Virus record (IMG/VR): IMGVR_UViG_3300021124_000001
DNA: 64,000 bases
Reading direction: 5' to 3' (one strand)
Source of the DNA: a virus
Lineage: Duplodnaviria; Caudoviricetes
A program made the position numbers and the translations under genes. The first letter of the stretch is position 1, and every line of letters begins with the position of its first letter. Of the stretch, positions 1 through 64,000 are shown piece after piece. The notes beneath the pieces were generated by a model. It had not been told where the DNA came from. It saw nothing but the letters and a program-made list of their open reading frames with translations, and made no database searches.

Positions 1-1
1 A

Positions 2-955
2 GGAAGAGATGAAAAATGGAAAGAAGAAACGATACGAAACACTTCACTTGAACAGTTCCGACAAGAATTTGAATGTGAGTTTTTGGGTTCTACAAACACA
101 TTGATTTCTGGTCAAAAACTGGCTCAAATGGTGTACAAAGACCCATCATCAACACACGATAATGTCAACATATACGAGATGCCAATCAAGGAGGATGGAG
201 AAAAACAAAAAGACCATTTGTATGCCATCTGTGTTGACGTATCAGAAGGCAAAAACCTGGATGCATCGGCATTCTCGGTGTTTGACATATCGGTGTTACC
301 ATATAAACAAGTAGCAACATACCGAAGCTCATCTATACATCCAGTTTTGTTCCCAACCGTAATCTATAATGCGGCTAGGTTGTATAATGATGCGTATGTT
401 TTAGTTGAAATTAACAACACTCCACAAATTGCAGAGATTTTACACGCAGAATTGGAGTACGAGAACTTGTGGAAAGTGTTCACAGGTAATAAGAAACCAC
501 AACAACTGTCTGCCGGGTTTGCGAGAGGTGTACAGTTAGGCTTAAAAATGTCACCACAAGTTAAGCGTATAGGTTGTTCTAACCTAAAAATGTTGATTGA
601 AGGTGACAAACTTCAGGTTAATGATTTCGATACGATTTCAGAATTGACGACATTCGTACAGGATAAGAACTCCTTTGCGGCTGAAGAAGGTGCAAATGAT
701 GACTTGGTTATGACAATGGTGTTATTTGCATGGGCAACAACACAGAAATACTTCAAAGAAATTGTAAGTCACGACATCCGTAAACAACTTCAACTCGAAA
801 CCTTGAACCAAGTTGACGATGAAACTCTGCCGGCACCCATCATCGATGACGGAAGAGAACACAATTTAGAACTTATGGACGGCGATTTATGGGATTCCAG
901 CATCGGCGGAGATACATATGGCTCTTTTGTCAGAGACATGTTACGAAATCTGTAA
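2..955 (+). CDS. gp17: Terminase large subunit, C-terminal nuclease part (5' truncated by window)
   Basis: Frame is open from base 2: GRDEKWKEETIRNTS..QFRQEFECEFLGS, CVDVSEG..D, ANDDLVM; directly upstream of tail sheath as in T4. Confidence 0.95.
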   Translation, partial: GRDEKWKEETIRNTSLEQFRQEFECEFLGSTNTLISGQKLAQMVYKDPSSTHDNVNIYEMPIKEDGEKQKDHLYAICVDVSEGKNLDASAFSVFDISVLPYKQVATYRSSSIHPVLFPTVIYNAARLYNDAYVLVEINNTPQIAEILHAELEYENLWKVFTGNKKPQQLSAGFARGVQLGLKMSPQVKRIGCSNLKMLIEGDKLQVNDFDTISELTTFVQDKNSFAAEEGANDDLVMTMVLFAWATTQKYFKEIVSHDIRKQLQLETLNQVDDETLPAPIIDDGREHNLELMDGDLWDSSIGGDTYGSFVRDMLRNL

Positions 956-966
956 AAATGGTCTTT

Positions 967-974
967 CATAAATA
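967..974 (+). promoter_or_regulatory. T4-type late (gp55) promoter CATAAATA
   Basis: Variant of TATAAATA upstream of gp18; xxTAAATA recurs upstream of other late genes. Confidence 0.6.
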
Positions 975-1024
975 TTCACATGGTATAAACTACCAATAAC
1001 AGAATAATCAAGGAGAAGAAACAA

Positions 1025-2794
1025 ATGGCTCAAATTGCTCAATTATCTCCAGGCGTACTTGTAACAGAAACCAACTTAACAACAGTTGTACCTTCAGTTC
1101 TAACTACGGCCGGTGCATATGCAGGTGCCTTTACTTGGGGTCCAGCAAATAAAATTACTCAGATTGACACTGAAAAAACACTCGTAAATACTTTTGGTCA
1201 ACCAGACTCAAACACAGCTTCATCATTTTGGACAGCCGCTTCGTTCTTGGCTTACGGCAACAACCTTCAAGTTGTTCGTGCAATTGATGCAAATACATTG
1301 AACTCTACAGCAACAGGAACAGGCTATCAAGTTCCAAACAAAGATGTATTCCAATACAGCTTGTTGGCTGGACCAAACGGCAACAGCTACGGTGCATTCA
1401 TGTCTCGTTATCCAGGCGCACTAGGAAACTCTCTAACAGTTTCGGTTATTGACGCAGGTTCAACTACTGCTCAATTTGCGGCATGGAACGTTGCAGTGTC
1501 TAATACAACCACAGCTAACGCAAGCACAATTTCTTTGGCAGGTTACTTCAACGGATTGCCAAGCACATCTTACAATACTGGACGAGTTGGTGGTGCAAAC
1601 GACCAAATTCACGTAGCGGTTGTTGATACTGGTGGTTTGTTCTCTGGTGTTAAAGGTACTGTTTTAGAAACATTCCCATTCTTGTCTAAAGCATCTGATG
1701 CTATCGATCAAAATGGCCAATCAAGCTACTACAAAAATGCAGTTTTCAATAACTCAAAATACATTTATGCAGTAGACCCAGTTAACTACATTGCTACAAA
1801 CGGCACATGGGGTAAAACAGCGGCTAACACCAATTTTACAACATTATCTGGAACATATACATTACCGTTGAGTGGTGGTACAGATGCATCAATTACTGAT
1901 GCAGATATTATCACCGGAATGTCTTATTTCTCTGATACAGCACAAACAGCAATTTCGTTGTTGATGACTGGACCATACACAAACACAGCAGTACAAACAC
2001 AAGCAATCACTATTGCTTCTACACGTAAAGACTGTGTTGCATTTGTTTCTCCACCACAATCTTCTGTTGTTAATAACGTAGGAAGCGAAGTTTCAAGTAT
2101 TCAATCATGGATTAGCGGCCTAAGTTCTCTAGCTGGCGGACCATCAGGTTCATATGCTTTTGCTGATTCTGGTTGGAAATACTTGTTCGACCGTTACAAC
2201 AACACATACCGTTGGGTTCCATTGAACGGCGATATTGCTGGTCTATGTGTATACACAGACTCACAAAATAGTCCATGGTGGTCTCCAGCTGGTCTGAATC
2301 GTGGTATCATTAAGAATGTTATCAAGTTGGCTTTCAACCCAACACAAGGTAACCGTGACTCGTTGTACCAAGTTGCAGTTAACCCTGTTGCTTCATTCCC
2401 TGGTCAAGGAACAGTATTGTTTGGTGACAAGACTCTACAATCACAACCTTCAGCGTTTGATCGTATCAACGTTCGTAGATTGTTCATTGTTCTGGAACAA
2501 GCAATTGCTAAAGCCGCACAATACTCATTGTTTGAATTTAACGATGCATTTACACAAGCGCAATTCGTTGCTTTGGTAACTCCATTCTTGCGTCAAGTTC
2601 AATCACAGCGTGGTATTACAGCGTTCCAAGTTGTTTGTGATTCAACAAATAACACTCCTTCTGTTGTTAATAACAACCAGTTCGTTGGTGATATCTACAT
2701 CCAGCCTGCTCGTTCTATTAACTACATCCAGTTGAATTTTGTTGCCGTTGGTACTGGTGTTAACTTCTCCACAATTAGCAACACCACAGCGTAA
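1025..2794 (+). CDS. gp18: Tail sheath protein
   Basis: SPGV..E, F.WGP, FLAYGNNL.VVR, PWWSPAG.NRG, GDKT..SAFDRINVRRLF, PARSINYI.LNF. Confidence 0.97.
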   Translation: MAQIAQLSPGVLVTETNLTTVVPSVLTTAGAYAGAFTWGPANKITQIDTEKTLVNTFGQPDSNTASSFWTAASFLAYGNNLQVVRAIDANTLNSTATGTGYQVPNKDVFQYSLLAGPNGNSYGAFMSRYPGALGNSLTVSVIDAGSTTAQFAAWNVAVSNTTTANASTISLAGYFNGLPSTSYNTGRVGGANDQIHVAVVDTGGLFSGVKGTVLETFPFLSKASDAIDQNGQSSYYKNAVFNNSKYIYAVDPVNYIATNGTWGKTAANTNFTTLSGTYTLPLSGGTDASITDADIITGMSYFSDTAQTAISLLMTGPYTNTAVQTQAITIASTRKDCVAFVSPPQSSVVNNVGSEVSSIQSWISGLSSLAGGPSGSYAFADSGWKYLFDRYNNTYRWVPLNGDIAGLCVYTDSQNSPWWSPAGLNRGIIKNVIKLAFNPTQGNRDSLYQVAVNPVASFPGQGTVLFGDKTLQSQPSAFDRINVRRLFIVLEQAIAKAAQYSLFEFNDAFTQAQFVALVTPFLRQVQSQRGITAFQVVCDSTNNTPSVVNNNQFVGDIYIQPARSINYIQLNFVAVGTGVNFSTISNTTA

Positions 2795-2821
2795 TAAATA
2801 ATCAACATATAGGAGATTAAA

Positions 2822-3388
2822 ATGGCATTTCAAATTAGCGAATTCACAAGTGCGTTACAACAGGATGGCGCACGTCCGAATTTATTCCAAGTTGTAATGA
2901 CCGGTCTACCAAACGGCGCTGGCCAATCTGGCCAGCCTTTTTCGTTCTTGTGTAAGGCTGCTCAACTACCTGGTTCAACTATCGGTACAGTTCCACTTTA
3001 CTACTTCGGTCGTGAAGCAAAGTTTGCAGGAAATAGATCATTCGCAGATTGGACAGTAACAGTTATTAACGATGAAAACTTCACAGTTCGTAACTCTATC
3101 GAATCTTGGATGAACAGCATCAACAGCAATGCAGGTAACGTTAGACTGGCACCTACCGTAATTGGTGGTGGTTCCGGCAATCAGCCATATGCTATCGATG
3201 CTACTGTTAACCAATTTAGCAAGACGGCTACAGCAGGTTCAAACGGCGTAATCAAGTCATACAGTTTTGTTGGCATGTTCCCAGTCGATCTATCTCCAAT
3301 CGATTTAGATTGGGGCACAAACGATACAATTGAAGAATTCTCAGTAACATTCTCATATCAATACTGGACTTCTAACACAACAAGCTAA
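2822..3388 (+). CDS. gp19: Tail tube protein
   Basis: GARPNLF, CKAAQLPGSTIG, GR..KFAG.R.F.DW.VTV.NDE.F, IEEF.VTF.YQYW. Confidence 0.96.
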   Translation: MAFQISEFTSALQQDGARPNLFQVVMTGLPNGAGQSGQPFSFLCKAAQLPGSTIGTVPLYYFGREAKFAGNRSFADWTVTVINDENFTVRNSIESWMNSINSNAGNVRLAPTVIGGGSGNQPYAIDATVNQFSKTATAGSNGVIKSYSFVGMFPVDLSPIDLDWGTNDTIEEFSVTFSYQYWTSNTTS

Positions 3389-3404
3389 AATTTGTTGTAT
3401 ACAT

Positions 3405-3430
3405 AAGAGAGGGCTTAGGTCCTCTCTTTT
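3405..3430 (+). terminator. Rho-independent terminator after gp19
   Basis: AAGAGAGGGC-TTAG-GTCCTCTCTT hairpin followed by T-run. Confidence 0.75.
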
Positions 3431-3460
3431 ATGTGTTTTTTGAAATGGAATTAAAAAAAT

Positions 3461-5143
3461 ATGGCCCAAAAGTTTAGTCTCTTTGGTTTTACAATTTCTC
3501 GTCAAGAGGAAGAAAACCAAAAATCAACCCAGCAGTCGTTTAGCCCACCGGCAAGCGATGATGGTGCATTAACGATTACTTCCGCCGCATATTATGGAAC
3601 ATATGTTGACCTAGATGGTACAGCAAAAAATGAAGTAGAACTTATATCCCGCTATCGTGAAATGGCGATGCAACCTGAAATTGAATCGGCGATTGACGAT
3701 ATTGTTAATGAAGCAATCTGCCAAGACGATGACGGCAAGATTATTCAGATCGTTCTGGACGATTTAAAACAACCAGACAAGATTAAGAAAGCCATCAAAG
3801 AAGAATTCAATACAATCATGAGATTGTTGAATTACACCAACATGGCTCAAGACATTTTCCGCAGATACTATATTGACGGTAAAATGTATTACCACATTAT
3901 TATTGATCGTGAAAACCCAACACAGGGCATCAAAGAATTACGTTACGTTGATCCTCGTAAGATGCGTAAGATTCGTGAAATCAAGAAACAAAAAGATGAA
4001 CGAACAGGCGTAGAGGTAATGAATGTTGTTAATGAATATTATATCTACAACGACAAAGTTACTTCAGGATCTTCCACAAATTATGGTCCAGTTGGCACTC
4101 GTATTACTACAGATTCAGTTATTTCTGTTGTCTCTGGACTTATGGATTCTCGCCGTGCGGTGGTATTATCTTACCTCCACAAAGCAATTAAGCCATTGAA
4201 CCAGTTGCGTATGATTGAAGATGCGACAGTTATCTATCGTATCTCTCGTGCACCAGAACGTAGAATTTTCTATATTGACGTTGGTAACTTGCCTAAATTG
4301 AAAGCAGAACAATACCTACGTGACATTATGGTCAAGTATAAGAACAAATTGGTATATGATGCCAACACAGGTGAAGTCCGAGATGATCGTAAATTCTTGT
4401 CCATGATGGAAGACTTCTGGTTACCACGTAGAGAAGGTGGCAAAGGTACTGAGATTACTACACTACCAGGTGGACAGAACCTAGGTGAATTGGAAGACGT
4501 TAAGTACTTTGAGAAGAAACTATATAAATCATTAAACGTTCCTGTGTCTAGGCTTGATCCAAATAGTTCTGGATTCTCATTAGGTCGTGTAGGTGAAATC
4601 ACCCGTGACGAATTGAAGTTTTCTAAGTTTGTTGGCCGTCTACGTAGCAAGTTTTCAGATTTATTTGACCAGTGTTTAAGAGCACAATGTGTTCTTAAAG
4701 GTATTTGTACTGCTGAGGAGTGGAGTGAATTTAAAGAACATATCCACTACAACTTCATCAAAGACAATAATTTCACCGAGCTTAAAGAAGCTGAGTTGAT
4801 GCAACAAAGATTAACTTTGTTGGGTGCAGTTGATCCATACACAGGTCGTTATTTCTCACAAGCATGGATTCAACGTAATGTATTGCGCTTGAATGATGAT
4901 GAAATCAAAGTCATGCAGTCTGAGATTGAAGAAGAAAAAGAAGCTGGTATTGGTTTACCTGTGTCTGTTACGAATGATGTTGCACAACAACAAATGATGT
5001 CTCAGATAGATATGGAAGGCAATGAGCACCAAAATAAGTTAGATATGAAGTTGGACCAAAGTAAGGAAAAGAATCCTGCTAAACAAGACTATAACGAAAG
5101 TTATTCACCAACTTTAGAGATTGTAAAACGAGTAATCAATTAA
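3461..5143 (+). CDS. gp20: Portal vertex protein
   Basis: LSYLHKAIKPLNQLRMIEDA.VIYRISRAPERRIFYIDVGNLP, EDFWLPRREGGKGTEITTLPGG. Confidence 0.97.
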   Translation: MAQKFSLFGFTISRQEEENQKSTQQSFSPPASDDGALTITSAAYYGTYVDLDGTAKNEVELISRYREMAMQPEIESAIDDIVNEAICQDDDGKIIQIVLDDLKQPDKIKKAIKEEFNTIMRLLNYTNMAQDIFRRYYIDGKMYYHIIIDRENPTQGIKELRYVDPRKMRKIREIKKQKDERTGVEVMNVVNEYYIYNDKVTSGSSTNYGPVGTRITTDSVISVVSGLMDSRRAVVLSYLHKAIKPLNQLRMIEDATVIYRISRAPERRIFYIDVGNLPKLKAEQYLRDIMVKYKNKLVYDANTGEVRDDRKFLSMMEDFWLPRREGGKGTEITTLPGGQNLGELEDVKYFEKKLYKSLNVPVSRLDPNSSGFSLGRVGEITRDELKFSKFVGRLRSKFSDLFDQCLRAQCVLKGICTAEEWSEFKEHIHYNFIKDNNFTELKEAELMQQRLTLLGAVDPYTGRYFSQAWIQRNVLRLNDDEIKVMQSEIEEEKEAGIGLPVSVTNDVAQQQMMSQIDMEGNEHQNKLDMKLDQSKEKNPAKQDYNESYSPTLEIVKRVIN

Positions 5144-5152
5144 GGAAATAAA

Positions 5153-5386
5153 ATGGACGCAAGACAACTAATAGACTATGCCGCACAAGATGATGCAGTT
5201 AATTTTAGAGCCGCTTTGTATGCTTCTATCCACGATAGAGTAACAGCACACATTGAAGCTAAGAAGCAAGAAATTGCTCAGGGTTTAATTATACAGCAAG
5301 AAGAAGAAGCTAAACCAAAAATGAAAAAAGAAGATGAGAAGTTTCATCTTAAAAAAGAAGAAGAAAAACCTACACACGGTGAGTAA
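5153..5386 (+). CDS. Prohead core protein, gp67-like
   Basis: Small acidic protein directly after the portal gene, in the gp67 position. Confidence 0.55.
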   Translation: MDARQLIDYAAQDDAVNFRAALYASIHDRVTAHIEAKKQEIAQGLIIQQEEEAKPKMKKEDEKFHLKKEEEKPTHGE

Positions 5387-5429
5387 TATTTAAGACATAA
5401 ATATATAACATCACTAAAATAGTAACGCC

Positions 5430-6017
5430 ATGGCAAAATTTACATATCAAGTATTAAGAGATACGAACACAGATTCTGTGATTAAAATCACAGGTGCATT
5501 TTCCGATTCAACACCGGAAGCTAACGGTTCTCGCATCCAAGCAAACTCATTGGCATTTACTTTAGCAACAAATGGTTATCCAGTTGCTAACAGCCAAGGT
5601 GGTTCATCTAACACCTTTTTGTCATACTATGATTTGCAAGTTACTGGTGTAAAATATTACGTCAACTTTCCAACAAACACTGTTGGTGGTGTCGAATTAT
5701 ATTGGAATGGAGCTGGAGCAAACTGGGCGGCACAATATGCAAACTCTGCAACAATTTTCCATTTGAACGGTGATGGTGAATTTGGTCTAGGTGAGCAATT
5801 GCCGGCCATTATCAATAACTCAGGCAACACAGTTAATGGCGTGGCCGTTGCTAATACTATGGGAAATGGCGACATAGGCGTTGTAACAACCGGTGGTGTA
5901 GCAAATGCGGCTTATACACTAATTGTTTCATTACGTAAGAATAACAATATGTACTCTCGCGGCCAGTTCCAAGATCCTGCGGCATTCAACTACAAGCCAT
6001 ATGGTATTACACCTTAA
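5430..6017 (+). CDS. Putative virion protein, paralog A
   Basis: Late promoter CATAAATA at 5396-5403; N/T/G-rich; shares N- and C-terminal motifs with next ORF. Confidence 0.6.
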   Translation: MAKFTYQVLRDTNTDSVIKITGAFSDSTPEANGSRIQANSLAFTLATNGYPVANSQGGSSNTFLSYYDLQVTGVKYYVNFPTNTVGGVELYWNGAGANWAAQYANSATIFHLNGDGEFGLGEQLPAIINNSGNTVNGVAVANTMGNGDIGVVTTGGVANAAYTLIVSLRKNNNMYSRGQFQDPAAFNYKPYGITP

Positions 6018-6026
6018 GGAACAATT

Positions 6027-6560
6027 ATGGCAAATATTTACACTTATCAAGTTTTAAGAGACACAACAGAAAAGGCAGTTATCAAATTAACTGCTAACTT
6101 TGATGGTACAGGAAATGAATACAACGTTTCACGTATTGCGGCCAACACACTTTCTGGAGCTTTAGCAACTAACGGATATCTTGTTGCGAACAACCAAGGC
6201 GGTTCAGCAAATACACCACTATCATATTATGGTTTGACTGTTACGAGAATTGGTTACAACATTGCTTCACAACAAAAAGGTTATGTTGAGTTGTTCTGGA
6301 CAGGAAATGGTGCCGCAAACAACTTACCTATCATGAATATGGATCTTTGTGGTGAATATAGTGAAGACCAAGGTATGGTTTCTATTCCAAACAACGCAGT
6401 TGGTGCAACAGGCGATATTGGTGTTACGACTGTAGGTTTGGTTGCAAACTGTGCTTACACATTGATTATTGAATTACGTAAAGAAAATCAATACTACCAG
6501 CGTGGTCAGTTCAACGATCCTGCCGCATTCAACTACAAACCATATGGATTGACACCATGA
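6027..6560 (+). CDS. Putative virion protein, paralog B
   Basis: YTYQVLRDT..VIKLT..F ... RGQFNDPAAFNYKPYGLTP, paralogous to 5430-6017. Confidence 0.6.
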   Translation: MANIYTYQVLRDTTEKAVIKLTANFDGTGNEYNVSRIAANTLSGALATNGYLVANNQGGSANTPLSYYGLTVTRIGYNIASQQKGYVELFWTGNGAANNLPIMNMDLCGEYSEDQGMVSIPNNAVGATGDIGVTTVGLVANCAYTLIIELRKENQYYQRGQFNDPAAFNYKPYGLTP

Positions 6561-7201
6561 AATTAATCAAAGAAATCAATGAAACGGTTAATTACCTTTC
6601 AGAATCAAAAGACGGAAAAAAAGAACTTTTTATTGAAGGTCCTTTTCTAGTTTCGGAGAAGAAGAATCGCAACGGACGTCTATACGAATTTAATACGATG
6701 AAAAAAGAAGTTCATCGTTACACAGAAGAATACATCAATAAGAATCGTGCATTTGGCGAACTCGGCCATCCAGATTCACCAACTATCAATCTTGATCGTG
6801 TTTCACACATGATTGTTGGTTTGCGTGAAGATGGTACGCAATGGATCGGCAAAGCGAAGATTCTTGAAACACCAATGGGTAACATTGCTCGTCAACTGAT
6901 TGAGGGTGGTGCACAGCTAGGTGTTTCTTCACGAGGTATGGGCTCATTGAAAAGCGTTAACGGTGTTAATGTTGTTCAGCCCGATTTTTATCTGGCCACA
7001 GCGGCGGATATTGTAGCAGATCCTTCTGCACCTGGAGCTTTTGTTCAAGGTATCATGGAGGGTAAAGAATGGATGTTGGTCAATGGTGTTTGGACTGAAG
7101 TAGATCACGCTGAAGCTGTAAGAGAAATCAAACATGCATCTAAGGCACAGATCGAAGCAGTAAGTCTTCGCATTTGGGAAAACTTCATCAAAAAACTATA
7201 A
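6557..7201 (+). CDS. gp21: Prohead core protease
   Basis: MKLI.E, KNRNGR.Y, RA.GELGHP, NLDRVSH, LGVSSRG.GS, ADIVADPSAP.AFV.GIMEG. Confidence 0.96.
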   Translation: MKLIKEINETVNYLSESKDGKKELFIEGPFLVSEKKNRNGRLYEFNTMKKEVHRYTEEYINKNRAFGELGHPDSPTINLDRVSHMIVGLREDGTQWIGKAKILETPMGNIARQLIEGGAQLGVSSRGMGSLKSVNGVNVVQPDFYLATAADIVADPSAPGAFVQGIMEGKEWMLVNGVWTEVDHAEAVREIKHASKAQIEAVSLRIWENFIKKL

Positions 7202-7203
7202 CC

Positions 7204-7211
7204 TATAAATA
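7204..7211 (+). promoter_or_regulatory. T4 late promoter TATAAATA
   Basis: Perfect consensus upstream of gp22. Confidence 0.75.
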
Positions 7212-7239
7212 TTCAATATAAAATCAAGGAGATTTTTAA

Positions 7240-8445
7240 ATGTCAAGATTCAAACTATCAGAAGCCGCTACCGCTATCCTAGAAGGTTCTAAAGAAACTT
7301 TTGCGGCTAACGTGGCAGCTAAACAAGGTCAACGTGGCCAAGACGCTCACAAAATGGGTGAAGTTGGTGACCAAAAACTAAAGGCAGCTGTTGCTTATGG
7401 CCAACACGATGCAGGTATCGTTGGTAAATCGCCAGAAGAAATGGATGACGGTCTACCAGATTACCTAAAAGGTACTCCATCAGCAACTCCTCCAGGTGCA
7501 ACTCCTCCAGTTGGTTCAGAGAAAGATGGCGTTGGTATTTCTAAGCCAAAAAATCAACCACAAGAAACAATGGGTCGCAAAGATGTTATGCACCCTGCAC
7601 AATCTACTGCTGACCAATATGATGCTATCCGTGATCGTATCATGGGTAAAATGCCAGCACAAACAATGCAAAAGAACCCAGGTGCTACTTTCCAGAATTA
7701 TGCTGAAGGTCTAGACATGTCTGAAGACGTTCGTGCTTTGTTGGACGGTGAAGGTCTGTCAGAAGAATTTGCTACAAAAGCTACAACAATTTTTGAAGCC
7801 GCTGTTATGTCTCGCATCGAAAAGATTGCAGAGCAAGTTGAGGCTCAATTGGTTGAACAATTTGATTCTGCTGTAGAACAAGTTAAAGAAGATTTGGCTG
7901 CTAAAGTTGATGACTACTTGAACTACATGGCAGAAGAATGGATGAAAGAGAACGAATTGGCAGTTGAGACTGGCCTACGTAACGAAATCGCTGAAGATTT
8001 CATCAATGCTCTACGTAACGTATTCGTTGAACACTACATCGACATTCCAGAAGACAAAGTTGACGTTGTTTCCGAAATGGCAGAAAAAGTTTCTGAATTG
8101 GAAGACCAACTAAACGAACAAATCAATTCTGCTATCGAAATGAGAAAAGAATTGAACGAACACAAAAAACATGAGGCTATCTACGCAGTGTGTGAAGGCC
8201 TAACGCAAACTCAAGTAGAAAAATTAAAATCACTCGCAGAGGGTGTGGAATTTACTACTGAAGAAGAATTTGCGGCAAAACTGTCAACTCTAGTTGAATC
8301 TTATTTCTCTAAAGCTGACGTTAAAGTTGCAGACAATTCTGCTTTGGATGATGAAGTCCACATCGAAGAAGAAAAGAAGACTACCAAGTCAACTGATCCT
8401 TTGATGGAACAATATGCAAGCGTGATTTCTAAATCACTAAAATAA
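7240..8445 (+). CDS. gp22: Prohead scaffolding protein with N-terminal extension
   Basis: LSEEF..KA.TIFEAAV, VD.YLNY..EEW..EN.LAVE.GL, LF.EHYI.IPE.K-type motifs; between gp21 and gp23. Confidence 0.92.
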   Translation: MSRFKLSEAATAILEGSKETFAANVAAKQGQRGQDAHKMGEVGDQKLKAAVAYGQHDAGIVGKSPEEMDDGLPDYLKGTPSATPPGATPPVGSEKDGVGISKPKNQPQETMGRKDVMHPAQSTADQYDAIRDRIMGKMPAQTMQKNPGATFQNYAEGLDMSEDVRALLDGEGLSEEFATKATTIFEAAVMSRIEKIAEQVEAQLVEQFDSAVEQVKEDLAAKVDDYLNYMAEEWMKENELAVETGLRNEIAEDFINALRNVFVEHYIDIPEDKVDVVSEMAEKVSELEDQLNEQINSAIEMRKELNEHKKHEAIYAVCEGLTQTQVEKLKSLAEGVEFTTEEEFAAKLSTLVESYFSKADVKVADNSALDDEVHIEEEKKTTKSTDPLMEQYASVISKSLK

Positions 8446-8485
8446 TAAATAAATTTACAGTTTCAAAAATAAGGAGAACATTCAC

Positions 8486-9823
8486 ATGTTTATGACTGAA
8501 GAACTACAACAAAAATGGCAACCAGTTCTGGAGCACCCAGAGTTGGCAGCTATTGCAGACCCATACAAGAAAGCTGTTACAGCACTTGTTTTGGAAAATC
8601 AACACCAAGCTATGCGTCAAGACGCTAGAATGTTGAACGAAACTCTTTCTGACGCTGGTCCTACCAACGTTACGACTGGTGTTTCCAACTTCGACCCAAT
8701 CTTGATCTCTTTGGTTCGCCGTTCATTGCCTAACCTAATCGCTTATGATATTGCTGGCGTTCAGCCAATGACTGGTCCTACAGGCCTGATCTTCGCAATG
8801 CGTGCACGTTACAATGCTCAAGCAAACACAAACGCAGAAGCATTCTACAACGAAGCTAACACCATTTTCTCTGGTGTGAACTCATCTGCTAACCCATACG
8901 GTTTCACAGGTACTAACACATCTGATGCAAACACATGGTTCCAGATCAACGCTTCTGGTACAGCTAACACTACTTCTGGTATTGGTATGCCTACAACTAC
9001 TGCTGAATTGTTAGGTTCAGAAAGTGGTCCAGCATTCAACCAGATGGCATTCTCAATCGAGAAGGTTACTGTTACTGCTCAAAGCCGTGCGTTGAAAGCA
9101 GAATACTCACTAGAACTTGCTCAAGACTTGAAAGCAATCCACGGTCTTGACGCTGAAACAGAATTGTCTAACATTCTGTCTACAGAAATTCTAGCTGAAA
9201 TTAACCGTGAAGTTATCCGTACAGTGTACAACACTGCTAAGATCGGTGCTCAGTATGGTACTACTACCGCTGGTTACTTCGACTTGGATACTGACTCTAA
9301 CGGTCGTTGGTCTGTTGAACGTTTCAAAGGTTTGATTTTCCAAATCGAACGTGATGCTAACGTTATTGCAAAACAAACTCGTAGAGGTAAAGGTAACGTT
9401 CTGATCGTTTCTTCAGACGTTGCTTCTGCTATGGCTATGGCTGGTGTGTTGTCTTACACTCCATCGCTACAAGCTGACCTACAAGTTGACGATACAGGCA
9501 ATACATTTGCTGGTATGTTGCACGGTCGTATCAAAGTGTACATCGATCCATATTATGGCGGTTACACATCTAACCAAGAATTGGTTACTGTTGGTTATAA
9601 GGGTTCTTCTCCTTATGACGCTGGTCTATTCTACTGCCCATACGTTCCTCTACAAATGGTTCGTGCAGTTGACCAGTTCACATTCCAACCAAAAATTGGT
9701 TTCAAGACTCGTTACGGCATGGTAGCAAACCCATTTGCTGAAGGCCTAACACAAGGTGCTGGTAAGTTGGATTCTCAATCTAACGTTTACTATCGCTTGT
9801 TCGCAGTGAAAAACCTAATGTAA
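8486..9823 (+). CDS. gp23: Major capsid protein
   Basis: DPILISLVRR..PNLIAYD..GVQPMTGPTGLIFAMR, SRALKAEYSLELAQDLKAIHGLDAE, FQPKIGFKTRYG. Confidence 0.98.
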   Translation: MFMTEELQQKWQPVLEHPELAAIADPYKKAVTALVLENQHQAMRQDARMLNETLSDAGPTNVTTGVSNFDPILISLVRRSLPNLIAYDIAGVQPMTGPTGLIFAMRARYNAQANTNAEAFYNEANTIFSGVNSSANPYGFTGTNTSDANTWFQINASGTANTTSGIGMPTTTAELLGSESGPAFNQMAFSIEKVTVTAQSRALKAEYSLELAQDLKAIHGLDAETELSNILSTEILAEINREVIRTVYNTAKIGAQYGTTTAGYFDLDTDSNGRWSVERFKGLIFQIERDANVIAKQTRRGKGNVLIVSSDVASAMAMAGVLSYTPSLQADLQVDDTGNTFAGMLHGRIKVYIDPYYGGYTSNQELVTVGYKGSSPYDAGLFYCPYVPLQMVRAVDQFTFQPKIGFKTRYGMVANPFAEGLTQGAGKLDSQSNVYYRLFAVKNLM

Positions 9824-9854
9824 TTAGGCAAGCCCTCGCTAAGAAGGGCAATTC

Positions 9855-9882
9855 AAAAGGGACCTTCGGGTCCCTTTTTTTT
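9855..9882 (+). terminator. Rho-independent terminator with cUUCGg loop
   Basis: AAAAGGGACC-TTCG-GGTCCCTTTTTTTT. Confidence 0.9.
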
Positions 9883-9919
9883 GGTGCCTAAATACCTATA
9901 CATTCCTTTAGGAGATACG

Positions 9920-10168
9920 ATGATTAAACATATCAAACGCCTATTTGGTATCAAACCAACAGAGGCTAATGTTGAAGTAGCACTTGTGCAGGTTCAAGAA
10001 GTTGTTCTTGTTGCGGCACCAGAACCAACACCAATGCCTGTGGCAGAAACGGTTACTCCAGTTGTTGAAGTTGTTGCACCTGTAGAAACACCAGCACCGG
10101 TTGAGACTCCAGTTAAAGCTAAGAAGCCTGCGGCCAAGAAAACAAAAACTAAAAAGACTGCAAAATAA
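9920..10168 (+). CDS. Hypothetical protein, P/V/E-rich with Lys-rich tail
   Basis: ATG 9920 after GGAG; VETPAPVETP repeats and KAKKPAAKKTKTKK tail. Confidence 0.6.
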   Translation: MIKHIKRLFGIKPTEANVEVALVQVQEVVLVAAPEPTPMPVAETVTPVVEVVAPVETPAPVETPVKAKKPAAKKTKTKKTAK

Positions 10169-10696
10169 ATGAGTGCTTTAAACAGAACTCCAGTAAATAC
10201 CAATTTACTACAACCGTCAAAGTTTATATTGGCCTTCAATAGGCTTCCAACGGTTCAGTATTTTTGTCAAGAGGCGAACCTTCCTGGTGCTTCTTTGGGC
10301 TTTGCTGAGTTCAATACTCCTTTAGTTGATGTTCCTGTTGTGGGAAACAAACTAAACTACAATGAGTTTACCGTTCGTTTTATGATAGATGAACAAATTG
10401 CTTCTTGGAATGAACTGTATAAATGGATGTTGGCGATTGCTTCACCAAAAAACTTAGAAGATAGAGCATATTATAATCAACTGCAAAACCAGAATACAGC
10501 TAAACCTAGTCTTTATTCTGATGCAAACTTGACGGTTATGAGCGCCCTAAATAATCCATTAGTTAGAGTAAACTTCTTTAGAATGTTTCCTGTACAGTTG
10601 ACAGACATTGATTTTGATACACAGCAGTCTTCGGACACCATTCTAACAGCAACAGCAACATTTAGGTACGAATATTTCGAAATAGTACCTGCTTAA
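10169..10696 (+). CDS. gp3: Tail completion / tube terminator protein
   Basis: N.L.P..F.....P.V.YFCQ.ANLPG, F.IDE....W.E...W, FPV.L....FD; position between gp23 and uvsY. Confidence 0.85.
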   Translation: MSALNRTPVNTNLLQPSKFILAFNRLPTVQYFCQEANLPGASLGFAEFNTPLVDVPVVGNKLNYNEFTVRFMIDEQIASWNELYKWMLAIASPKNLEDRAYYNQLQNQNTAKPSLYSDANLTVMSALNNPLVRVNFFRMFPVQLTDIDFDTQQSSDTILTATATFRYEYFEIVPA

Positions 10697-10712
10697 TTTT
10701 TGTGAGTACATT

Positions 10713-11147
10713 ATGAATAAACTTGAAGACATCTTAAAAGCATGGGAAACTGACGCTGATATTGACCAGACAGAACCTGGCAAAGAGCTTTTAAAAATCC
10801 CCAAACTACACGGTAAGTACCTTGATTCTTTAATTAAGCACAAGATGGCAGCCAAAAAAGCCAACTTTGATTACTTACGTATGCGTAAACTAAAATGGGA
10901 ATACTATACAGGCAAGTTATCACAGGAAGAACTCAAAGAACTTGGCTGGGAACCATTCCAGTTTACACTCAAGTCTGACGTTTCTTTTTACCTGGAATCA
11001 GATAACGATCTTATCAAATTACTCGAAAAGAAGATTTACCATGAAGAAGTGGTATCTGTTATCGAGTCCATCATGTCAGAAGTCAAGCAACGTGCATGGG
11101 AACTAAAATCATTTATTGACTGGGAGAGATTCATTGGAGGACAGTAA
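10713..11147 (+). CDS. uvsY: Recombination mediator UvsY
   Basis: IPKLH.KY, K.EYYTGK, PF...LKSD...YL.SD, IDW.RF; upstream of uvsW. Confidence 0.88.
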   Translation: MNKLEDILKAWETDADIDQTEPGKELLKIPKLHGKYLDSLIKHKMAAKKANFDYLRMRKLKWEYYTGKLSQEELKELGWEPFQFTLKSDVSFYLESDNDLIKLLEKKIYHEEVVSVIESIMSEVKQRAWELKSFIDWERFIGGQ

Positions 11148-12645
11148 AGAACATTTGGTGGCCAGAAAGATAAATGAGGTCTACCTAAAAATCGAATGTG
11201 AGCGCCATCTAGCACAAGAGTTGTCGGAGTTTTTCACATTCTTTGTTCCTGGACATCAATTTGTTCCAGCATTCCGTAATAAAATATGGGATGGTAAGAT
11301 TCGCCTATTTGATTTGAGGACATATCAACTGTATGCCGGTTTGATAGATTACCTCAAAGAGTTTTGTGAATCAAGAGATTATGCTTATTCGTTTGAAGGT
11401 GATGGTATAGAAACTCAAGACGAGTTCTCAATGTATCATGCAAAGAAGTTTGTTTCTAGTTTGAATCTACATTCTGCTGGTAAACCAATCGAGGCCAGAG
11501 AACATCAGTTAGATGCATTCGTCCATGCAATGCAGAATCGTAGAGCATTACTACTTTCACCTACCGCATCAGGTAAATCTCTTATCATCTACTTGTTGTT
11601 CATGCAATTACACAAGTTTCAGAATCTTAGAGGCCTAATCATTGTGCCCACAACATCATTGGTTGAACAACTATATTCGGATTTTGCAGATTATTCCGAT
11701 GGAAATGGTTTTGATGTTGCAAACAATGTACACAGAATTTATCAAGGTAAAGATAAAAACACTACAAAAGTATTAACTATTTCCACATGGCAGTCTCTTT
11801 ATCAATTACCTGAAAACTATTTCAAGCAATTCGATTACATTATAGGTGATGAAGCACACCTATTCAAAGCACAATCGTTAACCGGCATCATGACTGCGGC
11901 CACAAATACGAAATATCGAATAGGACTCACTGGAACGCTCGATGGCACCAAGACACACAAGTTAGTACTAGAAGGGCTTTTTGGTGCAACCAAGCGTGTT
12001 GTATCTACGAAAGAACTAATAGATAAGAAGCAACTGTCGAGCTTTCAAATTAAATGCTTGATTTTAAAACATCCAGATGAAAAATGCGAAGAATCTAAAG
12101 ACTTTACCTATCAAGAAGAAATACAATACTTAATTGCGTGTGAGGCTAGAAACAAGTTTATTAAAAATCTTGCAGTTAGTTTAGGTAATAATACATTAAT
12201 ACTTTACCAAATGGTTGCCAAGCATGGACAGGTCCTGTACGATCTGATTCGGAATACCGAAAATATCGGTGACCGAAAAGTGTTTTTTGTCCATGGTGGG
12301 ACAGAAACAGAAGATAGAGAAAACATTCGAAAGATTATGGAGACTGAGAATAATGCTATTGTTGTGGCCAGTTATGGTACTTTTTCTACTGGAATTAACA
12401 TTAGGAATTTACATAATATTATCTTCGCATCTCCGTCAAAGTCAAGAGTTCGCAGTCTTCAATCTATTGGACGAGGCTTACGACAGGCGGAAGGTAAAGA
12501 AATGGCAACACTCTATGACATCGCAGACGATCTCAGAGTAAAGAAACATATGAATTTTACATTAAGACACTTCGTGGAACGAGTGAAGATATATACGGAA
12601 GAGAAGTTTCCTTTTAAAACGTATAAGATTGGACTTAAAAAATGA
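11116..12645 (+). CDS. uvsW: RNA-DNA/DNA helicase UvsW (start possibly TTG 11134)
   Basis: WDGKIRLF, SPTASGKS, PTTSLVEQ, GDEAH, GLTGTL, STGINI..LH, LQSIGRGLR. Confidence 0.95.
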   Translation: MTGRDSLEDSKEHLVARKINEVYLKIECERHLAQELSEFFTFFVPGHQFVPAFRNKIWDGKIRLFDLRTYQLYAGLIDYLKEFCESRDYAYSFEGDGIETQDEFSMYHAKKFVSSLNLHSAGKPIEAREHQLDAFVHAMQNRRALLLSPTASGKSLIIYLLFMQLHKFQNLRGLIIVPTTSLVEQLYSDFADYSDGNGFDVANNVHRIYQGKDKNTTKVLTISTWQSLYQLPENYFKQFDYIIGDEAHLFKAQSLTGIMTAATNTKYRIGLTGTLDGTKTHKLVLEGLFGATKRVVSTKELIDKKQLSSFQIKCLILKHPDEKCEESKDFTYQEEIQYLIACEARNKFIKNLAVSLGNNTLILYQMVAKHGQVLYDLIRNTENIGDRKVFFVHGGTETEDRENIRKIMETENNAIVVASYGTFSTGINIRNLHNIIFASPSKSRVRSLQSIGRGLRQAEGKEMATLYDIADDLRVKKHMNFTLRHFVERVKIYTEEKFPFKTYKIGLKK

Positions 12646-13034
12646 ACAACATTAAAATCCTACGTCTACAAAATGAATCGGACATTATTTGTTCATTAGA
12701 GGAAATTCGGAACGGAGAGTATGTTGTTAGCGATCCAATGTATTTTGAAATACAAAACAAAGGCGCTATCACACATATCATCATGGACTTCTATTTGCCA
12801 GTACAACTACTTGAGAAGAATGAAGTGGTGCTTACTGAAAAAGACATTGTGTTTAAGATAAACCCTAGCGAGGACTTCAAAGAGTATTACATGAACTCTG
12901 TAGAAAACCTCAAGAGAATGAAGCCTGAAGGAGAGTTTGAAGAAGAAACACAGGCGGAGTTAACTTCTAGAATCAAAGAGATGGTAATCCAAGCCTTTAT
13001 GGACATGGAACCAGAAGAAAAGGTATTTCATTAA
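12642..13034 (+). CDS. Hypothetical protein (possible Sm-like fold) between uvsW and gp55
   Basis: IKILRL.N..DII N-terminus; coupled to uvsW. Confidence 0.6.
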   Translation: MNNIKILRLQNESDIICSLEEIRNGEYVVSDPMYFEIQNKGAITHIIMDFYLPVQLLEKNEVVLTEKDIVFKINPSEDFKEYYMNSVENLKRMKPEGEFEEETQAELTSRIKEMVIQAFMDMEPEEKVFH

Positions 13035-13106
13035 TCTTTAAGCATTGACACCGCCGAATGTAACACTGTCAAGCCCTTTTGTCAACAATTATTATGGTAA
13101 ACATGC

Positions 13107-13634
13107 ATGAGTACAAAACATTATATTAACAATGCCGATTTTTTAAAGGCATTAATCGAATACAAGAAACGCAAAGAGACTAATCCACAAGAACCAATCC
13201 CTGATTATATCGGGGCTTGCTGGATGAAAATTGCTGAAGGTTTATCACACAAACCAAACTTCATAAATTATCCACATAGAGAAGATATGATTGGTGATGG
13301 TATTGAAAACTGCCTAATGTATTTCGAGAACTTTGATCCAACCAAGTCTAACAATCCTTTTGCATACTTCACACAGATCGTTTACTACGCATTCCTAAGA
13401 AGAATCCAGAAAGAAAAGAAACAACTCTACGTCAAGTATAAGGCCACAGAACAGATGGGTATCCTTGACGAACATGAGTTCTTGGAGATGGAAGGCGGAG
13501 GCTCAAGACAGTTCGAATTGTATGACAACATTTCCGATTTTATCCAAACATATGAAGTTGGACAAAAGAAAAAGAAAGATGACAAGAAGTCTACCAAAAA
13601 GCCTAAAGGAATTGAAGTTTTTCTGGAAGAATAA
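13107..13634 (+). CDS. gp55: Late-transcription sigma factor
   Basis: HYINN..F, IAEGLSHKPNFINY..REDMI.DGIENC, FDP.KS.NPFAYFTQI.YYAFLRRI.KEK. Confidence 0.95.
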   Translation: MSTKHYINNADFLKALIEYKKRKETNPQEPIPDYIGACWMKIAEGLSHKPNFINYPHREDMIGDGIENCLMYFENFDPTKSNNPFAYFTQIVYYAFLRRIQKEKKQLYVKYKATEQMGILDEHEFLEMEGGGSRQFELYDNISDFIQTYEVGQKKKKDDKKSTKKPKGIEVFLEE

Positions 13635-13645
13635 GCATTGACAAA

Positions 13646-14053
13646 ATGGCCTTATTAGATTATAATACTACAAACCTGGAACAAGTTTCAAGGATTATCA
13701 TACAAAATTTAACTTACGACTTACTTCCTAAAAAATGGGTGGTTAGAAACATGTCAAATCCAATGTTTGGACATTGCCATAATTCTGCCGGTTGTTTGTA
13801 TAAAATCTTTGGGCATACTGCAATGCATATGTACCGAGGTTTGGATGATGAAGGTATTTGGCATTGGTGGTGCTTAGACAAAGACAATATACTAATTGAC
13901 CTAACGGCATCTCAATATACAAATTTTAACAGGACTCCTCCATATGCAGAGGGCCAAAAAGCTGGCATGTTGGGGTTTGAATACCGCAAAAGAGTTTTGC
14001 GTTTATGTGATAGGGTGATGAATGAACTTGAAGGTAGAGAAAGTCTTTTCTAG
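13646..14053 (+). CDS. Hypothetical protein with transglutaminase/YunG-like Cys-His-Asp pattern
   Basis: NPMFGHC ... HWW ... IDLTASQY. Confidence 0.5.
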   Translation: MALLDYNTTNLEQVSRIIIQNLTYDLLPKKWVVRNMSNPMFGHCHNSAGCLYKIFGHTAMHMYRGLDDEGIWHWWCLDKDNILIDLTASQYTNFNRTPPYAEGQKAGMLGFEYRKRVLRLCDRVMNELEGRESLF

Positions 14054-14088
14054 CACCAAACTATGATAAATATGTCCAGGAGGGAATA

Positions 14089-14583
14089 ATGCAAGACATA
14101 TTTGATAGTTTACGTAACATGGAATGGGATTTAGATAAAATAAAATCACAATCCACACACCAAACTAATTTTGTCACATACGGCAAAAATAATCCCATGT
14201 ATGGCTTAAAGGGTGATAACCATCCTTCATCCGAGTGGCATAAAAATTCAGCGACAAAAGAGTATTACAACAACAAACGCATTCGGACTTTGGAGAGTTG
14301 GATGAACGATACCGATAGAAGAAAACAACATTCCGAAAAAATGAAAGAACGTTGGGTTAATGGAAAATTGTCTGCTGAAATTTCTAGAAAAAATGGCCAA
14401 CACGGAATGGTTGGCAAAGATGTACATAACACACTTGAAATTGAATACAAGGGTGTGTTATACTATGGTTGGAGAGAGTTACTTGAAAACACAAATGTTT
14501 CAAAGCATTTGTATAAAAAGTATTACTTAAACGGAATAGATCCTGAACCTAGAATAGGTGCAGATGGTCCTAAAGCCAAATAA
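14089..14583 (+). CDS. NUMOD3-like DNA-binding protein, probable homing endonuclease derivative
   Basis: GKNNPMYG and RRKQHSEKMK..W motifs; own late promoter GATAAATA; no clear catalytic motif. Confidence 0.5.
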   Translation: MQDIFDSLRNMEWDLDKIKSQSTHQTNFVTYGKNNPMYGLKGDNHPSSEWHKNSATKEYYNNKRIRTLESWMNDTDRRKQHSEKMKERWVNGKLSAEISRKNGQHGMVGKDVHNTLEIEYKGVLYYGWRELLENTNVSKHLYKKYYLNGIDPEPRIGADGPKAK

Positions 14584-14614
14584 TATATTGTTTTTTTTGA
14601 GAGGAGGTGTCAGT

Positions 14615-15686
14615 ATGAGAGTCGCAATTATAACTGACCAGCATTTTCGGCGCACGTAATGATTCGGTCCATTTTCTGGATTATTATGAAAAGTTTTATA
14701 AAGATACTTTTTTTCCTGCTCTTGATGCTAATGGGATACGCACTGTACTCATTCTCGGAGATACTTTTGACCGTAGAAAATACGTCAACTTTTACACACT
14801 GAAACGTGCCAAAGAAATGTTCTTTGATCCTCTATTTTACAGAGGAATTGATGTACACTTGTTGGCTGGTAACCACGACACATATTACAAGAATACCAAT
14901 GAAGTGAATTCTGTAGACTTATTGTTGCGTGAATACGGCAACATCAATGTGATTGACGAGCCTACAACCATCTACGTTGGACCAACACCAATCTGTATGA
15001 TGCCCTGGATATGTCCAGAAAATTATGAAGATTCCATGGAAACTTTGAAAGAAACAACAGCAGATATTTGCATGGGACATTTTGAAATCGCTGGCTTTGC
15101 CATGCATCGTGGTATGCCATCTGAAGAAGGACTAAATCGTGAACTTTTCAACCGTTTTCACTGCACTTTCAGCGGTCATTATCACCATCGTTCTAGCAAT
15201 GGTGGCATTTTCTATCTTGGAAACCCTTACGAACTTACGTGGCAAGATTATGCTGATGTCCGGGGCTTTCATTTGTTTGATGTGGATTCCCGTCAGTTGG
15301 ATTTTATTCCAAATCCTAACGTCATGTTTCACCGGATAATGTATGATGACAAACATCAAGACATAAAAGAAATTTTAAACAAAGACCTAAGTGCATGTGC
15401 TGGTGTTTATGTCAAAGTTGTGGTGATTGAGAAAACAAATCCATTTTTGTTTGACCAGTTTATGAACAAGATATATGCCTTAAATCCACTCGATATTACC
15501 ATTGTGGAAGATGCAATTGACTTGACAGATGGCCTAGAAGATGATAAGATTGATGAAGCAGAAGACACCATTACTATTATTAATAAGTATGTGGATGGAC
15601 TTCAAAACGATGGCATTGATAATAACAAACTCAAGACTATGATGCGTGAACTATATGTTGAGGCATTGAATTTAGAACAGGCATGA
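14615..15686 (+). CDS. gp47: Mre11/SbcD-like recombination nuclease, interrupted by a +1 frameshift at 14645-14648
   Basis: Strong RBS GAGGAGGTG; MRVAIITDQHF in one frame continues as (F)GARND...GDTFDRR...GNHD...GHFE...SGHYH in the +1 frame. Confidence 0.9.
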
Positions 15687-17398
15687 TTAATTTTCAAACG
15701 ATACGATGGAAAAACTTATTGTCCACTGGCAATACGTTTACTGAAATCCGACTTGACAAATCTCCCAATACTCTGATTATTGGTAACAACGGTGCAGGCA
15801 AGAGTACAATTCTTGATGCATTGTGCTTTGCTTTGTTCGGCAAACCATTCCGTAAAATTAATAAACCAAACCTTGTAAACTCAATTAACAATGGAGATAC
15901 TGTAGTACAAGTTGAGTTTAAAATTGGCAAGAAGCAATACAAGGTTGTTCGAGGTATCAAACCAAATATTTTGGAGATTTACCTGAATGGTTCTCTGTTG
16001 AATCAAGATGCTAAAGCAAAAGATTACCAAGAATACTTAGAGAAGTCGATTCTTAAATTCAACTTTAAGTCTTTCACACAGATTGTTATCCTTGGATCAG
16101 CATCTTTTGTTCCATTCATGCAACTATCTGCGGCCGACCGTAGAGCATTGATTGAAGAACTATTGGACATTCAAATCTTTACTTCCATGAATGGTCTAAT
16201 CAAGGACAGAATGGCGGCCATCAAAGATTCTTCTACACAAAACAAGTATGATATGCAGTTGGTATCTGAAAAGATTCAAATGCAAAAACAAAACATTGAA
16301 GAACATAAGCAAGGTAATCTGCTGGCCATTGAACGCAAAACGGAAGAAATCAAAACGAATGAAGAACATGTCAAGAGATTGAATAAAGATATTGTTTTAA
16401 TCCAAAAACACATCGATGCACTTCAAAAGAAAATTGATGATAAGTCCACTGTTGAGGGTAAAAGTAAGAAGTTACTTCAATTAGAAGCAAAAGTGGAATC
16501 TACAATTACCAAGATTGAGAAAGACATTGCTTTTTACCACAACAACGATAATTGTCCAACATGTAAACAACATATTGCCGCAGACTTCAAGAAAGAACAG
16601 ATTGAAGAAAATGTGGCAAAGGTGTTGACGAAGAAATTGGGGCTAGAAGAACTGAATACAGAGTATACAAAACTCCAAACTCGTTTGACAGAAATCCTAA
16701 ACGTTTCTAAACACATAACAGAACACAATAACGAGATCGTCAAACACAATTCAACGATCACAGCAGTTAACACATACATCACAAAACTTAACAAAGAGAT
16801 TAAGGAGTTAAGTGAACACAAAGACAATTTAACAGAAGAAAATCAAAAGATGAAGTCCTTGAAAAAGGATTTGGCTGACTTGGTGGCAACACAAGAACAA
16901 TTGTCTATAGATAAACACTATCATGAATATGCGGCCTCGCTACTCAAAGATAATGGTATCAAGACAAAGATTATCAAACAATATCTACCAATTATCAACA
17001 AACTTGTCAACAAGTACTTGAAGGCAATGGACTTCTTTGTTAACTTTAATCTGAATGAAAACTTTGAGGAAACAATTAAATCTCGTCACCGTGATGAGTT
17101 TTCTTATTCCAATTTTTCAGAAGGTGAAAAGATGCGTATCGATTTGGCATTACTGTTTACGTGGCGCCAAATTGCTAAAATGAAAAATTCAACTAATACA
17201 AACCTACTTATTCTCGATGAGGTTTTTGATTCGAGCCTAGATAGTGTTGGTACTGATGAATTTTTAAAACTGATACATGAGATGGGAACAGAAACGAACA
17301 TCTTTGTTATCAGTCACAAGGGTGACCAACTTTTTGATAAGTTCCGGTCTATAATTCGTTTTGAGAAAAAGAATAACTTTTCACAGGTGAAAATATGA
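15683..17398 (+). CDS. gp46: Rad50/SbcC-like recombination ATPase
   Basis: GNNGAGKST Walker A, CPTC zinc hook, FSEGEKMRIDLA signature, LDEVFD, ISH. Confidence 0.96.
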   Translation: MINFQTIRWKNLLSTGNTFTEIRLDKSPNTLIIGNNGAGKSTILDALCFALFGKPFRKINKPNLVNSINNGDTVVQVEFKIGKKQYKVVRGIKPNILEIYLNGSLLNQDAKAKDYQEYLEKSILKFNFKSFTQIVILGSASFVPFMQLSAADRRALIEELLDIQIFTSMNGLIKDRMAAIKDSSTQNKYDMQLVSEKIQMQKQNIEEHKQGNLLAIERKTEEIKTNEEHVKRLNKDIVLIQKHIDALQKKIDDKSTVEGKSKKLLQLEAKVESTITKIEKDIAFYHNNDNCPTCKQHIAADFKKEQIEENVAKVLTKKLGLEELNTEYTKLQTRLTEILNVSKHITEHNNEIVKHNSTITAVNTYITKLNKEIKELSEHKDNLTEENQKMKSLKKDLADLVATQEQLSIDKHYHEYAASLLKDNGIKTKIIKQYLPIINKLVNKYLKAMDFFVNFNLNENFEETIKSRHRDEFSYSNFSEGEKMRIDLALLFTWRQIAKMKNSTNTNLLILDEVFDSSLDSVGTDEFLKLIHEMGTETNIFVISHKGDQLFDKFRSIIRFEKKNNFSQVKI

Positions 17399-18021
17399 GT
17401 GATGTTTTTAAGATTAATACGGAAGAAATTGCTTCTGGTGTACAACAACCAACAATCGAAACATTCGATTTAGTTGCAGACAGTGATCCAATCCTACGTG
17501 AGGTGATGCCAGAGTTTGACTTTGAAAATGCAATTGTGAACCCTACAGATTTTGCATCTTCTTTGGTTGAAACTTGCAAGAAGAACCAAGGCATCGGTTT
17601 GTCTGCCAATCAATGTGGATTCCGACATCGTGTGTTTGTAATGGGTGCTGGTGATGAATATGTGGCCCACTTTAATCCTAAGATTGTAGAAACCGAAGGT
17701 GAAGCACACATGCTTGAAGGATGTCTATCGTTTCCTTTACTAGGACTACGTATTACTCGTCCAGCAACCATTACTGTGGAATATCAAGACCACAATGGAG
17801 AAAAGCATACCACAAAGTATGCCGGTATTTCTGCACGTTGTTTCCTCCATGAGCTTGACCACATGAATGGAATAGTGTATACTGACCGTGTGAAGCCGTT
17901 GGCATTGAAATCTGGTGTGAACAAACGCAACAAGGTTATCAAGAGAATGGCACAATACCAATCACTATTGATGAAGCAAGCTAAACAACAACATGGCAAA
18001 AACACCACCAGAACTCGTTGA
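17395..18021 (+). CDS. def: Peptide deformylase
   Basis: GIGLSANQ, EGCLS, HELDH motifs. Confidence 0.93.
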   Translation: MSDVFKINTEEIASGVQQPTIETFDLVADSDPILREVMPEFDFENAIVNPTDFASSLVETCKKNQGIGLSANQCGFRHRVFVMGAGDEYVAHFNPKIVETEGEAHMLEGCLSFPLLGLRITRPATITVEYQDHNGEKHTTKYAGISARCFLHELDHMNGIVYTDRVKPLALKSGVNKRNKVIKRMAQYQSLLMKQAKQQHGKNTTRTR

Positions 18022-19255
18022 AAAACAATGGTTGGAATGGAAAGAAAACAATACTTCCATTCCACACATTGATGAAGATACACTCAAAAAAAATCTAATA
18101 TCCGATTTGACGTATGCGTCACAAATGGATGTTAAAGAGTATACATTGTACCAAAAATGGTGTGAAGTAAAAGAGCGTTATCCTGTAGATGAAGTTTCTA
18201 CACTTTGGGGTCCTGAACTCCAAATGGTCAACAAAGATCAAGAAAACATTATCAAAGAAGTTAAGAAAAACTTTTGGATGCCTACTGGTCCAGATGATTA
18301 TGATAAACTTCAACCAATGCTAGAACTATCTAACGGTGAACTAGCAGAAACCTGGAATGCAGTTCGCACTTTCTCATCCACAATGAAGAACAATTCCAAC
18401 ATTGGTCGTAACCTGTTTTATACAGTCAAAGATCGTGTTACAGGAAAGTATCTTGGTGTTATCTGTATCTCTTCCGACTTCTTAGACTTGACTCCTCGTG
18501 ATACGGCCATTGGCTGGTCACGAGATGTTAAGACACAACAAGGTATGATTAACCATACAGCAATTGGTTCTACTATTGTTCCTTTACAGCCTCTTGGTTA
18601 CAGCTACATGGGTGGTAAATTGCTTGCACTTCTGTGCCTTGCAGATACTGTCCAAAAAGATTGGAAAGAACGTTATGGAGACACTCTTGTTGGCGTTACT
18701 ACAACGTCACTCTACGGAAAGACCAAAGCCGGTGGGCTTTCTCAATACGATGGTTTGGAACATTGGCAGAAGATGGGATTTTCTAGTGGGTCTGTTGCTT
18801 TTGAGCCTAAGCGCACAACTGCTAACATGGTCTACAAATGGATCAAAGAAAACCACACAAGAAAATACTTCGAATGGTGGGAAGCAAAGAACTCACAAGG
18901 ATTACCACTGAAACGTGACCACAAGAATCGTTCACTAAACTTTGCATATGGTAAGTTGAAGATTCCAAAAGAACTCATCCGTACAGAACACCAACGAGGC
19001 ATTTACTTTTCTCCGTTGTACAATAACACCAACGAATTTCTCCGTAAAGAAATCGGTGATGCGGATTTAGTAAAGAGTTTCGATACGTCCGAAGAAGCAT
19101 TGTCTAATATCTGGAAAACCAAATATGCTAAAGGTCGTATTCGTCAATTACAGAAACAAAATAAAGTCTCATATGAAAACCTATTCTATGATGACCTAAT
19201 CTATTTGACTTGGGAAGAAACCAAGGCAAAGTATCTACCCCAAGTTGGTAGATAA
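17993..19255 (+). CDS. DUF4338 / Druantia DruA-like protein
   Basis: IGR.L...V.D..TGKYLG, RD..IGW, VP..P.....GGKLLA.L, TTTSLYG, SQY. Confidence 0.65.
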   Translation: MAKTPPELVEKQWLEWKENNTSIPHIDEDTLKKNLISDLTYASQMDVKEYTLYQKWCEVKERYPVDEVSTLWGPELQMVNKDQENIIKEVKKNFWMPTGPDDYDKLQPMLELSNGELAETWNAVRTFSSTMKNNSNIGRNLFYTVKDRVTGKYLGVICISSDFLDLTPRDTAIGWSRDVKTQQGMINHTAIGSTIVPLQPLGYSYMGGKLLALLCLADTVQKDWKERYGDTLVGVTTTSLYGKTKAGGLSQYDGLEHWQKMGFSSGSVAFEPKRTTANMVYKWIKENHTRKYFEWWEAKNSQGLPLKRDHKNRSLNFAYGKLKIPKELIRTEHQRGIYFSPLYNNTNEFLRKEIGDADLVKSFDTSEEALSNIWKTKYAKGRIRQLQKQNKVSYENLFYDDLIYLTWEETKAKYLPQVGR

Positions 19256-19277
19256 ACCAAGTATACCACAAACATAC

Positions 19278-19306
19278 TTGACAAGTGACATACATAATAG
19301 TATGAT
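19278..19306 (+). promoter_or_regulatory. Sigma70-type promoter
   Basis: TTGACA-17 nt-TATGAT. Confidence 0.8.
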
Positions 19307-19353
19307 CGTGATTCTCGCACTGCGAGGTTTTTTAAATTATTAGGAGTTATATT

Positions 19354-19620
19354 ATGACAACTTTGTCCTCAAAACAACGCATCTTGAATGCACTCAAACA
19401 AACCAGTGGCTATAATACCTTTTCTGTAAAGGCAGCACAGAAACGTTTTGGTATCAAAAATGTTCCAGCTCGCATTGAAGAATTGCGTCAAGAAGGCCAT
19501 TGCATCTACACTAACAGCCGTAAAGTCAACGGCAAGAAAGTTAGTTTCTATCGTTTAGGTACTCCAACTAAAGCGATGGTAAAAACTGCTTTGCAAGCTG
19601 GTCACACACTTACCGCTTAA
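19354..19620 (+). CDS. Small winged-helix DNA-binding protein
   Basis: RFGIKNV.ARI.ELRQEG..I.T...YRLG.P pattern. Confidence 0.6.
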   Translation: MTTLSSKQRILNALKQTSGYNTFSVKAAQKRFGIKNVPARIEELRQEGHCIYTNSRKVNGKKVSFYRLGTPTKAMVKTALQAGHTLTA

Positions 19621-19694
19621 TTAACTTAACGTATTCCATTATTGACAATTCTACACGGTTTTGTCAATAATGGTTTACTTTTTCAGGAGTCCAC

Positions 19695-20492
19695 ATGGAA
19701 ATTTCAATCAAAACAGAAGAACTACGTAAGTATAGTATCTTTGTTGCCACGCCGATGTATGGTGGCATGAATCACGGTCTATACATGAAAGCATGTTTGG
19801 ACTTACAGGGTCTCTGTATGCAATACGGAATCCAAATTAAATTCTCATTCTTGTTTAATGAGTCACTGATTACTCGTGCTAGAAACTATCTTGTGGATGA
19901 GTTCTTGCACCGTTCAGAATGCACACACTTGTTGTTTATTGATTCTGACATCAACTTCAATCCACAAGATGTTATCGCAATGTTGGCTCTCGATAAAGAA
20001 GTTATCGGCGGTCCATATCCTAAGAAAGCTATCAAATGGCGTTCTGTTAAAAAAGCAATTGAAAAGAATCCTAGTCTCGATGCACAAACACTTGAAAAAG
20101 TTGCCGGCGACTTTGTATTCAATCCAGTTAAGGGCACATCACAATTCTCCGTGACTGAACCACTTGAAGTTTTGGAAATTGGTACAGGCTTTATGATGGT
20201 TAAACGTGAAGTTTTCCCTAAGTTTGAAGCCGCATATCCTCAGTTGAAGTACAAACCAGACCACGTTGGCCAAGCCAACTTTGATGGTACACGGTACATT
20301 CACGCCTATTTTGACACCACAATTGATCCAGAATCTGAGCGTTACTTGTCAGAAGATTATATGTTCTGTCAGTGGTGGCGTAAAATTGGTGGTCAAATTT
20401 ATCTCTGCCCATGGATGCGTACAGCACACATTGGAACCTATCACTTCCAAGGTGACATGCCAGCAGTTGCAAATTACGTTGGAGAAATGTAA
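19695..20492 (+). CDS. GT-A fold glycosyltransferase-like protein
   Basis: ATPMYGG, NESLITRARN, FIDSDI (DxD), GTGFM, YLSEDY.FC. Confidence 0.7.
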   Translation: MEISIKTEELRKYSIFVATPMYGGMNHGLYMKACLDLQGLCMQYGIQIKFSFLFNESLITRARNYLVDEFLHRSECTHLLFIDSDINFNPQDVIAMLALDKEVIGGPYPKKAIKWRSVKKAIEKNPSLDAQTLEKVAGDFVFNPVKGTSQFSVTEPLEVLEIGTGFMMVKREVFPKFEAAYPQLKYKPDHVGQANFDGTRYIHAYFDTTIDPESERYLSEDYMFCQWWRKIGGQIYLCPWMRTAHIGTYHFQGDMPAVANYVGEM

Positions 20493-20872
20493 TGCCTAAA
20501 CTTGAAGACAATACTGATGATTTGGTAGTATCTTCACAAACCGCCACAACTGGCGGCCGCAAATTTGATGGTGGTAAGCTGGAGTATGGCTTACTGCCTC
20601 CTTTTGCTTTAGAAGAAACTGTCAAAGTATTAACCTTTGGTGCTCAAAAATATGAGCGTGATAATTGGCAAAAAGTACCAGATTCTAAGCGCCGTTATTT
20701 TGATGCAATGCAAAGACATCTTTGGGCATGGAAACAAGGCGAACAGGATGACCCCGAGTCTGGTATAAATCACTTGGCACACGCCATGTGTTGCTTGATG
20801 TTTCTTTACGAACATGATACAATCTATTCTAAAGAAACTTTACATAATGGAGAAACTAATGAAACTATCTAA
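20492..20872 (+). CDS. dATP/dGTP diphosphohydrolase domain protein (DUF5664-like)
   Basis: GRKFDGGK..Y.LLP, GA.KY...NW, A..RHL..W..GE..DPESG..HLAHA. Confidence 0.8.
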   Translation: MPKLEDNTDDLVVSSQTATTGGRKFDGGKLEYGLLPPFALEETVKVLTFGAQKYERDNWQKVPDSKRRYFDAMQRHLWAWKQGEQDDPESGINHLAHAMCCLMFLYEHDTIYSKETLHNGETNETI

Positions 20873-21527
20873 CGAAACACTATCAGTCCTTAAGAATTTT
20901 GCAGGCATCAATCAGAGCCTAGAATTCAAAAAAGGTAACAAACTAACAACCATTTCCTCAGGTAAGTCCGTTCTTGCACAGGCTACTCTGAAAGAAGAAA
21001 TCCCACAAAACTTCTGTGTATATGACTTGAACCAGTTCTTATCTGTACACTCTATGTTCAAAGGTGATGTTGAATTGGATTTCGATGCATCCAACATCGT
21101 ATTCAAGGGTGGTCGTAGTAAACTGAAGTATCGTATGGCTTCTAAAGACATGATTGTCACTCCACCAGAAAAAGAAATTAAACTTGGTGACGTTGATTGT
21201 AGTTTCACAATGTCTGATTTAGACTATGCTGAAATCACAAAGGCTACATCCGTATTGTCTTCTCCTAACATGACTGTCAAGTCTGATGGTGAGACTATCG
21301 AGTTGGTTGCTTCTGATGCTAAGGATGATTCACAACACACAAACTCTATTGTTGTTGGTGAGGGCAATGGTAAATCGTATAACATCGTTTTCAAGACTGA
21401 CAACATCAAGATGGTTCAAGGTTCTTATGACGTTCAAATCTCTTTCAAAGGTTTTGCACACTTTAAAAACACTAAAGAAGACATTCAATATTGGGTGGCC
21501 TTTGAAGCTAAAGAAAGTACATTCTAA
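20859..21527 (+). CDS. gp45: Sliding clamp
   Basis: MKLS.ETL.VLKNF..IN, F..YDL..FL, Y.V.IS, Y.VA.E. Confidence 0.92.
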   Translation: MKLSNETLSVLKNFAGINQSLEFKKGNKLTTISSGKSVLAQATLKEEIPQNFCVYDLNQFLSVHSMFKGDVELDFDASNIVFKGGRSKLKYRMASKDMIVTPPEKEIKLGDVDCSFTMSDLDYAEITKATSVLSSPNMTVKSDGETIELVASDAKDDSQHTNSIVVGEGNGKSYNIVFKTDNIKMVQGSYDVQISFKGFAHFKNTKEDIQYWVAFEAKESTF

Positions 21528-21802
21528 TGACTCAAGTAACTACACTGTACGGAACTTTTGATGAGAAACAACTAAAATCTCTCAAGGGTTATATTGAAGA
21601 AATTGGTGTTTGCCTTGCTCGTAACAAGGCAACAACAGAATCGATGGCTGACATCGTTAATCTGGCATATGATGAATTGAATATTCCTAAAAAGATTATC
21701 AAACGCATGGCTAAAGTTCAATACAAACAGTCACTACAAACTGAAGTGGCTGAGTTTAAAGAATTTGAAGCATTGTTTGAAAGCATTCAGGAAGTAAAAT
21801 GA
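21527..21802 (+). CDS. dsDNA-binding protein, T4 DsbA-like
   Basis: Size and pattern (L...I.E ... DEL.I.KK...R.AK..YK ... E.L.E) resemble T4 DsbA. Confidence 0.6.
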   Translation: MTQVTTLYGTFDEKQLKSLKGYIEEIGVCLARNKATTESMADIVNLAYDELNIPKKIIKRMAKVQYKQSLQTEVAEFKEFEALFESIQEVK

Positions 21803-22146
21803 ATCCGCTCGGCCGTAGAAATTTTGCCAAAAGTCTAGGGCTTGCCGGTCTACTCGCAGTTGGTGTCGAAGGTTACAAACAAGCCAAAGAAAGGATTGTT
21901 TATAAACAAGATGAATTACCAACTGCGGAGTTAGAAAAACAACTTGAAACTAAACCTGTGTTGCAACTCCAAGCAATATATGGAGAAGAATTACCACCGC
22001 AACAAAGTAGTTATGGAAACTATTACTTTGTTGGTATAGGTCCAAATTACAAACCTGGAACAGAAAAACGTGTTACTGTGAATATGGCTCCAGGTCCTGA
22101 TGGCAAACTTTACGTCAAAGAGAATGACATTTGGCGTAAAATCTGA
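21799..22146 (+). CDS. Hypothetical protein with Tat-like signal
   Basis: GRRNFAK followed by hydrophobic LGLAGLLAVGV. Confidence 0.55.
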   Translation: MNPLGRRNFAKSLGLAGLLAVGVEGYKQAKERIVYKQDELPTAELEKQLETKPVLQLQAIYGEELPPQQSSYGNYYFVGIGPNYKPGTEKRVTVNMAPGPDGKLYVKENDIWRKI

Positions 22147-22178
22147 TACAATGTATTTTTATATTATGGAGTTTTTGA

Positions 22179-23117
22179 ATGTCAGATCACATGTTGTGGG
22201 TGGAGAAGTATCGTCCTAAGAAAATTGAGGACTGTATTCTCCCCGATTCTTTGAAGGCAACCTTCCAAGAATTTGTTAATAGAAAAGAGATTCCCAATCT
22301 CTTATTGGCTGGCACTGCCGGTGTTGGTAAAACAACAGTTGCAAAGGCTCTCTGTGAAGAAGTCGGTTGTGACTATATCGTTATTAACGGCTCGGATGAA
22401 GGCCGTCAGATTGAAACTTTTCGAGTTAAGATTAAGAACTATGCATCGTCTGTGTCCTTGATGGGTGGGCGTAAAGTTATTATCATTGATGAAGCAGACT
22501 ACATGAATGCTGAATCGGTGCAACCAGCATTGCGTGGAGCAATCGAGGAGTTCTCTAATAACTGTTCGTTCATCTTTACTTGTAACTTCAAGAATCGAAT
22601 CATTGAACCAATTCACTCTCGTTGTACCGTCATCGACTTTAAATTGAATGGTTCTAAAGCCAAAATGGCTTCGGCGTTCTTCAAGCGTGTTGAGACTATT
22701 TTGTTAAAAGAAGAAGTGACTTATGATAAACAAGTTGTTGCAGAAATTATTACTAAACATTTCCCTGATAATCGCCGTATTCTTAACGAGCTTCAGCGGT
22801 ATAGTGTTGGCGGCACAATTGACAAAGGTCTTCTTGCATCAGTTTCCGATGTGCAGTTAACAGACCTCATCAAGTCGTTAAAGACAAAAGACTTTGCTGG
22901 TGCACGTAAGTGGACTACAAATAACCTGGACAACGATCCTGCTCGTTTGTATCGTAAGATTTATGATAGTCTGTATGAACATCTGAAGTCTAATTCTGTT
23001 CCACAACTAGTTCTACACTTGGCTAAGTATCAGTATCAGTCCGCTTTTGTTCCAGATCATGAAATCAATATGATTGCTTGTCTGACTGAAATCATGGTTG
23101 ATTGTGAGTTCAAGTAA
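22179..23117 (+). CDS. gp44: Clamp loader large subunit
   Basis: LWVEKYRP, GTAGVGKTT, IIDEAD, SRC, FPD.RR. Confidence 0.96.
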   Translation: MSDHMLWVEKYRPKKIEDCILPDSLKATFQEFVNRKEIPNLLLAGTAGVGKTTVAKALCEEVGCDYIVINGSDEGRQIETFRVKIKNYASSVSLMGGRKVIIIDEADYMNAESVQPALRGAIEEFSNNCSFIFTCNFKNRIIEPIHSRCTVIDFKLNGSKAKMASAFFKRVETILLKEEVTYDKQVVAEIITKHFPDNRRILNELQRYSVGGTIDKGLLASVSDVQLTDLIKSLKTKDFAGARKWTTNNLDNDPARLYRKIYDSLYEHLKSNSVPQLVLHLAKYQYQSAFVPDHEINMIACLTEIMVDCEFK

Positions 23118-23527
23118 TGCCTGATCTTTTCAAGGAAGTTATTCCGTCTATTCTTCAAACAAAGAAGAATGTCTTCATGGATGAACGTGACTATAAAGAC
23201 TACAAAGCATTTATGGTCAACCGTGCTTTGTCTTTCCACATGGACTGCGTTCTATATGCCAACGAGATGAATTTGCATCCTGGTCTTGATTCTGACATGC
23301 AATATCAGTATCTTCTAAATACTATCAGACCAATGAAACGTAAGTTTCAGCCTTGGCAACGCCAGGAGGTCTTAAAGGATTTAGAATGTGTTAAGCAGTT
23401 TTTTGGTTATTCTGATGAAAAGGCCAAAGAGGCTTTACGTATTCTTACTGATGATAATCTAGCTGAAATAAGAGCAAGAACAAATATAGGCGGAGTAAAT
23501 AATGATAGGAATACAAGACCTAGTTGA
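23117..23527 (+). CDS. gp62: Clamp loader small subunit
   Basis: F.VNR.LS, ANEMN, ..GYS.EKA..AL..L. Confidence 0.9.
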   Translation: MPDLFKEVIPSILQTKKNVFMDERDYKDYKAFMVNRALSFHMDCVLYANEMNLHPGLDSDMQYQYLLNTIRPMKRKFQPWQRQEVLKDLECVKQFFGYSDEKAKEALRILTDDNLAEIRARTNIGGVNNDRNTRPS

Positions 23528-23906
23528 GGTTACCCTAACGGAAGCAGATGATTTTTTAAAAGTGCGTGAAACTTTAACTAGGATTGGCGTAGCATCTAAA
23601 AAAGATAAAACACTTTTTCAATCGTGCCATATTCTACACAAGCAAGGTAAATATTACATTGTACACTTTAAAGAGTTGTTTGCACTGGATGGTAAGCCAA
23701 CAGATTTAACTGAAAATGATTTATCTCGTAGAAATGCAATTGCTAAATTGTTACAAGATTGGGGCCTAATCAAGGTTGTGGTTGCTTCACAGATTGAAAC
23801 ACCTATACCGATCTTTATTTCTCAAGTTAAAATCATATCACACAAAGAGAAAAACGAGTGGCAATTAGTGCCGAAATACAATATCGGAGCTAAGAAAAAG
23901 ATATAA
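23502..23906 (+). CDS. regA: Translational repressor RegA
   Basis: DDFLKVRETLTRIGVAS, QSCHILHKQG.YYIVHFKELF.LDG, W.L..KY.IG. Confidence 0.96.
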   Translation: MIGIQDLVEVTLTEADDFLKVRETLTRIGVASKKDKTLFQSCHILHKQGKYYIVHFKELFALDGKPTDLTENDLSRRNAIAKLLQDWGLIKVVVASQIETPIPIFISQVKIISHKEKNEWQLVPKYNIGAKKKI

Positions 23907-24066
23907 ATATAAGACAGGCCCACCTTAGGGCTGTTTGACGTTCACGGTAAAAGGCGTCCGGGCAATTGCACTGTCACCCGTTAGTTGACCCTGTATTAAG
24001 TAAGCAGGACTACGATACGCCTTCGGGGTATCAATTTTATTAACTCGCTTAATTAAGGAGCAAACT
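23902..24066 (+). promoter_or_regulatory. Late promoter plus multi-hairpin 5' leader ending in a ROSE-like RNA thermometer
   Basis: TATAAATA 23902-23909; five hairpins; CTC-G-CTT/AAG-GAG (24044-24060) sequesters the SD with a bulged G. Confidence 0.65.
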
Positions 24067-24507
24067 ATGACATACATGAAAGATGTATTCGGCCGTGATC
24101 TTTTCAGTCAATTTATTGGCTATGAGGACACAATCAACACCTTGCGTAAAGCAACGGAACAAGCCACAAAAGCAATTGGCTACCCTCCATACAATATCAA
24201 ACAAATCAAAGATAACAAATACGTTATCGAAATGGCTGTTGCTGGATTTTCTAAGTCCGATATTGAACTTACAATGGAAGGTAACAAGTTGACCATCAAA
24301 GGTTCAACCAAGGATAACGAGAATGAAACATTCTTGTACCAAGGTATTGCGAACCGTGCATTTGAACGTACATTCACACTCAACGACAAAGTTGAAATCA
24401 AGGACGCTCAGATGGTTAATGGTATGCTAAAAGTCTGGCTTGAAAACATCATCAAGACTCAAGATGCTATCAAGAAAATTGCCATCAAAGGTGACTCTGA
24501 TGAATAA
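24067..24507 (+). CDS. Small heat shock protein (Hsp20/IbpA family)
   Basis: YPPYNI, IEMAVAGF, YQGIANRAF.RTF, A...NGML. Confidence 0.93.
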   Translation: MTYMKDVFGRDLFSQFIGYEDTINTLRKATEQATKAIGYPPYNIKQIKDNKYVIEMAVAGFSKSDIELTMEGNKLTIKGSTKDNENETFLYQGIANRAFERTFTLNDKVEIKDAQMVNGMLKVWLENIIKTQDAIKKIAIKGDSDE

Positions 24508-24577
24508 TTGGTGGCCTGTCTCCGATGAGGAGTGGGAACGCCTCAACTATCCTGAAAAGTTTCAGGACAAGAAGTAA
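24500..24577 (+). CDS. Putative 25-aa small protein MNNWWPVSDEEWERLNYPEKFQDKK
   Basis: Overlaps hsp20 stop, AAGGTG RBS, ends just before terminator. Confidence 0.4.
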   Translation: MNNWWPVSDEEWERLNYPEKFQDKK

Positions 24578-24580
24578 ACA

Positions 24581-24619
24581 AAAAGGGGCCTTGACAGGTC
24601 CCTTTTTTTATGTTATGAT
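24581..24619 (+). terminator. Terminator hairpin overlapping a sigma70 promoter
   Basis: AAAAGGGGCC-TTGACA-GGTCCCTTTTTTT; the loop TTGACA lies 17 nt from TG-n-TATGAT. Confidence 0.75.
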
Positions 24620-24626
24620 TCGTTCT

Positions 24627-24830
24627 ATGAAAACTACTATCAACAAACCAATCAAATTACGGAACCGTGTTAACCCCACGGAGTTCTATTGGACTTATTC
24701 GTCTTGGGAATCTAATTTTGTGGATGGTGTGGAGTTTCTGCCTGTTACAAAGTTTGATCCATCGGATAACCGTACAAAGCAATTATATTATGTTCGTAAA
24801 GACTCTTTGGAGAAAGTGAAAAATGTCTAA
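24627..24830 (+). CDS. Hypothetical protein (probably leaderless)
   Basis: ATG 8 nt after the -10 hexamer; MKTTINKPIKLRNRVNPTE... Confidence 0.55.
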   Translation: MKTTINKPIKLRNRVNPTEFYWTYSSWESNFVDGVEFLPVTKFDPSDNRTKQLYYVRKDSLEKVKNV

Positions 24831-25110
24831 GAAATTGTACCTTGTGGAAACCATTTCGATGTTTCGTATGCGTTATGTTATTGAATGTGATGAAGAAGGT
24901 CATGCATTGGATGAAGTAACTGTGCACGCCACTGGTGGAGAATCTCTCAAAGAGTTTTCTCAACAACACCTGGATGAAGTTATTAGTTCAAGTCGTGAAA
25001 TTTCAAGAATTGATTATCTTGATTTGTTCGATAAAGACAATGATTATCTGAGTAAATGGTCTGAAGAACAAAAAATGGATTACATCAATAAAATCGATTA
25101 CAAAGACTAA
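24823..25110 (+). CDS. Hypothetical protein
   Basis: 95-aa ORF with GGAG RBS, overlapping upstream stop. Confidence 0.65.
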   Translation: MSKKLYLVETISMFRMRYVIECDEEGHALDEVTVHATGGESLKEFSQQHLDEVISSSREISRIDYLDLFDKDNDYLSKWSEEQKMDYINKIDYKD

Positions 25111-25134
25111 ATAAAATATATTTAGGAGATTATA

Positions 25135-25431
25135 ATGGCCCTTACAGTAACAACTCAAATAACAAAACCCGAATCTGCAATTTTTTGGAGATATTCGGAT
25201 ACTGATGCCTATACAAGATATGTAAATATAATTTCAAATTATCCAGGCGTAATTAGTTTTACTGAAAGTGAGCCAACGAATACCTCAATTACTTCTGTTA
25301 CAGTTTGTCAGGATGCAAATGTGTGGACTTCACTTTTGTCTGCATTAGCGGAAAATGACGATTGTAAAGCAAGAAAAACTTATAATACAACAAACGGAAT
25401 TGAAGATACTTCAACATTAACTACATCTTAA
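25135..25431 (+). CDS. Hypothetical protein (T-rich, late promoter)
   Basis: CTAAATA plus AGGAG RBS upstream. Confidence 0.55.
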   Translation: MALTVTTQITKPESAIFWRYSDTDAYTRYVNIISNYPGVISFTESEPTNTSITSVTVCQDANVWTSLLSALAENDDCKARKTYNTTNGIEDTSTLTTS

Positions 25432-25436
25432 TAATT

Positions 25437-25511
25437 CCGGCGTTCGTATAATGGAAAATACAGCGGTCTTCTAAGCCGTGAATATGGGTTCGATTCCTTT
25501 ACGCCGGACCA
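25437..25511 (+). tRNA. tRNA-Arg(TCT)
   Basis: CCGGCGT/ACGCCGG acceptor, loop CT-TCT-AA, TTCGATT, encoded CCA. Confidence 0.85.
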
Positions 25512-25516
25512 AACTT

Positions 25517-25591
25517 ACGACCGTAGCATAGGGGTAGTGCCGAGAACTCATAATTCTTACGGGGTTGGTTCGAATCCAACCGGTCGTACCA
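25517..25591 (+). tRNA. tRNA with CAT anticodon (Met or Ile2)
   Basis: ACGACCG/CGGTCGT, loop CT-CAT-AA, TTCGAAT, CCA. Confidence 0.85.
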
Positions 25592-25596
25592 ATAAT

Positions 25597-26031
25597 ATGA
25601 AACAAAAATTTATTGATTATTTCATGGACATAGCCGAAAGGACTGCAAAGTTAAGTACGGCTAAACGTCTTCAAGTTGGTTCTATCATTGTAAAAGATAA
25701 TAGAATCGTTTCCATTGGCTATAATGGCATGCCTCCTGGTTGGACTAATGACTGTGAAGACTTATTATTTTCTCCTGAAACAGGATATCACACCAAAACT
25801 AAGCCAGAAGTCATCCATGCTGAGGCCAATGCGATTGCTAAACTTGCTAAGTCTAGCGAGTCTGGAGATGGTTCCACAATGTTCCTGACACATGCTCCAT
25901 GCATGGACTGTGCTAAACAGATATTCACAGCAGGTATCAATAGGGTTTTTTACAAAAATGAATACCGAAGTGACCAAGGTGTTGTTTTTTTACAACAGTG
26001 TGGAGTGGAAATAGACAAATACTCTAAATAG
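25597..26031 (+). CDS. dCMP deaminase
   Basis: SIGYNG.P.G, HAE.NAI, PCMDC. Confidence 0.92.
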   Translation: MKQKFIDYFMDIAERTAKLSTAKRLQVGSIIVKDNRIVSIGYNGMPPGWTNDCEDLLFSPETGYHTKTKPEVIHAEANAIAKLAKSSESGDGSTMFLTHAPCMDCAKQIFTAGINRVFYKNEYRSDQGVVFLQQCGVEIDKYSK

Positions 26032-26061
26032 GTGTATAATGGCCCCTTTGAAGGAGCACCT

Positions 26062-26571
26062 ATGTCTATTAAGATTGTTGGAAGTCCAGATGCCCGATTT
26101 ACACCTTATGTACACCGAGCAACCAAATTCTTTGCAGATAGTTTATTAACTAAGCAAATGCAAGATAACACCAAGATTGTTGTTAAGTTTAATAACAAGA
26201 TTGCCGATCAAGGATACGCCTCAGTTGAAGGATATAACTCCAAGAATATGCCTAGAGAATTTCTTATTGAGGTTCATCCAGGAATTGGAGCCGCAGAGAT
26301 ATTAAGAACCATTGCACATGAAATGGTGCATGTAAAACAGTTTGCTTATGGTCACACCAACGACACCCTAAGTAAATGGCATGATTTAAAAATCGATTCC
26401 GATAATATGGATTATTGGGATCAACCTTGGGAAATAGAAGCAAATGGTTTAGAATCTGGACTATTGACCAAATTCGCCACAGCAGAGAAGTTGTGGGAAG
26501 TGTTTTCGGAATTTAGGAATCCTAATCTTCCGATGAAGAAACGAAAAATAAAATGGAAAGTTAAAGAATAA
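26062..26571 (+). CDS. Zinc metallopeptidase-like protein
   Basis: AHEMVHVKQ ... QPWEIEA. Confidence 0.7.
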   Translation: MSIKIVGSPDARFTPYVHRATKFFADSLLTKQMQDNTKIVVKFNNKIADQGYASVEGYNSKNMPREFLIEVHPGIGAAEILRTIAHEMVHVKQFAYGHTNDTLSKWHDLKIDSDNMDYWDQPWEIEANGLESGLLTKFATAEKLWEVFSEFRNPNLPMKKRKIKWKVKE

Positions 26572-27122
26572 TGTCTCATCCTGCACAGATTGATTTTGTC
26601 AAAAGAGTTAAACAAGAAAACCCTGATTTTTTTAGTAATAAAAAGGTTATTGAGATTGGTAGTCTAGACATCAATGGAACAATTAGAGATTTTTTCACTG
26701 AGTGTGAATATGTTGGTGTCGATGTTGGTGAGGGACCACATGTTGATGTAGTTTGTCCTGGCCAAGAAGTGGATCATCCAGATAATACATATGATGTGTC
26801 TTGTTCATGTAATTGTTTTGAACATAATCCATATTGGGTTGAAACATTCAGAAACATGCATCGTATGACAAGAGAAGGTGGTTTAGTTTTTGTTTCTGTT
26901 CCAACAACTGGATGTCCAGAACACGGAACACACGGGCATAAACCAGATGATAGTCCATTGACCATTAAACGTGGTTGGAACTATTACAAGAATTTGACAG
27001 AGCAGGATTACCGTGATAACTTTAACCTAGATGAAATGTTTTCGTCTTACAAGTTTGAAGAAGTCCACATTCTAGGAAATCCTGAAGCACATGACATTTA
27101 TTTTTACGGATTTAAAAAATAA
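26571..27122 (+). CDS. Class I SAM-dependent methyltransferase
   Basis: VIEIGSLDING, YVGVD..G..VD, FEH.P.W. Confidence 0.8.
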   Translation: MSHPAQIDFVKRVKQENPDFFSNKKVIEIGSLDINGTIRDFFTECEYVGVDVGEGPHVDVVCPGQEVDHPDNTYDVSCSCNCFEHNPYWVETFRNMHRMTREGGLVFVSVPTTGCPEHGTHGHKPDDSPLTIKRGWNYYKNLTEQDYRDNFNLDEMFSSYKFEEVHILGNPEAHDIYFYGFKK

Positions 27123-27193
27123 TTTGTAAAAACTTGTTTTAAAAATAAAAGTTGTATATATAGAAGTATAGATTAATTTTTTCGGAGTTTATT

Positions 27194-27310
27194 TTGTTGT
27201 CTTTATCGAAATCCTCTTTGCTAACATGTGAATATCGCACACCGTTTATTGGTAGCGATAATCAGTCATGGGCGCATGGTTCAGAGGTTTTTGAAGGTAA
27301 GGACAAATAA
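27194..27310 (+). CDS. Putative attenuator leader peptide (38 aa, all 20 amino acids)
   Basis: GGAG RBS 27184-27187, TTG start; MLSLSKSSLLTCEYRTPFIGSDNQSWAHGSEVFEGKDK*. Confidence 0.6.
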   Translation: MLSLSKSSLLTCEYRTPFIGSDNQSWAHGSEVFEGKDK

Positions 27311-27369
27311 AAGTAAAAGTCCAAGTAAATTTTCAAAAACCTCAGCAACGAAAGTTCTGAGGTTTTTTT
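27284..27369 (+). terminator. Mutually exclusive antiterminator / intrinsic terminator
   Basis: GAGGTTTTTGAA (27284-27295) is the exact complement of TTCAAAAACCTC (27332-27343), which is also the 5' arm of the terminator 27335-27369. Confidence 0.75.
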
Positions 27370-27377
27370 GTTTTGGC

Positions 27378-27490
27378 GTTGTAATCTTACAACACTATGA
27401 AAAAGTTGTTGACATCCTGACCGAACCGTGTACAATAGCATCTTCGGTTGAGTAATCAATCAATTGTTCTTTAAAAAGTTAAGTGTATTT
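27378..27490 (+). promoter_or_regulatory. rrn-like promoter 1: palindrome, TTGACA-16-TACAAT, boxB-like hairpin, boxA
   Basis: GTTGTA-N4-TACAAC 27378-27393; -35 27409-27414; -10 27431-27436; TGTTCTTTAAAA 27465-27476. Confidence 0.75.
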
Positions 27491-27513
27491 TTTTGGCCAT
27501 TCCGCAAGGAGTG

Positions 27514-27604
27514 GCCATACTCAAACGCATTAGATCCCTTTTATACTGTGCTGGACGTACTAAGCTACAGGCGGTATAGATCCCTTTTAATGTGTTTGAG
27601 TATG
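27514..27604 (+). ncRNA. Long-stem RNA cassette 1
   Basis: CATACTCAAACGCATTA / TAATGTGTTTGAGTATG stem; AGATCCCTTTTA present twice inside. Confidence 0.55.
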
Positions 27605-27605
27605 T

Positions 27606-27680
27606 TGGGGAGAAATCGATTGGAGCAGATATTGCGCTTTGACCGCAAGTGATAGGGTTCGATTCCCTACTCCCCTGCCA
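27606..27680 (+). tRNA. tRNA-Gln(TTG)
   Basis: TTGCG-CTTTGAC-CGCAA arm, TTCGATT, GCCA. Confidence 0.8.
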
Positions 27681-27693
27681 AATAAATATATCT

Positions 27694-27879
27694 ATGATAG
27701 TAAATAACATAGTCAACAGATGGGACGTGGTGCAAAGCCAACGCCGACATATAGAGTATCGCACTCTAGAAGATCCTGTAACTCATAAAAAAGTTATAGA
27801 GGTCGAGGTACACCTTTACAATAAAAATGGTGTAGTACAGCCTGTTACTAAGGGAAACTCCGTAGATATAAAAGTATAG
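27694..27879 (+). CDS. Hypothetical protein
   Basis: 61-aa ORF between tRNAs, preceded by TAAATA. Confidence 0.45.
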   Translation: MIVNNIVNRWDVVQSQRRHIEYRTLEDPVTHKKVIEVEVHLYNKNGVVQPVTKGNSVDIKV

Positions 27880-27970
27880 GAAACGTGGCAGAGTCCGGTT
27901 TATTGCACCTGTCTTGAAAACAGACGGCTCTGAGAAGGGTCCGTGAGTTCGAATCTCACCGTTTCCACCA
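27879..27970 (+). tRNA. tRNA-Ser(TGA)
   Basis: GGAAACG/CGTTTCC, CT-TGA-AA, long variable arm, CCA. Confidence 0.9.
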
Positions 27971-27988
27971 ATTTTATAAGGAGGCATT

Positions 27989-28573
27989 ATGCCAGCAGTA
28001 TTTCTAGTAAGTGACACACACTTTGGTCATACTGGTGTGTGCCGATTCATGCAAAACGATGGTGTTACAAAACTTAGGCCATGGACTGATCCAAATGAAA
28101 TGGATGAAGAAATGGTTAAGCGTTGGAACGAAACAGTAAGACCTAACGACAAAGTTTACCATCTTGGTGACGTTGTTATTAACCGTAAAGCACTAAGCAT
28201 TATGAGTAGGCTGAACGGTGATAAAGTTCTTATTCGTGGTAACCATGACATCTTCCGTGATGATGAATACAGACAATACTTCCGTGAACTACGTGCATAC
28301 CATGTAATGAACGGAATGATTCTGTCGCATATTCCAATTCATGAAGCAAGTCTTGGTCGTTTCGGTGTTAACATTCATGGACACCTACATTCAAATCGTG
28401 TGATGAAGAATGATCCATTTGGTCATCGTGAACCAATGATTGACACCAGATACCATTGCGTATGTGTTGAACAGACCGATTTTCGGCCTATTCTTTTTGA
28501 AGATGTTATCAAACGAATCAAAGAAGAAGGTGGTGAGGTTGGTTTCCGTAACGGAAACGGACCCACAATGTAA
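27989..28573 (+). CDS. Calcineurin-like metallophosphoesterase
   Basis: SDTHFGH, LGD, GNHD, SH.P, HGHLH. Confidence 0.9.
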   Translation: MPAVFLVSDTHFGHTGVCRFMQNDGVTKLRPWTDPNEMDEEMVKRWNETVRPNDKVYHLGDVVINRKALSIMSRLNGDKVLIRGNHDIFRDDEYRQYFRELRAYHVMNGMILSHIPIHEASLGRFGVNIHGHLHSNRVMKNDPFGHREPMIDTRYHCVCVEQTDFRPILFEDVIKRIKEEGGEVGFRNGNGPTM

Positions 28574-28575
28574 TT

Positions 28576-28665
28576 GGAGAGTGGGCAGGATGGTAATGCA
28601 CCGGTTTGCTAAACCGCAGACTATAGAAATATGGTCACAGGGTTCGACTCCCTGACTCTCCACCA
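28576..28665 (+). tRNA. tRNA-Ser(GCT)
   Basis: GGAGAGT/ACTCTCC, TT-GCT-AA, long variable arm. Confidence 0.88.
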
Positions 28666-28683
28666 AGTTGTGTTGCAACTGAT

Positions 28684-28729
28684 TTGAGGAACTCCCGTCC
28701 ACCTCAATGAAAATGACAAAAAAACGGGG
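28684..28729 (+). ncRNA. Compact H-type pseudoknot
   Basis: TTGAGG/CCTCAA stem; loop TCCCGT pairs with downstream ACGGGG after an A-rich linker. Confidence 0.45.
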
Positions 28730-28739
28730 CCAAATTTAT

Positions 28740-28815
28740 GTACGTGTGACCCGAAAGGCTAGGGAACGGATTGCAAATCCGTTTTATGCAGGTTCGATTC
28801 CTGTCACGTACTCCA
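28740..28815 (+). tRNA. tRNA-Cys(GCA)
   Basis: GTACGTG/CACGTAC, TT-GCA-AA, U73, CCA. Confidence 0.88.
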
Positions 28816-28819
28816 AATT

Positions 28820-28927
28820 CTGTTGTATTTTTACAACAGTGGTTGACAAAGATGTTGGTTGTGCTATAATTCATCCATGAATTGAGAAATCAATCAATTG
28901 TTCTTTAAAAAGTTAAGTGTATTTTTT
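28820..28927 (+). promoter_or_regulatory. rrn-like promoter 2: palindrome, TTGACA-16-TATAAT, boxB-like hairpin, boxA
   Basis: CTGTTGTA-TTTT-TACAACAG; -35 28843-28848; -10 28865-28870; ~45-nt near-exact repeat of promoter 1 leader. Confidence 0.8.
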
Positions 28928-29002
28928 ATTCCGTTGGACTTCTGGTGAGGTCAGTAGGCTTTCAACTTACGCAGGCGAGTTCGATCCTCGTACGGAATAC
29001 CA
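28928..29002 (+). tRNA. tRNA-Glu(TTC)
   Basis: ATTCCGT/ACGGAAT, CT-TTC-AA, CCA. Confidence 0.85.
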
Positions 29003-29200
29003 TTTATTAGTGTTATTGTGGAAAATTTCAGTGAACGCTGGATAGTGAATCTGTCAATGTGTGGTTAATTCGAATAGACTACGTATACAGTTGTTGTAAG
29101 AAAAGACCTTTGGGACGCCTTATGGAATAATCTTACACGTTAAAAACAAACGGTGGTACGGTGAAGGCCATCCATAACACAGTAACACTAATAAATGGTA
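28998..29200 (+). ncRNA. Long-stem RNA cassette 2
   Basis: 23-bp stem TACCATTTATTAGTGTTATTGTG / CACAGTAACACTAATAAATGGTA (one G-U) enclosing ~155 nt. Confidence 0.6.
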
Positions 29201-29204
29201 ACAT

Positions 29205-29279
29205 GCGGGTGTAACTCAGAGGCAGAGTATCTGGCTTTTAACCAGAGAGTCGAGATTTCGAAATTCTCCACCCGTACCA
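29205..29279 (+). tRNA. tRNA-Lys(TTT)
   Basis: TCTGG-CTTTTAA-CCAGA, CCA. Confidence 0.85.
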
Positions 29280-29287
29280 AATAATTT

Positions 29288-29364
29288 GCCCTGGTGACGG
29301 AATAGGTATACGTACTGGTCTTAGAAACCAGGTTTTGAGAGTTCGAGTCTCTCCTAGGGCACCA
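29288..29364 (+). tRNA. tRNA-Leu(TAG), short variable arm
   Basis: CTGGT-CTTAGAA-ACCAG, 77 nt. Confidence 0.85.
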
Positions 29365-29365
29365 A

Positions 29366-29506
29366 AGGCAGCGGATAGGTTACATTATCCAGTATGAGTC
29401 GCAAGGTACCGCGGTAAATCCTTGGGCAAGCAACAGTACACTCATGCAATGTAACAGGTGAGCAGTGATCTGCTTCACGGAGATACCTCAAGAATGTTCT
29501 CCACCA
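29366..29506 (+). ncRNA. Structured RNA with pseudoknot ending in an acceptor-like minihelix and CCA
   Basis: GGATA/TATCC hairpin whose loop GTTACAT(T) complements AATGTAAC; ATGAGT/ACTCAT; GGAGA...TCTCC-A-CCA. Confidence 0.5.
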
Positions 29507-29511
29507 ATTTA

Positions 29512-29586
29512 GGTCTGTAAGTGTTCATGGACGCACGTTGGCTTGTCACGCCAAAAGAAGGGGATCGTTACCCCTATAGACCGCCA
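29512..29586 (+). tRNA. tRNA-Asp(GTC), T-loop ATCGTTA
   Basis: TTGGC-TTGTCAC-GCCAA, G73, CCA. Confidence 0.85.
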
Positions 29587-29591
29587 GTTTT

Positions 29592-29666
29592 GCCGATGTA
29601 GCTCAGAGGAAGAGCATTCGCTTGATAAGCGAAAGGCCGACATTTCGAAATTGTCCATCGGTACCA
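29592..29666 (+). tRNA. tRNA-Ile(GAT)
   Basis: TTCGC-TTGATAA-GCGAA, CCA. Confidence 0.85.
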
Positions 29667-29855
29667 GAATCCCGTTACTACTTTCGTTAAAGTAGCGTTT
29701 GATTAGCGAGAGAGATCCGGTGGCAGAAGACCGTTAGCGGAGAAATCCAGAATCTGATAGGCAGTATTCCTCTGCACACAGACGCAAGAATAAAAGGAAT
29801 GGACAGAGTAACCGCTCAATTAAGGGCTTGTGTGGAAACAAGTAGCTTATCCTAA
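29667..29855 (+). ncRNA. Unassigned structured RNA (~190 nt)
   Basis: No convincing ORF; hairpins CTACTTT/AAAGTAG, CGGT/ACCG, GGA-GAAA-TCC, CTTGT/ACAAG. Confidence 0.4.
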
Positions 29856-29859
29856 TTTT

Positions 29860-29944
29860 GGAGATGCCGCCGTAATGGTATGGCAGGAGACTGTAAATCT
29901 TCCGACTTCGGTCACAATAGGTTCGATCCCTATCATCTCCACCA
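29860..29944 (+). tRNA. tRNA-Tyr(GTA)
   Basis: CT-GTA-AA, variable arm GAC-TTCG-GTC, CCA. Confidence 0.88.
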
Positions 29945-29959
29945 ATGTTAATAATTTAT

Positions 29960-30034
29960 GGGGGCAGTAGTGGGCTACGGGTATCCCTTGCAAGGATGCT
30001 GTCTAGAAGGATTCGATTTCCTCGGCCTCCACCA
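29960..30034 (+). tRNA. tRNA-Ala(TGC), atypical D-arm
   Basis: G3:U70 pair, CT-TGC-AA, ACCA. Confidence 0.75.
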
Positions 30035-30051
30035 TAGATATATAAGTTTTT

Positions 30052-30126
30052 GCCGACTTAGCACAGTGGTAGTGCAATCGCCTTGTAAGCGATAGGTCAT
30101 CAGTTCGAATCCGATAGTCGGCACCA
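30052..30126 (+). tRNA. tRNA-Thr(TGT)
   Basis: ATCGC-CTTGTAA-GCGAT, CCA. Confidence 0.9.
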
Positions 30127-30133
30127 GTTTTAT

Positions 30134-30198
30134 GCGGGAGTTTCTAACAACGTTGGGGTCCACCCAATATCTACGTGGAAATCGTAGTTCCCGCTCCA
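30134..30198 (+). ncRNA. Minimal tRNA-Gly-like RNA (65 nt)
   Basis: GCGGGA/TCCCGC-T-CCA acceptor, no D-arm, 5-nt loop G-TCC-A, T-arm CTACG-TGGAAAT-CGTAG. Confidence 0.6.
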
Positions 30199-30205
30199 GT
30201 TTTTT

Positions 30206-30282
30206 CGGAGTGTAGCACAGCCTGGTAGTGCGCCTGCTTTGGGAGCAGGAGGTCGTAGGTTCGAATCCTACTACTCCGACCA
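30206..30282 (+). tRNA. tRNA-Pro(TGG)
   Basis: CCTGC-TTTGGGA-GCAGG, CCA. Confidence 0.92.
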
Positions 30283-30289
30283 TTTTTAT

Positions 30290-30368
30290 TCCCCATAATT
30301 CGAGCGTAGTGCACGGACCGGACTGTTAATCCGAGATTAGCTAGGAGCGTCACCTAGATGGGGAGCCA
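30290..30368 (+). tRNA. tRNA-Asn(GTT), atypical D-arm and T-loop AGCGTCA
   Basis: TCCCCAT/ATGGGGA-G-CCA, CT-GTT-AA. Confidence 0.75.
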
Positions 30369-30372
30369 ATTT

Positions 30373-30447
30373 GGTGATATAGCATAGACGGATATGCGGG
30401 GGTCTCATAAGCCTCAAAGGAAGGATCGTTACCTTCTATCACCACCA
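30373..30447 (+). tRNA. tRNA with CAT anticodon (Met or Ile2), T-loop ATCGTTA
   Basis: GGTGATA/TATCACC, CT-CAT-AA, CCA. Confidence 0.8.
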
Positions 30448-30932
30448 TATAAAAACACATTAGCCTACATCAGTACTAGGACGACTGTGCGATAAGCGGC
30501 TACCTAGATAAGCCCGCTAGTGTGTTTCTATATGGTAACAACGAAGACGACATGGAAAGATAGTGCAAAGGTATACAGTTGGTCTGGTTCGAAACAGGGT
30601 AACCCAATTTTATATTGAGCGTAGCATGACTGGCATCGCACCAGTAGTTAGTGGGTTCGATTCCCTCCGTTGTAATCATATAAAAACACATTCGCTTATA
30701 TTTTAACGGCTTGCAAGGCACGGGCGTATAAGAATATTGAGTGTGTTTCTATATGGTATGTAATGGCAGAAATGCGACCTAGAAGCGAGTGGACGAACAT
30801 GACTGTAGGCCACTAAGGTAGTCAACATTACACATCATATAAAAACACATTAACTCCTACTAGCAGGTGGGTAGGTTTGAAGTTCTGATGCTGAACGAAG
30901 GGTTCGAATCCCATAGTGTGTTTCTATATGGT
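30444..30932 (+). repeat. Three long-stem RNA cassettes (30444-30536, 30675-30757, 30834-30932) with identical arms and different interiors
   Basis: CATATAAAAACACATT ... AGTGTGTTTCTATATGGT occurs three times. Confidence 0.85.
30538..30678 (+). ncRNA. tRNA-like RNA with enlarged central domain
   Basis: ACAACG/CGTTGT closing stem, GGG-TTCGATT-CCC T-arm, second CTGG-TTCGAAA-CAG hairpin. Confidence 0.45.
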
Positions 30933-30937
30933 TTTAT

Positions 30938-31015
30938 GCGCCTCTAGTTCAACTGGATAGAGCACCGGGCTACGAACCCGTGAGGTTGGGGATTCGAATT
31001 CCTCGGGGCGCACCA
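30938..31015 (+). tRNA. tRNA-Arg(ACG)
   Basis: CGGG-CTACGAA-CCCG, CCA. Confidence 0.85.
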
Positions 31016-31033
31016 ATTTTAGGAGTATTAAAT

Positions 31034-31228
31034 ATGAGTGATGGTGGTAAAGGTTCAAATCCTCGACCATATAGTGTATCACAAGAGCAATTTGCTAATA
31101 ATTGGGATGCAATATTTGGTAAGGATAAGAAATCGAAACAAGAGAAGGCTCTTGATGAGTTGGCTCGAATTTCGGATGAGTTGGGACTCCACTATGATGA
31201 TGTGGAGAATCCATTAGTAAAGAAATAA
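31034..31228 (+). CDS. Small hypothetical protein (MSDGGKGS.PRP...W..IF)
   Basis: AGGAG RBS; 64 aa. Confidence 0.65.
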   Translation: MSDGGKGSNPRPYSVSQEQFANNWDAIFGKDKKSKQEKALDELARISDELGLHYDDVENPLVKK

Positions 31229-31229
31229 T

Positions 31230-31303
31230 ATCTCAGTAGTGTAATGGCAGCACAACGATCTCCAAAATCGTTTGTGAGGGTTCGAGTCCTTCCTGGGATG
31301 CCA
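31230..31303 (+). tRNA. tRNA-Trp(CCA)
   Basis: ACGAT-CTCCAAA-ATCGT, GCCA. Confidence 0.87.
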
Positions 31304-31316
31304 ATAAAGGATTGAT

Positions 31317-31805
31317 ATGAAAAATTTCGACATAGAAAAAGTTAAGGAATTCTTGTCAGCACAAGGACCAGATACTAAAGTTTATTTGGGTGCAGACTCA
31401 GAAAGAATTCGTGTAAATGGTGTTTGGTATGCAGATTATGCCTTGGCTGTCGTAGTTCATATTGATGGCCGCCATGGTTGTAAAATCTTTGGTTACGTTG
31501 AACGTGAACTTGATTATGACCACAAAAAATCCAAACCTGCTATGCGTCTGATGTCAGAAGTATACAAGGTTTCAGAATTGTTCCAAAACCTCCAGGACGT
31601 TCTGGAAGACCGTCATGTAGAAGTGCACCTAGACTTGAACAAACAAGACATCCATGGTTCATCCTGTGTTGTCCATCAAGCAATTGGATATATAAAAGGC
31701 ACTTGTAACATGACACCAATGGTTAAACCAGATGCTCCAGCAGCATCATTCTGTGCAGACCGTTTGAAACGGATTCTTGCTGAACAGGAATTGGCTGAAG
31801 CGTAA
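31317..31805 (+). CDS. RNase H-like YkuK (DUF458) family protein
   Basis: VYLGADS, VVH..G.HG, RL..EV, EVHLD, A..AD. Confidence 0.75.
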   Translation: MKNFDIEKVKEFLSAQGPDTKVYLGADSERIRVNGVWYADYALAVVVHIDGRHGCKIFGYVERELDYDHKKSKPAMRLMSEVYKVSELFQNLQDVLEDRHVEVHLDLNKQDIHGSSCVVHQAIGYIKGTCNMTPMVKPDAPAASFCADRLKRILAEQELAEA

Positions 31806-31895
31806 TAGTTCCGGGTTTGTTTACCCCGAGGATGACACGGCGGTTTCGGTGAGATTTAGTTCTCATCGACTCAGGGAGCCTAACGTAAACAATAT

Positions 31896-31969
31896 GCGGG
31901 TATGATGTAAAGGTAGCCTGTGACCTTGCCAAGGTTAGTGTGAGAGTTCGATTCTCTCTACCCGCTCCA
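31896..31969 (+). tRNA. tRNA-Gly(GCC)
   Basis: GCGGGTA/TACCCGC-T-CCA, TT-GCC-AA. Confidence 0.87.
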
Positions 31970-31991
31970 GTTTTTAGAATAGTCCGGCACG

Positions 31992-32042
31992 GACCGAAAG
32001 GCCGCACCGACCGAAAGGCCGCACCGACCGAAAGGCCGCACC
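31992..32042 (+). repeat. Three perfect 17-nt tandem repeats GACCGAAAGGCCGCACC
   Basis: Units at 31992, 32009, 32026; GC-rich against an AT-rich genome. Confidence 0.95.
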
Positions 32043-32114
32043 AAGTATAGCTGGAATTTACCAGTGAACCGGAAAGGAACAGCCGGGTACGGACGTCACG
32101 AGGATAATAAGTCC

Positions 32115-32657
32115 TCACCTATTCAATAAGTTTTTGGGATCTTCACGGAATCGAAAACTTATACTGATTCTGGCCTGATCTGTATCATTACACACCTGAT
32201 GTGGTATTTGATTATCAAACAAGACAGGTGTAGATAAATCAAATTCAGCCACTTGTGTAAATGTAGCTGATGTGTCATATTTCCAATAATTTAATCCTGA
32301 AGGTGTTTTGGACAATATTGGCTCCATATCACAGGTATACATTTTTGTTCGAGGTAAAGCACAATTCTGTATATCAAAATTTAAAGCCAAAGGATTGTTG
32401 ATCTTATTGATAAAATCAATGTGACAATCTTGAATTGTGTTTGGCGGTACAATGATTATTCCGATTGATCGAACGTTTAGTTTTTTACTATCAAACCAGT
32501 CCTTTATTAAAGGACATTTTTCTAATAGTTCCTGGTGTTGAACTTCATGGAATCCATGAACACGACCAGCAATAAAATTATTGACATACGGCCTTAACTG
32601 TGATACAATCTGGTCGTATCCATCAACATTTATATGTGAAAAGTAAAATTTAGTCAT
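32115..32657 (-). CDS. 2OG-Fe(II) oxygenase / double-stranded beta-helix protein
   Basis: HID ... ALNF ... PHQV ... RISISFR; minus-strand late promoter CATAAATA at 32663-32670. Confidence 0.65.
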   Translation of the reverse strand: MTKFYFSHINVDGYDQIVSQLRPYVNNFIAGRVHGFHEVQHQELLEKCPLIKDWFDSKKLNVRSIGIIIVPPNTIQDCHIDFINKINNPLALNFDIQNCALPRTKMYTCDMEPILSKTPSGLNYWKYDTSATFTQVAEFDLSTPVLFDNQIPHQVCNDTDQARISISFRFREDPKNLLNR

Positions 32658-32669
32658 AGCAATATTTAT

Positions 32670-32744
32670 GGTGGTTATAGTGTAGTGGAAGCACCCGACT
32701 CTGTGAAAGTCGTAGTATGGGATCGTTACCCATTAATCACCCCA
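32670..32744 (+). tRNA. tRNA-His(GTG) with G-1, T-loop ATCGTTA
   Basis: CGACT-CTGTGAA-AGTCG, C73, CCA. Confidence 0.85.
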
Positions 32745-32749
32745 AATTT

Positions 32750-32825
32750 GCCTGGTTGCGTAGAGAGGTTATACGTCTCCTTTACACGGAGAGCGATGTA
32801 GGTTCGAGTCCTACACCAGGTACCA
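32750..32825 (+). tRNA. tRNA-Val(TAC)
   Basis: TCTCC-TTTACAC-GGAGA, CCA. Confidence 0.87.
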
Positions 32826-32872
32826 AATTCGCTCTAACACACGGCGTACAATGAGATAAGTGGTGTGTTCTC

Positions 32873-32946
32873 GCTCTCATAGTATAATGGTATTACACAT
32901 CCTTGGTAAGGATGAGAACCAGGCTCGTTTCCTGGTGGGAGCACCA
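32873..32946 (+). tRNA. tRNA-Thr(GGT), T-loop CTCGTTT
   Basis: CATCC-TTGGTAA-GGATG, CCA. Confidence 0.82.
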
Positions 32947-33041
32947 TATGAAAGCATTCTAAACTGGACGCAGGTTCTGTGAAGTAAGACCTCGGGGTAA
33001 TTGCCGAGAAGGTATGGAGAATAAGAATGCTTCCATATGGT
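32943..33041 (+). ncRNA. Long-stem RNA cassette 6
   Basis: ACCATATG-A-AAGCATTCT / AGAATGCTT-C-CATATGGT, same A.C mismatch position as cassettes 3-5. Confidence 0.6.
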
Positions 33042-33051
33042 AAATGCAACT

Positions 33052-33600
33052 CTAGCTGATGTTAGATTTATGTCCTCGTTTTGCGTGTGATAATTTCATA
33101 GCTTCAGACATAGTTTTTTTGTATTTTTCTGTTCTTGGTTTTTGAATTCTAGCTTTTGCCTTTTCAGAAATAGATTTTCTGCCGCTTGCAGTTATTGGTG
33201 ACGGCATAGATTTTAATGTGTTTCGTATTTTATCTTTAGTTTCTTGTGTATGCTTAGTTCCCAATTTTTTATTTCTAAGCATTTCACCGAATTCTATTTT
33301 TATAGAATCGAATAATCTACTATTCATATATCTTTGCTGTTTATCGGTTTTGCCTTTCATTAACATAAAAGCGTGTAACATTTTATAACGATTTGAACCT
33401 GTTGTCATTTTCGTTAACAACAAGTGGCATATAAAATGCTCTCTTGCTGTTAATTTTACTAAATTTTCTTTGGTGTCATTTCCACCAAAAGATTTGGGTA
33501 TTATGTGGTGTCGTTCAAGATATCCTACATTGTTATTTCTTAATTTGGCATTTTTTATTATAGAAAAATACCAGTTTTTATACTTAGAGTTATTAAACAT
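33052..33600 (-). mobile_element. Free-standing HNH homing endonuclease with NUMOD3-type tail
   Basis: ERHHIIPKSFGG....NLVKLTAREHFICHLLL; G.KHT.ETK.KI; TATAAATA on minus strand 33624-33631. Confidence 0.88.
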
Positions 33601-33646
33601 ATTTTACCTTATGTGGTTTGATATATTTATAAATTTTAAATTTTTT

Positions 33647-33725
33647 GGGGGGTGAGCTAGTCTGGTGATTTCAGCGACTGCCTGAAGAGCAGTAGAACTA
33701 GGTTCGATTCCTAGACCTCCCACCA
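33647..33725 (+). tRNA. tRNA-Phe(GAA)
   Basis: ACTGC-CTGAAGA-GCAGT, CCA. Confidence 0.85.
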
Positions 33726-33732
33726 AGATTAT

Positions 33733-33809
33733 GCCTGAGTGATGGAATTGGTATACGTGCTTGATTCAAAATCAAGATTCTGTGGGTTCAAGTCCCACCT
33801 TAGGCACCA
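33733..33809 (+). tRNA. tRNA-Leu(CAA), short variable arm
   Basis: CTTGA-TTCAAAA-TCAAG. Confidence 0.85.
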
Positions 33810-33831
33810 ATAAAGAATACACTTAACTTAT

Positions 33832-33908
33832 GCGGATGTAGCCGAATTGGTATAGGCAACAGACTTAAACCCTGTAATCTGCGAGTTCGAGTCTCGCCTT
33901 CCGCACCA
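33832..33908 (+). tRNA. tRNA-Leu(TAA), short variable arm
   Basis: ACAG-A-CTTAAAC-C-CTGT, CCA. Confidence 0.8.
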
Positions 33909-33921
33909 TATATATACATGT

Positions 33922-33996
33922 AGCAGGCTGGTGAAATGGTATCACAGAGGACTCATAATCCTCAATTCCTAGTTCGACTCTAGGGCACTGCAACCA
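33922..33996 (+). tRNA. Initiator-like tRNA-fMet(CAT)
   Basis: A1.A72 mismatch, CT-CAT-AA, ...GCAACCA end; bulged A in acceptor. Confidence 0.72.
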
Positions 33997-34002
33997 ATTA
34001 CT

Positions 34003-34076
34003 GCGGGGTTCGTATAGTGGTAATACCTTAGCCTTCCAAGCTAAAGCGAGGAGTTCGATTCTCCTACCCCGCTCCA
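34003..34076 (+). tRNA. tRNA-Gly(TCC)
   Basis: TTAGC-CTTCCAA-GCTAA, TCCA. Confidence 0.9.
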
Positions 34077-34077
34077 C

Positions 34078-34572
34078 TTATTTTGTAAGTTCATGGAACA
34101 AAACTGTTCCAAACGGTACTATCACACACAACAACGAAAAAAATAATAAACAAGTCACTATCATTTCACCTTGTTCTTTTTTTCTTTTTCGTTCATATTC
34201 TTCCTGCTCTCTTTGCGCCTTGGCCCTTTCTTTAGCCAACTCAATTCTTTGGCGCATCATGTCTTGATATACTTCACCATTTCCGCTGTAGATTAGTATA
34301 TCTTTTAGTTCTTTTTCATTGTCTCTAAATGTTTTGGCCGCAAAGGCAATCTCAAGTGCCATCTTGTAGATTTCAGCATTGGACCTTGTTGCTTTTTCAG
34401 TTCTTATTTTGTTTGTTGCCATGTACACTTCTGTACTTGCACTATAGAACTTACTGAACTCACCTATTAGTTGGCCAATATCTTGTCCCAGGGCTTTCGC
34501 CTTCTTTATAGTATTCACTGCTTGTTGTGCTGTAGTTATTGCTACAGTTATACTGATAGGGTCAAACATCAA
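34078..34572 (-). CDS. Hypothetical membrane-anchored coiled-coil protein
   Basis: DPISI..A N-terminus; C-terminal TM. Confidence 0.65.
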   Translation of the reverse strand: MMFDPISITVAITTAQQAVNTIKKAKALGQDIGQLIGEFSKFYSASTEVYMATNKIRTEKATRSNAEIYKMALEIAFAAKTFRDNEKELKDILIYSGNGEVYQDMMRQRIELAKERAKAQREQEEYERKRKKEQGEMIVTCLLFFSLLCVIVPFGTVLFHELTK

Positions 34573-34648
34573 TCACCTTCGTAGGTTTGTCTTTATTTCT
34601 CCATTCTAAAATTATAACTTTTGGTCATAAACATCAATCGTTCATGCT

Positions 34649-35236
34649 TTATTTGTTGGCTAATGGATTATCAATAGCCTTTTGAATCTTCTGGTCAACT
34701 TCCTTTTTAAGCACTTCAACTTCTTTACTGATTTCTCGTCTTGCATCGGCCATTTCTTTGCGAATAGCATTGACTTCGGAACGTGCCTTATCTAAATCCT
34801 CACGTATGTCTTTACGTGCTTGTCTCATCTCTTGGTCTGTTTCACGTTGTGAAGTTTTAACTGAACGTTCAATCTGTTCCGTTACAGATTCGTTACGGCG
34901 AATGTCATTCTTCAAATCATTCTTAATGTCTCGTGTGTAATCACCAGTCTTTTGGTTTGTTTCTTCAATCACAGCCAATCGTTTGTCAAATTCGGACAAA
35001 TCTGGTGCAGAATACTCAGAAATCTTCTTCTTCATTGTCTGATAGTCTTTATAAACCTCAAACGCACCATACAAACCACCAAGAGTAGAAGAAACGATTG
35101 TAAATGCAACCATCAATTTTGCTGGAGTAAACTCATAACCACCAATACTGATTACAGTATCTTTACTTGCATACTTCTTAGCGGCCGCTTCAAGTTCATC
35201 AACTTTTGCATTCACATCTTTGATTTCTTCCGTCAT
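34649..35236 (-). CDS. Hypothetical TM plus coiled-coil protein
   Basis: One TM (..STLGGLYGAFEVYK), long heptads, ends ..DNPLANK. Confidence 0.7.
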   Translation of the reverse strand: MTEEIKDVNAKVDELEAAAKKYASKDTVISIGGYEFTPAKLMVAFTIVSSTLGGLYGAFEVYKDYQTMKKKISEYSAPDLSEFDKRLAVIEETNQKTGDYTRDIKNDLKNDIRRNESVTEQIERSVKTSQRETDQEMRQARKDIREDLDKARSEVNAIRKEMADARREISKEVEVLKKEVDQKIQKAIDNPLANK

Positions 35237-35248
35237 CTAATACTCCAT

Positions 35249-35671
35249 TTATTTTTCAAACTTTAAGGATCTCAAGTTGTTCAATTCACTTTCTAACTTT
35301 TGAATTTCAATTCTTCTCTTTTCCAATTCAAGTTGATATAAAATATCACAATCAACTCTTCCCTTAGGCATACCAATTGGTATAACTATTCTACCATAAA
35401 CACCAACATTTTTTGATTGTGGGTTTGTACTTGGGTCGGTTGAAATTGTTGTGGTTGATGTTGTCGTATTATTGTTACTCAGAACACCAACAACACCAAA
35501 TTCAACGTTAACACCAGAACCAATGGCCATCGTACAATCTAAATCACCAGCTCTAAATCTATCTGATTGGTAATTTCCTGGTGCACTAGGAATTGCCAAA
35601 TTAAGAGATCCGTTCTGTGCTTCACTTAAATTACAAAACATCAACAATGCAATAATGATATAATGTTTCAT
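35249..35671 (-). CDS. Secreted hypothetical protein
   Basis: Signal peptide MKHYIIIALL..SEA; two Cys; C-terminal coiled coil. Confidence 0.65.
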   Translation of the reverse strand: MKHYIIIALLMFCNLSEAQNGSLNLAIPSAPGNYQSDRFRAGDLDCTMAIGSGVNVEFGVVGVLSNNNTTTSTTTISTDPSTNPQSKNVGVYGRIVIPIGMPKGRVDCDILYQLELEKRRIEIQKLESELNNLRSLKFEK

Positions 35672-36042
35672 TTCACTTTTGAACAAATTTTTGAATATAT
35701 TACAGTGTTCTGTAGAGCATCTTTTTTAATCTTAGATTCGGTACAAATATAAGTAACTTTTTTTACATCCTCTTTCTTAACATAAACATTAATATCTTTT
35801 GTTTGTAGATATTTCACATATATGATTTTATTTTCTGATGCAAACGGAACTCCATTCCAATCAGCATCAAAAACAGACAATTCATAATACTCAACTTCTT
35901 TCCTTTTATTAAACAACTGCATTTTTGTATACATAACTCCTTCAATAAAAGAATATTGGAAGGTTGGATATGTCGGCAAAAACTGATGAGCATTTACATA
36001 CCCACTAAACATCAAAAGAAGCATAACGACATAACGAAACAT
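35668..36042 (-). CDS. Secreted beta-rich protein, possibly pilus-chaperone-like
   Basis: Signal peptide ending VNA|HQ; terminal Cys pair. Confidence 0.55.
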   Translation of the reverse strand: MFRYVVMLLLMFSGYVNAHQFLPTYPTFQYSFIEGVMYTKMQLFNKRKEVEYYELSVFDADWNGVPFASENKIIYVKYLQTKDINVYVKKEDVKKVTYICTESKIKKDALQNTVIYSKICSKVK

Positions 36043-36060
36043 AATATACCTTTTACATTT

Positions 36061-36558
36061 TTAAATTGCGATACAAGAAGCGGTTACAATTGCAGTATAT
36101 GTTCCTGCTGGATACGCTTTGTTGTATCCGTATGTTGCAGTAGAATCTGCACTAAACCAAACAGAACCTGGAAGTTTTAGGTCAACTTCGGTTGTATTGC
36201 CAAAAACTCTTTTGTTTGTTGAATATACAGACATATTTGAATCTGAAACTCTAGCAACATTAACAACCCCTGTCCAAACAACATTGTCAGTCAATTGTGG
36301 TGATGATGAAAATGATGTTGGTGTTGTGATAGATGCTTTGTAGAAACCGCCTTGTACAACATCATAACGAACAAGAGGTTCTACGCCACCATCCGTTGGA
36401 AGTGTACTCAAAAGACCTGGTGACGGGTTACCATAAACACCAGCAGTTTCGGTATAAATTACACATCTTGAAGTAACAACACCAGTGATTGGTATATCTG
36501 TTGATGATGCTAAAATTGGCATTGCCAATAGAGCAGAAAGTAATACTTTTTTAAACAT
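36061..36558 (-). CDS. Secreted fimbrial-subunit-like protein
   Basis: Signal peptide; I.ITG.V...C near N-terminus; AGTYTA.VT..C near C-terminus. Confidence 0.55.
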   Translation of the reverse strand: MFKKVLLSALLAMPILASSTDIPITGVVTSRCVIYTETAGVYGNPSPGLLSTLPTDGGVEPLVRYDVVQGGFYKASITTPTSFSSSPQLTDNVVWTGVVNVARVSDSNMSVYSTNKRVFGNTTEVDLKLPGSVWFSADSTATYGYNKAYPAGTYTAIVTASCIAI

Positions 36559-36586
36559 TTTTTATTTCCTTTTAGTTTTTATAATG

Positions 36587-37459
36587 TTACCTATTAAATT
36601 GTAAATCTACCATTTCTCCGTGCAATTTCTCTTGTGCCATTCCGAGACTTCTTGCCTTCCTAGAATCAGGCAGTTTCTTGTCAACATATTTAATTGTTTC
36701 ATTATAAGTCCCACCCGGTATATTTAGTCGATATTGATCCATTCCAGGTATGTTATTCATCTTCTCCAACTGCACGGCAACCTGAGCGGCTTCTTTACTG
36801 ACTATTGCATTTACGATTGTCTTCTTTTCGGCCGCCAATTTATCGTTCTTTTTTTCTTTATTTTCAGGTGGCGGTGGGTTCTTCTGTTGTTCATCTACAG
36901 GAGGTGGCGGAGCATTTAATGCATCTTTAACGTATTGATTGGATAATGGATCAATAGGTTGAGCCGCATCCATTGTTACCTTTTTCAACATGGCATCATC
37001 ATAACCAGGACAACTAGGAGAACTAAGTGGGTTATTCAAACAAGTGTCATATTTGTATTGATAATATACTAAAGGATTTTGGACCTGACCTTTTCCATCA
37101 ATTGAAATCTGACCATCACCCCAATATGCACTAGGAATGTTGTTTACAGGAACAACTTTAGTTATAGAATTTCCAGGTAAACCAGACCAATCATCTACAC
37201 TTCTAAAAATATATCCAGTTCCTAATGCATTTTTGTTTTGTATTGAAACCGTCATGGGATCAGCAGGTTTTTTAACTGCTGTATATTGATAGATCACATC
37301 ATTGATAGTTAAACCTGTTACAGAAGGAATAACATTCGTCATTGTCCAATTTAAGCCCTGTTGAGCCGCATTGGAAGTTGTATTGTTTATTATTTCAGTG
37401 TACGAGTAGCAAGAGTAAAGTAGCAATGCCACCAATACCAAACATCGTTTTAGCGTCAT
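36587..37459 (-). CDS. Secreted hypothetical protein
   Basis: Signal peptide from ATG 37459; C..NPLSSPSCPGY; Pro-rich linker. Confidence 0.6.
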   Translation of the reverse strand: MTLKRCLVLVALLLYSCYSYTEIINNTTSNAAQQGLNWTMTNVIPSVTGLTINDVIYQYTAVKKPADPMTVSIQNKNALGTGYIFRSVDDWSGLPGNSITKVVPVNNIPSAYWGDGQISIDGKGQVQNPLVYYQYKYDTCLNNPLSSPSCPGYDDAMLKKVTMDAAQPIDPLSNQYVKDALNAPPPPVDEQQKNPPPPENKEKKNDKLAAEKKTIVNAIVSKEAAQVAVQLEKMNNIPGMDQYRLNIPGGTYNETIKYVDKKLPDSRKARSLGMAQEKLHGEMVDLQFNR

Positions 37460-37943
37460 TACTAATTCCTTCCGGTTTTTCTTCGGTGTTTCCAGGCTGA
37501 AGTGCTTTATTTGCTTTCCACGACTCTTTAGCTTCCAAACCAATAGTTCCATCATATGGACACGGAGTTCCTGCCATCATCATCGCATCAAATACTCGTT
37601 TGTCCTGACATAGTGTGGATACGGCAGCAACTTTCATGCCCATATCATAAAGTGTTTTGGACAACTTCAATCTTTCACAGTTCATATCTTTAACTGTGGT
37701 TCCTGCTGAAATACCTAGAATTTGAGTTTGAACGGCACCTGCAACACCAACTGTACACAAATCTGAATTGGAAAAGTTCATTGTTGGTATCATTGCAGAT
37801 GGTGGTGGTGATTTTACTGTAGTGACACCATTGGAGTATGAATTAACTGTACTCGTTGAGGTTGAATCTGTCACAATTGGCTGTGAGAAGGCCAAGCTAC
37901 AATGTATAAATGCCAAAACCATTAAAATAAATTTTATATTCAT
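37395..37943 (-). CDS. Secreted, C-terminally anchored Cys-containing protein
   Basis: PPPSA..P, DLC..G..GAVQTQILGIS, NCERLKL, LCQD.RV, AGTPCP; late promoter CATAAATA minus 38002-38009. Confidence 0.7.
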   Translation of the reverse strand: MNIKFILMVLAFIHCSLAFSQPIVTDSTSTSTVNSYSNGVTTVKSPPPSAMIPTMNFSNSDLCTVGVAGAVQTQILGISAGTTVKDMNCERLKLSKTLYDMGMKVAAVSTLCQDKRVFDAMMMAGTPCPYDGTIGLEAKESWKANKALQPGNTEEKPEGISNDAKTMFGIGGIATLLLLLVH

Positions 37944-37960
37944 CCATATCTCCATGTCTA

Positions 37961-37989
37961 TTGACTTTTAATTGTCTATGCTGTACAAT
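37961..37989 (+). promoter_or_regulatory. Sigma70-type promoter for the polymerase operon
   Basis: TTGACT-17-TACAAT. Confidence 0.7.
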
Positions 37990-38032
37990 CAATCATAAGT
38001 ATATTTATGCAAACTCAACTATTGGAGAATTT

Positions 38033-38338
38033 ATGAAGATTATTGCTATGAAATTGGTCACCGGAGAAGATGTTCTTGGAGAAGTCCAAACAGAATCCGA
38101 AACAGAATTTGTTATTGAAAATGCGGTAGGAATTGCTGTTGTCCGTGGCCAGAACGGTCCAAATGTAGGTTTTGCACCTTTTCCACTTCATGCACCACAG
38201 GAAAAAGGTGCAACGGTTGTATTGGCTAAGAAACATGTTGTATACTCTTATGTTCCTGCCGAAGACTTTGTTGAAAATTACAAGCAAATCTTCGGTGTTG
38301 GCATCGTTCTTCCTAACAAACAAATTATTACAGGCTAA
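38033..38338 (+). CDS. Hypothetical protein (possible Sm-like fold) upstream of gp43
   Basis: MK....KL.TGEDV.G; GGAG RBS. Confidence 0.65.
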   Translation: MKIIAMKLVTGEDVLGEVQTESETEFVIENAVGIAVVRGQNGPNVGFAPFPLHAPQEKGATVVLAKKHVVYSYVPAEDFVENYKQIFGVGIVLPNKQIITG

Positions 38339-40881
38339 TGAATTTCTATACAAACGTACAATGCTTCGGTAATTCCATTCTTTACCGAGGCGTTATGGAT
38401 GGCAAAAGAGTCAAGCAAAGAATTGACTATCAGCCATCACTCTACATCCACAGCAAAAATGGCACCTACAAGTCATTAGATGGAACTCCACTACACCGCA
38501 AGAAGTTTGATGACATCAAAGAGGCTCGTGAGTACATCAAAGGCTTTACCGGTGTTGCTGGTGGTCCTAAAATCTATGGAAATACTCGATATGAGTATGC
38601 TTTCATCGGTGAACAACATCCAGGTATGGTCGAATGGGATCAAGAACATGTTACGATTGGTGTAATCGATATTGAGGTTGGTTCTGAGAATGGTTTCCCT
38701 GATCCATATTTGGCCAACGAACCAATCACCGCTATCTGTCTGAAATACATCAACGGCATGACCTTGGTCTTTGGTTGTGGTGATTATGAAGTGCAGGGCA
38801 ATGAACACTATATCAAATGCAAAGATGAATGGACACTTTGCAAACAATTCCTCAAACATTGGCAAAATAACACACCAGATGTACTGACTGGCTGGAACAC
38901 CAAGTTCTTCGATATTCCATATTTGATTAACCGCTTCCGTAAAATTCTCGGTGAAGATGAAGCCAAGTTGTTGTCACCGTGGAAGTTTATTGGTGAACGT
39001 AAGACTATCATTAATGGCCGTCAGATGATCGCATATGACATCATGGGTGTCGCATCACTTGATTATATTGAATTATACAGATGGTATGCTCCTGATGGTA
39101 AGTCACAAGAGTCTTATCGTTTGGATGCCATTGCTAATGCTGAGATTGGTGAAAACAAATTGTCCTATGATGAGTTCGACAACTTGCACCAACTATATCG
39201 TTTGAACTTTCAAAAGTTTATTGAGTATAACATCAAAGACGTTGAACTGATTATCAAACTGGAAGACAAACTAAAGTTATTGGAACTTGCACTGACTCTA
39301 GCATATGATACTAAGTGTAACTATGAAGATGTGTTTGCACAGACTCGTATGTGGGATGCATTGACATACAACCGGCTAATGCAAGACAACATTGTTGTTC
39401 CACCACGTGATGTACAAGACAAAGATGGTGCATTTGAAGGTGCGTATGTGAAAGAGGTTCAAGTTGGTGCTCACGATTGGGTTGCATCATTTGACTTGAA
39501 CAGTTTGTATCCTCACTTGATGATGCAATACAACATCAGTCCTGAAACATTGATTGAGCCAGAAGACTACACGGATGAAATGCGTAATGTTTTGTCACAA
39601 GGTTTAAGCGTTGATAAATTGTTGCTTAAGTCAGTTGACCTATCAAATTTGCAAGGTGTGACTTTAACACCAAACGGCCAATTCTTTCGGACAGACAAAC
39701 AAGGTTTCTTGCCAAAGATGATGGCTGAGATGTATGAAGATCGTAAGAAATTCAAAAAGATGATGTTGGCCGCAAAGCAGGATTATGAAAATGAAAAAGA
39801 TGATTCCAAGAAGTATGACATCGAAAAGCGAATCGCAAGATTTAATAACCTACAACTTGCAAAGAAAGTTTCTCTCAATTCTGCTTATGGTGCGCTTGGT
39901 AGCCAGTATTTCCGCTTTTATGATCTCCGAATGGCTCTTGGGGTCACTACTGCTGGTCAGTTGTCTATTCGATGGATTGAAAAGAAACTGAATGAGTACA
40001 TGAACAAGATATTGATGACAAGTGGTGTTGATTACGTCATTGCTTCAGATACAGATTCGATTTACTTGAAACTTGGTCCTTTGGTGAACAGTGTTTATGG
40101 TGCCGGTGGTACAGTTGCACTTCCAAAGATTAAAGTGATTGATTTCATGGATCGTGTATGTAAAAGCAAGATTGAACCATACATCGATAAATCTTATCGT
40201 GAGTTGGCTGATTACGTTCATGCGTATGCACAGAAGATGCAGATGAAACGTGAAGCACTTGCCGACAAGGGTATTTGGACTGCAAAGAAACGTTACATCA
40301 TGAACGTGTATGACAATGAAGGCGTTCGTTATAATGAACCTGACCTGAAAGTCATGGGTCTTGAAATGATTAAGTCTTCTACTCCTGCGGCTGTCCGTGA
40401 GAAGATGAAGGAATCGATTTACATTATGATTAGTGGCACCGAACAAGACATGCACAAGTTCATTGCTGACTTCCGTAAATACTTCCGTCAGTTGCCACCT
40501 GAAGACATCTCTTTCCCACGAGGTATCAACGGACTGAGTAAGTATTCGGATGCCGCTACGCTATATAAATCAGGGACACCGATTCATGTGAAAGGTGCAA
40601 TCATATACAACCACAATCTGGAAAAGTTCAATCTCACCAAGAAATATCCGAAGATTCAGGAAGGTGAGAAAATCAAATTCTCGTATCTATTGATGCCGAA
40701 TCCATTCAAAGATACCGTTATCTCCTATCCGGCAAGATTGCCAAAAGAATTTGACATTAACAGATATATCGATTATGATACACAATTCGAAAAGACTTTC
40801 CTTGAACCCATTAAGGTCATTCTTGACTGTATGAATTGGTCGACCGAACAACAAAGCACACTTGAAGATTTTTTTAGTTAA
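38338..40881 (+). CDS. gp43: Family B DNA polymerase
   Basis: DIE, GWN..FFDIPY, SFDLNSLYP, KVSLNSAYG, SDTDS, KKRY, KSSTP. Confidence 0.98.
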   Translation: MNFYTNVQCFGNSILYRGVMDGKRVKQRIDYQPSLYIHSKNGTYKSLDGTPLHRKKFDDIKEAREYIKGFTGVAGGPKIYGNTRYEYAFIGEQHPGMVEWDQEHVTIGVIDIEVGSENGFPDPYLANEPITAICLKYINGMTLVFGCGDYEVQGNEHYIKCKDEWTLCKQFLKHWQNNTPDVLTGWNTKFFDIPYLINRFRKILGEDEAKLLSPWKFIGERKTIINGRQMIAYDIMGVASLDYIELYRWYAPDGKSQESYRLDAIANAEIGENKLSYDEFDNLHQLYRLNFQKFIEYNIKDVELIIKLEDKLKLLELALTLAYDTKCNYEDVFAQTRMWDALTYNRLMQDNIVVPPRDVQDKDGAFEGAYVKEVQVGAHDWVASFDLNSLYPHLMMQYNISPETLIEPEDYTDEMRNVLSQGLSVDKLLLKSVDLSNLQGVTLTPNGQFFRTDKQGFLPKMMAEMYEDRKKFKKMMLAAKQDYENEKDDSKKYDIEKRIARFNNLQLAKKVSLNSAYGALGSQYFRFYDLRMALGVTTAGQLSIRWIEKKLNEYMNKILMTSGVDYVIASDTDSIYLKLGPLVNSVYGAGGTVALPKIKVIDFMDRVCKSKIEPYIDKSYRELADYVHAYAQKMQMKREALADKGIWTAKKRYIMNVYDNEGVRYNEPDLKVMGLEMIKSSTPAAVREKMKESIYIMISGTEQDMHKFIADFRKYFRQLPPEDISFPRGINGLSKYSDAATLYKSGTPIHVKGAIIYNHNLEKFNLTKKYPKIQEGEKIKFSYLLMPNPFKDTVISYPARLPKEFDINRYIDYDTQFEKTFLEPIKVILDCMNWSTEQQSTLEDFFS

Positions 40882-40890
40882 AGGTGACAT

Positions 40891-41925
40891 ATGAGTATTC
40901 TAGATAAAATTAAAAAGAATAGTAGCATTAAAGATTCTGCTATTCTATCCAAATCCAAATTCTTCACAGATAAGGATATGATTCCAACGGCAGTTCCTGC
41001 CATCAACATTGCTCTCTCAGGTAAACTTGATGGTGGTCTAACTCCAGGTCTTACAATGTGGGCCGGTCCATCAAAACACTTTAAGACAGCATTTTCTTTA
41101 TTGATGGCCAAATCTTACCTGGACAAATATGAAGACGCCGCATTACTTTTTTACGACAGCGAATTTGGAACGCCTCAGTCTTACTTTGATAGTTTCGGTA
41201 TCGATACTGATAGAGTTTTACATACTCCTCTCACTGATATTGAACAATTAAAGTTTGATGTGATGAAACAACTGACCGGATTGGAACGTGGTGAACACCT
41301 CATCATTGTCATTGATTCTATCGGTAACTTGGCATCTAAGAAAGAAGTTGAAGATGCTTTATCTGAGAAGTCTGTGGCCGATATGTCACGAGCAAAACAA
41401 GTCAAGAGTTTGTTCCGTATGGTAACACCACACTTGTCGTTGAAAGATATTCCAATGATTGTTGTGAATCACACATACAAAGAAATTGGCATGTTCCCTA
41501 AAGATATTGTTGGTGGCGGTACAGGTTCATATTACTCTGCTGACAACATTTTCATCTTGGGTCGCCAGCAAGAAAAAGAAGGCACCGAGATTGTCGGTTA
41601 CAATTTTATTATCAACGTAGAAAAGTCTCGTTATGTTAAAGAGAAATCTAAAATACCTGTCTCTGTATCTTTTGACGGTGGCATTAGTAAGTGGTCTGGC
41701 TTACTTGACATTGCCCTTGAATCTGGACACGTTATCAAACCATCAAATGGATGGTATTCTAAAGTGGACAAAACTACTGGTGAAGTAGATGAGAAAAAGT
41801 ATCGCATCAAAGATACTGACACCAAAGAGTTTTGGACTTCTATTGTTGAAGATGAAACGTTCCAACAATACGTATCGGACAAGTATGCCATTGCAACTGG
41901 CGCAATCATGCAGGAAGAAGAATGA
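40891..41925 (+). CDS. uvsX: RecA-like recombinase
   Basis: AGPSKHFKT, YDSEFG, DSIGNLASKKE, ADMSRAK, GGGTG.YYSAD. Confidence 0.96.
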   Translation: MSILDKIKKNSSIKDSAILSKSKFFTDKDMIPTAVPAINIALSGKLDGGLTPGLTMWAGPSKHFKTAFSLLMAKSYLDKYEDAALLFYDSEFGTPQSYFDSFGIDTDRVLHTPLTDIEQLKFDVMKQLTGLERGEHLIIVIDSIGNLASKKEVEDALSEKSVADMSRAKQVKSLFRMVTPHLSLKDIPMIVVNHTYKEIGMFPKDIVGGGTGSYYSADNIFILGRQQEKEGTEIVGYNFIINVEKSRYVKEKSKIPVSVSFDGGISKWSGLLDIALESGHVIKPSNGWYSKVDKTTGEVDEKKYRIKDTDTKEFWTSIVEDETFQQYVSDKYAIATGAIMQEEE

Positions 41926-42248
41926 TTGAGGGAATCGATTACTGCTTCATCTATCCTAAAGATGATGCAACTATAACCCACATCAAACTACTGAGTGGTA
42001 GATATAAAGATGTGGTGTTCAAATATGGCAAAGTTAAAATAACGGAAGAAGTTGATGGCCCCCATTTACATTTCGCTTATGATGTGTTAGAATCGCCAGA
42101 TATTAAGTCTAAAAAACTTATGACTGATGCCGACTTTAAACAATTTGCAGGTGATATGTTGGTAGAACTGATGACTACCAACCTTGATGAGGATATTATA
42201 GATGAAACTAGAACAGACGATACTGAAGAACCTGATTTACTCAGATGA
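41922..42248 (+). CDS. Hypothetical protein in the gp40 position
   Basis: Between uvsX and gp41. Confidence 0.5.
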   Translation: MIEGIDYCFIYPKDDATITHIKLLSGRYKDVVFKYGKVKITEEVDGPHLHFAYDVLESPDIKSKKLMTDADFKQFAGDMLVELMTTNLDEDIIDETRTDDTEEPDLLR

Positions 42249-43593
42249 ATACCTGAGAAAGGTTCTTCCTTTCCTAAAGAGTGAATATTTTACAGATAGA
42301 ACAGAACGGTTGATTTATGATGAGATTAAGTCCTTCACAGAAACTTACAATACTACACCATCAATTGAGGCGATTGAATTGGCCGTCAAAGAAAGGCGTA
42401 ATCTCACAGATGACGAAGTGGAGAAGTCGGAAACTTATCTTAAAGAAATTGAAAGTTCTAACCGAGAAACAACCCAAATTCAGTGGCTCACCGATAAGAC
42501 TGAAAAGTTTTGTCAGGAGAAGGCCATTTACAATGCCGTATTGGGTTCTATTTCAATACTCGATGGCAAAGACAAGACCCATGACAAAGGTCAGATTCCG
42601 AAAATTCTCTCGGATGCTTTAGCCGTAACTTTTGATACCTCAATTGGTCATGATTATTTGGAGAACAGTGATGAACGATATGAATTCTACCACAGAAAAG
42701 AAGAACGAATTCCATTCGATTTGGAGTTCTTCAACAAGATTACTAAAGGTGGCCTTCCAGCTAAAACTCTTAATATTGCTCTCGCTGGCACAGGTGTTGG
42801 TAAATCTCTTTTCATGTGTCATGTGGCTGCTGGTGCAATGTCTCAAGGTCGCAATGTTCTTTATATCACGATGGAGATGGCTGAAGAAAAGATTGCCGAA
42901 CGTATTGATGCAAACTTGCTTAATGTTGCATTGGATGATCTGATGGCCTTGCCAAAGGATATGTACGATAAGAAAGTTGAAAAGGTCAAATCAAAAACAA
43001 CCGGCAAACTAATCATCAAAGAATATCCAACCGCATCGGCTTCAGCTACTCACTTTAGAGCATTATTGAATGAACTCAACCTTAAGAAATCTTTTGTTCC
43101 TGATATTATTTTTATCGACTATCTTAATATCTGCTGTAGTAGTAGAATTAAAACAGGAGGTAACGTTAATTCATACACATATGTCAAATCTATTGCAGAG
43201 GAACTGCGTGGTCTTGCCGTTGAATTTGGAGTACCAATCGTATCCGCAACTCAAACAACCAGAAGCGGATATACCTCTTCTGATCCAGGACTCGAAGATA
43301 CAAGTGAATCTTTTGGTTTGCCAGCAACCGCTGACTTGATGTTTGCACTCATCACAAGTGAAGAATTGGAAGAACTTGGTCAGATTATGGTCAAGCAACT
43401 GAAGAATCGTTATAATGATCCTTCTTATTACAAACGATTCACTATTGGTGTTGACCGTGCAAAGATGAAATTGTATGATGTGGACCAATCCGGTCAAGAT
43501 GGATTATCTGATGCAGGTCAAGATAAACCCATTAACACATTTGGAAACAGAGAAGCACCTAAGAAGAAAGGTTTTGACGGCTTCAAGGTGTGA
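42202..43593 (+). CDS. gp41: Replicative DNA helicase
   Basis: LAGTGVGKSL, EMAEE.IAERIDAN, IIKEYPT, DYLNIC, ATQTTR, QLKNRY.D. Confidence 0.97.
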   Translation: MKLEQTILKNLIYSDEYLRKVLPFLKSEYFTDRTERLIYDEIKSFTETYNTTPSIEAIELAVKERRNLTDDEVEKSETYLKEIESSNRETTQIQWLTDKTEKFCQEKAIYNAVLGSISILDGKDKTHDKGQIPKILSDALAVTFDTSIGHDYLENSDERYEFYHRKEERIPFDLEFFNKITKGGLPAKTLNIALAGTGVGKSLFMCHVAAGAMSQGRNVLYITMEMAEEKIAERIDANLLNVALDDLMALPKDMYDKKVEKVKSKTTGKLIIKEYPTASASATHFRALLNELNLKKSFVPDIIFIDYLNICCSSRIKTGGNVNSYTYVKSIAEELRGLAVEFGVPIVSATQTTRSGYTSSDPGLEDTSESFGLPATADLMFALITSEELEELGQIMVKQLKNRYNDPSYYKRFTIGVDRAKMKLYDVDQSGQDGLSDAGQDKPINTFGNREAPKKKGFDGFKV

Positions 43594-43627
43594 TAAATAT
43601 CTCCATCAAAGAATGATGGAGATAATA

Positions 43628-44575
43628 ATGGCCTCAAATTTATCTTTTAGGGAATTAAAAAAACCTGGTCGTGAATGGCGTTTAGATAAATTCATAGAAA
43701 TGTATGAAAATCGTGAAGATTTTACCTTAGTCGTTGGAAATAAAAAAGTAAAATTAATTCTTGAAGAAGGTGTTTTAAAACACCTAAAAAGGAAAATTGC
43801 TTGGGACAATATAACATTCTTAACGAATACAGGGAAATATGTTTTTTTAAAAGATTTAGCAAAAACTTCTGAATTTGGCGGACTTGCTGATAAAAAACAA
43901 AGCACAACACATATCGAAGAAAAAGAAATTTTATCAATTAGAAACCAATTGAGTGAGATAAGAAAAAAAACAAAAGAAAGTACTGTTCCCATAAAAATAA
44001 AGAATAAAGTTTATAAGGTATTTGATATACAAAAAACACCAGGAACACCAAAATCAGATTTTCATTTTTTGGATGAGAACGGTGAAGAAATAGTATGGAT
44101 GTCACATAAAGACGGCAATACAGCCAAAGATTTCCAACAATGGGGTGGAATATCAAAAAATGTGCCGCAAGTCAATGCACACAAAGAAACGAAAACATTC
44201 ATTAACCAACTAGAACAGAATTTCCCAGAAGGATTGGAAAGGGGATCGAATGTTGTTAAAGACATGAAGGATCCAGTATTGAAAGGTAAATCTGTGTATG
44301 GTGACGACTTTAAACCGGGTGCACCAAAATACGGAAGAAATAATGTAACTCTATTATTGCAAGGACCTGTAAAGGTTGTAAAAAAAGGTTCTTATTACAC
44401 CTTAGAATCAAACCATACACATGAGAATGGAGATATGCTAAAAGGTGATTATGAGCCAACTTTCACTGCACAATATAGATCGGATCGTGGTGCTCCTGTT
44501 CCAAATTCAAGAGCATCCGTTTGGCCAAAATATGTAGAGAAAAGAAAAGGCACAATAAAGTTACCACCAAAATAA
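43628..44575 (+). CDS. Putative PD-(D/E)xK-type nuclease
   Basis: L.KT.EFGG, GTPKSDF...MSHK...FQQWGG; own late promoter GATAAATA 43592-43599. Confidence 0.5.
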   Translation: MASNLSFRELKKPGREWRLDKFIEMYENREDFTLVVGNKKVKLILEEGVLKHLKRKIAWDNITFLTNTGKYVFLKDLAKTSEFGGLADKKQSTTHIEEKEILSIRNQLSEIRKKTKESTVPIKIKNKVYKVFDIQKTPGTPKSDFHFLDENGEEIVWMSHKDGNTAKDFQQWGGISKNVPQVNAHKETKTFINQLEQNFPEGLERGSNVVKDMKDPVLKGKSVYGDDFKPGAPKYGRNNVTLLLQGPVKVVKKGSYYTLESNHTHENGDMLKGDYEPTFTAQYRSDRGAPVPNSRASVWPKYVEKRKGTIKLPPK

Positions 44576-44590
44576 AATTAGGAATTTATT

Positions 44591-45316
44591 ATGAACCCAT
44601 TAGTGACAGTCATTACACCGACTACCGGTGCCCATTATCTCCGTCAAGCTATTCAAAGCGTCAAAGACCAAACATACGACAATATTCAGCATTTAGTTGT
44701 CGTTGACGGAGAACATCCTAGAGCAACTCCTATACTACAGGATTATCCACATCTAGATGTCATTAAACTACCATATTCTACAGGCAAGGATCGTTTTAAC
44801 GGTCACAGAATCTATGGTGCTTCAATTTACCTTGCACGAGGTGAATATGTTTGCTTCTTAGATGAGGACAACTGGTTTGATCCTGAGCATGTAGAATCTT
44901 TGATGAAGGTTATCAACAACAAATTTGCATGGGCTTATTCCTTACGCAAAATTGTTGATTCGGATGGCAAATACGTATGTAATGATGACTGTGAAAGTCT
45001 CGGTAAATGGCCATCAGTACTAAGTGAACAAGATTATTTTGTTGATGTTGGTTGTTTCTTTTTACCAAGAGGTATTGCATTACAAACAAGTCCAATTTGG
45101 TATCGTAAAGCAAGAGAACCAGGTGTTCCTGAAGTGGATAGATACTTGACTGCGGTGTTGAGACAAAATAACTTGACACACCAGACTAATGGCCTATATA
45201 CTCTTAACTATAGAGCCGGCAACACAGGAATATCTGTACAAGCAGATTTCTTTCTTAAAGGTAATGAAGTGATGAAACAAAAATATAATGGAAGTTTGCC
45301 ATGGAAAAAGACCTAA
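44591..45316 (+). CDS. Family 2 glycosyltransferase
   Basis: VTVITPT, SV..QTY, VVVDG, FLDEDN. Confidence 0.85.
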   Translation: MNPLVTVITPTTGAHYLRQAIQSVKDQTYDNIQHLVVVDGEHPRATPILQDYPHLDVIKLPYSTGKDRFNGHRIYGASIYLARGEYVCFLDEDNWFDPEHVESLMKVINNKFAWAYSLRKIVDSDGKYVCNDDCESLGKWPSVLSEQDYFVDVGCFFLPRGIALQTSPIWYRKAREPGVPEVDRYLTAVLRQNNLTHQTNGLYTLNYRAGNTGISVQADFFLKGNEVMKQKYNGSLPWKKT

Positions 45317-46155
45317 TAATTGGTGCGTTTAAGAACTATAACTTTGAAACAATCAAACCTTGGATTCAATCAATCAATGAATGTGGTTTCAAAGGTGACA
45401 AAGTAATTGTCTCTATTGGTTCTTCAAAAGAGACCAACGATAAAATAGCACAAGCCGGTTTCACCGTAATCAGTGCGCCAAGTCAAGCTCGTATGGGCTT
45501 TCACATGGAGAGATTCTTACACATCTATAACTTCCTTCAAGCACAAGGAATCAATTATCGATATGTAATCACAACTGATGTGCGTGATGTGATCTTTCAA
45601 AAAGACCCAAGTGAATGGATCGAAAAAAACATCGGTGATAACGAGATGATTGCCGTGTCTGAGTCTATCAAAATCAAAAACGAACACTGGAACAGACAAA
45701 ACATCATCAATGCTTTTGGTGGTTACTTCTATGAAGGTGTACAAGACCAAGATGTTTATAATGTAGGAACACTTGCAGGTACATCCACATACATCAAAGA
45801 TTTGTGTGGCATGTTATATCAATTATCTGCTAATCGTCCAGATTGGGTTGCTGACCAAGCCGCATACAACATTCTACTAAACTGGCAACCATACAAAGAC
45901 AAAACCAAATTTGTCGGCCTGTCTGATGGTTGGTCGTGCAACTTACATATCACCCACAAACCCGATGAAAAGGAACATTTCAAGTCTTTCATTCTTCAAC
46001 CTGTTCCGGTGTTTGAAGATGGTGTGGTGCGAGATGGAACAACCGATGAACTTTTCTGTATTGTCCACCAGTATGACCGAGATCCTGTGATGTCGAAATT
46101 CTACAAAGACAAATATAAGGTAGAAGATGTCATCACTTTTAGGACAGACGTATGA
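45301..46155 (+). CDS. GT-A fold glycosyltransferase-like protein
   Basis: ERF, TDVRDVIFQ.DP, YNVG...G, DQA.YN, HQYDR. Confidence 0.7.
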   Translation: MEKDLIIGAFKNYNFETIKPWIQSINECGFKGDKVIVSIGSSKETNDKIAQAGFTVISAPSQARMGFHMERFLHIYNFLQAQGINYRYVITTDVRDVIFQKDPSEWIEKNIGDNEMIAVSESIKIKNEHWNRQNIINAFGGYFYEGVQDQDVYNVGTLAGTSTYIKDLCGMLYQLSANRPDWVADQAAYNILLNWQPYKDKTKFVGLSDGWSCNLHITHKPDEKEHFKSFILQPVPVFEDGVVRDGTTDELFCIVHQYDRDPVMSKFYKDKYKVEDVITFRTDV

Positions 46156-46907
46156 AAATGATTAATGATTTTGATTGGGATTATCTCAGATTTAAATTTG
46201 AGTCTGCCAAACCATTTCACCATGTTGTAATCGATAATTTTTTCAAAGAAGAATTTGCACAGGCCATTGCCCAAGAAATTCCTGGTTATGACGCCGAAGT
46301 GGATGCAAAGTATGACAATGCTATTGAGAAGAAAAGAACAGTACAAAACTGGACCAAATTCTCTAAGAATGTTTACAAAGCAATGTCAGCTTTGGTTGAC
46401 CAAGAATTCACGAGTCTTTTGAGATACATAACTAATCAACCTGATTTGGTTGCAGACTTTGGTCTTCATGGTGGTGGTATGCATTTACATCAATCTGGTG
46501 ACTATTTGAATGTACACTTGGATTATGATGTTCACCCAAAGATGGACATGAAACGTAAATTAAACATCATCATTTATTTGAACCCTGAATGGCAGGCATC
46601 TTGGGGTGGCAACTTAGGTCTTTGGTCGCATGATGAAGAAACGAATCAACCTAAAGAACTAGGATCTTCAATTATTCCAATCTTCAATAGAGCAGTTTTA
46701 TTTGATACGACACAAAACTCTTGGCATGGTGTGACTGAGGGTATCTTTTGTCCTGAAGGCCAGTACAGAAAGAGTCTCGCACTATATTATCTCATTCCAA
46801 CAGAAGACCTAGATAACAAGAGACAGAAAGCATTGTTTGTTCCAAGGAAAGAACAAAAAGGCGATAAAGAAATTGAAAAATTGATTAAGACAAGATCGGG
46901 ATATTGA
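46152..46907 (+). CDS. 2OG-Fe(II) oxygenase
   Basis: PF.H.VIDNF, GGGMH, HLD, WGGNL, FNRAV.F, SWHG, RKS. Confidence 0.85.
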   Translation: MKMINDFDWDYLRFKFESAKPFHHVVIDNFFKEEFAQAIAQEIPGYDAEVDAKYDNAIEKKRTVQNWTKFSKNVYKAMSALVDQEFTSLLRYITNQPDLVADFGLHGGGMHLHQSGDYLNVHLDYDVHPKMDMKRKLNIIIYLNPEWQASWGGNLGLWSHDEETNQPKELGSSIIPIFNRAVLFDTTQNSWHGVTEGIFCPEGQYRKSLALYYLIPTEDLDNKRQKALFVPRKEQKGDKEIEKLIKTRSGY

Positions 46908-46908
46908 T

Positions 46909-47721
46909 ATGGGTAATATTACCATTGTGACTGCATTTTATGACATTGGCCGTGGTGATTGGACACCAGATAAAGGCCTTCCACACTATCTACAAAGAAC
47001 TACAGACACCTACATTGAAAGATTTACACATCTAACTAAACTAGATAATGAAATTGTTGTAGTGACAACGCCAGACATTGGTAAAAGACTAAAAGAAATT
47101 AGTGATAAGGTTAAAATTGTCGAATATGATCCTTTCAATGCCTTTTCAACACACCTCAGTAAAATCATTACTATCCAAGAAGGTGTATCTTACAAACAAA
47201 TGATTCATCCGAGTCAAGTAAGAAACCCCGAATATTGGAGCCAAAAATATGTTTTAGTGAATCTCTTAAAATCACACTTTGTTAATTTGGCAATCAATCA
47301 AGGTTTGGTTACTAACGATTTGGTTGCATGGTTGGACTTTGGTTACTGTAGGGATGAAAATACACTTCCAAAAAGTCTTACTTGGTCTTATGATTTTGAT
47401 GCAACTAAGATTCATTTGTTTGCTTACAAAGATTTGAATCCAAAAATAACACTACAACAAATTATATCCACAAACGATGTTCATATCTTAGGTGCAAAAA
47501 TTGTAGCACATAAGAAACTATGGCCAGTCATGGAAAGTAAGATGTTTAATTCTTTTGATTTGTTGTACATGAACGGACTAATGGATGATGACCAAACTAT
47601 GATGTTGATTTGTGCTACAGAAAATCCTGATCTATTTGAGCAACACAGAATACCGGATCACCAGCTAGGACTTGATCCTTTTGTCATTTTTAAAAACTTC
47701 AATAATGCGGAGAAACTATGA
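46909..47721 (+). CDS. HtrL/YibB (WlaTC-like) glycosyltransferase
   Basis: TIVTAFYDIGR, AWLDFGY, DDDQ. Confidence 0.75.
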   Translation: MGNITIVTAFYDIGRGDWTPDKGLPHYLQRTTDTYIERFTHLTKLDNEIVVVTTPDIGKRLKEISDKVKIVEYDPFNAFSTHLSKIITIQEGVSYKQMIHPSQVRNPEYWSQKYVLVNLLKSHFVNLAINQGLVTNDLVAWLDFGYCRDENTLPKSLTWSYDFDATKIHLFAYKDLNPKITLQQIISTNDVHILGAKIVAHKKLWPVMESKMFNSFDLLYMNGLMDDDQTMMLICATENPDLFEQHRIPDHQLGLDPFVIFKNFNNAEKL

Positions 47722-48278
47722 GCGATACTATTACATTTAACACCGCCACGCAACAATTTTACGGCATGAAAAAGAGTTCAGGCCATGGTTTAGGTGAACT
47801 TGTTAAAACTATGAACGAACCTTTTGTTGTTGAAATTGGATGTTCCGAGGGTGACACAACAGAATGGCTACTACAGTGTAATCCAGGTTTGAAGATTGTC
47901 TCTATCGACCCATACGCAAACTATTTGGATTGGAATGGTAACTACCTGAATGATCGTCAAGAGTTTTATGAAAAAACTATGCGCCGGTTGGCTCCTTATG
48001 GTGACCGGTTTGAAATGATTAGAGACTATTCTGATAATGTTCACGGTGAGTTCGAGGACAACTCCCTAGACCTGTTATTCATCGATGGATTACACACATA
48101 TGAACAAGTTCTGATTGACTGTTTTAACTATTATTCCAAGGTTAAGCCTGGAGGCGTATTCTCAGGTCATGATTTCAGAGTTATTCCTGGTGTGAACAAA
48201 GCCGTGAAAGAATTTGCTTCCTCAGTCGGTAAAGAGATTCTGGAAACAGAATGTGATGTCTGGTATTGGTACAAATAA
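47718..48278 (+). CDS. Class I SAM-dependent methyltransferase (Methyltransf_24-like)
   Basis: VEIG...G, SIDPY, DLLFIDG.H.YE, KPGG...GHD. Confidence 0.85.
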   Translation: MSDTITFNTATQQFYGMKKSSGHGLGELVKTMNEPFVVEIGCSEGDTTEWLLQCNPGLKIVSIDPYANYLDWNGNYLNDRQEFYEKTMRRLAPYGDRFEMIRDYSDNVHGEFEDNSLDLLFIDGLHTYEQVLIDCFNYYSKVKPGGVFSGHDFRVIPGVNKAVKEFASSVGKEILETECDVWYWYK

Positions 48279-48937
48279 TGAGCAACTTGTTCATTGTAAC
48301 TTCAGCCATCAATTCCTTTCGAAGTGTCATACCGCTAGACAAAAGATATGAACAAACACTAGAGACTATTGAATCGGTCAGAACTAAAGTTCCTGATTCG
48401 ATCATTTTGCTGGCAGAATCTTCTCCTAATCCTGTTCCAGAAAATATATTACAGGATTTGTCAAAAAAAGTGGATTATTTATTGATAAACTCTAACATTC
48501 CTGATATAATTCAATTAGGTAAACAGGGTTTACAAAGTCCAGCGGAAGCATATAGCCTAGCATTTACACTAGACGTTGTGGAGAATCTCCTACCGGAGGT
48601 TAAAAGAATATTTAAGGTTACAGGTAGAGGTTCTCTGACGGATGATTTTCATATCGAAGATCATGCAATAGAAGGAAAATACGTTTTTAAAAGACGAGTT
48701 GATTCGTGGATATCAAAGGATATTCAACTGGTCGACACTAGAATTTTCTCTTTCTGTGGGTCTCTGATTCCAGAAACCAAGGAAATGATGAGGCGTATCG
48801 TAAATCACAGCTTACAGACTGGCCGAGACTTGGAACATTGTGTTTTTGAGTTAATGGACAAAGAAAAACTGGAAGAACGAGATGTCATGGGTTTCAAATG
48901 CCAAATTTCTTCTACAGGCTTCATGCAATTTGACTGA
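48278..48937 (+). CDS. Hypothetical protein in glycosylation cluster
   Basis: FIVTSAI, R..QT..TI.S, FKVTGR. Confidence 0.6.
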   Translation: MSNLFIVTSAINSFRSVIPLDKRYEQTLETIESVRTKVPDSIILLAESSPNPVPENILQDLSKKVDYLLINSNIPDIIQLGKQGLQSPAEAYSLAFTLDVVENLLPEVKRIFKVTGRGSLTDDFHIEDHAIEGKYVFKRRVDSWISKDIQLVDTRIFSFCGSLIPETKEMMRRIVNHSLQTGRDLEHCVFELMDKEKLEERDVMGFKCQISSTGFMQFD

Positions 48938-48990
48938 CTATGTATCGGAGCCAAACTTTCCAAACTAAAAAGGTATAAACCGAAAAGTTA

Positions 48991-48998
48991 TATAAATA
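48991..48998 (+). promoter_or_regulatory. T4 late promoter TATAAATA
   Basis: Perfect consensus heading the internal-protein cluster. Confidence 0.75.
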
Positions 48999-49041
48999 CT
49001 ATCATGGCAATCATAGTGTATTGCAATGTCTAAGGAAAACA

Positions 49042-50226
49042 ATGAAAAGTTTTAAGTCTTTTCTAAAAGAAGATTCTAGCCCACAAGAAGGGGCAAAACT
49101 AAAACATATCCACCACGCTGAGGATCGTCCTCTGTTCCATGGTGCTGCCGGCTTTGAACACGCTAAAGGTGCTCTGATGCAAGCACACAACCACATCAAG
49201 TCTGGTGGAAACAGTTCAGCCCTGACAATGAAATATGATGGTTCTCCTTCTTTAGTATACGGACACCATCCAGAGACTGGCAAATTCTTTGTGGCTTCAA
49301 AGTCTGCATTCAATAAGACACCAAAAATCAATTACACCCATGCAGATATCGAGAAAAATCATGGCCATGCACCAGGTTTAATGGACAAACTACATGCCGC
49401 ATTAAATCACCTACCTAAAGTTGTGCCAAAGACTGGTGTTTACCAGGGTGATATAATGCACTCAAAAGATGATGTGGAACACAAACCAGGCGGAAAAGCA
49501 TCTTTTACACCTAACACTATAACTTACACGGCAAGAGGTGATGAGGCCGATAAGGTTAAAAAATCTAAAATTGGTATCGTAACACACACTCAGTACCATG
49601 GAGATGATGCTTCCTCAATGACTGCGGATCCACATCCAGACTTACATAACTTCAAACAACATCCTGATGTCTGGCAGAAATCTCCAAACCACGACACCCG
49701 AGAACTTCACTATAGTGATGCCGCACAAAGTGAATTTATGAAACACATGAAGGCCGCACAGGATATACACAACAAAAATCCTGAAATGTATGACCACATA
49801 CATCCTCAACATGCTGGAGAAGCAGGCCATTTAGCCACTTATATAAATCACACCGTTCGTACAGGTGAGGAACCTAGCGTTGAAGGATTGAAAAAGCACA
49901 TTGCAGATAAGACAGGCAAAGAAATAGCAAAACTTAAAACACCAGCGGCTAAAGGAAAGAAACAAGCTATTGCTAAAGGCCATTCAGAGTGGATCGACAG
50001 CAACAAAAAGCATTATGCAAATCTGTTAAAGATGCATAGCCATTTACAAAAGGCTAAAAATGTATTGGTTGACACACTACAACAACATGAGGGTGGACTA
50101 GAGCACCACATTGATGGAAAGAGAACTGGTCCTGAAGGCTTTGTTGTCAACCACGCAGGTGAACCAACAAAACTAGTTAATCGTGCCGAGTTTGCTCGTG
50201 CTAACCTATTGAAGGTAAGAAAATGA
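49042..50226 (+). CDS. His-rich protein with ligase-like nucleotidyltransferase motifs and capsid-targeting N-terminus
   Basis: MKSFKSFLKE; KYDG, QGD, EGFVV, KLVNR. Confidence 0.6.
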   Translation: MKSFKSFLKEDSSPQEGAKLKHIHHAEDRPLFHGAAGFEHAKGALMQAHNHIKSGGNSSALTMKYDGSPSLVYGHHPETGKFFVASKSAFNKTPKINYTHADIEKNHGHAPGLMDKLHAALNHLPKVVPKTGVYQGDIMHSKDDVEHKPGGKASFTPNTITYTARGDEADKVKKSKIGIVTHTQYHGDDASSMTADPHPDLHNFKQHPDVWQKSPNHDTRELHYSDAAQSEFMKHMKAAQDIHNKNPEMYDHIHPQHAGEAGHLATYINHTVRTGEEPSVEGLKKHIADKTGKEIAKLKTPAAKGKKQAIAKGHSEWIDSNKKHYANLLKMHSHLQKAKNVLVDTLQQHEGGLEHHIDGKRTGPEGFVVNHAGEPTKLVNRAEFARANLLKVRK

Positions 50227-51575
50227 AAAGATTTTCAGTATACGTTACAGAAAACTTTGGTGATGACCAAGACTTTGGTAGCCAAAAACCATATCATTCA
50301 TACAAAACAGATGATGGCCATAAAATTGATGTGCATGTTATCAATCGTGTTGGTGGTAAATCTGCAATATTTCACAATAAAAATTTAAACGCAGTCACCA
50401 AAGTTGTTCACTGGGGGCTAAACGCAGATGAGCCTAGCAAAGACGATTTACAAAATATAGGTCATGATATCGAGGAAGAACACCAGAGATTGCTGGAGAA
50501 ATTTTCGGCCGGTGAGGATATAACTCCAGATACTGCTGGCAAAATAGCTGAACATTCAACAGCTAAACATCTGATAGATATTATGCACAAGGGTGCTGGT
50601 ACACACGGATCACCAGAACATAAAAAGGATATTCAACCACACGTTGATGCAATCAATAGGTTGTCTCAAGGTATCAAAAAAGAACATATCGACACTAGAA
50701 TAGAACATGGCCGTGCTGCCGCCCAGGCTATACATGAGGCAATTCGTCAGAAGCATGGAGAAGGTGCTATAATTTCTAATATTGGCCACACTTCAAAATC
50801 TGGCGATATTGGAAGATTTACAAAAGGTAAACACAACGACAGTCAAGAGAATCCTTCGGATGTTTCAGTTGAAGTGGCACATTCCCACCACGCTACAGAA
50901 CCTGATGAAAAGCATTATGAGGGTTACTCACTGAAATCTTCCAGTAAATCTAGTGTCATTACAGCTAAAAATCCATCTATCCATATGGATGGAATTTTGG
51001 ATCATCCAAGAAGAAAACTAGACACAGATTCAGTTTCTAGAACGGGTTTGGGTAAAGTACATTCTATGTTAGGTGTTGGTCACTTAAAGCAAGCAGAAAG
51101 AAAAAAATACCTAGATGATTTTCGTAAAAAAGAAGGTGTAAAGTCTGATTCCTCACTTGAAGGTGCAACGAATGAATTGGCTAGACCTGTAAAAACAGAT
51201 GTGGCTAAAGAATTACACGACCATTTGGATTTCTTAACGAAACAAAGCGATGGTCATGAAAAAATTGGTCATATGTTAAAAAAACATTTGACCGCTGATA
51301 CAAGTATGCCTTGGGCTAAAGTGCACGTTAAAGGTGATACACCAAGTAAGGTCCATGCCGCTGTAACATCAGGAAGTGATTCACCACTAAATAAAATATT
51401 CAGTGATCGAAATACAAAATATGCGGCAACTAGAAACGGGGATAGAGTGACGGTACATAAAAAAGAAAAAGATGGTTCAATGACACCAATTGCACATTAT
51501 TCACCTAAAACCAAATCTAATGCCTTTAAAGAAAACGTTCATGGATGGAATGTTATGCCTGCAAAGATCCACTAA
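50223..51575 (+). CDS. His-rich hypothetical protein, possible PD-(D/E)xK fold
   Basis: MKRFSVYVTE; NPSDV ... GYSLK. Confidence 0.5.
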   Translation: MKRFSVYVTENFGDDQDFGSQKPYHSYKTDDGHKIDVHVINRVGGKSAIFHNKNLNAVTKVVHWGLNADEPSKDDLQNIGHDIEEEHQRLLEKFSAGEDITPDTAGKIAEHSTAKHLIDIMHKGAGTHGSPEHKKDIQPHVDAINRLSQGIKKEHIDTRIEHGRAAAQAIHEAIRQKHGEGAIISNIGHTSKSGDIGRFTKGKHNDSQENPSDVSVEVAHSHHATEPDEKHYEGYSLKSSSKSSVITAKNPSIHMDGILDHPRRKLDTDSVSRTGLGKVHSMLGVGHLKQAERKKYLDDFRKKEGVKSDSSLEGATNELARPVKTDVAKELHDHLDFLTKQSDGHEKIGHMLKKHLTADTSMPWAKVHVKGDTPSKVHAAVTSGSDSPLNKIFSDRNTKYAATRNGDRVTVHKKEKDGSMTPIAHYSPKTKSNAFKENVHGWNVMPAKIH

Positions 51576-51576
51576 A

Positions 51577-53400
51577 ATGAAATCATTTAAACAACTAATT
51601 GTCGAAAATAAAGAAGATTCCAAACCGGTGGTTATGGCTTTTGGCCGAATGAATCCACCAACAACAGGTCACATGAAGTTGATCGATAAGGTGCGTGATA
51701 TTGCAGATAGAGAAAATGCTCCACATGCGGTTATAGTTTCTCATTCACAAGATTCCAAAAAGAATCCACTTAGTGCACAACAGAAATTAAAACATTTGCG
51801 CCGTTATTCACCCGGCACACATTTTATTGGTTCTTCTTCCGCACAGCCAACATTATTGCATCATGCGGCTGAATTACACAAAATGGGACACAGACACCTT
51901 ATTATGGTTGCAGGTTCAGATCGTGTCAAGGAATATCACGACCTATTAAACAAATATAATGGTGTTGAAGGTAGACACGGTAAATACAACTTCAACAAGA
52001 TAGAAGTTCGATCTGCTGGACACCGTGATCCAGATGCTGAAGGCTCAGAAGGTATGTCTGGCACTAAAATGCGTCAACACGCACAACACAAAGATTTTTC
52101 ATCATTTAGACAAGGTGTGCCAAGTCACGTTTCTGATGAACATGCTAAAGAGCTTATGCATGACGTTCGAAAGGGAATGGGTTTACATGAATCGGCCAAT
52201 CATGGTTACCACAAAGCAATTTTCGTCACTGGTGGTCCAGGATCAGGCAAAGATGTTGTTATTCGTGAATGTATCGCAGAACAAAACGTGATGGAATTCA
52301 ACTTCACTCAAGTTATGGATGTATTGAATGATAAACATAAGTTAGCAATGCGTTCTATGAATCCACGTACAGAATCAATTCGCACTGGCAAACCTTTGAT
52401 TATTAATGGTCCAGCAGATGACAGTGAAAAGATTGCACACATCAAAGAAGAATTAGAAGAACTTGGATACAAGACAATGATGGTTTTTGTGGACACCACC
52501 GATGTTGTAAGTAAAGAACGTAATACTCTACTATCCAGAATGATGGCAGAGTCCATTCGCCATGACCGTTGGAACAAAGCACAAAATAATATCAACCTAT
52601 TCACAAATTTATTTACAAATTTTGTCCGTTTTGACAATACAGGTGATTTGGAAAATAACATAGATAATATCACAGAAACATATCAGATTACAACTCAATT
52701 CTTAGATAACAGTATAAAAGAAAATAACAGATTCTTATCGTTATATGAATCAAAACAAGGAGCCAAGGCTATTCAGAAAGCCAATCTTGCTTCTAAAGGT
52801 TTCAAAGTATTGAAAGACAACAATAGTCCTATCATGCAATTTCAAGCCAAGTTAGGCAAGAGAGATGATGTTAGAGATGGTGACATCAAAATGAATGGTG
52901 GTTACTCTAAGATTGGTGGACAGGCTTTCTCATATGCAGAAGATTCTGAGCCTAAACTCATTAAGATGCCTGAACCAAAAGAAGCTAACTTTAATAAAGA
53001 TGCAGATAAGATTCGTTTAAAGAAATTTGGTGATCGTTCACTGAAAGCTGGTCGTATTGGCAACACAGATGGTGTTGGTTCAACTTTCGATACAAGAGGA
53101 AGTACTCCAGCCGCTGGCGCAGGCTTGGGTGACCAAGGAACATATAGAGAATCTACAGAATATAGCAATGATGATGTTGCAGACTTCTCAGCCAAACCAA
53201 GAGGTGTTAGTCCTAATCCATTGGCTGAGAAGAAGAAGTTGAAAAAGTTTAAGGAATCAATCTTCGATTTCGGTCAAGGAGATTCTGGTGTAAGTGGCAC
53301 TCTTGGTGGTGCTGGAAATAAGGAAGACTTTGTTAAGCCAATTGAAAAGTTTGGCCAATCAGGTATCACAATCAAAAAGAAAAAAACAGGAGCAAAATAA
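51577..53400 (+). CDS. HIGH-type nucleotidyltransferase fused to a P-loop kinase
   Basis: MKSFKQLIVE; FGRMNPPTTGH, KNPL, GSDRV, SAG.RDPD, MSGTKMR; then GGPGSGK. Confidence 0.8.
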   Translation: MKSFKQLIVENKEDSKPVVMAFGRMNPPTTGHMKLIDKVRDIADRENAPHAVIVSHSQDSKKNPLSAQQKLKHLRRYSPGTHFIGSSSAQPTLLHHAAELHKMGHRHLIMVAGSDRVKEYHDLLNKYNGVEGRHGKYNFNKIEVRSAGHRDPDAEGSEGMSGTKMRQHAQHKDFSSFRQGVPSHVSDEHAKELMHDVRKGMGLHESANHGYHKAIFVTGGPGSGKDVVIRECIAEQNVMEFNFTQVMDVLNDKHKLAMRSMNPRTESIRTGKPLIINGPADDSEKIAHIKEELEELGYKTMMVFVDTTDVVSKERNTLLSRMMAESIRHDRWNKAQNNINLFTNLFTNFVRFDNTGDLENNIDNITETYQITTQFLDNSIKENNRFLSLYESKQGAKAIQKANLASKGFKVLKDNNSPIMQFQAKLGKRDDVRDGDIKMNGGYSKIGGQAFSYAEDSEPKLIKMPEPKEANFNKDADKIRLKKFGDRSLKAGRIGNTDGVGSTFDTRGSTPAAGAGLGDQGTYRESTEYSNDDVADFSAKPRGVSPNPLAEKKKLKKFKESIFDFGQGDSGVSGTLGGAGNKEDFVKPIEKFGQSGITIKKKKTGAK

Positions 53401-54500
53401 TGTTTACCAAATCATCAGTATCACAAGCACTTATCGATGCTACAAGAGCAATCATGGAAGCAGATGACAAGAAAAAGATGCTTTTGGAGCCAGAATTAGA
53501 TGAGACTGGTTTCCACAAGGCAGCACATGCGGCTAAAAGAGCAAATCAATCTCACTTTGAATTTCAAGGTAAGAAATATCCAGTGACTGCAAAGCACCAC
53601 TCTGAAGGTATGGTTCCTCCAGAAAAAATTGGTGGCCAAATTGCAAAGAAAAAAGATGACAAGGCAGCGGCATCTGGTCATCCAGCAGATGTGCGTGAGG
53701 AAGATGAGAAGGATAGTCCATTCAACTGGAAAGGAAAGCCTAGCCAGATACCTAAGAAGCCTGGTGCTTTAACTGGTCACGATTCTAAGAAGACTTCTAC
53801 AGGTACAGTGTTTACCAAGAAATTCAAGAAAGACAAAGAAGAAGTTAAAGAAGAAGCACATCCAGACGAGAAAGAAGACAAAGCTCTTGTTAAGAAGATG
53901 GTTAAAACTTCCGCTTTGAAAAAGGAAGAAAGTGATTGCGTAACACCACCACAAGCAAAGAAAATTGCTCACAAAGAAGTTGGTAAACATGAAAAAGAAA
54001 TGCACAAAGAGGAAGAAGAACGCCATATGACTAGTGGTGAAAAAGAAAAGCGTGAAAAGATTGTCAAGTCTATGAAAAAAGGTTTGGCAGGCTTCAAATC
54101 ACGCTATGGTGATCGTGCTAAGAATGTGATGTATGCAACTGCTACAAAACAAGCAATGAAACATGAAAATCTAGGCGGCATCAGTACAATGAGTGAAGAA
54201 GATGATGTTCGCATTGAGCCTGACGAAAACATGAAGACTAAGACTGTTGATACATTGGCAGGTCGTGTTAAAGTTGGTGCCGATTATCACAATAAAGCTA
54301 AGTCATATAAAGTTAAGTTGAATGTGGAAGAACAAAATGTTGCAGAAGGTAAAGGTACTGATGTTGATCCTAATTTTGTTACAAATGAATCCACACCATT
54401 GAAAATGGCTAAAGAATTGGCTAAGAAATCTTTTGGTAAAATCCGTAAAGAAATGCTTGGACCAGCTGGTGGAACCACAGAGGAAAAGAAAAAATGGTAA
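53400..54500 (+). CDS. K/E-rich low-complexity protein, probable internal head protein
   Basis: Many V/L/I-x-E sites; VMYATATK motif. Confidence 0.55.
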   Translation: MFTKSSVSQALIDATRAIMEADDKKKMLLEPELDETGFHKAAHAAKRANQSHFEFQGKKYPVTAKHHSEGMVPPEKIGGQIAKKKDDKAAASGHPADVREEDEKDSPFNWKGKPSQIPKKPGALTGHDSKKTSTGTVFTKKFKKDKEEVKEEAHPDEKEDKALVKKMVKTSALKKEESDCVTPPQAKKIAHKEVGKHEKEMHKEEEERHMTSGEKEKREKIVKSMKKGLAGFKSRYGDRAKNVMYATATKQAMKHENLGGISTMSEEDDVRIEPDENMKTKTVDTLAGRVKVGADYHNKAKSYKVKLNVEEQNVAEGKGTDVDPNFVTNESTPLKMAKELAKKSFGKIRKEMLGPAGGTTEEKKKW

Positions 54501-55537
54501 GCAAAGCTAAAGAATTGGTGAAGGGCATTGTAAAAAATGCCGCACCAAAGTCTACTTACGCCACTGATCCCAACGATCCATGGTCTGCAAAGGCCGGGAT
54601 CGCTGAGAACGTGACTTCACGCCGTGCAGACTTATTAAAAAAGTTCTACAAGGCTAAAGGTTACAACATCGATTATGTTTCCAAAAATCAACGTGTTGGT
54701 CAAGCAAAGACTGGTGAGTTTGATAAATGGAAGGCAGATCATGGCATTTATGAAGAAGATACTATCGATGAGGGTGTAACTTATGAGCCTGCATCCGGTA
54801 AACCTTCTAAAACGAGTGCGGGACACACACTTGTTGGTCACTCATGGCATTCAGATGGCACTAAACACGCCAATATTATGAAGCATGGTGAAACAGGTAA
54901 ATACTTTGCGGCTGGTGGAAGTTCTTCACATCCAACCAAGACTACCACATTTCATGATTCACCTGAAGAGGCTGCGAAAAGTAAGAAGATGTCTGTCGAA
55001 GAAGAAACTGCTCCAATTGCAGTTAAGAAGGTTCGCTCACACACTGCTGATTCTCCTACAGCTAAGAGAACACACCAATTAAATAAAGCCTCAACAATTG
55101 GAACAATAAAACCTGTTCATTTTCCAAACTCCAGTGGTTTGAGAAAAGAGGATAATATTAATGATCCACAATGTGCTACACAATCTCCTTTTGATGGTGG
55201 AACTACACCAGATGATGTTGCACCAAAGAAATCTAAGGCTGGTAAAATGGTCAAAGAAATCTATGCTAAACGTAGACTGAAAGAAGACTTGTATGACCAC
55301 GAAAAGGACGATAAAGGTCCTGGTACATCCAGTAAGCAACCAAAGGTCATCAAAAAGGTTGAAGTCAATGATGATAATGAAAAGGGAACAAATGCACGTA
55401 TGGTTCTGAAGGGTGGAACCACACTAACAGGTGAAAAGCGAGACACTATTGAAATCGATCCTATGTTGAAAAATCGTAGTAAGACCGCCGATTATTTGGA
55501 CCAAGACCCTAAGAAGCAACAGCTAAGAACAAAATAA
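54494..55537 (+). CDS. K/E-rich protein, probable internal head protein
   Basis: Many I/L/V-x-E sites; GG.TLTGE.RD.IEIDP. Confidence 0.55.
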   Translation: MVSKAKELVKGIVKNAAPKSTYATDPNDPWSAKAGIAENVTSRRADLLKKFYKAKGYNIDYVSKNQRVGQAKTGEFDKWKADHGIYEEDTIDEGVTYEPASGKPSKTSAGHTLVGHSWHSDGTKHANIMKHGETGKYFAAGGSSSHPTKTTTFHDSPEEAAKSKKMSVEEETAPIAVKKVRSHTADSPTAKRTHQLNKASTIGTIKPVHFPNSSGLRKEDNINDPQCATQSPFDGGTTPDDVAPKKSKAGKMVKEIYAKRRLKEDLYDHEKDDKGPGTSSKQPKVIKKVEVNDDNEKGTNARMVLKGGTTLTGEKRDTIEIDPMLKNRSKTADYLDQDPKKQQLRTK

Positions 55538-55578
55538 CAATAAATAGGTAGATTACCTTACACATCAAGGAGAAAAAA

Positions 55579-56283
55579 ATGTCCTCATGGGGAAAATTAG
55601 ACGCAAGCAACAATGCACCTAAATGGGCAACTGCTCGTGTTAACGTTAGACAAAATGCTAACAACACTGCAAACTTATTCAACAACACTACAGCCAACTA
55701 TTGGGCATCTACATTGGCTGATGGTTCCGTAAGAAACAATAACGTTACTATTGGTCTTTTCAACGTTGATAATCAAGAAGAACAAGTTACTGAAGCAACA
55801 TCAGCAACTACAGGTCGCCCACCACACTCTGGTTGGGTTCTAAAAACCACAGGTTCCGGCGGCCGTGCTGGTAGAATCACACAAGAAACCTTGGTTTGCT
55901 TGAATTCTACTATTGGTGATGCTGACGGTCAAATTTACGCCAACGTTCAAATCACTTTGGTTACTTCTGGTTCACAGACTGTAAACTCCAACACATCATT
56001 CACCAACGTTGCATCATTTGTTGTTACTCCAACATTGGTTGGAAATACAGCGGCTGCCTTGACATACAACTGGCAATACAACAACTCAACCGGTTCTTAT
56101 GGTTGGGCAACTATTCCAGCAAACACAACAAGTATCCACTTCTCTGGAAACAATACTTCTACGTTGTATGCAATGCCTGGTACTACCGCAAACAACACGA
56201 ACGTGTTCCGTGTGGTTGTAACTGCCGCAGACGAAGGTGTGGTTGCTACATCAGCCAACGTTACTCTAAACGTTCCTGCTTAA
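55579..56283 (+). CDS. Virion structural protein with Ig-like C-terminal domain
   Basis: PHSGWV..GRAGR...ETLV; LTYNWQ ... FRVVVT; late promoter AATAAATA and own terminator. Confidence 0.7.
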   Translation: MSSWGKLDASNNAPKWATARVNVRQNANNTANLFNNTTANYWASTLADGSVRNNNVTIGLFNVDNQEEQVTEATSATTGRPPHSGWVLKTTGSGGRAGRITQETLVCLNSTIGDADGQIYANVQITLVTSGSQTVNSNTSFTNVASFVVTPTLVGNTAAALTYNWQYNNSTGSYGWATIPANTTSIHFSGNNTSTLYAMPGTTANNTNVFRVVVTAADEGVVATSANVTLNVPA

Positions 56284-56288
56284 ACAAT

Positions 56289-56308
56289 AGGGGCTTCGGC
56301 CCCTCTTT
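56289..56308 (+). terminator. Terminator with cUUCGg loop
   Basis: AGGGGC-TTCG-GCCCCT-CTTT. Confidence 0.75.
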
Positions 56309-56311
56309 AAC

Positions 56312-56698
56312 ATGTTTGATGAATTGAATGAAGACAACTTTGTAATGTATGCGGCCAAAAGCTATACATCACCGAATTGTTTACAATCTGAATTTGAGGG
56401 TGATCTGAAAAGGACAAAGTATCTTAAACGACTCTTGCGTAGATATAAAATCACCAAGAGTCTAAAAGAGAGATTGATTCTGAATCATATCATCCTTCTT
56501 AATAATGTTTTTGGTCCAGAAGCTACTGCCAGAATATTATTTTTTAGAATTGATGAAAAAGATTATGATGTTTTAAAGACATTTTTATTATATCTTAATA
56601 TATTGCCAGAGGTAATCAAAGGTATAAGAGGCAATAATATAAGAACAGATGTTATCCCCGTAGACATGAATGTTGCAGATATACTGAGGAAGATATGA
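56312..56698 (+). CDS. Conserved T4-like hypothetical protein
   Basis: F.EL...NF..YA.K.Y..P, EF..DL.R.KY.KRL, LILNHII.L.NVFG. Confidence 0.75.
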   Translation: MFDELNEDNFVMYAAKSYTSPNCLQSEFEGDLKRTKYLKRLLRRYKITKSLKERLILNHIILLNNVFGPEATARILFFRIDEKDYDVLKTFLLYLNILPEVIKGIRGNNIRTDVIPVDMNVADILRKI

Positions 56699-57627
56699 AA
56701 AGTTTCAAACAAATCAGAGAAGAAGAAAAAAAGAAATCTTTGAGAACCAGTAATCCATGCTGGACTGGATATCATCCTGTTGGTACAAAACAAAAAGGTG
56801 GACGTACAGTTCCGAATTGTGTGCCGGAAGAAGTTGAAGATGTGACGGAAGGTTGGAAAGAAAAAGTTGGCGCGGCCGTATTGGCTGGTGCCATGGCAAC
56901 TGGTGCTGGTGCCAAGACTCCAAAAGTTCCACTACAACATGCAATCGATAATGCAACCATTGTATATAATAACAACAAGTTTATTAAAAAACAAATTAAA
57001 AAATACAAAGAAAAAGAAAAGGCTGCTGATAAACAGGTTAAAGAAGAAAAAGATCCAGAATACTCTGATCCATACATGGCCATCAATCAATTACGTACCA
57101 TCATGCACAATGCACAAGAGATGATGGACTTGATTGGTGACAAAACGGACTTACCTGAATGGGTCGAATCTAAGATTACATTGGCAGAAGACTACATCAT
57201 GACTGTTGCCAATTACATGCGTAGTGAACTTAAAGAAGAACACAATCCAGATGCAATGTTTGACATCGTTGAAGAACTTGTTATGGAAATTGCAGAGACA
57301 CACAACATTGATCCTGAACAAATCTGGGAAGACCTAGAAGACGTTTCAGACGAAGAACTTTATGAGTCTGCCGCATGGCGCCGTAAAGAAGGTAAAGACC
57401 CTAAGGGTGGTTTGAATCGCAAAGGTGTTGCATCATATCGTAGAGAAAATCCAGGTTCAAAATTGAAGATGGCAGTTACAACTCCACCATCAAAACTGAA
57501 AAAAGGTTCTAAGGCCGCTAATCGCCGCAAGTCGTTCTGTGCAAGAATGGGTGGCATGAAAGGTCCTATGAAGAAAGATGGTAAACCAACTCGTAAAGCG
57601 TTGGCACTAAGAAAGTGGAACTGCTAA
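56695..57627 (+). CDS. Modular hypothetical protein with capsid-targeting N-terminus
   Basis: MKSFKQIREE; CW.GY..G...K.G..VPNCV; LPEWVESKIT.A.DY; AW.RKEGK.P.GGLN...SFCARM...RKWNC. Confidence 0.7.
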   Translation: MKSFKQIREEEKKKSLRTSNPCWTGYHPVGTKQKGGRTVPNCVPEEVEDVTEGWKEKVGAAVLAGAMATGAGAKTPKVPLQHAIDNATIVYNNNKFIKKQIKKYKEKEKAADKQVKEEKDPEYSDPYMAINQLRTIMHNAQEMMDLIGDKTDLPEWVESKITLAEDYIMTVANYMRSELKEEHNPDAMFDIVEELVMEIAETHNIDPEQIWEDLEDVSDEELYESAAWRRKEGKDPKGGLNRKGVASYRRENPGSKLKMAVTTPPSKLKKGSKAANRRKSFCARMGGMKGPMKKDGKPTRKALALRKWNC

Positions 57628-57842
57628 TGAAATCGTTCAAAACATTCATCAATGAAGACGGCATGGGTGGAGGTGCTATTGCAGTTCCTGGCCCAACAAA
57701 CACTACAGGTGGTGGCCAAGTTGCAGGTATGGGTCAGCCACCAGGTAGTAAATCAGGTGAACCTGGTGTTTATCTGAAGAAAAAGAAAGCACACAACCCT
57801 ATAATGATGGGAATGGGAAGCAGAAAACCACCAAAGGTGTAA
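57627..57842 (+). CDS. Small protein with capsid-targeting N-terminus
   Basis: MKSFKTFINE; PTN..G, EPGV..KKK. Confidence 0.6.
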   Translation: MKSFKTFINEDGMGGGAIAVPGPTNTTGGGQVAGMGQPPGSKSGEPGVYLKKKKAHNPIMMGMGSRKPPKV

Positions 57843-57843
57843 A

Positions 57844-58272
57844 ATGTGGATTTTAAAATGGTTGCCTGATTGGATTTTTTATGGTCTCTTACTAATAGGA
57901 TTGCTAGGGTATGCAGTAACTTATTTGTTGCGGTTTATACCAATACCAGCAATCTACATATACAAAACTCCAATACAAATAGTCTCGATAGCACTTGTTG
58001 TTATTGGGACTTTTATGTCTGGAGCTATACATGAAGAGGCCGCTTGGCTGGCTAGAGTGAAAGAGATGGAAGAAAAGGTTGCTGAAGTTGAAAAGAAATC
58101 AGAACAAACCAACACCGAAATACAAACAAAAGTTGTAACCAAGACTCAAGTTGTAAAAGAAAAAGGTGAAGAAATAGTTAAGTACGTAGACAGAGAAATT
58201 GTTAAATATGATTCTTCTTGTGTTATTCCTAAAGAGGTAGTAGATACTATAAATAAGGCAGCAGTAAAATGA
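57844..58272 (+). CDS. Putative inner-membrane spanin (Rz-like)
   Basis: N-terminal TMs, coiled coil, C-terminal C.IP; upstream of lipoprotein and endolysin. Confidence 0.65.
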   Translation: MWILKWLPDWIFYGLLLIGLLGYAVTYLLRFIPIPAIYIYKTPIQIVSIALVVIGTFMSGAIHEEAAWLARVKEMEEKVAEVEKKSEQTNTEIQTKVVTKTQVVKEKGEEIVKYVDREIVKYDSSCVIPKEVVDTINKAAVK

Positions 58273-58529
58273 AATATACATTAATTGCTCTTTTACTTTT
58301 GTGTGGTTGCACTACGACTGTTCCTGTTGTTGCTAAGTTTCCAAATGTACCTCCAGAATTGATGGAGAAGTGCCAGGAACTTAAAATTATATCGGAAGAT
58401 GCAAAGCTGAGTGATGTGACTAAAACTGTTGTAATAAACTACACATTATACAATGAGTGTTCTATAAAAATTGATGCTTGGAGTGAATGGTACCAAACAC
58501 AAAAAAAGTTATTTGAAAGTATAGAATAA
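58269..58529 (+). CDS. Putative outer-membrane spanin lipoprotein (Rz1-like)
   Basis: Lipobox LCGC, Pro-rich segment, two further Cys. Confidence 0.7.
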   Translation: MKYTLIALLLLCGCTTTVPVVAKFPNVPPELMEKCQELKIISEDAKLSDVTKTVVINYTLYNECSIKIDAWSEWYQTQKKLFESIE

Positions 58530-59152
58530 TGGAACTAACAGTACAACAATTAAAACAATTACTTCCAAGAAATCCTTATGTGGACCATTGGCATCATGCT
58601 TTGGCTCAATTGTTACCCGACTATGAAATCAATACACCACAACGTATTGCGGCCTTTCTCGCTCAGTGTGCCCATGAATCTGGTGAGTTTACTGCACTTA
58701 AAGAAAACTTAAATTATAAGCCAGCTACGTTGCGAAAGATTTTCTCAAAATACTTTCCTGATGATGCAATAGCAAATGACTATTGCTCACGTCCTAACAA
58801 GCAGGAAGCGATTGCGAACAGAGTTTACGCCAATCGTATGGGTAACGGAGATGAAGCGTCAGGAGATGGTTATCGTTATTGTGGACGTGGTCTAATCCAA
58901 TTGACAGGTAAAGACAATTACACTTGGTTTGCCGCAAGTCTTAATATTACTCCAGATGAAGCATCAGAATATCTACAAACATTCGAAGGTGCTTGCCAAT
59001 CGGCTTGCTGGTTCTGGGAAACCAATAGTTTAAATCAATGGGCCGACAAAGGTGACATCCTTACTATAACTAAGAAGATTAATGGTGGTACTATTGGTTT
59101 AGATGATCGCATCAAGCATTATGAAAATGCTTTACGTATTTTTGGAGCATAA
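58529..59152 (+). CDS. Glycoside hydrolase family 19 endolysin
   Basis: AAFLAQ..HES, ENLNY, GRGLIQLTG..NY, INGG..GL.DR. Confidence 0.92.
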   Translation: MELTVQQLKQLLPRNPYVDHWHHALAQLLPDYEINTPQRIAAFLAQCAHESGEFTALKENLNYKPATLRKIFSKYFPDDAIANDYCSRPNKQEAIANRVYANRMGNGDEASGDGYRYCGRGLIQLTGKDNYTWFAASLNITPDEASEYLQTFEGACQSACWFWETNSLNQWADKGDILTITKKINGGTIGLDDRIKHYENALRIFGA

Positions 59153-59153
59153 A

Positions 59154-59432
59154 ATGCATGATAAAAAATTGTTCATCGGTGCATTAGCGCTTTTAATTGT
59201 CATACCTTGCACTATGGCAATTTTTGGTGGTGATAAGTTTCGTTATCCATGCCAAGATCCTGCAAACTGGGATAAAGACTTCTGTAAACCACCTATCTGT
59301 GATGTAACTAGAACATGTCCAGAACAAATTTTTAAGGGTCAACGTGATCCAAGACTTGGTGCACCAACACCAGAACCAGTGAGTGCACCAATAGCACCTG
59401 GTCCAAAACAAGGAGTGAATTGTGGAAAATAA
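59154..59432 (+). CDS. Membrane-anchored Cys-rich protein in lysis cluster
   Basis: N-terminal TM; FRYPCQDP.NW....C.PP.C....CPE. Confidence 0.6.
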   Translation: MHDKKLFIGALALLIVIPCTMAIFGGDKFRYPCQDPANWDKDFCKPPICDVTRTCPEQIFKGQRDPRLGAPTPEPVSAPIAPGPKQGVNCGK

Positions 59433-59949
59433 TAACAATAATACATTAGTGCACATGATGTATACTGAAGAACAGTTGATGGCTCGACTGAAGTTCTTCA
59501 TTGGTATCTGTTTGGCCTTGACGCTAACAGGTATTGTCTTTGTTGTACTTTACTCTATCATTTTCATCACTCAGCCATTGAATGCTATTAGTCCTATTGA
59601 CCAAAAATTCTTTGAGATGATTATACCTATCGCTACTTTCTTGACTGGTACCTTATCAGGTATTATGTTAGCTGGTGGTGATAAAGATTTACAAGCGAAG
59701 GCACTAGAAGCGGCAAATAGACCAACTCCAATATCGCCACCACCAAATGCCAGCACAACAACCTTCAACTCAACACCTGCATTATCTCCAGCAACAGCAA
59801 CAAGTATGCCGAGTCCTTATGCAGGTTCGCCCTTGACAAGTACTGCAACACCATCATATACTAGCGGTGTTCCGTCTTCAGTGCCAATGGTAACTACCGG
59901 TTTTGGTGGTAAATTGGCTCCACCACCAGCACCACAACCAGAAATCTAA
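59422..59949 (+). CDS. Two-TM membrane protein, holin candidate
   Basis: Two hydrophobic helices, P/T/S-rich tail; in lysis cluster. Confidence 0.5.
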   Translation: MENNNNNTLVHMMYTEEQLMARLKFFIGICLALTLTGIVFVVLYSIIFITQPLNAISPIDQKFFEMIIPIATFLTGTLSGIMLAGGDKDLQAKALEAANRPTPISPPPNASTTTFNSTPALSPATATSMPSPYAGSPLTSTATPSYTSGVPSSVPMVTTGFGGKLAPPPAPQPEI

Positions 59950-59958
59950 GGAACTATC

Positions 59959-60147
59959 ATGTTGAAAAATATCATTCTAGCTTTGTCACTTGCAATCTTC
60001 TCTGTTGGTGTTGTCCACGCAGAAGCAGAAGTTAAAAAAGTTTGTGTCGACCAAAAAGATGCAAAAACCGGCAAAACCAAACAAGTTTGTAAAGATGTGA
60101 AGCAACACAAGAAACTTGAAGGTACCGAAGTCCCAGTTAAAAAATAA
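59959..60147 (+). CDS. Small secreted protein
   Basis: Signal peptide VHA|E; KKVC...QVCK. Confidence 0.6.
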   Translation: MLKNIILALSLAIFSVGVVHAEAEVKKVCVDQKDAKTGKTKQVCKDVKQHKKLEGTEVPVKK

Positions 60148-60557
60148 TGGCTGACGGACTCGAAGTTGACGTTGGGATTCTAAAATCCCAAGTCAGCATG
60201 ATAACTAATCTGTGCAATAAGATGGACCAGGTCATTGAGAAACTGGTGGATCAGCACGACCGCCATATAGCAAAGGTGTATGATGACATGGATAAGCGCA
60301 GATCAGAGACTAACGAAGACATCAAAGAAATCCATCAACGCATAGATGCCGTTTTGGATAAAGTTAAGGGCACCGAAAAGGCCTTACTCGATGAAATGAA
60401 GGGTCTACGCAAAGAAATGCAAGACCACAATGCCAAAGAGAAGGAGTCTTTAGATAAACTTCTCCAATGGAAGTGGATGGTTGCCGGCGGCATACTTGTT
60501 GCATCTTGGTTGATTTCCCATGTAAAACTTGATACACTACTAACCGGCATCAAGTAA
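60147..60557 (+). CDS. Coiled-coil protein with C-terminal TM
   Basis: ..WKWMVAGG..; upstream of primase. Confidence 0.65.
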   Translation: MADGLEVDVGILKSQVSMITNLCNKMDQVIEKLVDQHDRHIAKVYDDMDKRRSETNEDIKEIHQRIDAVLDKVKGTEKALLDEMKGLRKEMQDHNAKEKESLDKLLQWKWMVAGGILVASWLISHVKLDTLLTGIK

Positions 60558-60573
60558 TTTTTTCTTTTATATT

Positions 60574-61575
60574 ATGAGTGTTTTTATTGATCGTACTTTT
60601 CTCCTCCAACTGGCACCAAAATTGCAGAAGTTCTCTAAAAAGAAGGACGATCTCTACAATTTTCGATGCCCTCTGTGTGGAGATTCTCAAAAGAATAAAC
60701 ACAAATGTCGAGGATATATCTTCCGTAAAAAGAATGACTACTTCTACATGTGTCACAACTGTGGTGCATCCACATCTTTCTATAACTTCCTAAAACAAGT
60801 TGATCCAGCTATGTTGCAGGAGTACTCACTAGAACTCTATCGCAATTCAGCCAATACAAATTCACCAGAGCCTGCATTTACAGAGTTCAAAGCACAACCT
60901 GTATTTAAAAAGAAGCCTAATCTTCCTTCTATTGCATCTTTGCCAGAGGAACACTTTGCAAAGCAATATGTAATCGGTCGCCAGATTCCTGAGTCATTCT
61001 ATGACAGCTTATACTATGCAGAAGAATTCAAAGACTTTGTAGATTCTTTCAATGTAGAGAAAGAAATCATGGCTGGTGATAAACGACTTGTTATTCCTTT
61101 TTACGACAAAGATGGAAACATGACAGGGTTTCAGGGTAGAGCATTGGGTGAGTCGAAGATACGGTACATCACAATTAAACTCATGGATGAAGTTCCAAGA
61201 GTCTTTGGCCTAGATCGTGTAGATGAAGAAAAGAAGATATTTGTCTTTGAGGGTCCTATCGATTCTATGTTTGTAGAAAACTCTATTGCGGTCGCCAGCT
61301 CGGCTTTAGATTCGGCCGCCAACTACCTAGATAAATCAAAAATCGTTCTGGTGTTTGATAATGAGCCTAGAAACAAAGAGATTATGAAATTGATGGAGAA
61401 AGCCATCGATAATCATTTCAATGTTGTTATTTGGCCAGAAATGATAGAAGAAAAAGACGTTAATGATATGATTCTTTCAGGATTTGACAAAGAAGAATTA
61501 TATGATATAATGGACAAACACACCTATGTTAATCTCCGTGCAAAAATGGAATTCGTGAATTGGAAAAAAGTATGA
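60574..61575 (+). CDS. gp61: DNA primase
   Basis: NFRCPLCGDS.K, CHNC, FQGR, EGPIDS.F, DNEPRN, KDVND. Confidence 0.95.
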   Translation: MSVFIDRTFLLQLAPKLQKFSKKKDDLYNFRCPLCGDSQKNKHKCRGYIFRKKNDYFYMCHNCGASTSFYNFLKQVDPAMLQEYSLELYRNSANTNSPEPAFTEFKAQPVFKKKPNLPSIASLPEEHFAKQYVIGRQIPESFYDSLYYAEEFKDFVDSFNVEKEIMAGDKRLVIPFYDKDGNMTGFQGRALGESKIRYITIKLMDEVPRVFGLDRVDEEKKIFVFEGPIDSMFVENSIAVASSALDSAANYLDKSKIVLVFDNEPRNKEIMKLMEKAIDNHFNVVIWPEMIEEKDVNDMILSGFDKEELYDIMDKHTYVNLRAKMEFVNWKKV

Positions 61576-62219
61576 ATGTAAAATTAATTAGCTATAGTCA
61601 AGGTTCAGACGGTAAAAACCTATTAGAACAAATCGCATATGCGGCTCGTGTATCTAATCCAGCAAACCAAAACAACTCAGAGACATCCGAAAAGTTGGTG
61701 CGATACTTGATTAAGAATCAGCATTGGTCTCCATTGGAGATGGCCTCCTTGACTTTGGAGATTGAAACCACACGAGACATTGCACGACAAATTCTACGCC
61801 ACCGTTCATTCTCATTCCAGGAGTTTAGCCAACGTTATGCTGATGCATCACAACTCGGCTTTGAAACACGGGAAGCACGATTGCAAGATACCAAAAACCG
61901 TCAAAATAGTATTGCCACTGATAATTTGGCATTACAGACCTGGTGGCAAAATTACCAAAAAGAGGTTATTGAGAAATGCCAAAATGCATACCAATTTGCA
62001 TTAGATAAAGGTATTGCCAAAGAACAGGCTCGTGCAGTTCTTCCAGAGGGCATGACAAAATCTCGTATGTACATGGCTGGAACCCTTCGTTCTTGGGTTC
62101 ACTATATACAACTCAGGTCAGCAAACGGTACTCAAAAAGAGCATCAAGAAATCGCAATTGAATGTGCTAATGTAATAGAATCTGTTTTCCCAATGATTAA
62201 GGAATTTGTAAATGTATAA
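61572..62219 (+). CDS. thyX: Flavin-dependent thymidylate synthase
   Basis: ARVSNP, HWSPLE, QILRHRSFSFQEFSQRY, AKEQAR.VLP, TQKEH. Confidence 0.96.
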   Translation: MNVKLISYSQGSDGKNLLEQIAYAARVSNPANQNNSETSEKLVRYLIKNQHWSPLEMASLTLEIETTRDIARQILRHRSFSFQEFSQRYADASQLGFETREARLQDTKNRQNSIATDNLALQTWWQNYQKEVIEKCQNAYQFALDKGIAKEQARAVLPEGMTKSRMYMAGTLRSWVHYIQLRSANGTQKEHQEIAIECANVIESVFPMIKEFVNV

Positions 62220-62550
62220 TGATGTAGTAAAATTTATTGAAGCGTGTGACCAAGAGAAGACAAGTCAAAACGCAGGTCTTTACACCAAGTTGATTACGGA
62301 AGAGTATGGAGAATTCTTAGATGCAGACTATGATGTAGATGAACTTGATGCTTGTATGGATATGATTTGGGTCATTCTAGGTTATTGTTATATGAGGGGT
62401 TGGAATGTAGAAGGTGCATGGAATGAAGTTGCACGTTCCAACTTGGCCAAAATTAATCCAGAGACAGGCAAAGTGAATAAAAGAGAAGATGGTAAAGTGT
62501 TGAAACCAGAAGGTTGGACACCTCCAGAACTGAAGCAATTTTTAAAATAA
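62212..62550 (+). CDS. All-alpha NTP pyrophosphohydrolase (MazG-like)
   Basis: LI.EE..E, DA..D, EV.RSN..K, REDGKVLKP. Confidence 0.85.
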   Translation: MYNDVVKFIEACDQEKTSQNAGLYTKLITEEYGEFLDADYDVDELDACMDMIWVILGYCYMRGWNVEGAWNEVARSNLAKINPETGKVNKREDGKVLKPEGWTPPELKQFLK

Positions 62551-62564
62551 TAATAAGGAATAAT

Positions 62565-64000
62565 ATGGAATACATGGGCATTAAGATAGACTTAGAACGT
62601 GATAAGCTATTTGATGAGTTGGGTATTAAACGATTAAAAGAATCATACATGCGTGAGGATGAAACTTCACCACAACAAAGGTTTGCATATGTTTCGTCTG
62701 CTTTCGGCTCTAATCCAGAACATTCTCAGCGTCTGTATAATTACGCCTCTAATCATTGGCTTAGCTATAGTACTCCAATTCTTAGCTACGGCCGCAGTAA
62801 GCGTGGTTTACCTATTTCATGCTTTCTTAACTATATTGAAGACACAGCGGAGGGCCTAGTTGATAATCTTTCTGAAACTAATTGGTTGTCTATGTTTGGT
62901 GGTGGTGTTGGCATCGGCTTTGGTATACGTTCGGCGGATGATAAGTCTACTGGTGTTATGCCACACCTCAAGATATACGATGCCTCTAGTCTGGCGTATC
63001 GTCAAGGCAGGACTCGCCGTGGCTCTTATGCTGCCTACCTCGATATTAGTCATCCTGACATTATTCCGTTCCTAGAGATGCGTAAGCCCACAGGCGACCC
63101 AAATGTACGTTGCTTGAATCTACACCACGGCATTAACATCACTGATGACTTCATGGCCATCATTGAAAAGTGTATGTTGGATCCTGAAGCTGATGATTCT
63201 TGGAACCTAGTTGATCCTTACAGTAAAGAGGTTCGTGAAACTGTCTCTGCAAAAAATATATGGCAACAAATTCTTGAATTGCGTATGCATACAGGTGAAC
63301 CATACATTCACTTTATTGATACAAGCAATAGAATGTTACCACAACATCTAAAAGATAAAGGATTGAAAGTACACCAGTCTAATCTGTGTTCTGAGATTAT
63401 ACTACCTACAGATAAAGATCGTACAGCAGTATGTTGCCTATCTTCTTTGAACTTGGAGACTTATGATGATTGGAAAGATAACAAACTTTTTCTTCGGGAC
63501 GTTGCTGAGATGCTTGATAACGTCCTACAGTATTTCATTGATAGTGCTCCTGATAGCGTATCACGAGCAAGATACTCAGCTTCTATGGAACGGTCTATTG
63601 GTATTGGTGCCCTCGGTTTTCATGCATATCTACAAAAGAACGGAATTGCATTCGAGGGTGTAATGGCCAAGGTTGCTAACAACAAGATGTTTAAATTTAT
63701 CAGGGAGGGTTTAGATGAAGCGAATCTTCAATTGGGTAAAGAAAGAGGGGAGGCTCCTGATGCTGTCGGCACTGGCAAGCGTTTTAGTCATATTATGGCT
63801 ATTGCTCCAAATGCTTCTTCGTCTATCATCTTGGGAAATACTAGCCCTAGTGTCGAGCCTTATCGTGCTAATGCTTACCGTCAGGACACTCTATCGGGAG
63901 CATATCTAAACAAGAATCGTTGGTTGGATAAACTAATTAAACAAAAACTTAATTTACCTGAAGGCCTGCATTCTGGCACATATGCTGACACCTGGTCTAG
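62565..64000 (+). CDS. nrdA: Ribonucleotide reductase class I alpha subunit (3' truncated; no N-terminal ATP cone)
   Basis: STPILS, LPISCF, GGGVG, QG.TRRGS, SNLCSEI, AVCCLSS, RSIGIG..G, AIAPNASSS. Confidence 0.95.
   Translation, partial: MEYMGIKIDLERDKLFDELGIKRLKESYMREDETSPQQRFAYVSSAFGSNPEHSQRLYNYASNHWLSYSTPILSYGRSKRGLPISCFLNYIEDTAEGLVDNLSETNWLSMFGGGVGIGFGIRSADDKSTGVMPHLKIYDASSLAYRQGRTRRGSYAAYLDISHPDIIPFLEMRKPTGDPNVRCLNLHHGINITDDFMAIIEKCMLDPEADDSWNLVDPYSKEVRETVSAKNIWQQILELRMHTGEPYIHFIDTSNRMLPQHLKDKGLKVHQSNLCSEIILPTDKDRTAVCCLSSLNLETYDDWKDNKLFLRDVAEMLDNVLQYFIDSAPDSVSRARYSASMERSIGIGALGFHAYLQKNGIAFEGVMAKVANNKMFKFIREGLDEANLQLGKERGEAPDAVGTGKRFSHIMAIAPNASSSIILGNTSPSVEPYRANAYRQDTLSGAYLNKNRWLDKLIKQKLNLPEGLHSGTYADTWS

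Follow-up and report, generated by a model that had tools for sequence, protein, structure and literature searches.

A putative ribosome-mediated attenuator with a nearly all-amino-acid leader peptide upstream of tRNA arrays in freshwater T4-like phages

Attenuators of amino acid operons (trpL, hisL, leuL and pheL, and the multivalent thrL and ilvL) are the described systems that the phage element analyzed here most resembles in layout. PMC1183508 describes classical attenuators as using runs of regulatory codons, with a ribosome stall leading to read-through and full translation leading to termination. Like these systems, the phage element combines a leader that is predicted to be translated with an intrinsic terminator, and the 5′ arm of that terminator has an alternative partner in the 3′-terminal part of the leader ORF, so that the position of the ribosome would decide between the two structures. 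It differs from them in having no run of cognate codons but about one codon for each of 19–20 amino acids, in being phage-borne, and in that the genes it would control encode tRNAs and not biosynthetic enzymes. In addition, most phage copies lack the protector (1:2) helix of the amino acid operon attenuators, so untranslated phage leader RNA should read through.

T-box riboswitches, too, respond to tRNA status with a choice of terminator or antiterminator ahead of genes connected with translation. A T-box, however, acts by direct binding of one particular uncharged tRNA and requires no ORF, whereas the phage leader keeps an ORF and has no T-box match. A second resemblance is to uORFs that report translation stress, in which a short ORF senses stalling in general; the E. 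coli toiL uORF upstream of topAI reports ribosome stalling at several positions and alters the downstream RNA structure (bioRxiv 10.1101/682021), and the antibiotic-responsive leaders of vmlR, erm and mef/msr belong with it. The output of toiL is unmasking of a ribosome binding site plus relief of Rho-dependent termination and its known inputs are antibiotics, whereas the phage output would be a choice between intrinsic terminator and antiterminator; unlike toiL, the composition of the phage leader points to the supply of charged tRNA as the input. Finally, the locus resembles the boxB/boxA leaders of rrn operons, since a boxA-like TGTTCTTTAA(A/C)AA follows a small hairpin between the switch and tRNA-Gln, but this module is separate and downstream, and it would confer resistance to later terminators and not sense translation. 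In full-text literature searches, neither tRNA genes controlled by a leader peptide nor a leader containing all amino acids turned up.

The window (the whole stretch of DNA analyzed, 64,000 nucleotides of IMG/VR record IMGVR_UViG_3300021124_000001) comes from an uncultured T4-like myovirus, a lake phage in which tail sheath, DnaB-like helicase and family B polymerase genes are present; the polymerase is about 51% identical to those of cyanomyoviruses. IMG/VR contains many related contigs, from T4-like freshwater phages. The INPHARED phages gave no DNA match to the window, near or distant, and no match to the leader peptide, and thus no cultured carrier was found there; the GTDB species genomes, searched with the peptide alignment of the window's family (F1, below), gave no relative. 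A profile search of Pfam-A and PHROGs with the leader peptide gave no family at E values up to 10. A cmscan search of positions 24000–36000 at E values up to 1 returned no T-box hit, and at the leader the sole Rfam match was sub-threshold, partial and terminator-like. The same region holds a weak, sub-threshold match to the ROSE_3 thermometer-like family at 24011–24072 (22.7 bits, E 0.46), directly upstream of hsp20 (24067–24507).

The elements of the unit, from the leader promoter to the first tRNA gene of the downstream array, all lie on the + strand. The leader ORF (27194–27310), which has homologues in 42 loci of its family and in diverged families, is 38 codons long, starts with TTG, ends with TAA at 27308–27310 and contains all 20 amino acids. 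It is preceded by a Shine-Dalgarno GGAG at 27184–27187, 6 nt before the start codon, and the same spacing is conserved in the SD-type relatives. The original prediction, made from the letters of the window, had described this ORF and its composition, and its description proved accurate on re-reading: codons 11–28 give 16 different residues in 18; synonymous codons are sampled (Ser is encoded by five different codons and Leu by three, and Lys, Glu and Asp each by both of theirs); and GAGGTTTTTGAA at 27284–27295 is the exact reverse complement of 27332–27343. Met occurs solely as the initiator, read from TTG.

The original prediction also asked how often such a peptide arises. A random-codon model with the base composition of the window and 38 codons gives P = 0.0052 for all 20 amino acids, and 2 of the 323 window ORFs of 30–45 amino acids have 20 types, with about 1.7 expected; in the window alone, the presence of all 20 is not significant. 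It is only conservation among the relatives that makes it so. The diverse core of the peptide is unusual even within the window, since none of the 15,336 17-mers of its real proteins has at least 16 different residues. In two-fold pyrimidine boxes, 75–81% of the codons in the leaders end in U versus 58% in window genes; for Tyr, Phe, Ile and Asp, U-ending codons make up about 76–100% in the leader ORFs of families F1, F2 and F4 (below) versus 53–68% in window genes. This bias is compatible with a tuning of sensitivity, but compositional effects could equally explain it.

The predicted RNA switch lies at and just beyond the end of the ORF. Segment B (27283–27297), within the 3′ end of the ORF, is the 5′ strand of a putative antiterminator and is assigned from duplex energy and compensatory changes. 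Segment C (27330–27345), assigned from duplex energies, is common to the antiterminator, where it pairs with B, and to the terminator, where it pairs with D. The intrinsic terminator, a C:D hairpin plus U-run at 27335–27369 that is assigned from sequence and fold energy (−13.0 kcal/mol), was correctly placed by the original prediction; a consensus terminator scanner missed it, its loop being longer than the 8-nt limit of the tool. The B:C duplex of the window has an energy of −19.4 kcal/mol (z −6.2 versus shuffles). C shares 7 nt with the 5′ arm of the terminator in the window and 6–10 nt in nearly all relatives, and the B:C and C:D helices, as predicted structures, are mutually exclusive. The leader as a whole folds far better than shuffles, and the terminated product, an RNA of about 200 nt, would be strongly folded (z −6.9).

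A covarying antiterminator/terminator pair was foreseen by the original prediction, and it is conserved among the relatives with compensatory changes (e.g., GGGTCTTATGT/ACATAAGACCC, GGGTTTTGTG/CACAAAACCC and GGGGTTGTGGA/TCCACAACCCC). B:C was assessed by per-sequence duplex energies and by a fixed-column pair count. Across 64 distinct sequences the duplex has a mean energy of −19.1 kcal/mol and a mean z of −3.8, with z < −2 in 92% of them, and the terminators of the relatives average −12.9 kcal/mol. Folding without strand D gives B:C pairing in the MFE structure of 97 of 109 sequences. In a plain MAFFT alignment, 74.7% of the cells at the window's 12 B:C pairs are paired versus 38–59% with slid partners, and the covariation score of B:C is 0.224 versus 0.161 in shuffles (0/500). 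RNAalifold on a MAFFT alignment of B through C found no consensus; the 3′ strand is 1–2 nt out of register between families. The 3′ end of strand B lies at most 3 nt beyond and at most 11 nt short of the last sense nucleotide of the ORF; B adjoins the stop codon, so that a ribosome terminating there would cover it.

A fourth segment, the 1:2 protector of a trp-like arrangement, was considered as a feature of the family and rejected: the MFE fold of the window supports it, but the relatives do not conserve it. In the window, segment A (27211–27222, codons 6–9) is complementary to B in the full-length MFE fold and is a possible protector. The A:B duplex has an energy of −11.8 kcal/mol (z −1.9), and the protector helix is about as stable there as B:C; A is specific to the window and to part of its family. 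The mean z of A:B is −0.3 overall; the helix is weak in the SD-type members of F1 (−0.8) and in F2 (−1.4 to −1.6) and absent in F4 and F9. In most relatives the design comprises three segments.

Transcription of the leader could begin at a putative promoter at 27134–27162 (TTGTTT, 17 nt, TATATA), recognized by sequence reading and weak by consensus. Its −10 block AAGTTGTATATATAG is conserved in SD-type relatives; the promoter is below the threshold of the scanner, and the promoter scan of the window predicted no strong leader promoter. Transcripts from the upstream operon can also enter the leader, because the methyltransferase gene ending at 27122 is not followed by a terminator.

Beyond the terminator lies a palindrome, GTTGTA-ATCT-TACAAC (27378–27393), placed between the terminator and the array promoter, just upstream of the −35 element; in relatives its stem is kept and its loop is variable, and it may act as an operator or form a hairpin in the RNA of read-through transcripts. 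The promoter scan then finds a near-consensus sigma-70 promoter at 27409–27436 (TTGACA, 16 nt, TACAAT) and another at 28843–28870, in agreement with the two sigma70 promoters originally noted after the terminator. The array promoter is followed, by sequence reading, by an rrn-like boxB/boxA module at 27448–27477, in which a boxB hairpin, TTGA-GTAA-TCAA (27448–27459), precedes a boxA-like TGTTCTTTAAAAA (27465–27477). The boxA-like motif, which recurs in relatives, is one that we take to resemble the E. coli rrn boxA consensus. In F4 relatives (e.g., L114:4971–5023) the terminator and tRNA-Gln are separated directly by these boxB/boxA-like signals, and no promoter intervenes. Between boxA and tRNA-Gln the window has a long-stem structured segment with a repeated word TAGATCCCTTTTA (27480–27605), which is longer than the matching spacer in most relatives.

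The first gene of the downstream array, tRNA-Gln(TTG), was found by ARAGORN at 27606–27680 and begins a series of 24 genes. The original count of 26 downstream tRNA genes covering every amino acid needs correction: ARAGORN does find 26 genes, but two of them lie upstream (25437–25591) and together the genes cover 18 amino acids. No tRNA-Ala and no tRNA-Asn are among the 26 at the default threshold. Relaxing the threshold brings in a tRNA-Ala(TGC) candidate (29960–30034) and a Phe(GAA)-like gene (30844–30924), both in gaps of the array, but even then no tRNA-Asn is found on the array strand. Since the array reads almost every codon box, a comparison of leader codons with the phage tRNA set is uninformative. 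In every relative with enough sequence, tRNA-Gln is the first tRNA after the leader.

The families differ in how the array can be entered. All 33 distinct terminator-to-tRNA intervals of the window's family contain a near-consensus promoter, and F2 and F9 likewise have one between the terminator and tRNA-Gln. Because of that promoter, the switch in the window's family, as in F2 and F9, can only add to array expression; the original caveat that it would add to expression rather than gate it holds for this whole family, but not for most F4 copies. In F4, 23 of the 32 distinct intervals are 53–58 nt long, hold only the small hairpin and boxA-like motif, and are promoter-free, and in the F3 variant tRNA-Ser or tRNA-Trp starts 7–19 nt after the terminator, again with no promoter in the interval. 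In these phages there is no visible way into the first tRNAs other than the leader promoter and switch.

Loci of the F1 family were gathered by blastn and a peptide-pattern scan. Diverged families were sought among terminators shortly upstream of tRNAs in all fetched loci, and further by a peptide-blind, promoter-only scan and by scans seeded with two diverged groups. An objective pipeline took small ORFs with a start signal whose stop lies at most 80 nt before a perfect-stem terminator with a tRNA downstream. The homologous region of F1 occurs in 60 loci, from which 42 different complete ORFs with 34 distinct peptide sequences were obtained, and the residue order of its core motif EYRTPFIGSDNQ.W is kept across all 34. 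At the nucleotide level the core of about 42 nt is near-invariant, including several synonymous sites, and the changes that do occur are almost all at third positions. Third codon positions vary most over the leader ORF, and the coding signature there is modest. The order of elements in F1 is always the ORF, terminator, palindrome, sigma-70 promoter, tRNA-Gln(TTG) and the rest of the array.

Families F1, F2, F4 and F9 are diverged, with different sequences and scrambled residue order (examples are window:27194–27307 in F1, L232:4092–4199 in F2, L114:4795–4914 in F4 and L220:8669–8794 in F9), and the conserved core of F1 is not common to F4 or F9. Two start modes are used, GGAG followed by TTG or GTG, and a leaderless ATG 6–7 nt after TATAAT (with a −35 element at 17 nt). 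The word that combines promoter and leaderless start, TATATAATAACACTATG, also precedes ordinary long ORFs in the phages L220–L305 (e.g., L226, L222 and L235), which appear from this pattern to use leaderless mRNAs widely. Among 131 terminator-bearing regions upstream of tRNA-Gln, 121 retain an ORF that has a start signal; of the ten misses, several are failures of the start-codon rule. The leader and B:C persist whatever gene precedes them; the methyltransferase gene, for instance, is absent in L156, L082 and L146.

The original prediction expected a short ORF with variable sequence and conserved amino acid diversity upstream of related tRNA arrays, and alignment of these regions bears this out. 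Among the 93 distinct peptides (33–45 amino acids) found before tRNA-Gln, 57 contain 20 types of amino acid and 34 contain 19, with one peptide each at 18 and 17. For random peptides, the frequency of 20 types is 0.1–3% with the pooled composition of the leaders and 0.2–6% with uniform composition. Other small ORF-plus-terminator units of the same loci mostly have 13–17 types. Loci fetched through neighboring proteins only, blind to the leader, gave 13 modules, and all 13 have 19–20 types. No codon forms a run in the leaders and many amino acids occur about once each; the mean number of copies per leader is about 1.0 for Trp, Tyr, His and Val and 1.2–1.3 for Asp, Cys and Gln. Upstream of strand B alone, 80 of the 93 peptides already have 19–20 types, and Val is missing from that part in 48 of the 93; the window's leader has its single Val codon within B. 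The F3 variant (L003:3551–3640 within the region L003:3551–3720, L098:4049–4230, L103 and L149), found by the pipeline and the scans, is an exception, with 17 types in 30–37 amino acids; it lacks Ala, Gly and, in addition, Ile or Gln.

A separate conserved small ORF ending in NWWPVSDEEWERLNYPEKF lies at 24440–24577 of the window and was used as an internal control. In its relatives (e.g., L160:768 and L281:6599) a terminator stands about 200–560 nt before tRNA-Arg or tRNA-Met, and the diversity of this ORF is ordinary, with 13–14 types.

The numbers of complete peptides were compared with those obtained by shuffling residues within alignment columns, family by family, a procedure that ignores relatedness and so inflates significance. 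The shuffles gave 11.6 complete peptides versus 20 observed in F1 (observed number reached in 0/2000), 7.9 versus 13 in F2 (7/2000) and 5.5 versus 23 in F4 (0/2000); a residue lost at one site therefore tends to recur elsewhere in the same peptide. A conservative nearest-neighbor drift simulation gave modest values, with P from 0.002 to 0.93 per cluster. Because the shuffles ignore kinship and the drift simulation is only moderately significant, the strongest argument for completeness is its retention across families in which residue order is scrambled, and on this comparison we regard the completeness of leader composition as being under selection.

We consider it probable that the element works as a ribosome-mediated attenuator of transcription, with a leader peptide composed so as to offer about one codon for nearly every amino acid. 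Comparison of the sequences establishes the conserved ORF, its selected completeness, the exclusive and covarying helices, and the place of the unit before tRNA arrays; translation of the leader, its coupling to transcription, stalling and read-through are steps that we infer. Transcription would start at the leader's own promoter or enter from the upstream operon, and a ribosome would load at the SD/TTG start, or at the leaderless AUG in relatives. A ribosome that kept pace with the polymerase through the approximately 30 codons would sit on B as C emerges; with B masked, C would pair with D and the terminator would stop transcription. If the ribosome were delayed at any codon by scarce charged tRNA, or if no ribosome loaded, B would pair with C, and this would block the terminator and let the polymerase continue into the tRNA array. 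The original reading of the locus as an attenuator in which a stall antiterminates is supported by the geometry, as the position of the end of B fits termination after full translation and read-through after an earlier stall.

The element would in this way gauge overall decoding capacity, and faltering decoding would lead to more phage tRNA synthesis. The phage probably raises its own tRNA output upon slow decoding of any codon; this direction of control follows from the geometry of B and the stop codon, and it makes functional sense. That the "one of each" leader is a general gauge, testing nearly every charged tRNA in one passage of the pioneering ribosome and switching on or boosting the tRNA array, is a proposal that we favor with some reserve. 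The failures of supply that such a gauge would sense could stem from starvation, codon-usage mismatch in a new host, or host defenses that cleave tRNA. Since each amino acid occurs about once, unlike the cognate regulatory codons of classical attenuators, we would expect mainly severe tRNA depletion to be detectable.

Other explanations of the same features have to be weighed. We think it rather unlikely that the ORF is a small peptide gene with its own promoter and terminator whose product acts in trans, its position before the array and B:C then being a matter of mRNA stability or incidental. Leader peptides can act in trans, as peTrpL does (PMC7298713), the kept order of the F1 core across 34 distinct peptides could mean a specific function of peptide or RNA, and termination would release the strongly folded RNA of about 200 nt as a discrete product. 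On the other hand, scrambling of residue order between families while completeness is kept is unlike the evolution of a binding motif, and the peptide has no Pfam or PHROG match. Moreover, C-terminal residues as different as GGCG, GGSG, EVFE and GSYV all encode the C-complementary strand and so follow the needs of strand B, and in F4 and F3 no promoter for the next tRNAs is visible other than that of the leader unit. A noncoding regulatory RNA, whether riboswitch-like, a tRNA-binding leader or a small RNA, with the reading frame incidental, is unlikely as well. Such an RNA could account for the near-invariance of the approximately 42-nt F1 core at several synonymous sites and for a leader that folds far better than shuffles, and terminator/antiterminator platforms are typical of riboswitches and T-boxes; yet no Rfam family or T-box matches, the variable sites of the core are almost all third positions, and that core is not common to F4 or F9. 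The ORF with its start signal in 121 of the 131 terminator-bearing regions before tRNA-Gln, the convergence of two unrelated initiation modes on one frame, and a completeness that has no explanation at the RNA level also argue for a frame that matters.

An ordinary operon-end terminator after the methyltransferase gene, accompanied by a chance ORF and a chance complement, would be in keeping with the statistics of the window taken singly (P of about 0.005 for all 20 in 38 codons, and 2 of 323 small ORFs) and with the lack of a strong predicted leader promoter there. We consider this very improbable, as the ORF, its completeness and B:C are conserved in more than 90 variants whatever the upstream gene.

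If the attenuator reading is true, completeness of composition under selection would be a sensing principle that has not been described for any attenuator, and it represents an uncommon kind of selection, one for a complete peptide composition and not for a particular sequence. Beyond the rule of "one pathway, one amino acid", leader-peptide attenuation would then include a global reading of translation, and a compact reporter of decoding stress could be made from the element. For the phages themselves, the questions addressed are why they carry large tRNA arrays and how expression of the arrays is timed. An all-amino-acid leader would link tRNA supply to transcription of the tRNA genes as a built-in sensor, and it offers a testable logic for the arrays in terms of homeostasis, buffering of host range and response to tRNA-targeting defenses.

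What the first reader, a model, noticed from the sequence alone, without database searches (positions are those of the whole stretch)
27514..33041. Family of long-stem RNA cassettes with a constant scaffold and variable cargo, interleaved with tRNAs
Seen: at least six 17-23-bp stems enclosing unrelated interiors of about 45-155 nt (27514-27604, 28998-29200, 30444-30536, 30675-30757, 30834-30932, 32943-33041). Three have identical arms (CATATAAAAACACATT / AGTGTGTTTCTATATGGT). The 32943 copy keeps the same A.C mismatch position with a compensatory A-U to G-C change. The 27514 copy keeps CCATA-N3-AAAC-R-CATT. Three start inside the ACCA end of the preceding tRNA (Glu, CAT-tRNA, Thr), so the stem would pair with that CCA. 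Interiors include duplicated motifs (AGATCCCTTTTA x2; GATAAGC x2) or a T-arm (GGG-TTCGAAT-CCC). Inference: a standard processing or protein-binding stem (RNase III-like site, or Y-RNA-like stem) that releases a library of small RNAs. These might act as decoys or antitoxin mimics against host defences.
Basis: partly seen in the sequence, partly recalled or inferred. Interest (0 to 1): 0.82.

Follow-up and report, generated by a model that had tools for sequence, protein, structure and literature searches.

The report
Constant-stem RNA cassettes between phage tRNAs
The tRNA gene array of this uncultured T4-like phage, and of more than 230 related environmental phage contigs, holds small hairpin cassettes that share one 17-base-pair closing stem but carry about 190 unrelated folded RNA inserts; no such modular RNA system has been catalogued and its function is unknown.

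Summary
All six long-stem cassettes are present. The canonical stem is CCAUAUAAAAACACAUU paired with AGUGUGUUUCUAUAUGG. It recurs in 407 cassettes on 232 IMG/VR contigs of T4-like phages, always inside tRNA arrays and always co-oriented with the tRNAs.

- **Placement:** 63% start with the CCA of the upstream tRNA, and 28% run into the first G of the next tRNA.
- **Upstream tRNA:** 84% of the abutting cassettes follow tRNA-Lys(UUU), Glu(UUC) or Gln(UUG).
- **Stem:** it shows compensatory changes, a G·U-over-A·C bias that marks the tRNA-sense RNA as the selected strand, and a conserved A·C mismatch at pair 8.
- **Interiors:** they fall into 193 sequence clusters. Several clusters are conserved structured RNAs with strong covariation, including the family of the window's 32943 cassette.
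- **Known families:** two clusters resemble YrlA (Y RNA-like). The phages encode no Ro or RNase III. Rfam has no family for the stem.

Best reading: these are transcribed, tRNA-punctuated small-RNA cassettes. The common helix closes and protects each cargo, and also serves as a homology handle for swapping cargo. The processing enzymes and the cargo functions are inferred, not shown. No RNA data could be obtained.

The parts
27514..27604 (+). Cassette 1. It has a diverged arm (CCATACTCAAACGCATT) and lies in the leader just 5' of tRNA-Gln(UUG). The interior carries AGATCCCTTTTA twice.
   Evidence: z -5.7. Pairs 6-8 are all changed compensatorily relative to the canonical arm.
28998..29200 (+). 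Cassette 2. It has a 23-bp stem with a different sequence and a 157-nt interior, and fills the space between tRNA-Glu(UUC) and tRNA-Lys(UUU).
   Evidence: z -5.7. The same Glu-cassette-Lys layout is seen in relatives (L030).
30444..30536 (+). Cassette 3, with canonical arms. It starts in the ACCA of tRNA-Met(CAT).
   Evidence: A cargo relative lies in L080 after tRNA-Glu.
30675..30757 (+). Cassette 4, with canonical arms (UCA instead of CCA at the base). It follows a tRNA-like RNA.
   Evidence: The same cargo occurs in L107, and in L157 after tRNA-Lys.
30834..30932 (+). Cassette 5, with canonical arms. The cargo has a T-arm next to the 3' arm, and tRNA-Arg(ACG) starts 5 nt downstream.
   Evidence: The same cargo occurs in L005.
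32943..33041 (+). Cassette 6. It has a diverged arm that keeps the A·C mismatch at pair 8 and starts in the ACCA of tRNA-Thr(GGU). The cargo belongs to a conserved structured RNA family with the motif ACUGGACGCAGG.
   Evidence: (14 of 30 pairs compensatory, 99.7% of cells paired).
28928..29002 (+). tRNA-Glu(UUC). Its CCA is the base of cassette 2.
29205..29279 (+). tRNA-Lys(UUU), starting 4 nt after cassette 2.
30373..30447 (+). tRNA-Met(CAT). Its CCA is the base of cassette 3.
32873..32946 (+). tRNA-Thr(GGU). Its CCA is the base of cassette 6.
27606..27680 (+). tRNA-Gln(UUG), starting 1 nt after cassette 1.
30537..30674 (+). Non-tRNA spacer RNA between cassettes 3 and 4. It has a terminal 6-bp stem and a T-loop-like element.
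   Evidence: Relatives lie in L145 and L147.
30758..30833 (+). 76-nt spacer RNA between cassettes 4 and 5, closed by a 7-bp terminal stem.
   Evidence: Relatives lie in L107, L047 and L111.
27409..27436 (+). Sigma-70-type promoter (11/12) that drives the first tRNA/cassette unit.
28843..28870 (+). Sigma-70-type promoter (12/12, extended -10) that drives the main tRNA/cassette unit.
32581..32609 (+). Sigma-70-type promoter (11/12) upstream of tRNA-His, Val and Thr and cassette 6.

Best explanation
The cassettes are parts of the polycistronic tRNA transcripts. Each is a small structured RNA (the cargo) closed by a standard 17-18-bp helix. The 5' strand of the helix begins with the CCA of the upstream tRNA. 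The 3' strand ends at, or a few bases before, position +1 of the next tRNA.

Inferred mechanism:
- The host tRNA-maturation machinery sets the boundaries. RNase P cuts on the 3' side. An endonucleolytic cut after CCA (RNase Z/BN-like), or a cut within the helix (RNase III-like or RNase E-like) followed by trimming, frees the 5' side. This is the tRNA-punctuation principle.
- The helix then gives every cargo the same exonuclease-resistant, independently folding frame.
- At the DNA level, the shared arms act as short homology handles through which cargos are exchanged between sites and between co-infecting phages. This produces a shuffled library.

Cargo functions are diverse and unknown. A minority of cargos copy tRNA elbow elements, and two clusters have a YrlA-like layout.

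Shown here: the family, its placement, its strand, selection on the helix, cargo covariation and cargo swapping. Inferred: transcription, the processing enzymes, accumulation of discrete RNAs, and what the cargos do.
For: **Distribution.** There are 407 cassettes in 232 of 256 loci. All 3990 tRNAs in those loci are co-oriented with them. In five whole contigs of 166-364 kb the arms occur only as pairs within a few kilobases of each other, which is the tRNA array in the stretches read (G001, G005).

**Placement.** 256 of 407 cassettes start with the tRNA's own CCA. In 84 cases the next tRNA begins at the penultimate base of the arm, and in 30 at its last base.

**Strand and helix.**
- Pair 8 is A·C in 206 of 327 unique cassettes and never G·U. 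Pair 16 is U·G in 202 and C·A in 1, so the orientation is invariant.
- Elsewhere in the arms G·U outnumbers A·C by 136 to 38. This is expected only if the tRNA-sense RNA helix is under selection.
- Pair 7 switches from A-U to U-A (41) or G-C (17).
- Pair 18 has no preferred identity but is paired in 83% of cassettes.

**Cargo is functional RNA.**
- The family of cassette 6 has 14 of 30 pairs with compensatory change and 99.7% of cells paired. None of 500 shuffles reached this, and slid controls gave 3 or fewer.
- Two further families show the same pattern.
- The loop motif ACUGGACGCAGG occurs 35 times on the tRNA strand against once on the other strand.

**Swapping.**
- 43 of 62 multi-member cargo clusters sit behind more than one kind of tRNA.
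- Different cargos occupy the same Lys-His junction, and empty junctions exist.
- The outer arm follows the site: Lys has A-U at pair 7 in 145 of 150, Glu has U-A in 14 of 34, p = 4e-9. The inner arm follows the cargo.

**Transcription context.** Three strong promoters lie upstream, and no strong terminator was found within the arrays.

**No phage enzyme.** No phage-encoded RNase III, Ro, RtcB, Rnl2 or CCA-adding enzyme was found. Host enzymes are therefore the candidates.
Against: - No RNA evidence of any kind could be obtained.
- A mere scaffold does not explain why 17 bp are conserved in sequence while the preceding tRNA-Lys genes are only about 71% identical. This comparison is inflated by how the loci were found.
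- It does not explain why an A·C mismatch is kept at pair 8.
- It does not explain why 84% of abutting cassettes follow only tRNA-Lys(UUU), Glu(UUC) and Gln(UUG).
- A leader locked in a helix is a poor RNase P substrate by established knowledge, so a prior cut in the stem may be needed.
- 63 of 119 non-abutting cassettes had no tRNA, cassette or acceptor-like stem just upstream in a crude test.
- The hosts, and hence their RNase repertoire, are unknown.
Confidence: 0.5

Rival explanations
1. The constant helix is a sequence-specific handle for one protein, of host or phage origin, and the variable cargo is an adaptor or decoy module. The system would work like Y RNAs, whose stem binds Ro60 while the other module tethers a partner.
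For: - The 17 bp are conserved in sequence, not only in pairing, with a fixed non-Watson-Crick position (A·C at pair 8 in 63%).
- Conservation ends abruptly after pair 17.
- Two cargo clusters have the YrlA order: stem, T-arm, D-arm, stem. One of them aligns to the whole Rfam YrlA model (29.6 bits, E 6e-5 in a 161-nt search).
- YrlA is described as a long Ro-binding stem plus a tRNA-like domain, and is found in phages too (PMC4201824).
Against: - No TROVE/Ro and no RtcB were found in five large related contigs, three of them complete.
- The YrlA score is far below the gathering score of 69, and none of the window's cassettes matches.
- Only 27 of 193 cargo clusters have a T-loop.
- The arm shows no evident likeness to the Ro-binding helix. 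This was not formally tested.
- No candidate partner gene is universal: PF04308 lies nearby in only 3 of 5 contigs.
Confidence: 0.17
2. The cassettes are selfish MITE-like DNA elements with terminal inverted repeats that insert at the palindromic tRNA junction CCA-TA-TGG. The hairpin merely makes them harmless in the transcript.
For: - Orthologous junctions are either filled or empty.
- Empty junctions reading CCATATGG exist (L169).
- TA flanks both ends, as in TA-duplicating elements.
- The same cassette occurs behind different tRNAs.
- A homing HNH endonuclease gene abuts cassette 6.
Against: - Copies within one genome have unrelated interiors.
- In whole contigs the arms occur only as pairs within one small region (the tRNA array where read), 1-3 canonical copies per genome.
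- Orientation is invariant: 206 A·C against 0 G·U at pair 8.
- The G·U-over-A·C bias and cargo covariation show selection on the RNA.
- No inverted cargos were found.
- The outer arm stays with the site while the cargo moves. This fits recombination rather than transposition.
- The TA flanks cannot be told apart from the palindrome itself.
- Near-identical strains show no cassette polymorphism.
Confidence: 0.1
3. The stems are plain RNase III-type processing hairpins that separate neighbouring tRNAs, as in rRNA operons. The interiors are unconstrained loops with no function of their own.
For: - The long helix bridges the 3' end of one tRNA and the 5' leader of the next.
- The arrays have rRNA-operon-like promoters and a duplicated boxA-like leader.
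- By established knowledge, T4 tRNA precursors and rRNA precursors use RNase III stems.
Against: - Interiors of 19-237 nt are conserved across contexts, with compensatory changes and invariant loop motifs.
- A structure-only site would covary freely rather than keep its 17-bp sequence.
- The helix is 17-18 bp with a mismatch, which is short for a classical RNase III site.
- Most tRNA junctions in the same arrays do without any hairpin.
Confidence: 0.1

Closest known systems
YrlA / bacterial Y RNA (Rfam RF02553; Chen et al. 2014, PMC4201824)
   Same: - The 5' and 3' ends form a long stem that encloses a variable module.
- Some cargos carry a T-arm and a D-arm in the permuted YrlA order.
- One relative aligns to the full YrlA model.
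- YrlA also occurs in phages.
   Different: - No Ro/TROVE gene was found in the related phages.
- The score is below the Rfam threshold, and the window's cassettes give no match at all.
- Here one stem sequence serves about 190 unrelated interiors, most of them without tRNA-like elements.
- The cassettes are fused to tRNA ends.
Phage T4 RNAC and RNAD (species 1 and 2 RNAs of the T4 tRNA region)
   Same: - They are small stable non-tRNA RNAs encoded among the tRNA genes of a T4-type phage.
- Their function is still unknown (PMC3014915; PMC9697503).
- T4 rnaC has a T-arm, as do 14% of the cargo clusters.
   Different: - They share no constant long closing stem.
- There are two fixed RNAs rather than a swappable library.
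- No sequence similarity was found to any GenBank phage, T4 included.
tRNA punctuation: mitochondrial transcripts, murid herpesvirus 68 tRNA-pre-miRNA units, engineered tRNA-guide RNA arrays (from my own knowledge, not checked here)
   Same: Non-tRNA RNAs are set free because they abut tRNAs that RNase P and RNase Z cut out. In the herpesvirus a hairpin directly follows the tRNA-like unit.
   Different: - Those systems have no shared closing helix that includes the CCA.
- Bacterial hosts with encoded CCA need a cut after CCA, which is not shown here.
PeSL mobile regulatory cassettes of T4-type phages (Arbiol et al. 2010, PMC2839356; PMC4122927)
   Same: Short conserved non-coding motifs in T4-type genomes serve as homology for modular shuffling of what lies between them.
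   Different: - PeSLs are composite terminator-promoter motifs in direct orientation, and they flank protein genes in hyperplastic regions.
- Here the repeats are inverted, form an RNA helix, and flank small RNAs inside tRNA arrays.
Bacterial MITEs such as Neisseria Correia elements (from my own knowledge)
   Same: Terminal inverted repeats, TA at the ends, transcribed hairpins, and presence/absence polymorphism.
   Different: MITE copies share their interior, are dispersed and occur in both orientations. None of these features holds here.
GOLLD RNA (Rfam RF02032)
   Same: A large structured RNA of unknown function in phage tRNA arrays from lakes. It occurs in the same arrays in relatives L002, L045 and L034.
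   Different: GOLLD is a single, large conserved RNA family (Rfam model 416 positions), not a modular small cassette, and it was not found in this window.

Membership tests
YrlA / Y RNA | A long stem formed by the 5' and 3' ends | tested here: met
   A 17-23-bp closing stem is present in all six window cassettes.
YrlA / Y RNA | A tRNA-like domain with T-arm, acceptor-like stem-loop and D-arm in that order (PMC4201824) | tested here: not met
   None of the window cassettes has it. Among 193 cargo clusters only two (L003, L034) show a T-arm followed by a D-arm.
YrlA / Y RNA | Reaches the Rfam gathering score for RF02553 | tested here: not met
   The window gives no match at E<=10. The best relative, L034, scores 29.6 bits against a cut-off of 69.
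YrlA / Y RNA | Encoded next to, and bound by, a Ro60/Rsr (TROVE) protein | tested here: not met
   No PF05731 match was found in five related contigs, three of them at least 99% complete. Of the 88 candidate ORFs in the window about 37 were scanned with Pfam; none is TROVE, and the rest were not scanned. Binding is not testable with these tools.
MITE (miniature inverted-repeat transposable element) | Terminal inverted repeats | tested here: met
MITE (miniature inverted-repeat transposable element) | Target-site duplication | tested here: inconclusive
   TA flanks both ends, and an empty CCATATGG junction exists. However, the TA is part of the palindromic stem, so a duplication cannot be told apart from it.
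MITE (miniature inverted-repeat transposable element) | Many copies with homologous interiors, dispersed in the genome in either orientation | tested here: not met
   Interiors are unrelated within a genome. In whole contigs the arms occur only as pairs within one small region (the tRNA array where read). Orientation is invariant, and no inverted cargos were found.
RNase III processing stem | A double-stranded RNA of about two helical turns that bridges flanking sequences of a precursor | tested here: inconclusive
   The helix is 17-18 bp with an A·C mismatch at pair 8 (23 bp in cassette 2). It bridges the tRNA 3' end and the next tRNA's leader.
RNase III processing stem | Staggered cleavage by RNase III | not testable with these tools
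No phage-encoded RNase III was found.
tRNA | A cloverleaf recognised by ARAGORN or Rfam RF00005 | tested here: not met
   No cassette was called as a tRNA.
PeSL (promoter-early stem-loop) cassette of T4-type phages | A composite terminator stem-loop plus early promoter, in direct repeats flanking ORFs | tested here: not met
   The arms are inverted, enclose no ORF, and showed no terminator or strong promoter match.
PeSL (promoter-early stem-loop) cassette of T4-type phages | Serves as homology for modular exchange | tested here: met
   The outer arm follows the site and the inner arm follows the cargo. Different cargos occupy the same junction. This is an analogy of mechanism, not membership.

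The most novel reading that the evidence does not exclude
The arms are a universal plug that lets T4-like phages express, stabilise and rapidly exchange a population-wide library of RNA decoys or adaptors. These are physically coupled to tRNA-Lys(UUU), Glu(UUC) and Gln(UUG), the three tRNAs with 2-thiolated wobble uridines that anticodon nucleases are known to target. Under this reading the cargos are RNA-based counter-defence or host-takeover modules. The conserved A·C-containing helix would be read by one dedicated, still unknown factor.
Probability: 0.2. Interest if true: 0.95.

Novelty: categorically new. Interest (0 to 1): 0.82.

Why it matters
If the reading holds, phage tRNA arrays are not only tRNA supplies. 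They would also be expression platforms for a large exchangeable repertoire of small structured RNAs. About 190 cargo types were seen in only 2.3 Mb of sampled DNA, and none is catalogued in Rfam.

- **An old question.** It would give a handle on what the non-tRNA RNAs of T4-type tRNA regions (RNAC, RNAD) are for.
- **A natural scaffold.** It would be a natural counterpart to the engineered tRNA-flanked RNA arrays and RNA scaffolds of synthetic biology.
- **RNA in the phage-host conflict.** It would be a new place to look for RNA-level players in that conflict, given the tight link to tRNA-Lys, Glu and Gln.
- **Candidates for study.** The conserved cargo families, for example the ACUGGACGCAGG family, are ready candidates for structural and functional work.

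Tried and rejected
- **Rfam:** nothing matched any window cassette at E<=1 over 10.5 kb or at E<=10 over 511 nt.
- **GenBank phages:** no cultured phage carries the cassettes.
- **Prokaryotic genomes:** one exact pattern hit in 185,579 species. It is a 1.5-kb contig made of tRNAs and cassettes inside a Ca. Planktophila MAG, most likely a mis-binned phage fragment.
- **Partner enzymes:** TROVE, RNase III, RtcB, Rnl2-type ligase and CCA-adding enzyme are all absent from five large relatives.
- **PF04308 gene:** the RNase H-like gene inside the window's array (31317-31805) lies near the cassettes in only 3 of 5 relatives and is missing from a complete 364-kb genome that has a cassette. It was rejected as an obligatory partner.
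- **RNA editing of the A·C mismatch by the neighbouring deaminase:** rejected, because that protein is a dCMP deaminase.
- **Cargo inversion between the inverted arms:** no cargo was found in reverse orientation.
- **Strain-level mobility:** contigs 99-100% identical to the window have identical cassettes.
- **G·U-to-A·C ratio in cargo helices (344:8):** set aside as evidence, because RNAalifold chooses pairs on the strand it is given. The arm counts do not have that bias.

Full report
**What the window is.** The window comes from a T4-like phage.
- It encodes gp20 portal, gp23 capsid, gp18 sheath, gp43 polymerase (51% identical to cyanomyovirus gp43), gp44, gp45, UvsX and UvsW.
- It has no close relative among 50,697 GenBank phage records.
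- It carries 26 tRNA genes on the + strand between 25437 and 34076.
- Three strong sigma-70-type promoters lie at 27409, 28843 and 32581, and no strong terminator was found inside the arrays.

**Check of the observation.**
- The three identical-arm copies and the three diverged copies are found where stated. The 18-nt 3' arm occurs 6 times against 0.11 expected.
- Each cassette folds with the long stem closed, with z-scores of -3.3 to -6.4.
- Three cassettes begin in the ACCA of tRNA-Glu, tRNA-Met(CAT) and tRNA-Thr(GGU).
- The 32943 copy keeps an A·C mismatch at pair 8, while pairs 7 and 11 change from A-U to G-C.
- The 27514 copy changes pairs 6-8 compensatorily.

**The family outside the window.** The analysis covered 256 loci totalling 2.34 Mb.
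- 239 loci carry tRNAs. All 3990 tRNAs share one strand within each locus.
- There are 407 cassettes in 232 loci, of which 327 are unique.
- In five whole contigs of 166-364 kb the arms occur only as pairs within a few kilobases of each other, at 1-3 canonical copies per genome. That region is the tRNA array in G001 and G005. Four of the five contigs have T4-type gp23, and three are at least 99% complete.
- One representative genome for each of 185,579 prokaryotic species gave a single hit. It is a 1.5-kb contig made of tRNAs and cassettes in a Ca. Planktophila MAG, most likely a phage fragment.
- No cultured phage has the cassettes.

**Anatomy of the helix.** In the tRNA sense the consensus is (A)CCAUAUAAAAACACAUU paired with AGUGUGUUUCUAUAUGG(U).
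- Sequence conservation stops abruptly after pair 17. Pairs 15-17 were not part of the search pattern, so their conservation is not an artefact of the search.
- Pair 18 has no preferred identity (A-U 109, C-G 51, G-C 44, U-A 27, G·U 41) but is paired in 83% of cassettes.
- Pair 7 switches from A-U to U-A (41) or G-C (17).
- Pair 8 is A·C in 206 of 327, A-U in 59 and G-C in 28. It is never the G·U that an inverted element would show.
- Pair 16 is U·G in 202 and C·A in 1. Orientation relative to the tRNAs is therefore invariant.
- Outside these two positions G·U outnumbers A·C by 136 to 38.
- Taken together, the helix forms in the tRNA-sense RNA and is under selection there. The A·C at pair 8 is a conserved feature rather than decay.

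**Placement.**
- 256 of 407 cassettes use the upstream tRNA's own CCA as their first three bases.
- In 84 cases the next tRNA, as called by ARAGORN, starts at the penultimate base of the 3' arm. In 30 it starts at the last base, and in about 45 it starts 4-8 nt later.
- Of the abutting cassettes, 150 follow tRNA-Lys(UUU), which is 77% of all 194 such tRNAs. A further 34 follow Glu(UUC) and 30 follow Gln(UUG). Every other tRNA species is followed in 4% of cases or fewer.
- These three species make up 13% of the tRNAs but precede 84% of the abutting cassettes.
- In bacteria they are the tRNAs with 2-thiolated wobble uridine, and tRNA-Lys is a known target of anticodon nucleases (established knowledge; PARIS in PMC11464382). 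I have no tested explanation for this link.

**The cargo.** Interiors measure 19-237 nt, with a median of 58, and fall into 193 similarity clusters, 131 of them singletons. They are not junk.
- The family that includes the window's cassette 6 has 11 sequences from different tRNA contexts. In it 99.7% of cells are paired and 14 of 30 pairs show compensatory change, against 6.2 ± 1.1 in shuffles (0 of 500 reached the observed value) and 3 or fewer in slid controls. It also has an invariant G·U and invariant loop motifs.
- Two other families behave alike. One of them shares the motif ACUGGACGCAGG.
- That motif occurs 35 times on the tRNA strand and once on the other strand. 32 of the 35 lie inside cassettes: 30 in detected cassettes and 2 in cassettes with diverged arms.
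- T-loop motifs occur in 27 of 193 clusters. They often lie directly before the 3' arm, as in the window's cassette 5.
- Two clusters have a T-arm followed by a D-arm, which is the layout of YrlA. One of them aligns with the complete Rfam YrlA model at 29.6 bits, below the gathering score of 69.
- The window's own cassettes match no Rfam family.

**Exchange of cargo.**
- 43 of 62 multi-member clusters occur behind more than one kind of tRNA.
- The same Lys-His junction holds different cargos in different contigs.
- Empty versions of filled junctions keep CCA-N4-8-(U)GG.
- The outer part of the arm goes with the site: pair 7 is A-U behind Lys in 145 of 150 and U-A behind Glu in 14 of 34 (Fisher p = 4e-9). 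The inner part, for example CUCU/AGAG in the cassette-6 family, goes with the cargo.
- Breakpoints therefore lie inside the arms. This fits homologous exchange through the arms better than transposition of whole elements.
- No cargo was found inverted.
- Contigs 99-100% identical to the window have the same cassettes.

**How it most likely works.** The cassettes are co-transcribed with the tRNAs.
- Because they begin at CCA and end at the next tRNA, the tRNA-maturation enzymes can define their ends. RNase P would act at the 3' side. The 5' side would need a cut after CCA, or a cut within the helix followed by trimming.
- The phages encode no RNase III, Ro, RtcB, Rnl2-type ligase or CCA-adding enzyme, so host enzymes are the candidates.
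- The helix would give each cargo a common, exonuclease-resistant and independently folding frame.
- At the DNA level the helix would also be the homology through which cargos are shuffled.
- All steps concerning processing, accumulation and cargo function are inferred.
- A simple scaffold model leaves three things unexplained: the sequence conservation of the arm, the A·C mismatch, and the preference for Lys, Glu and Gln tRNAs. These keep open the rival reading that one factor reads the helix specifically.

**Comparison with known systems.**
- The closest in form is YrlA/Y RNA, but three defining features were tested and not met: the Ro neighbour, the Rfam threshold, and the tRNA-like domain in most cargos.
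- The closest in genomic setting are T4 RNAC and RNAD, whose roles remain unknown.
- The closest in principle are tRNA-punctuated RNAs and the rRNA-operon processing stems.
- For the DNA-level shuffling the closest are the PeSL motifs of T4-type phages.
- A MITE reading fails on dispersal, orientation and interior homology.
- I found no description of this family in Rfam 15 or in the paper library.

**Verdict.** This is a real, widespread and uncatalogued modular RNA family.
- Confidence that the helix and several cargos are functional sense-strand RNA is about 0.85.
- Confidence in the tRNA-punctuated scaffold plus recombination-handle mechanism is about 0.5.
There was no follow-up.

Noticed in passing
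window 27448-27493 and 28882-28927: A 46-nt leader is duplicated at 98% identity after the two main tRNA promoters. It contains UUGUUCUUUAAAAAG, which resembles the rRNA-operon boxA antitermination signal. A similar leader occurs in relatives L030 and L074.
   Followed up: partly
window 29667-29859: A 193-nt non-coding stretch between tRNA-Ile and tRNA-Tyr is conserved at 85-92% identity in 24 related loci. It matches no Rfam family and is probably another array-borne structured RNA.
   Followed up: partly
window 29945-30051, 30127-30205, 30283-30372: These are tRNA-sized RNAs with a 7-bp terminal stem and an NCCA end that ARAGORN does not call as tRNAs. They are conserved in 18, 4 and 16 related loci respectively.
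   Followed up: partly
window 31982-32040: A 17-nt unit (CCGCACCGACCGAAAGG) is repeated three times in tandem. A 99.8%-identical contig (L170) differs from the window by a single 17-nt gap over the aligned 10.5 kb. The gap was not located, but it would fit one repeat unit fewer.
   Followed up: partly
L002:503-965, L045:2633-3098, L034:2321-2676; L045:812-1112: GOLLD RNA lies inside the tRNA arrays of related contigs (212 and 202 bits; the third match, 148.5 bits, is cut off by the end of the locus and falls just under the cut-off of 150). In L045 it ends 5 nt before a cassette. L045 also carries a permuted tmRNA.
   Followed up: no
window 33052-33600 (-) and 32115-32657 (-): An HNH homing-endonuclease gene abuts cassette 6. 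The neighbouring 180-aa ORF is absent from contig L171, which matches the window at 96-99.7% identity.
   Followed up: partly
window 31317-31805 (+) and 27989-28573 (+): An RNase H-like protein (PF04308, phrog_11311, function unknown) and a metallophosphoesterase are embedded in the tRNA array. Each recurs in about a quarter of the related loci.
   Followed up: partly
window 17993-19255 (+): A phage protein matches the Druantia DruA family (PF14236, E 7.5e-20).
   Followed up: no
L266:1409-1547 (-) (phage T4 rnaC): T4 species 1 RNA folds with a canonical T-arm (CCGGGUUCGAAUCCCGG) near its 3' end. In this it resembles the T-arm-bearing cargos.
   Followed up: no
A3 (cargo family of L254, L108 and others), columns 38-43 and 93-98: CCUAGC and GCUAGG covary (CCUGGC with GUCAGG). 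This suggests a pseudoknot that RNAalifold did not draw.
   Followed up: no
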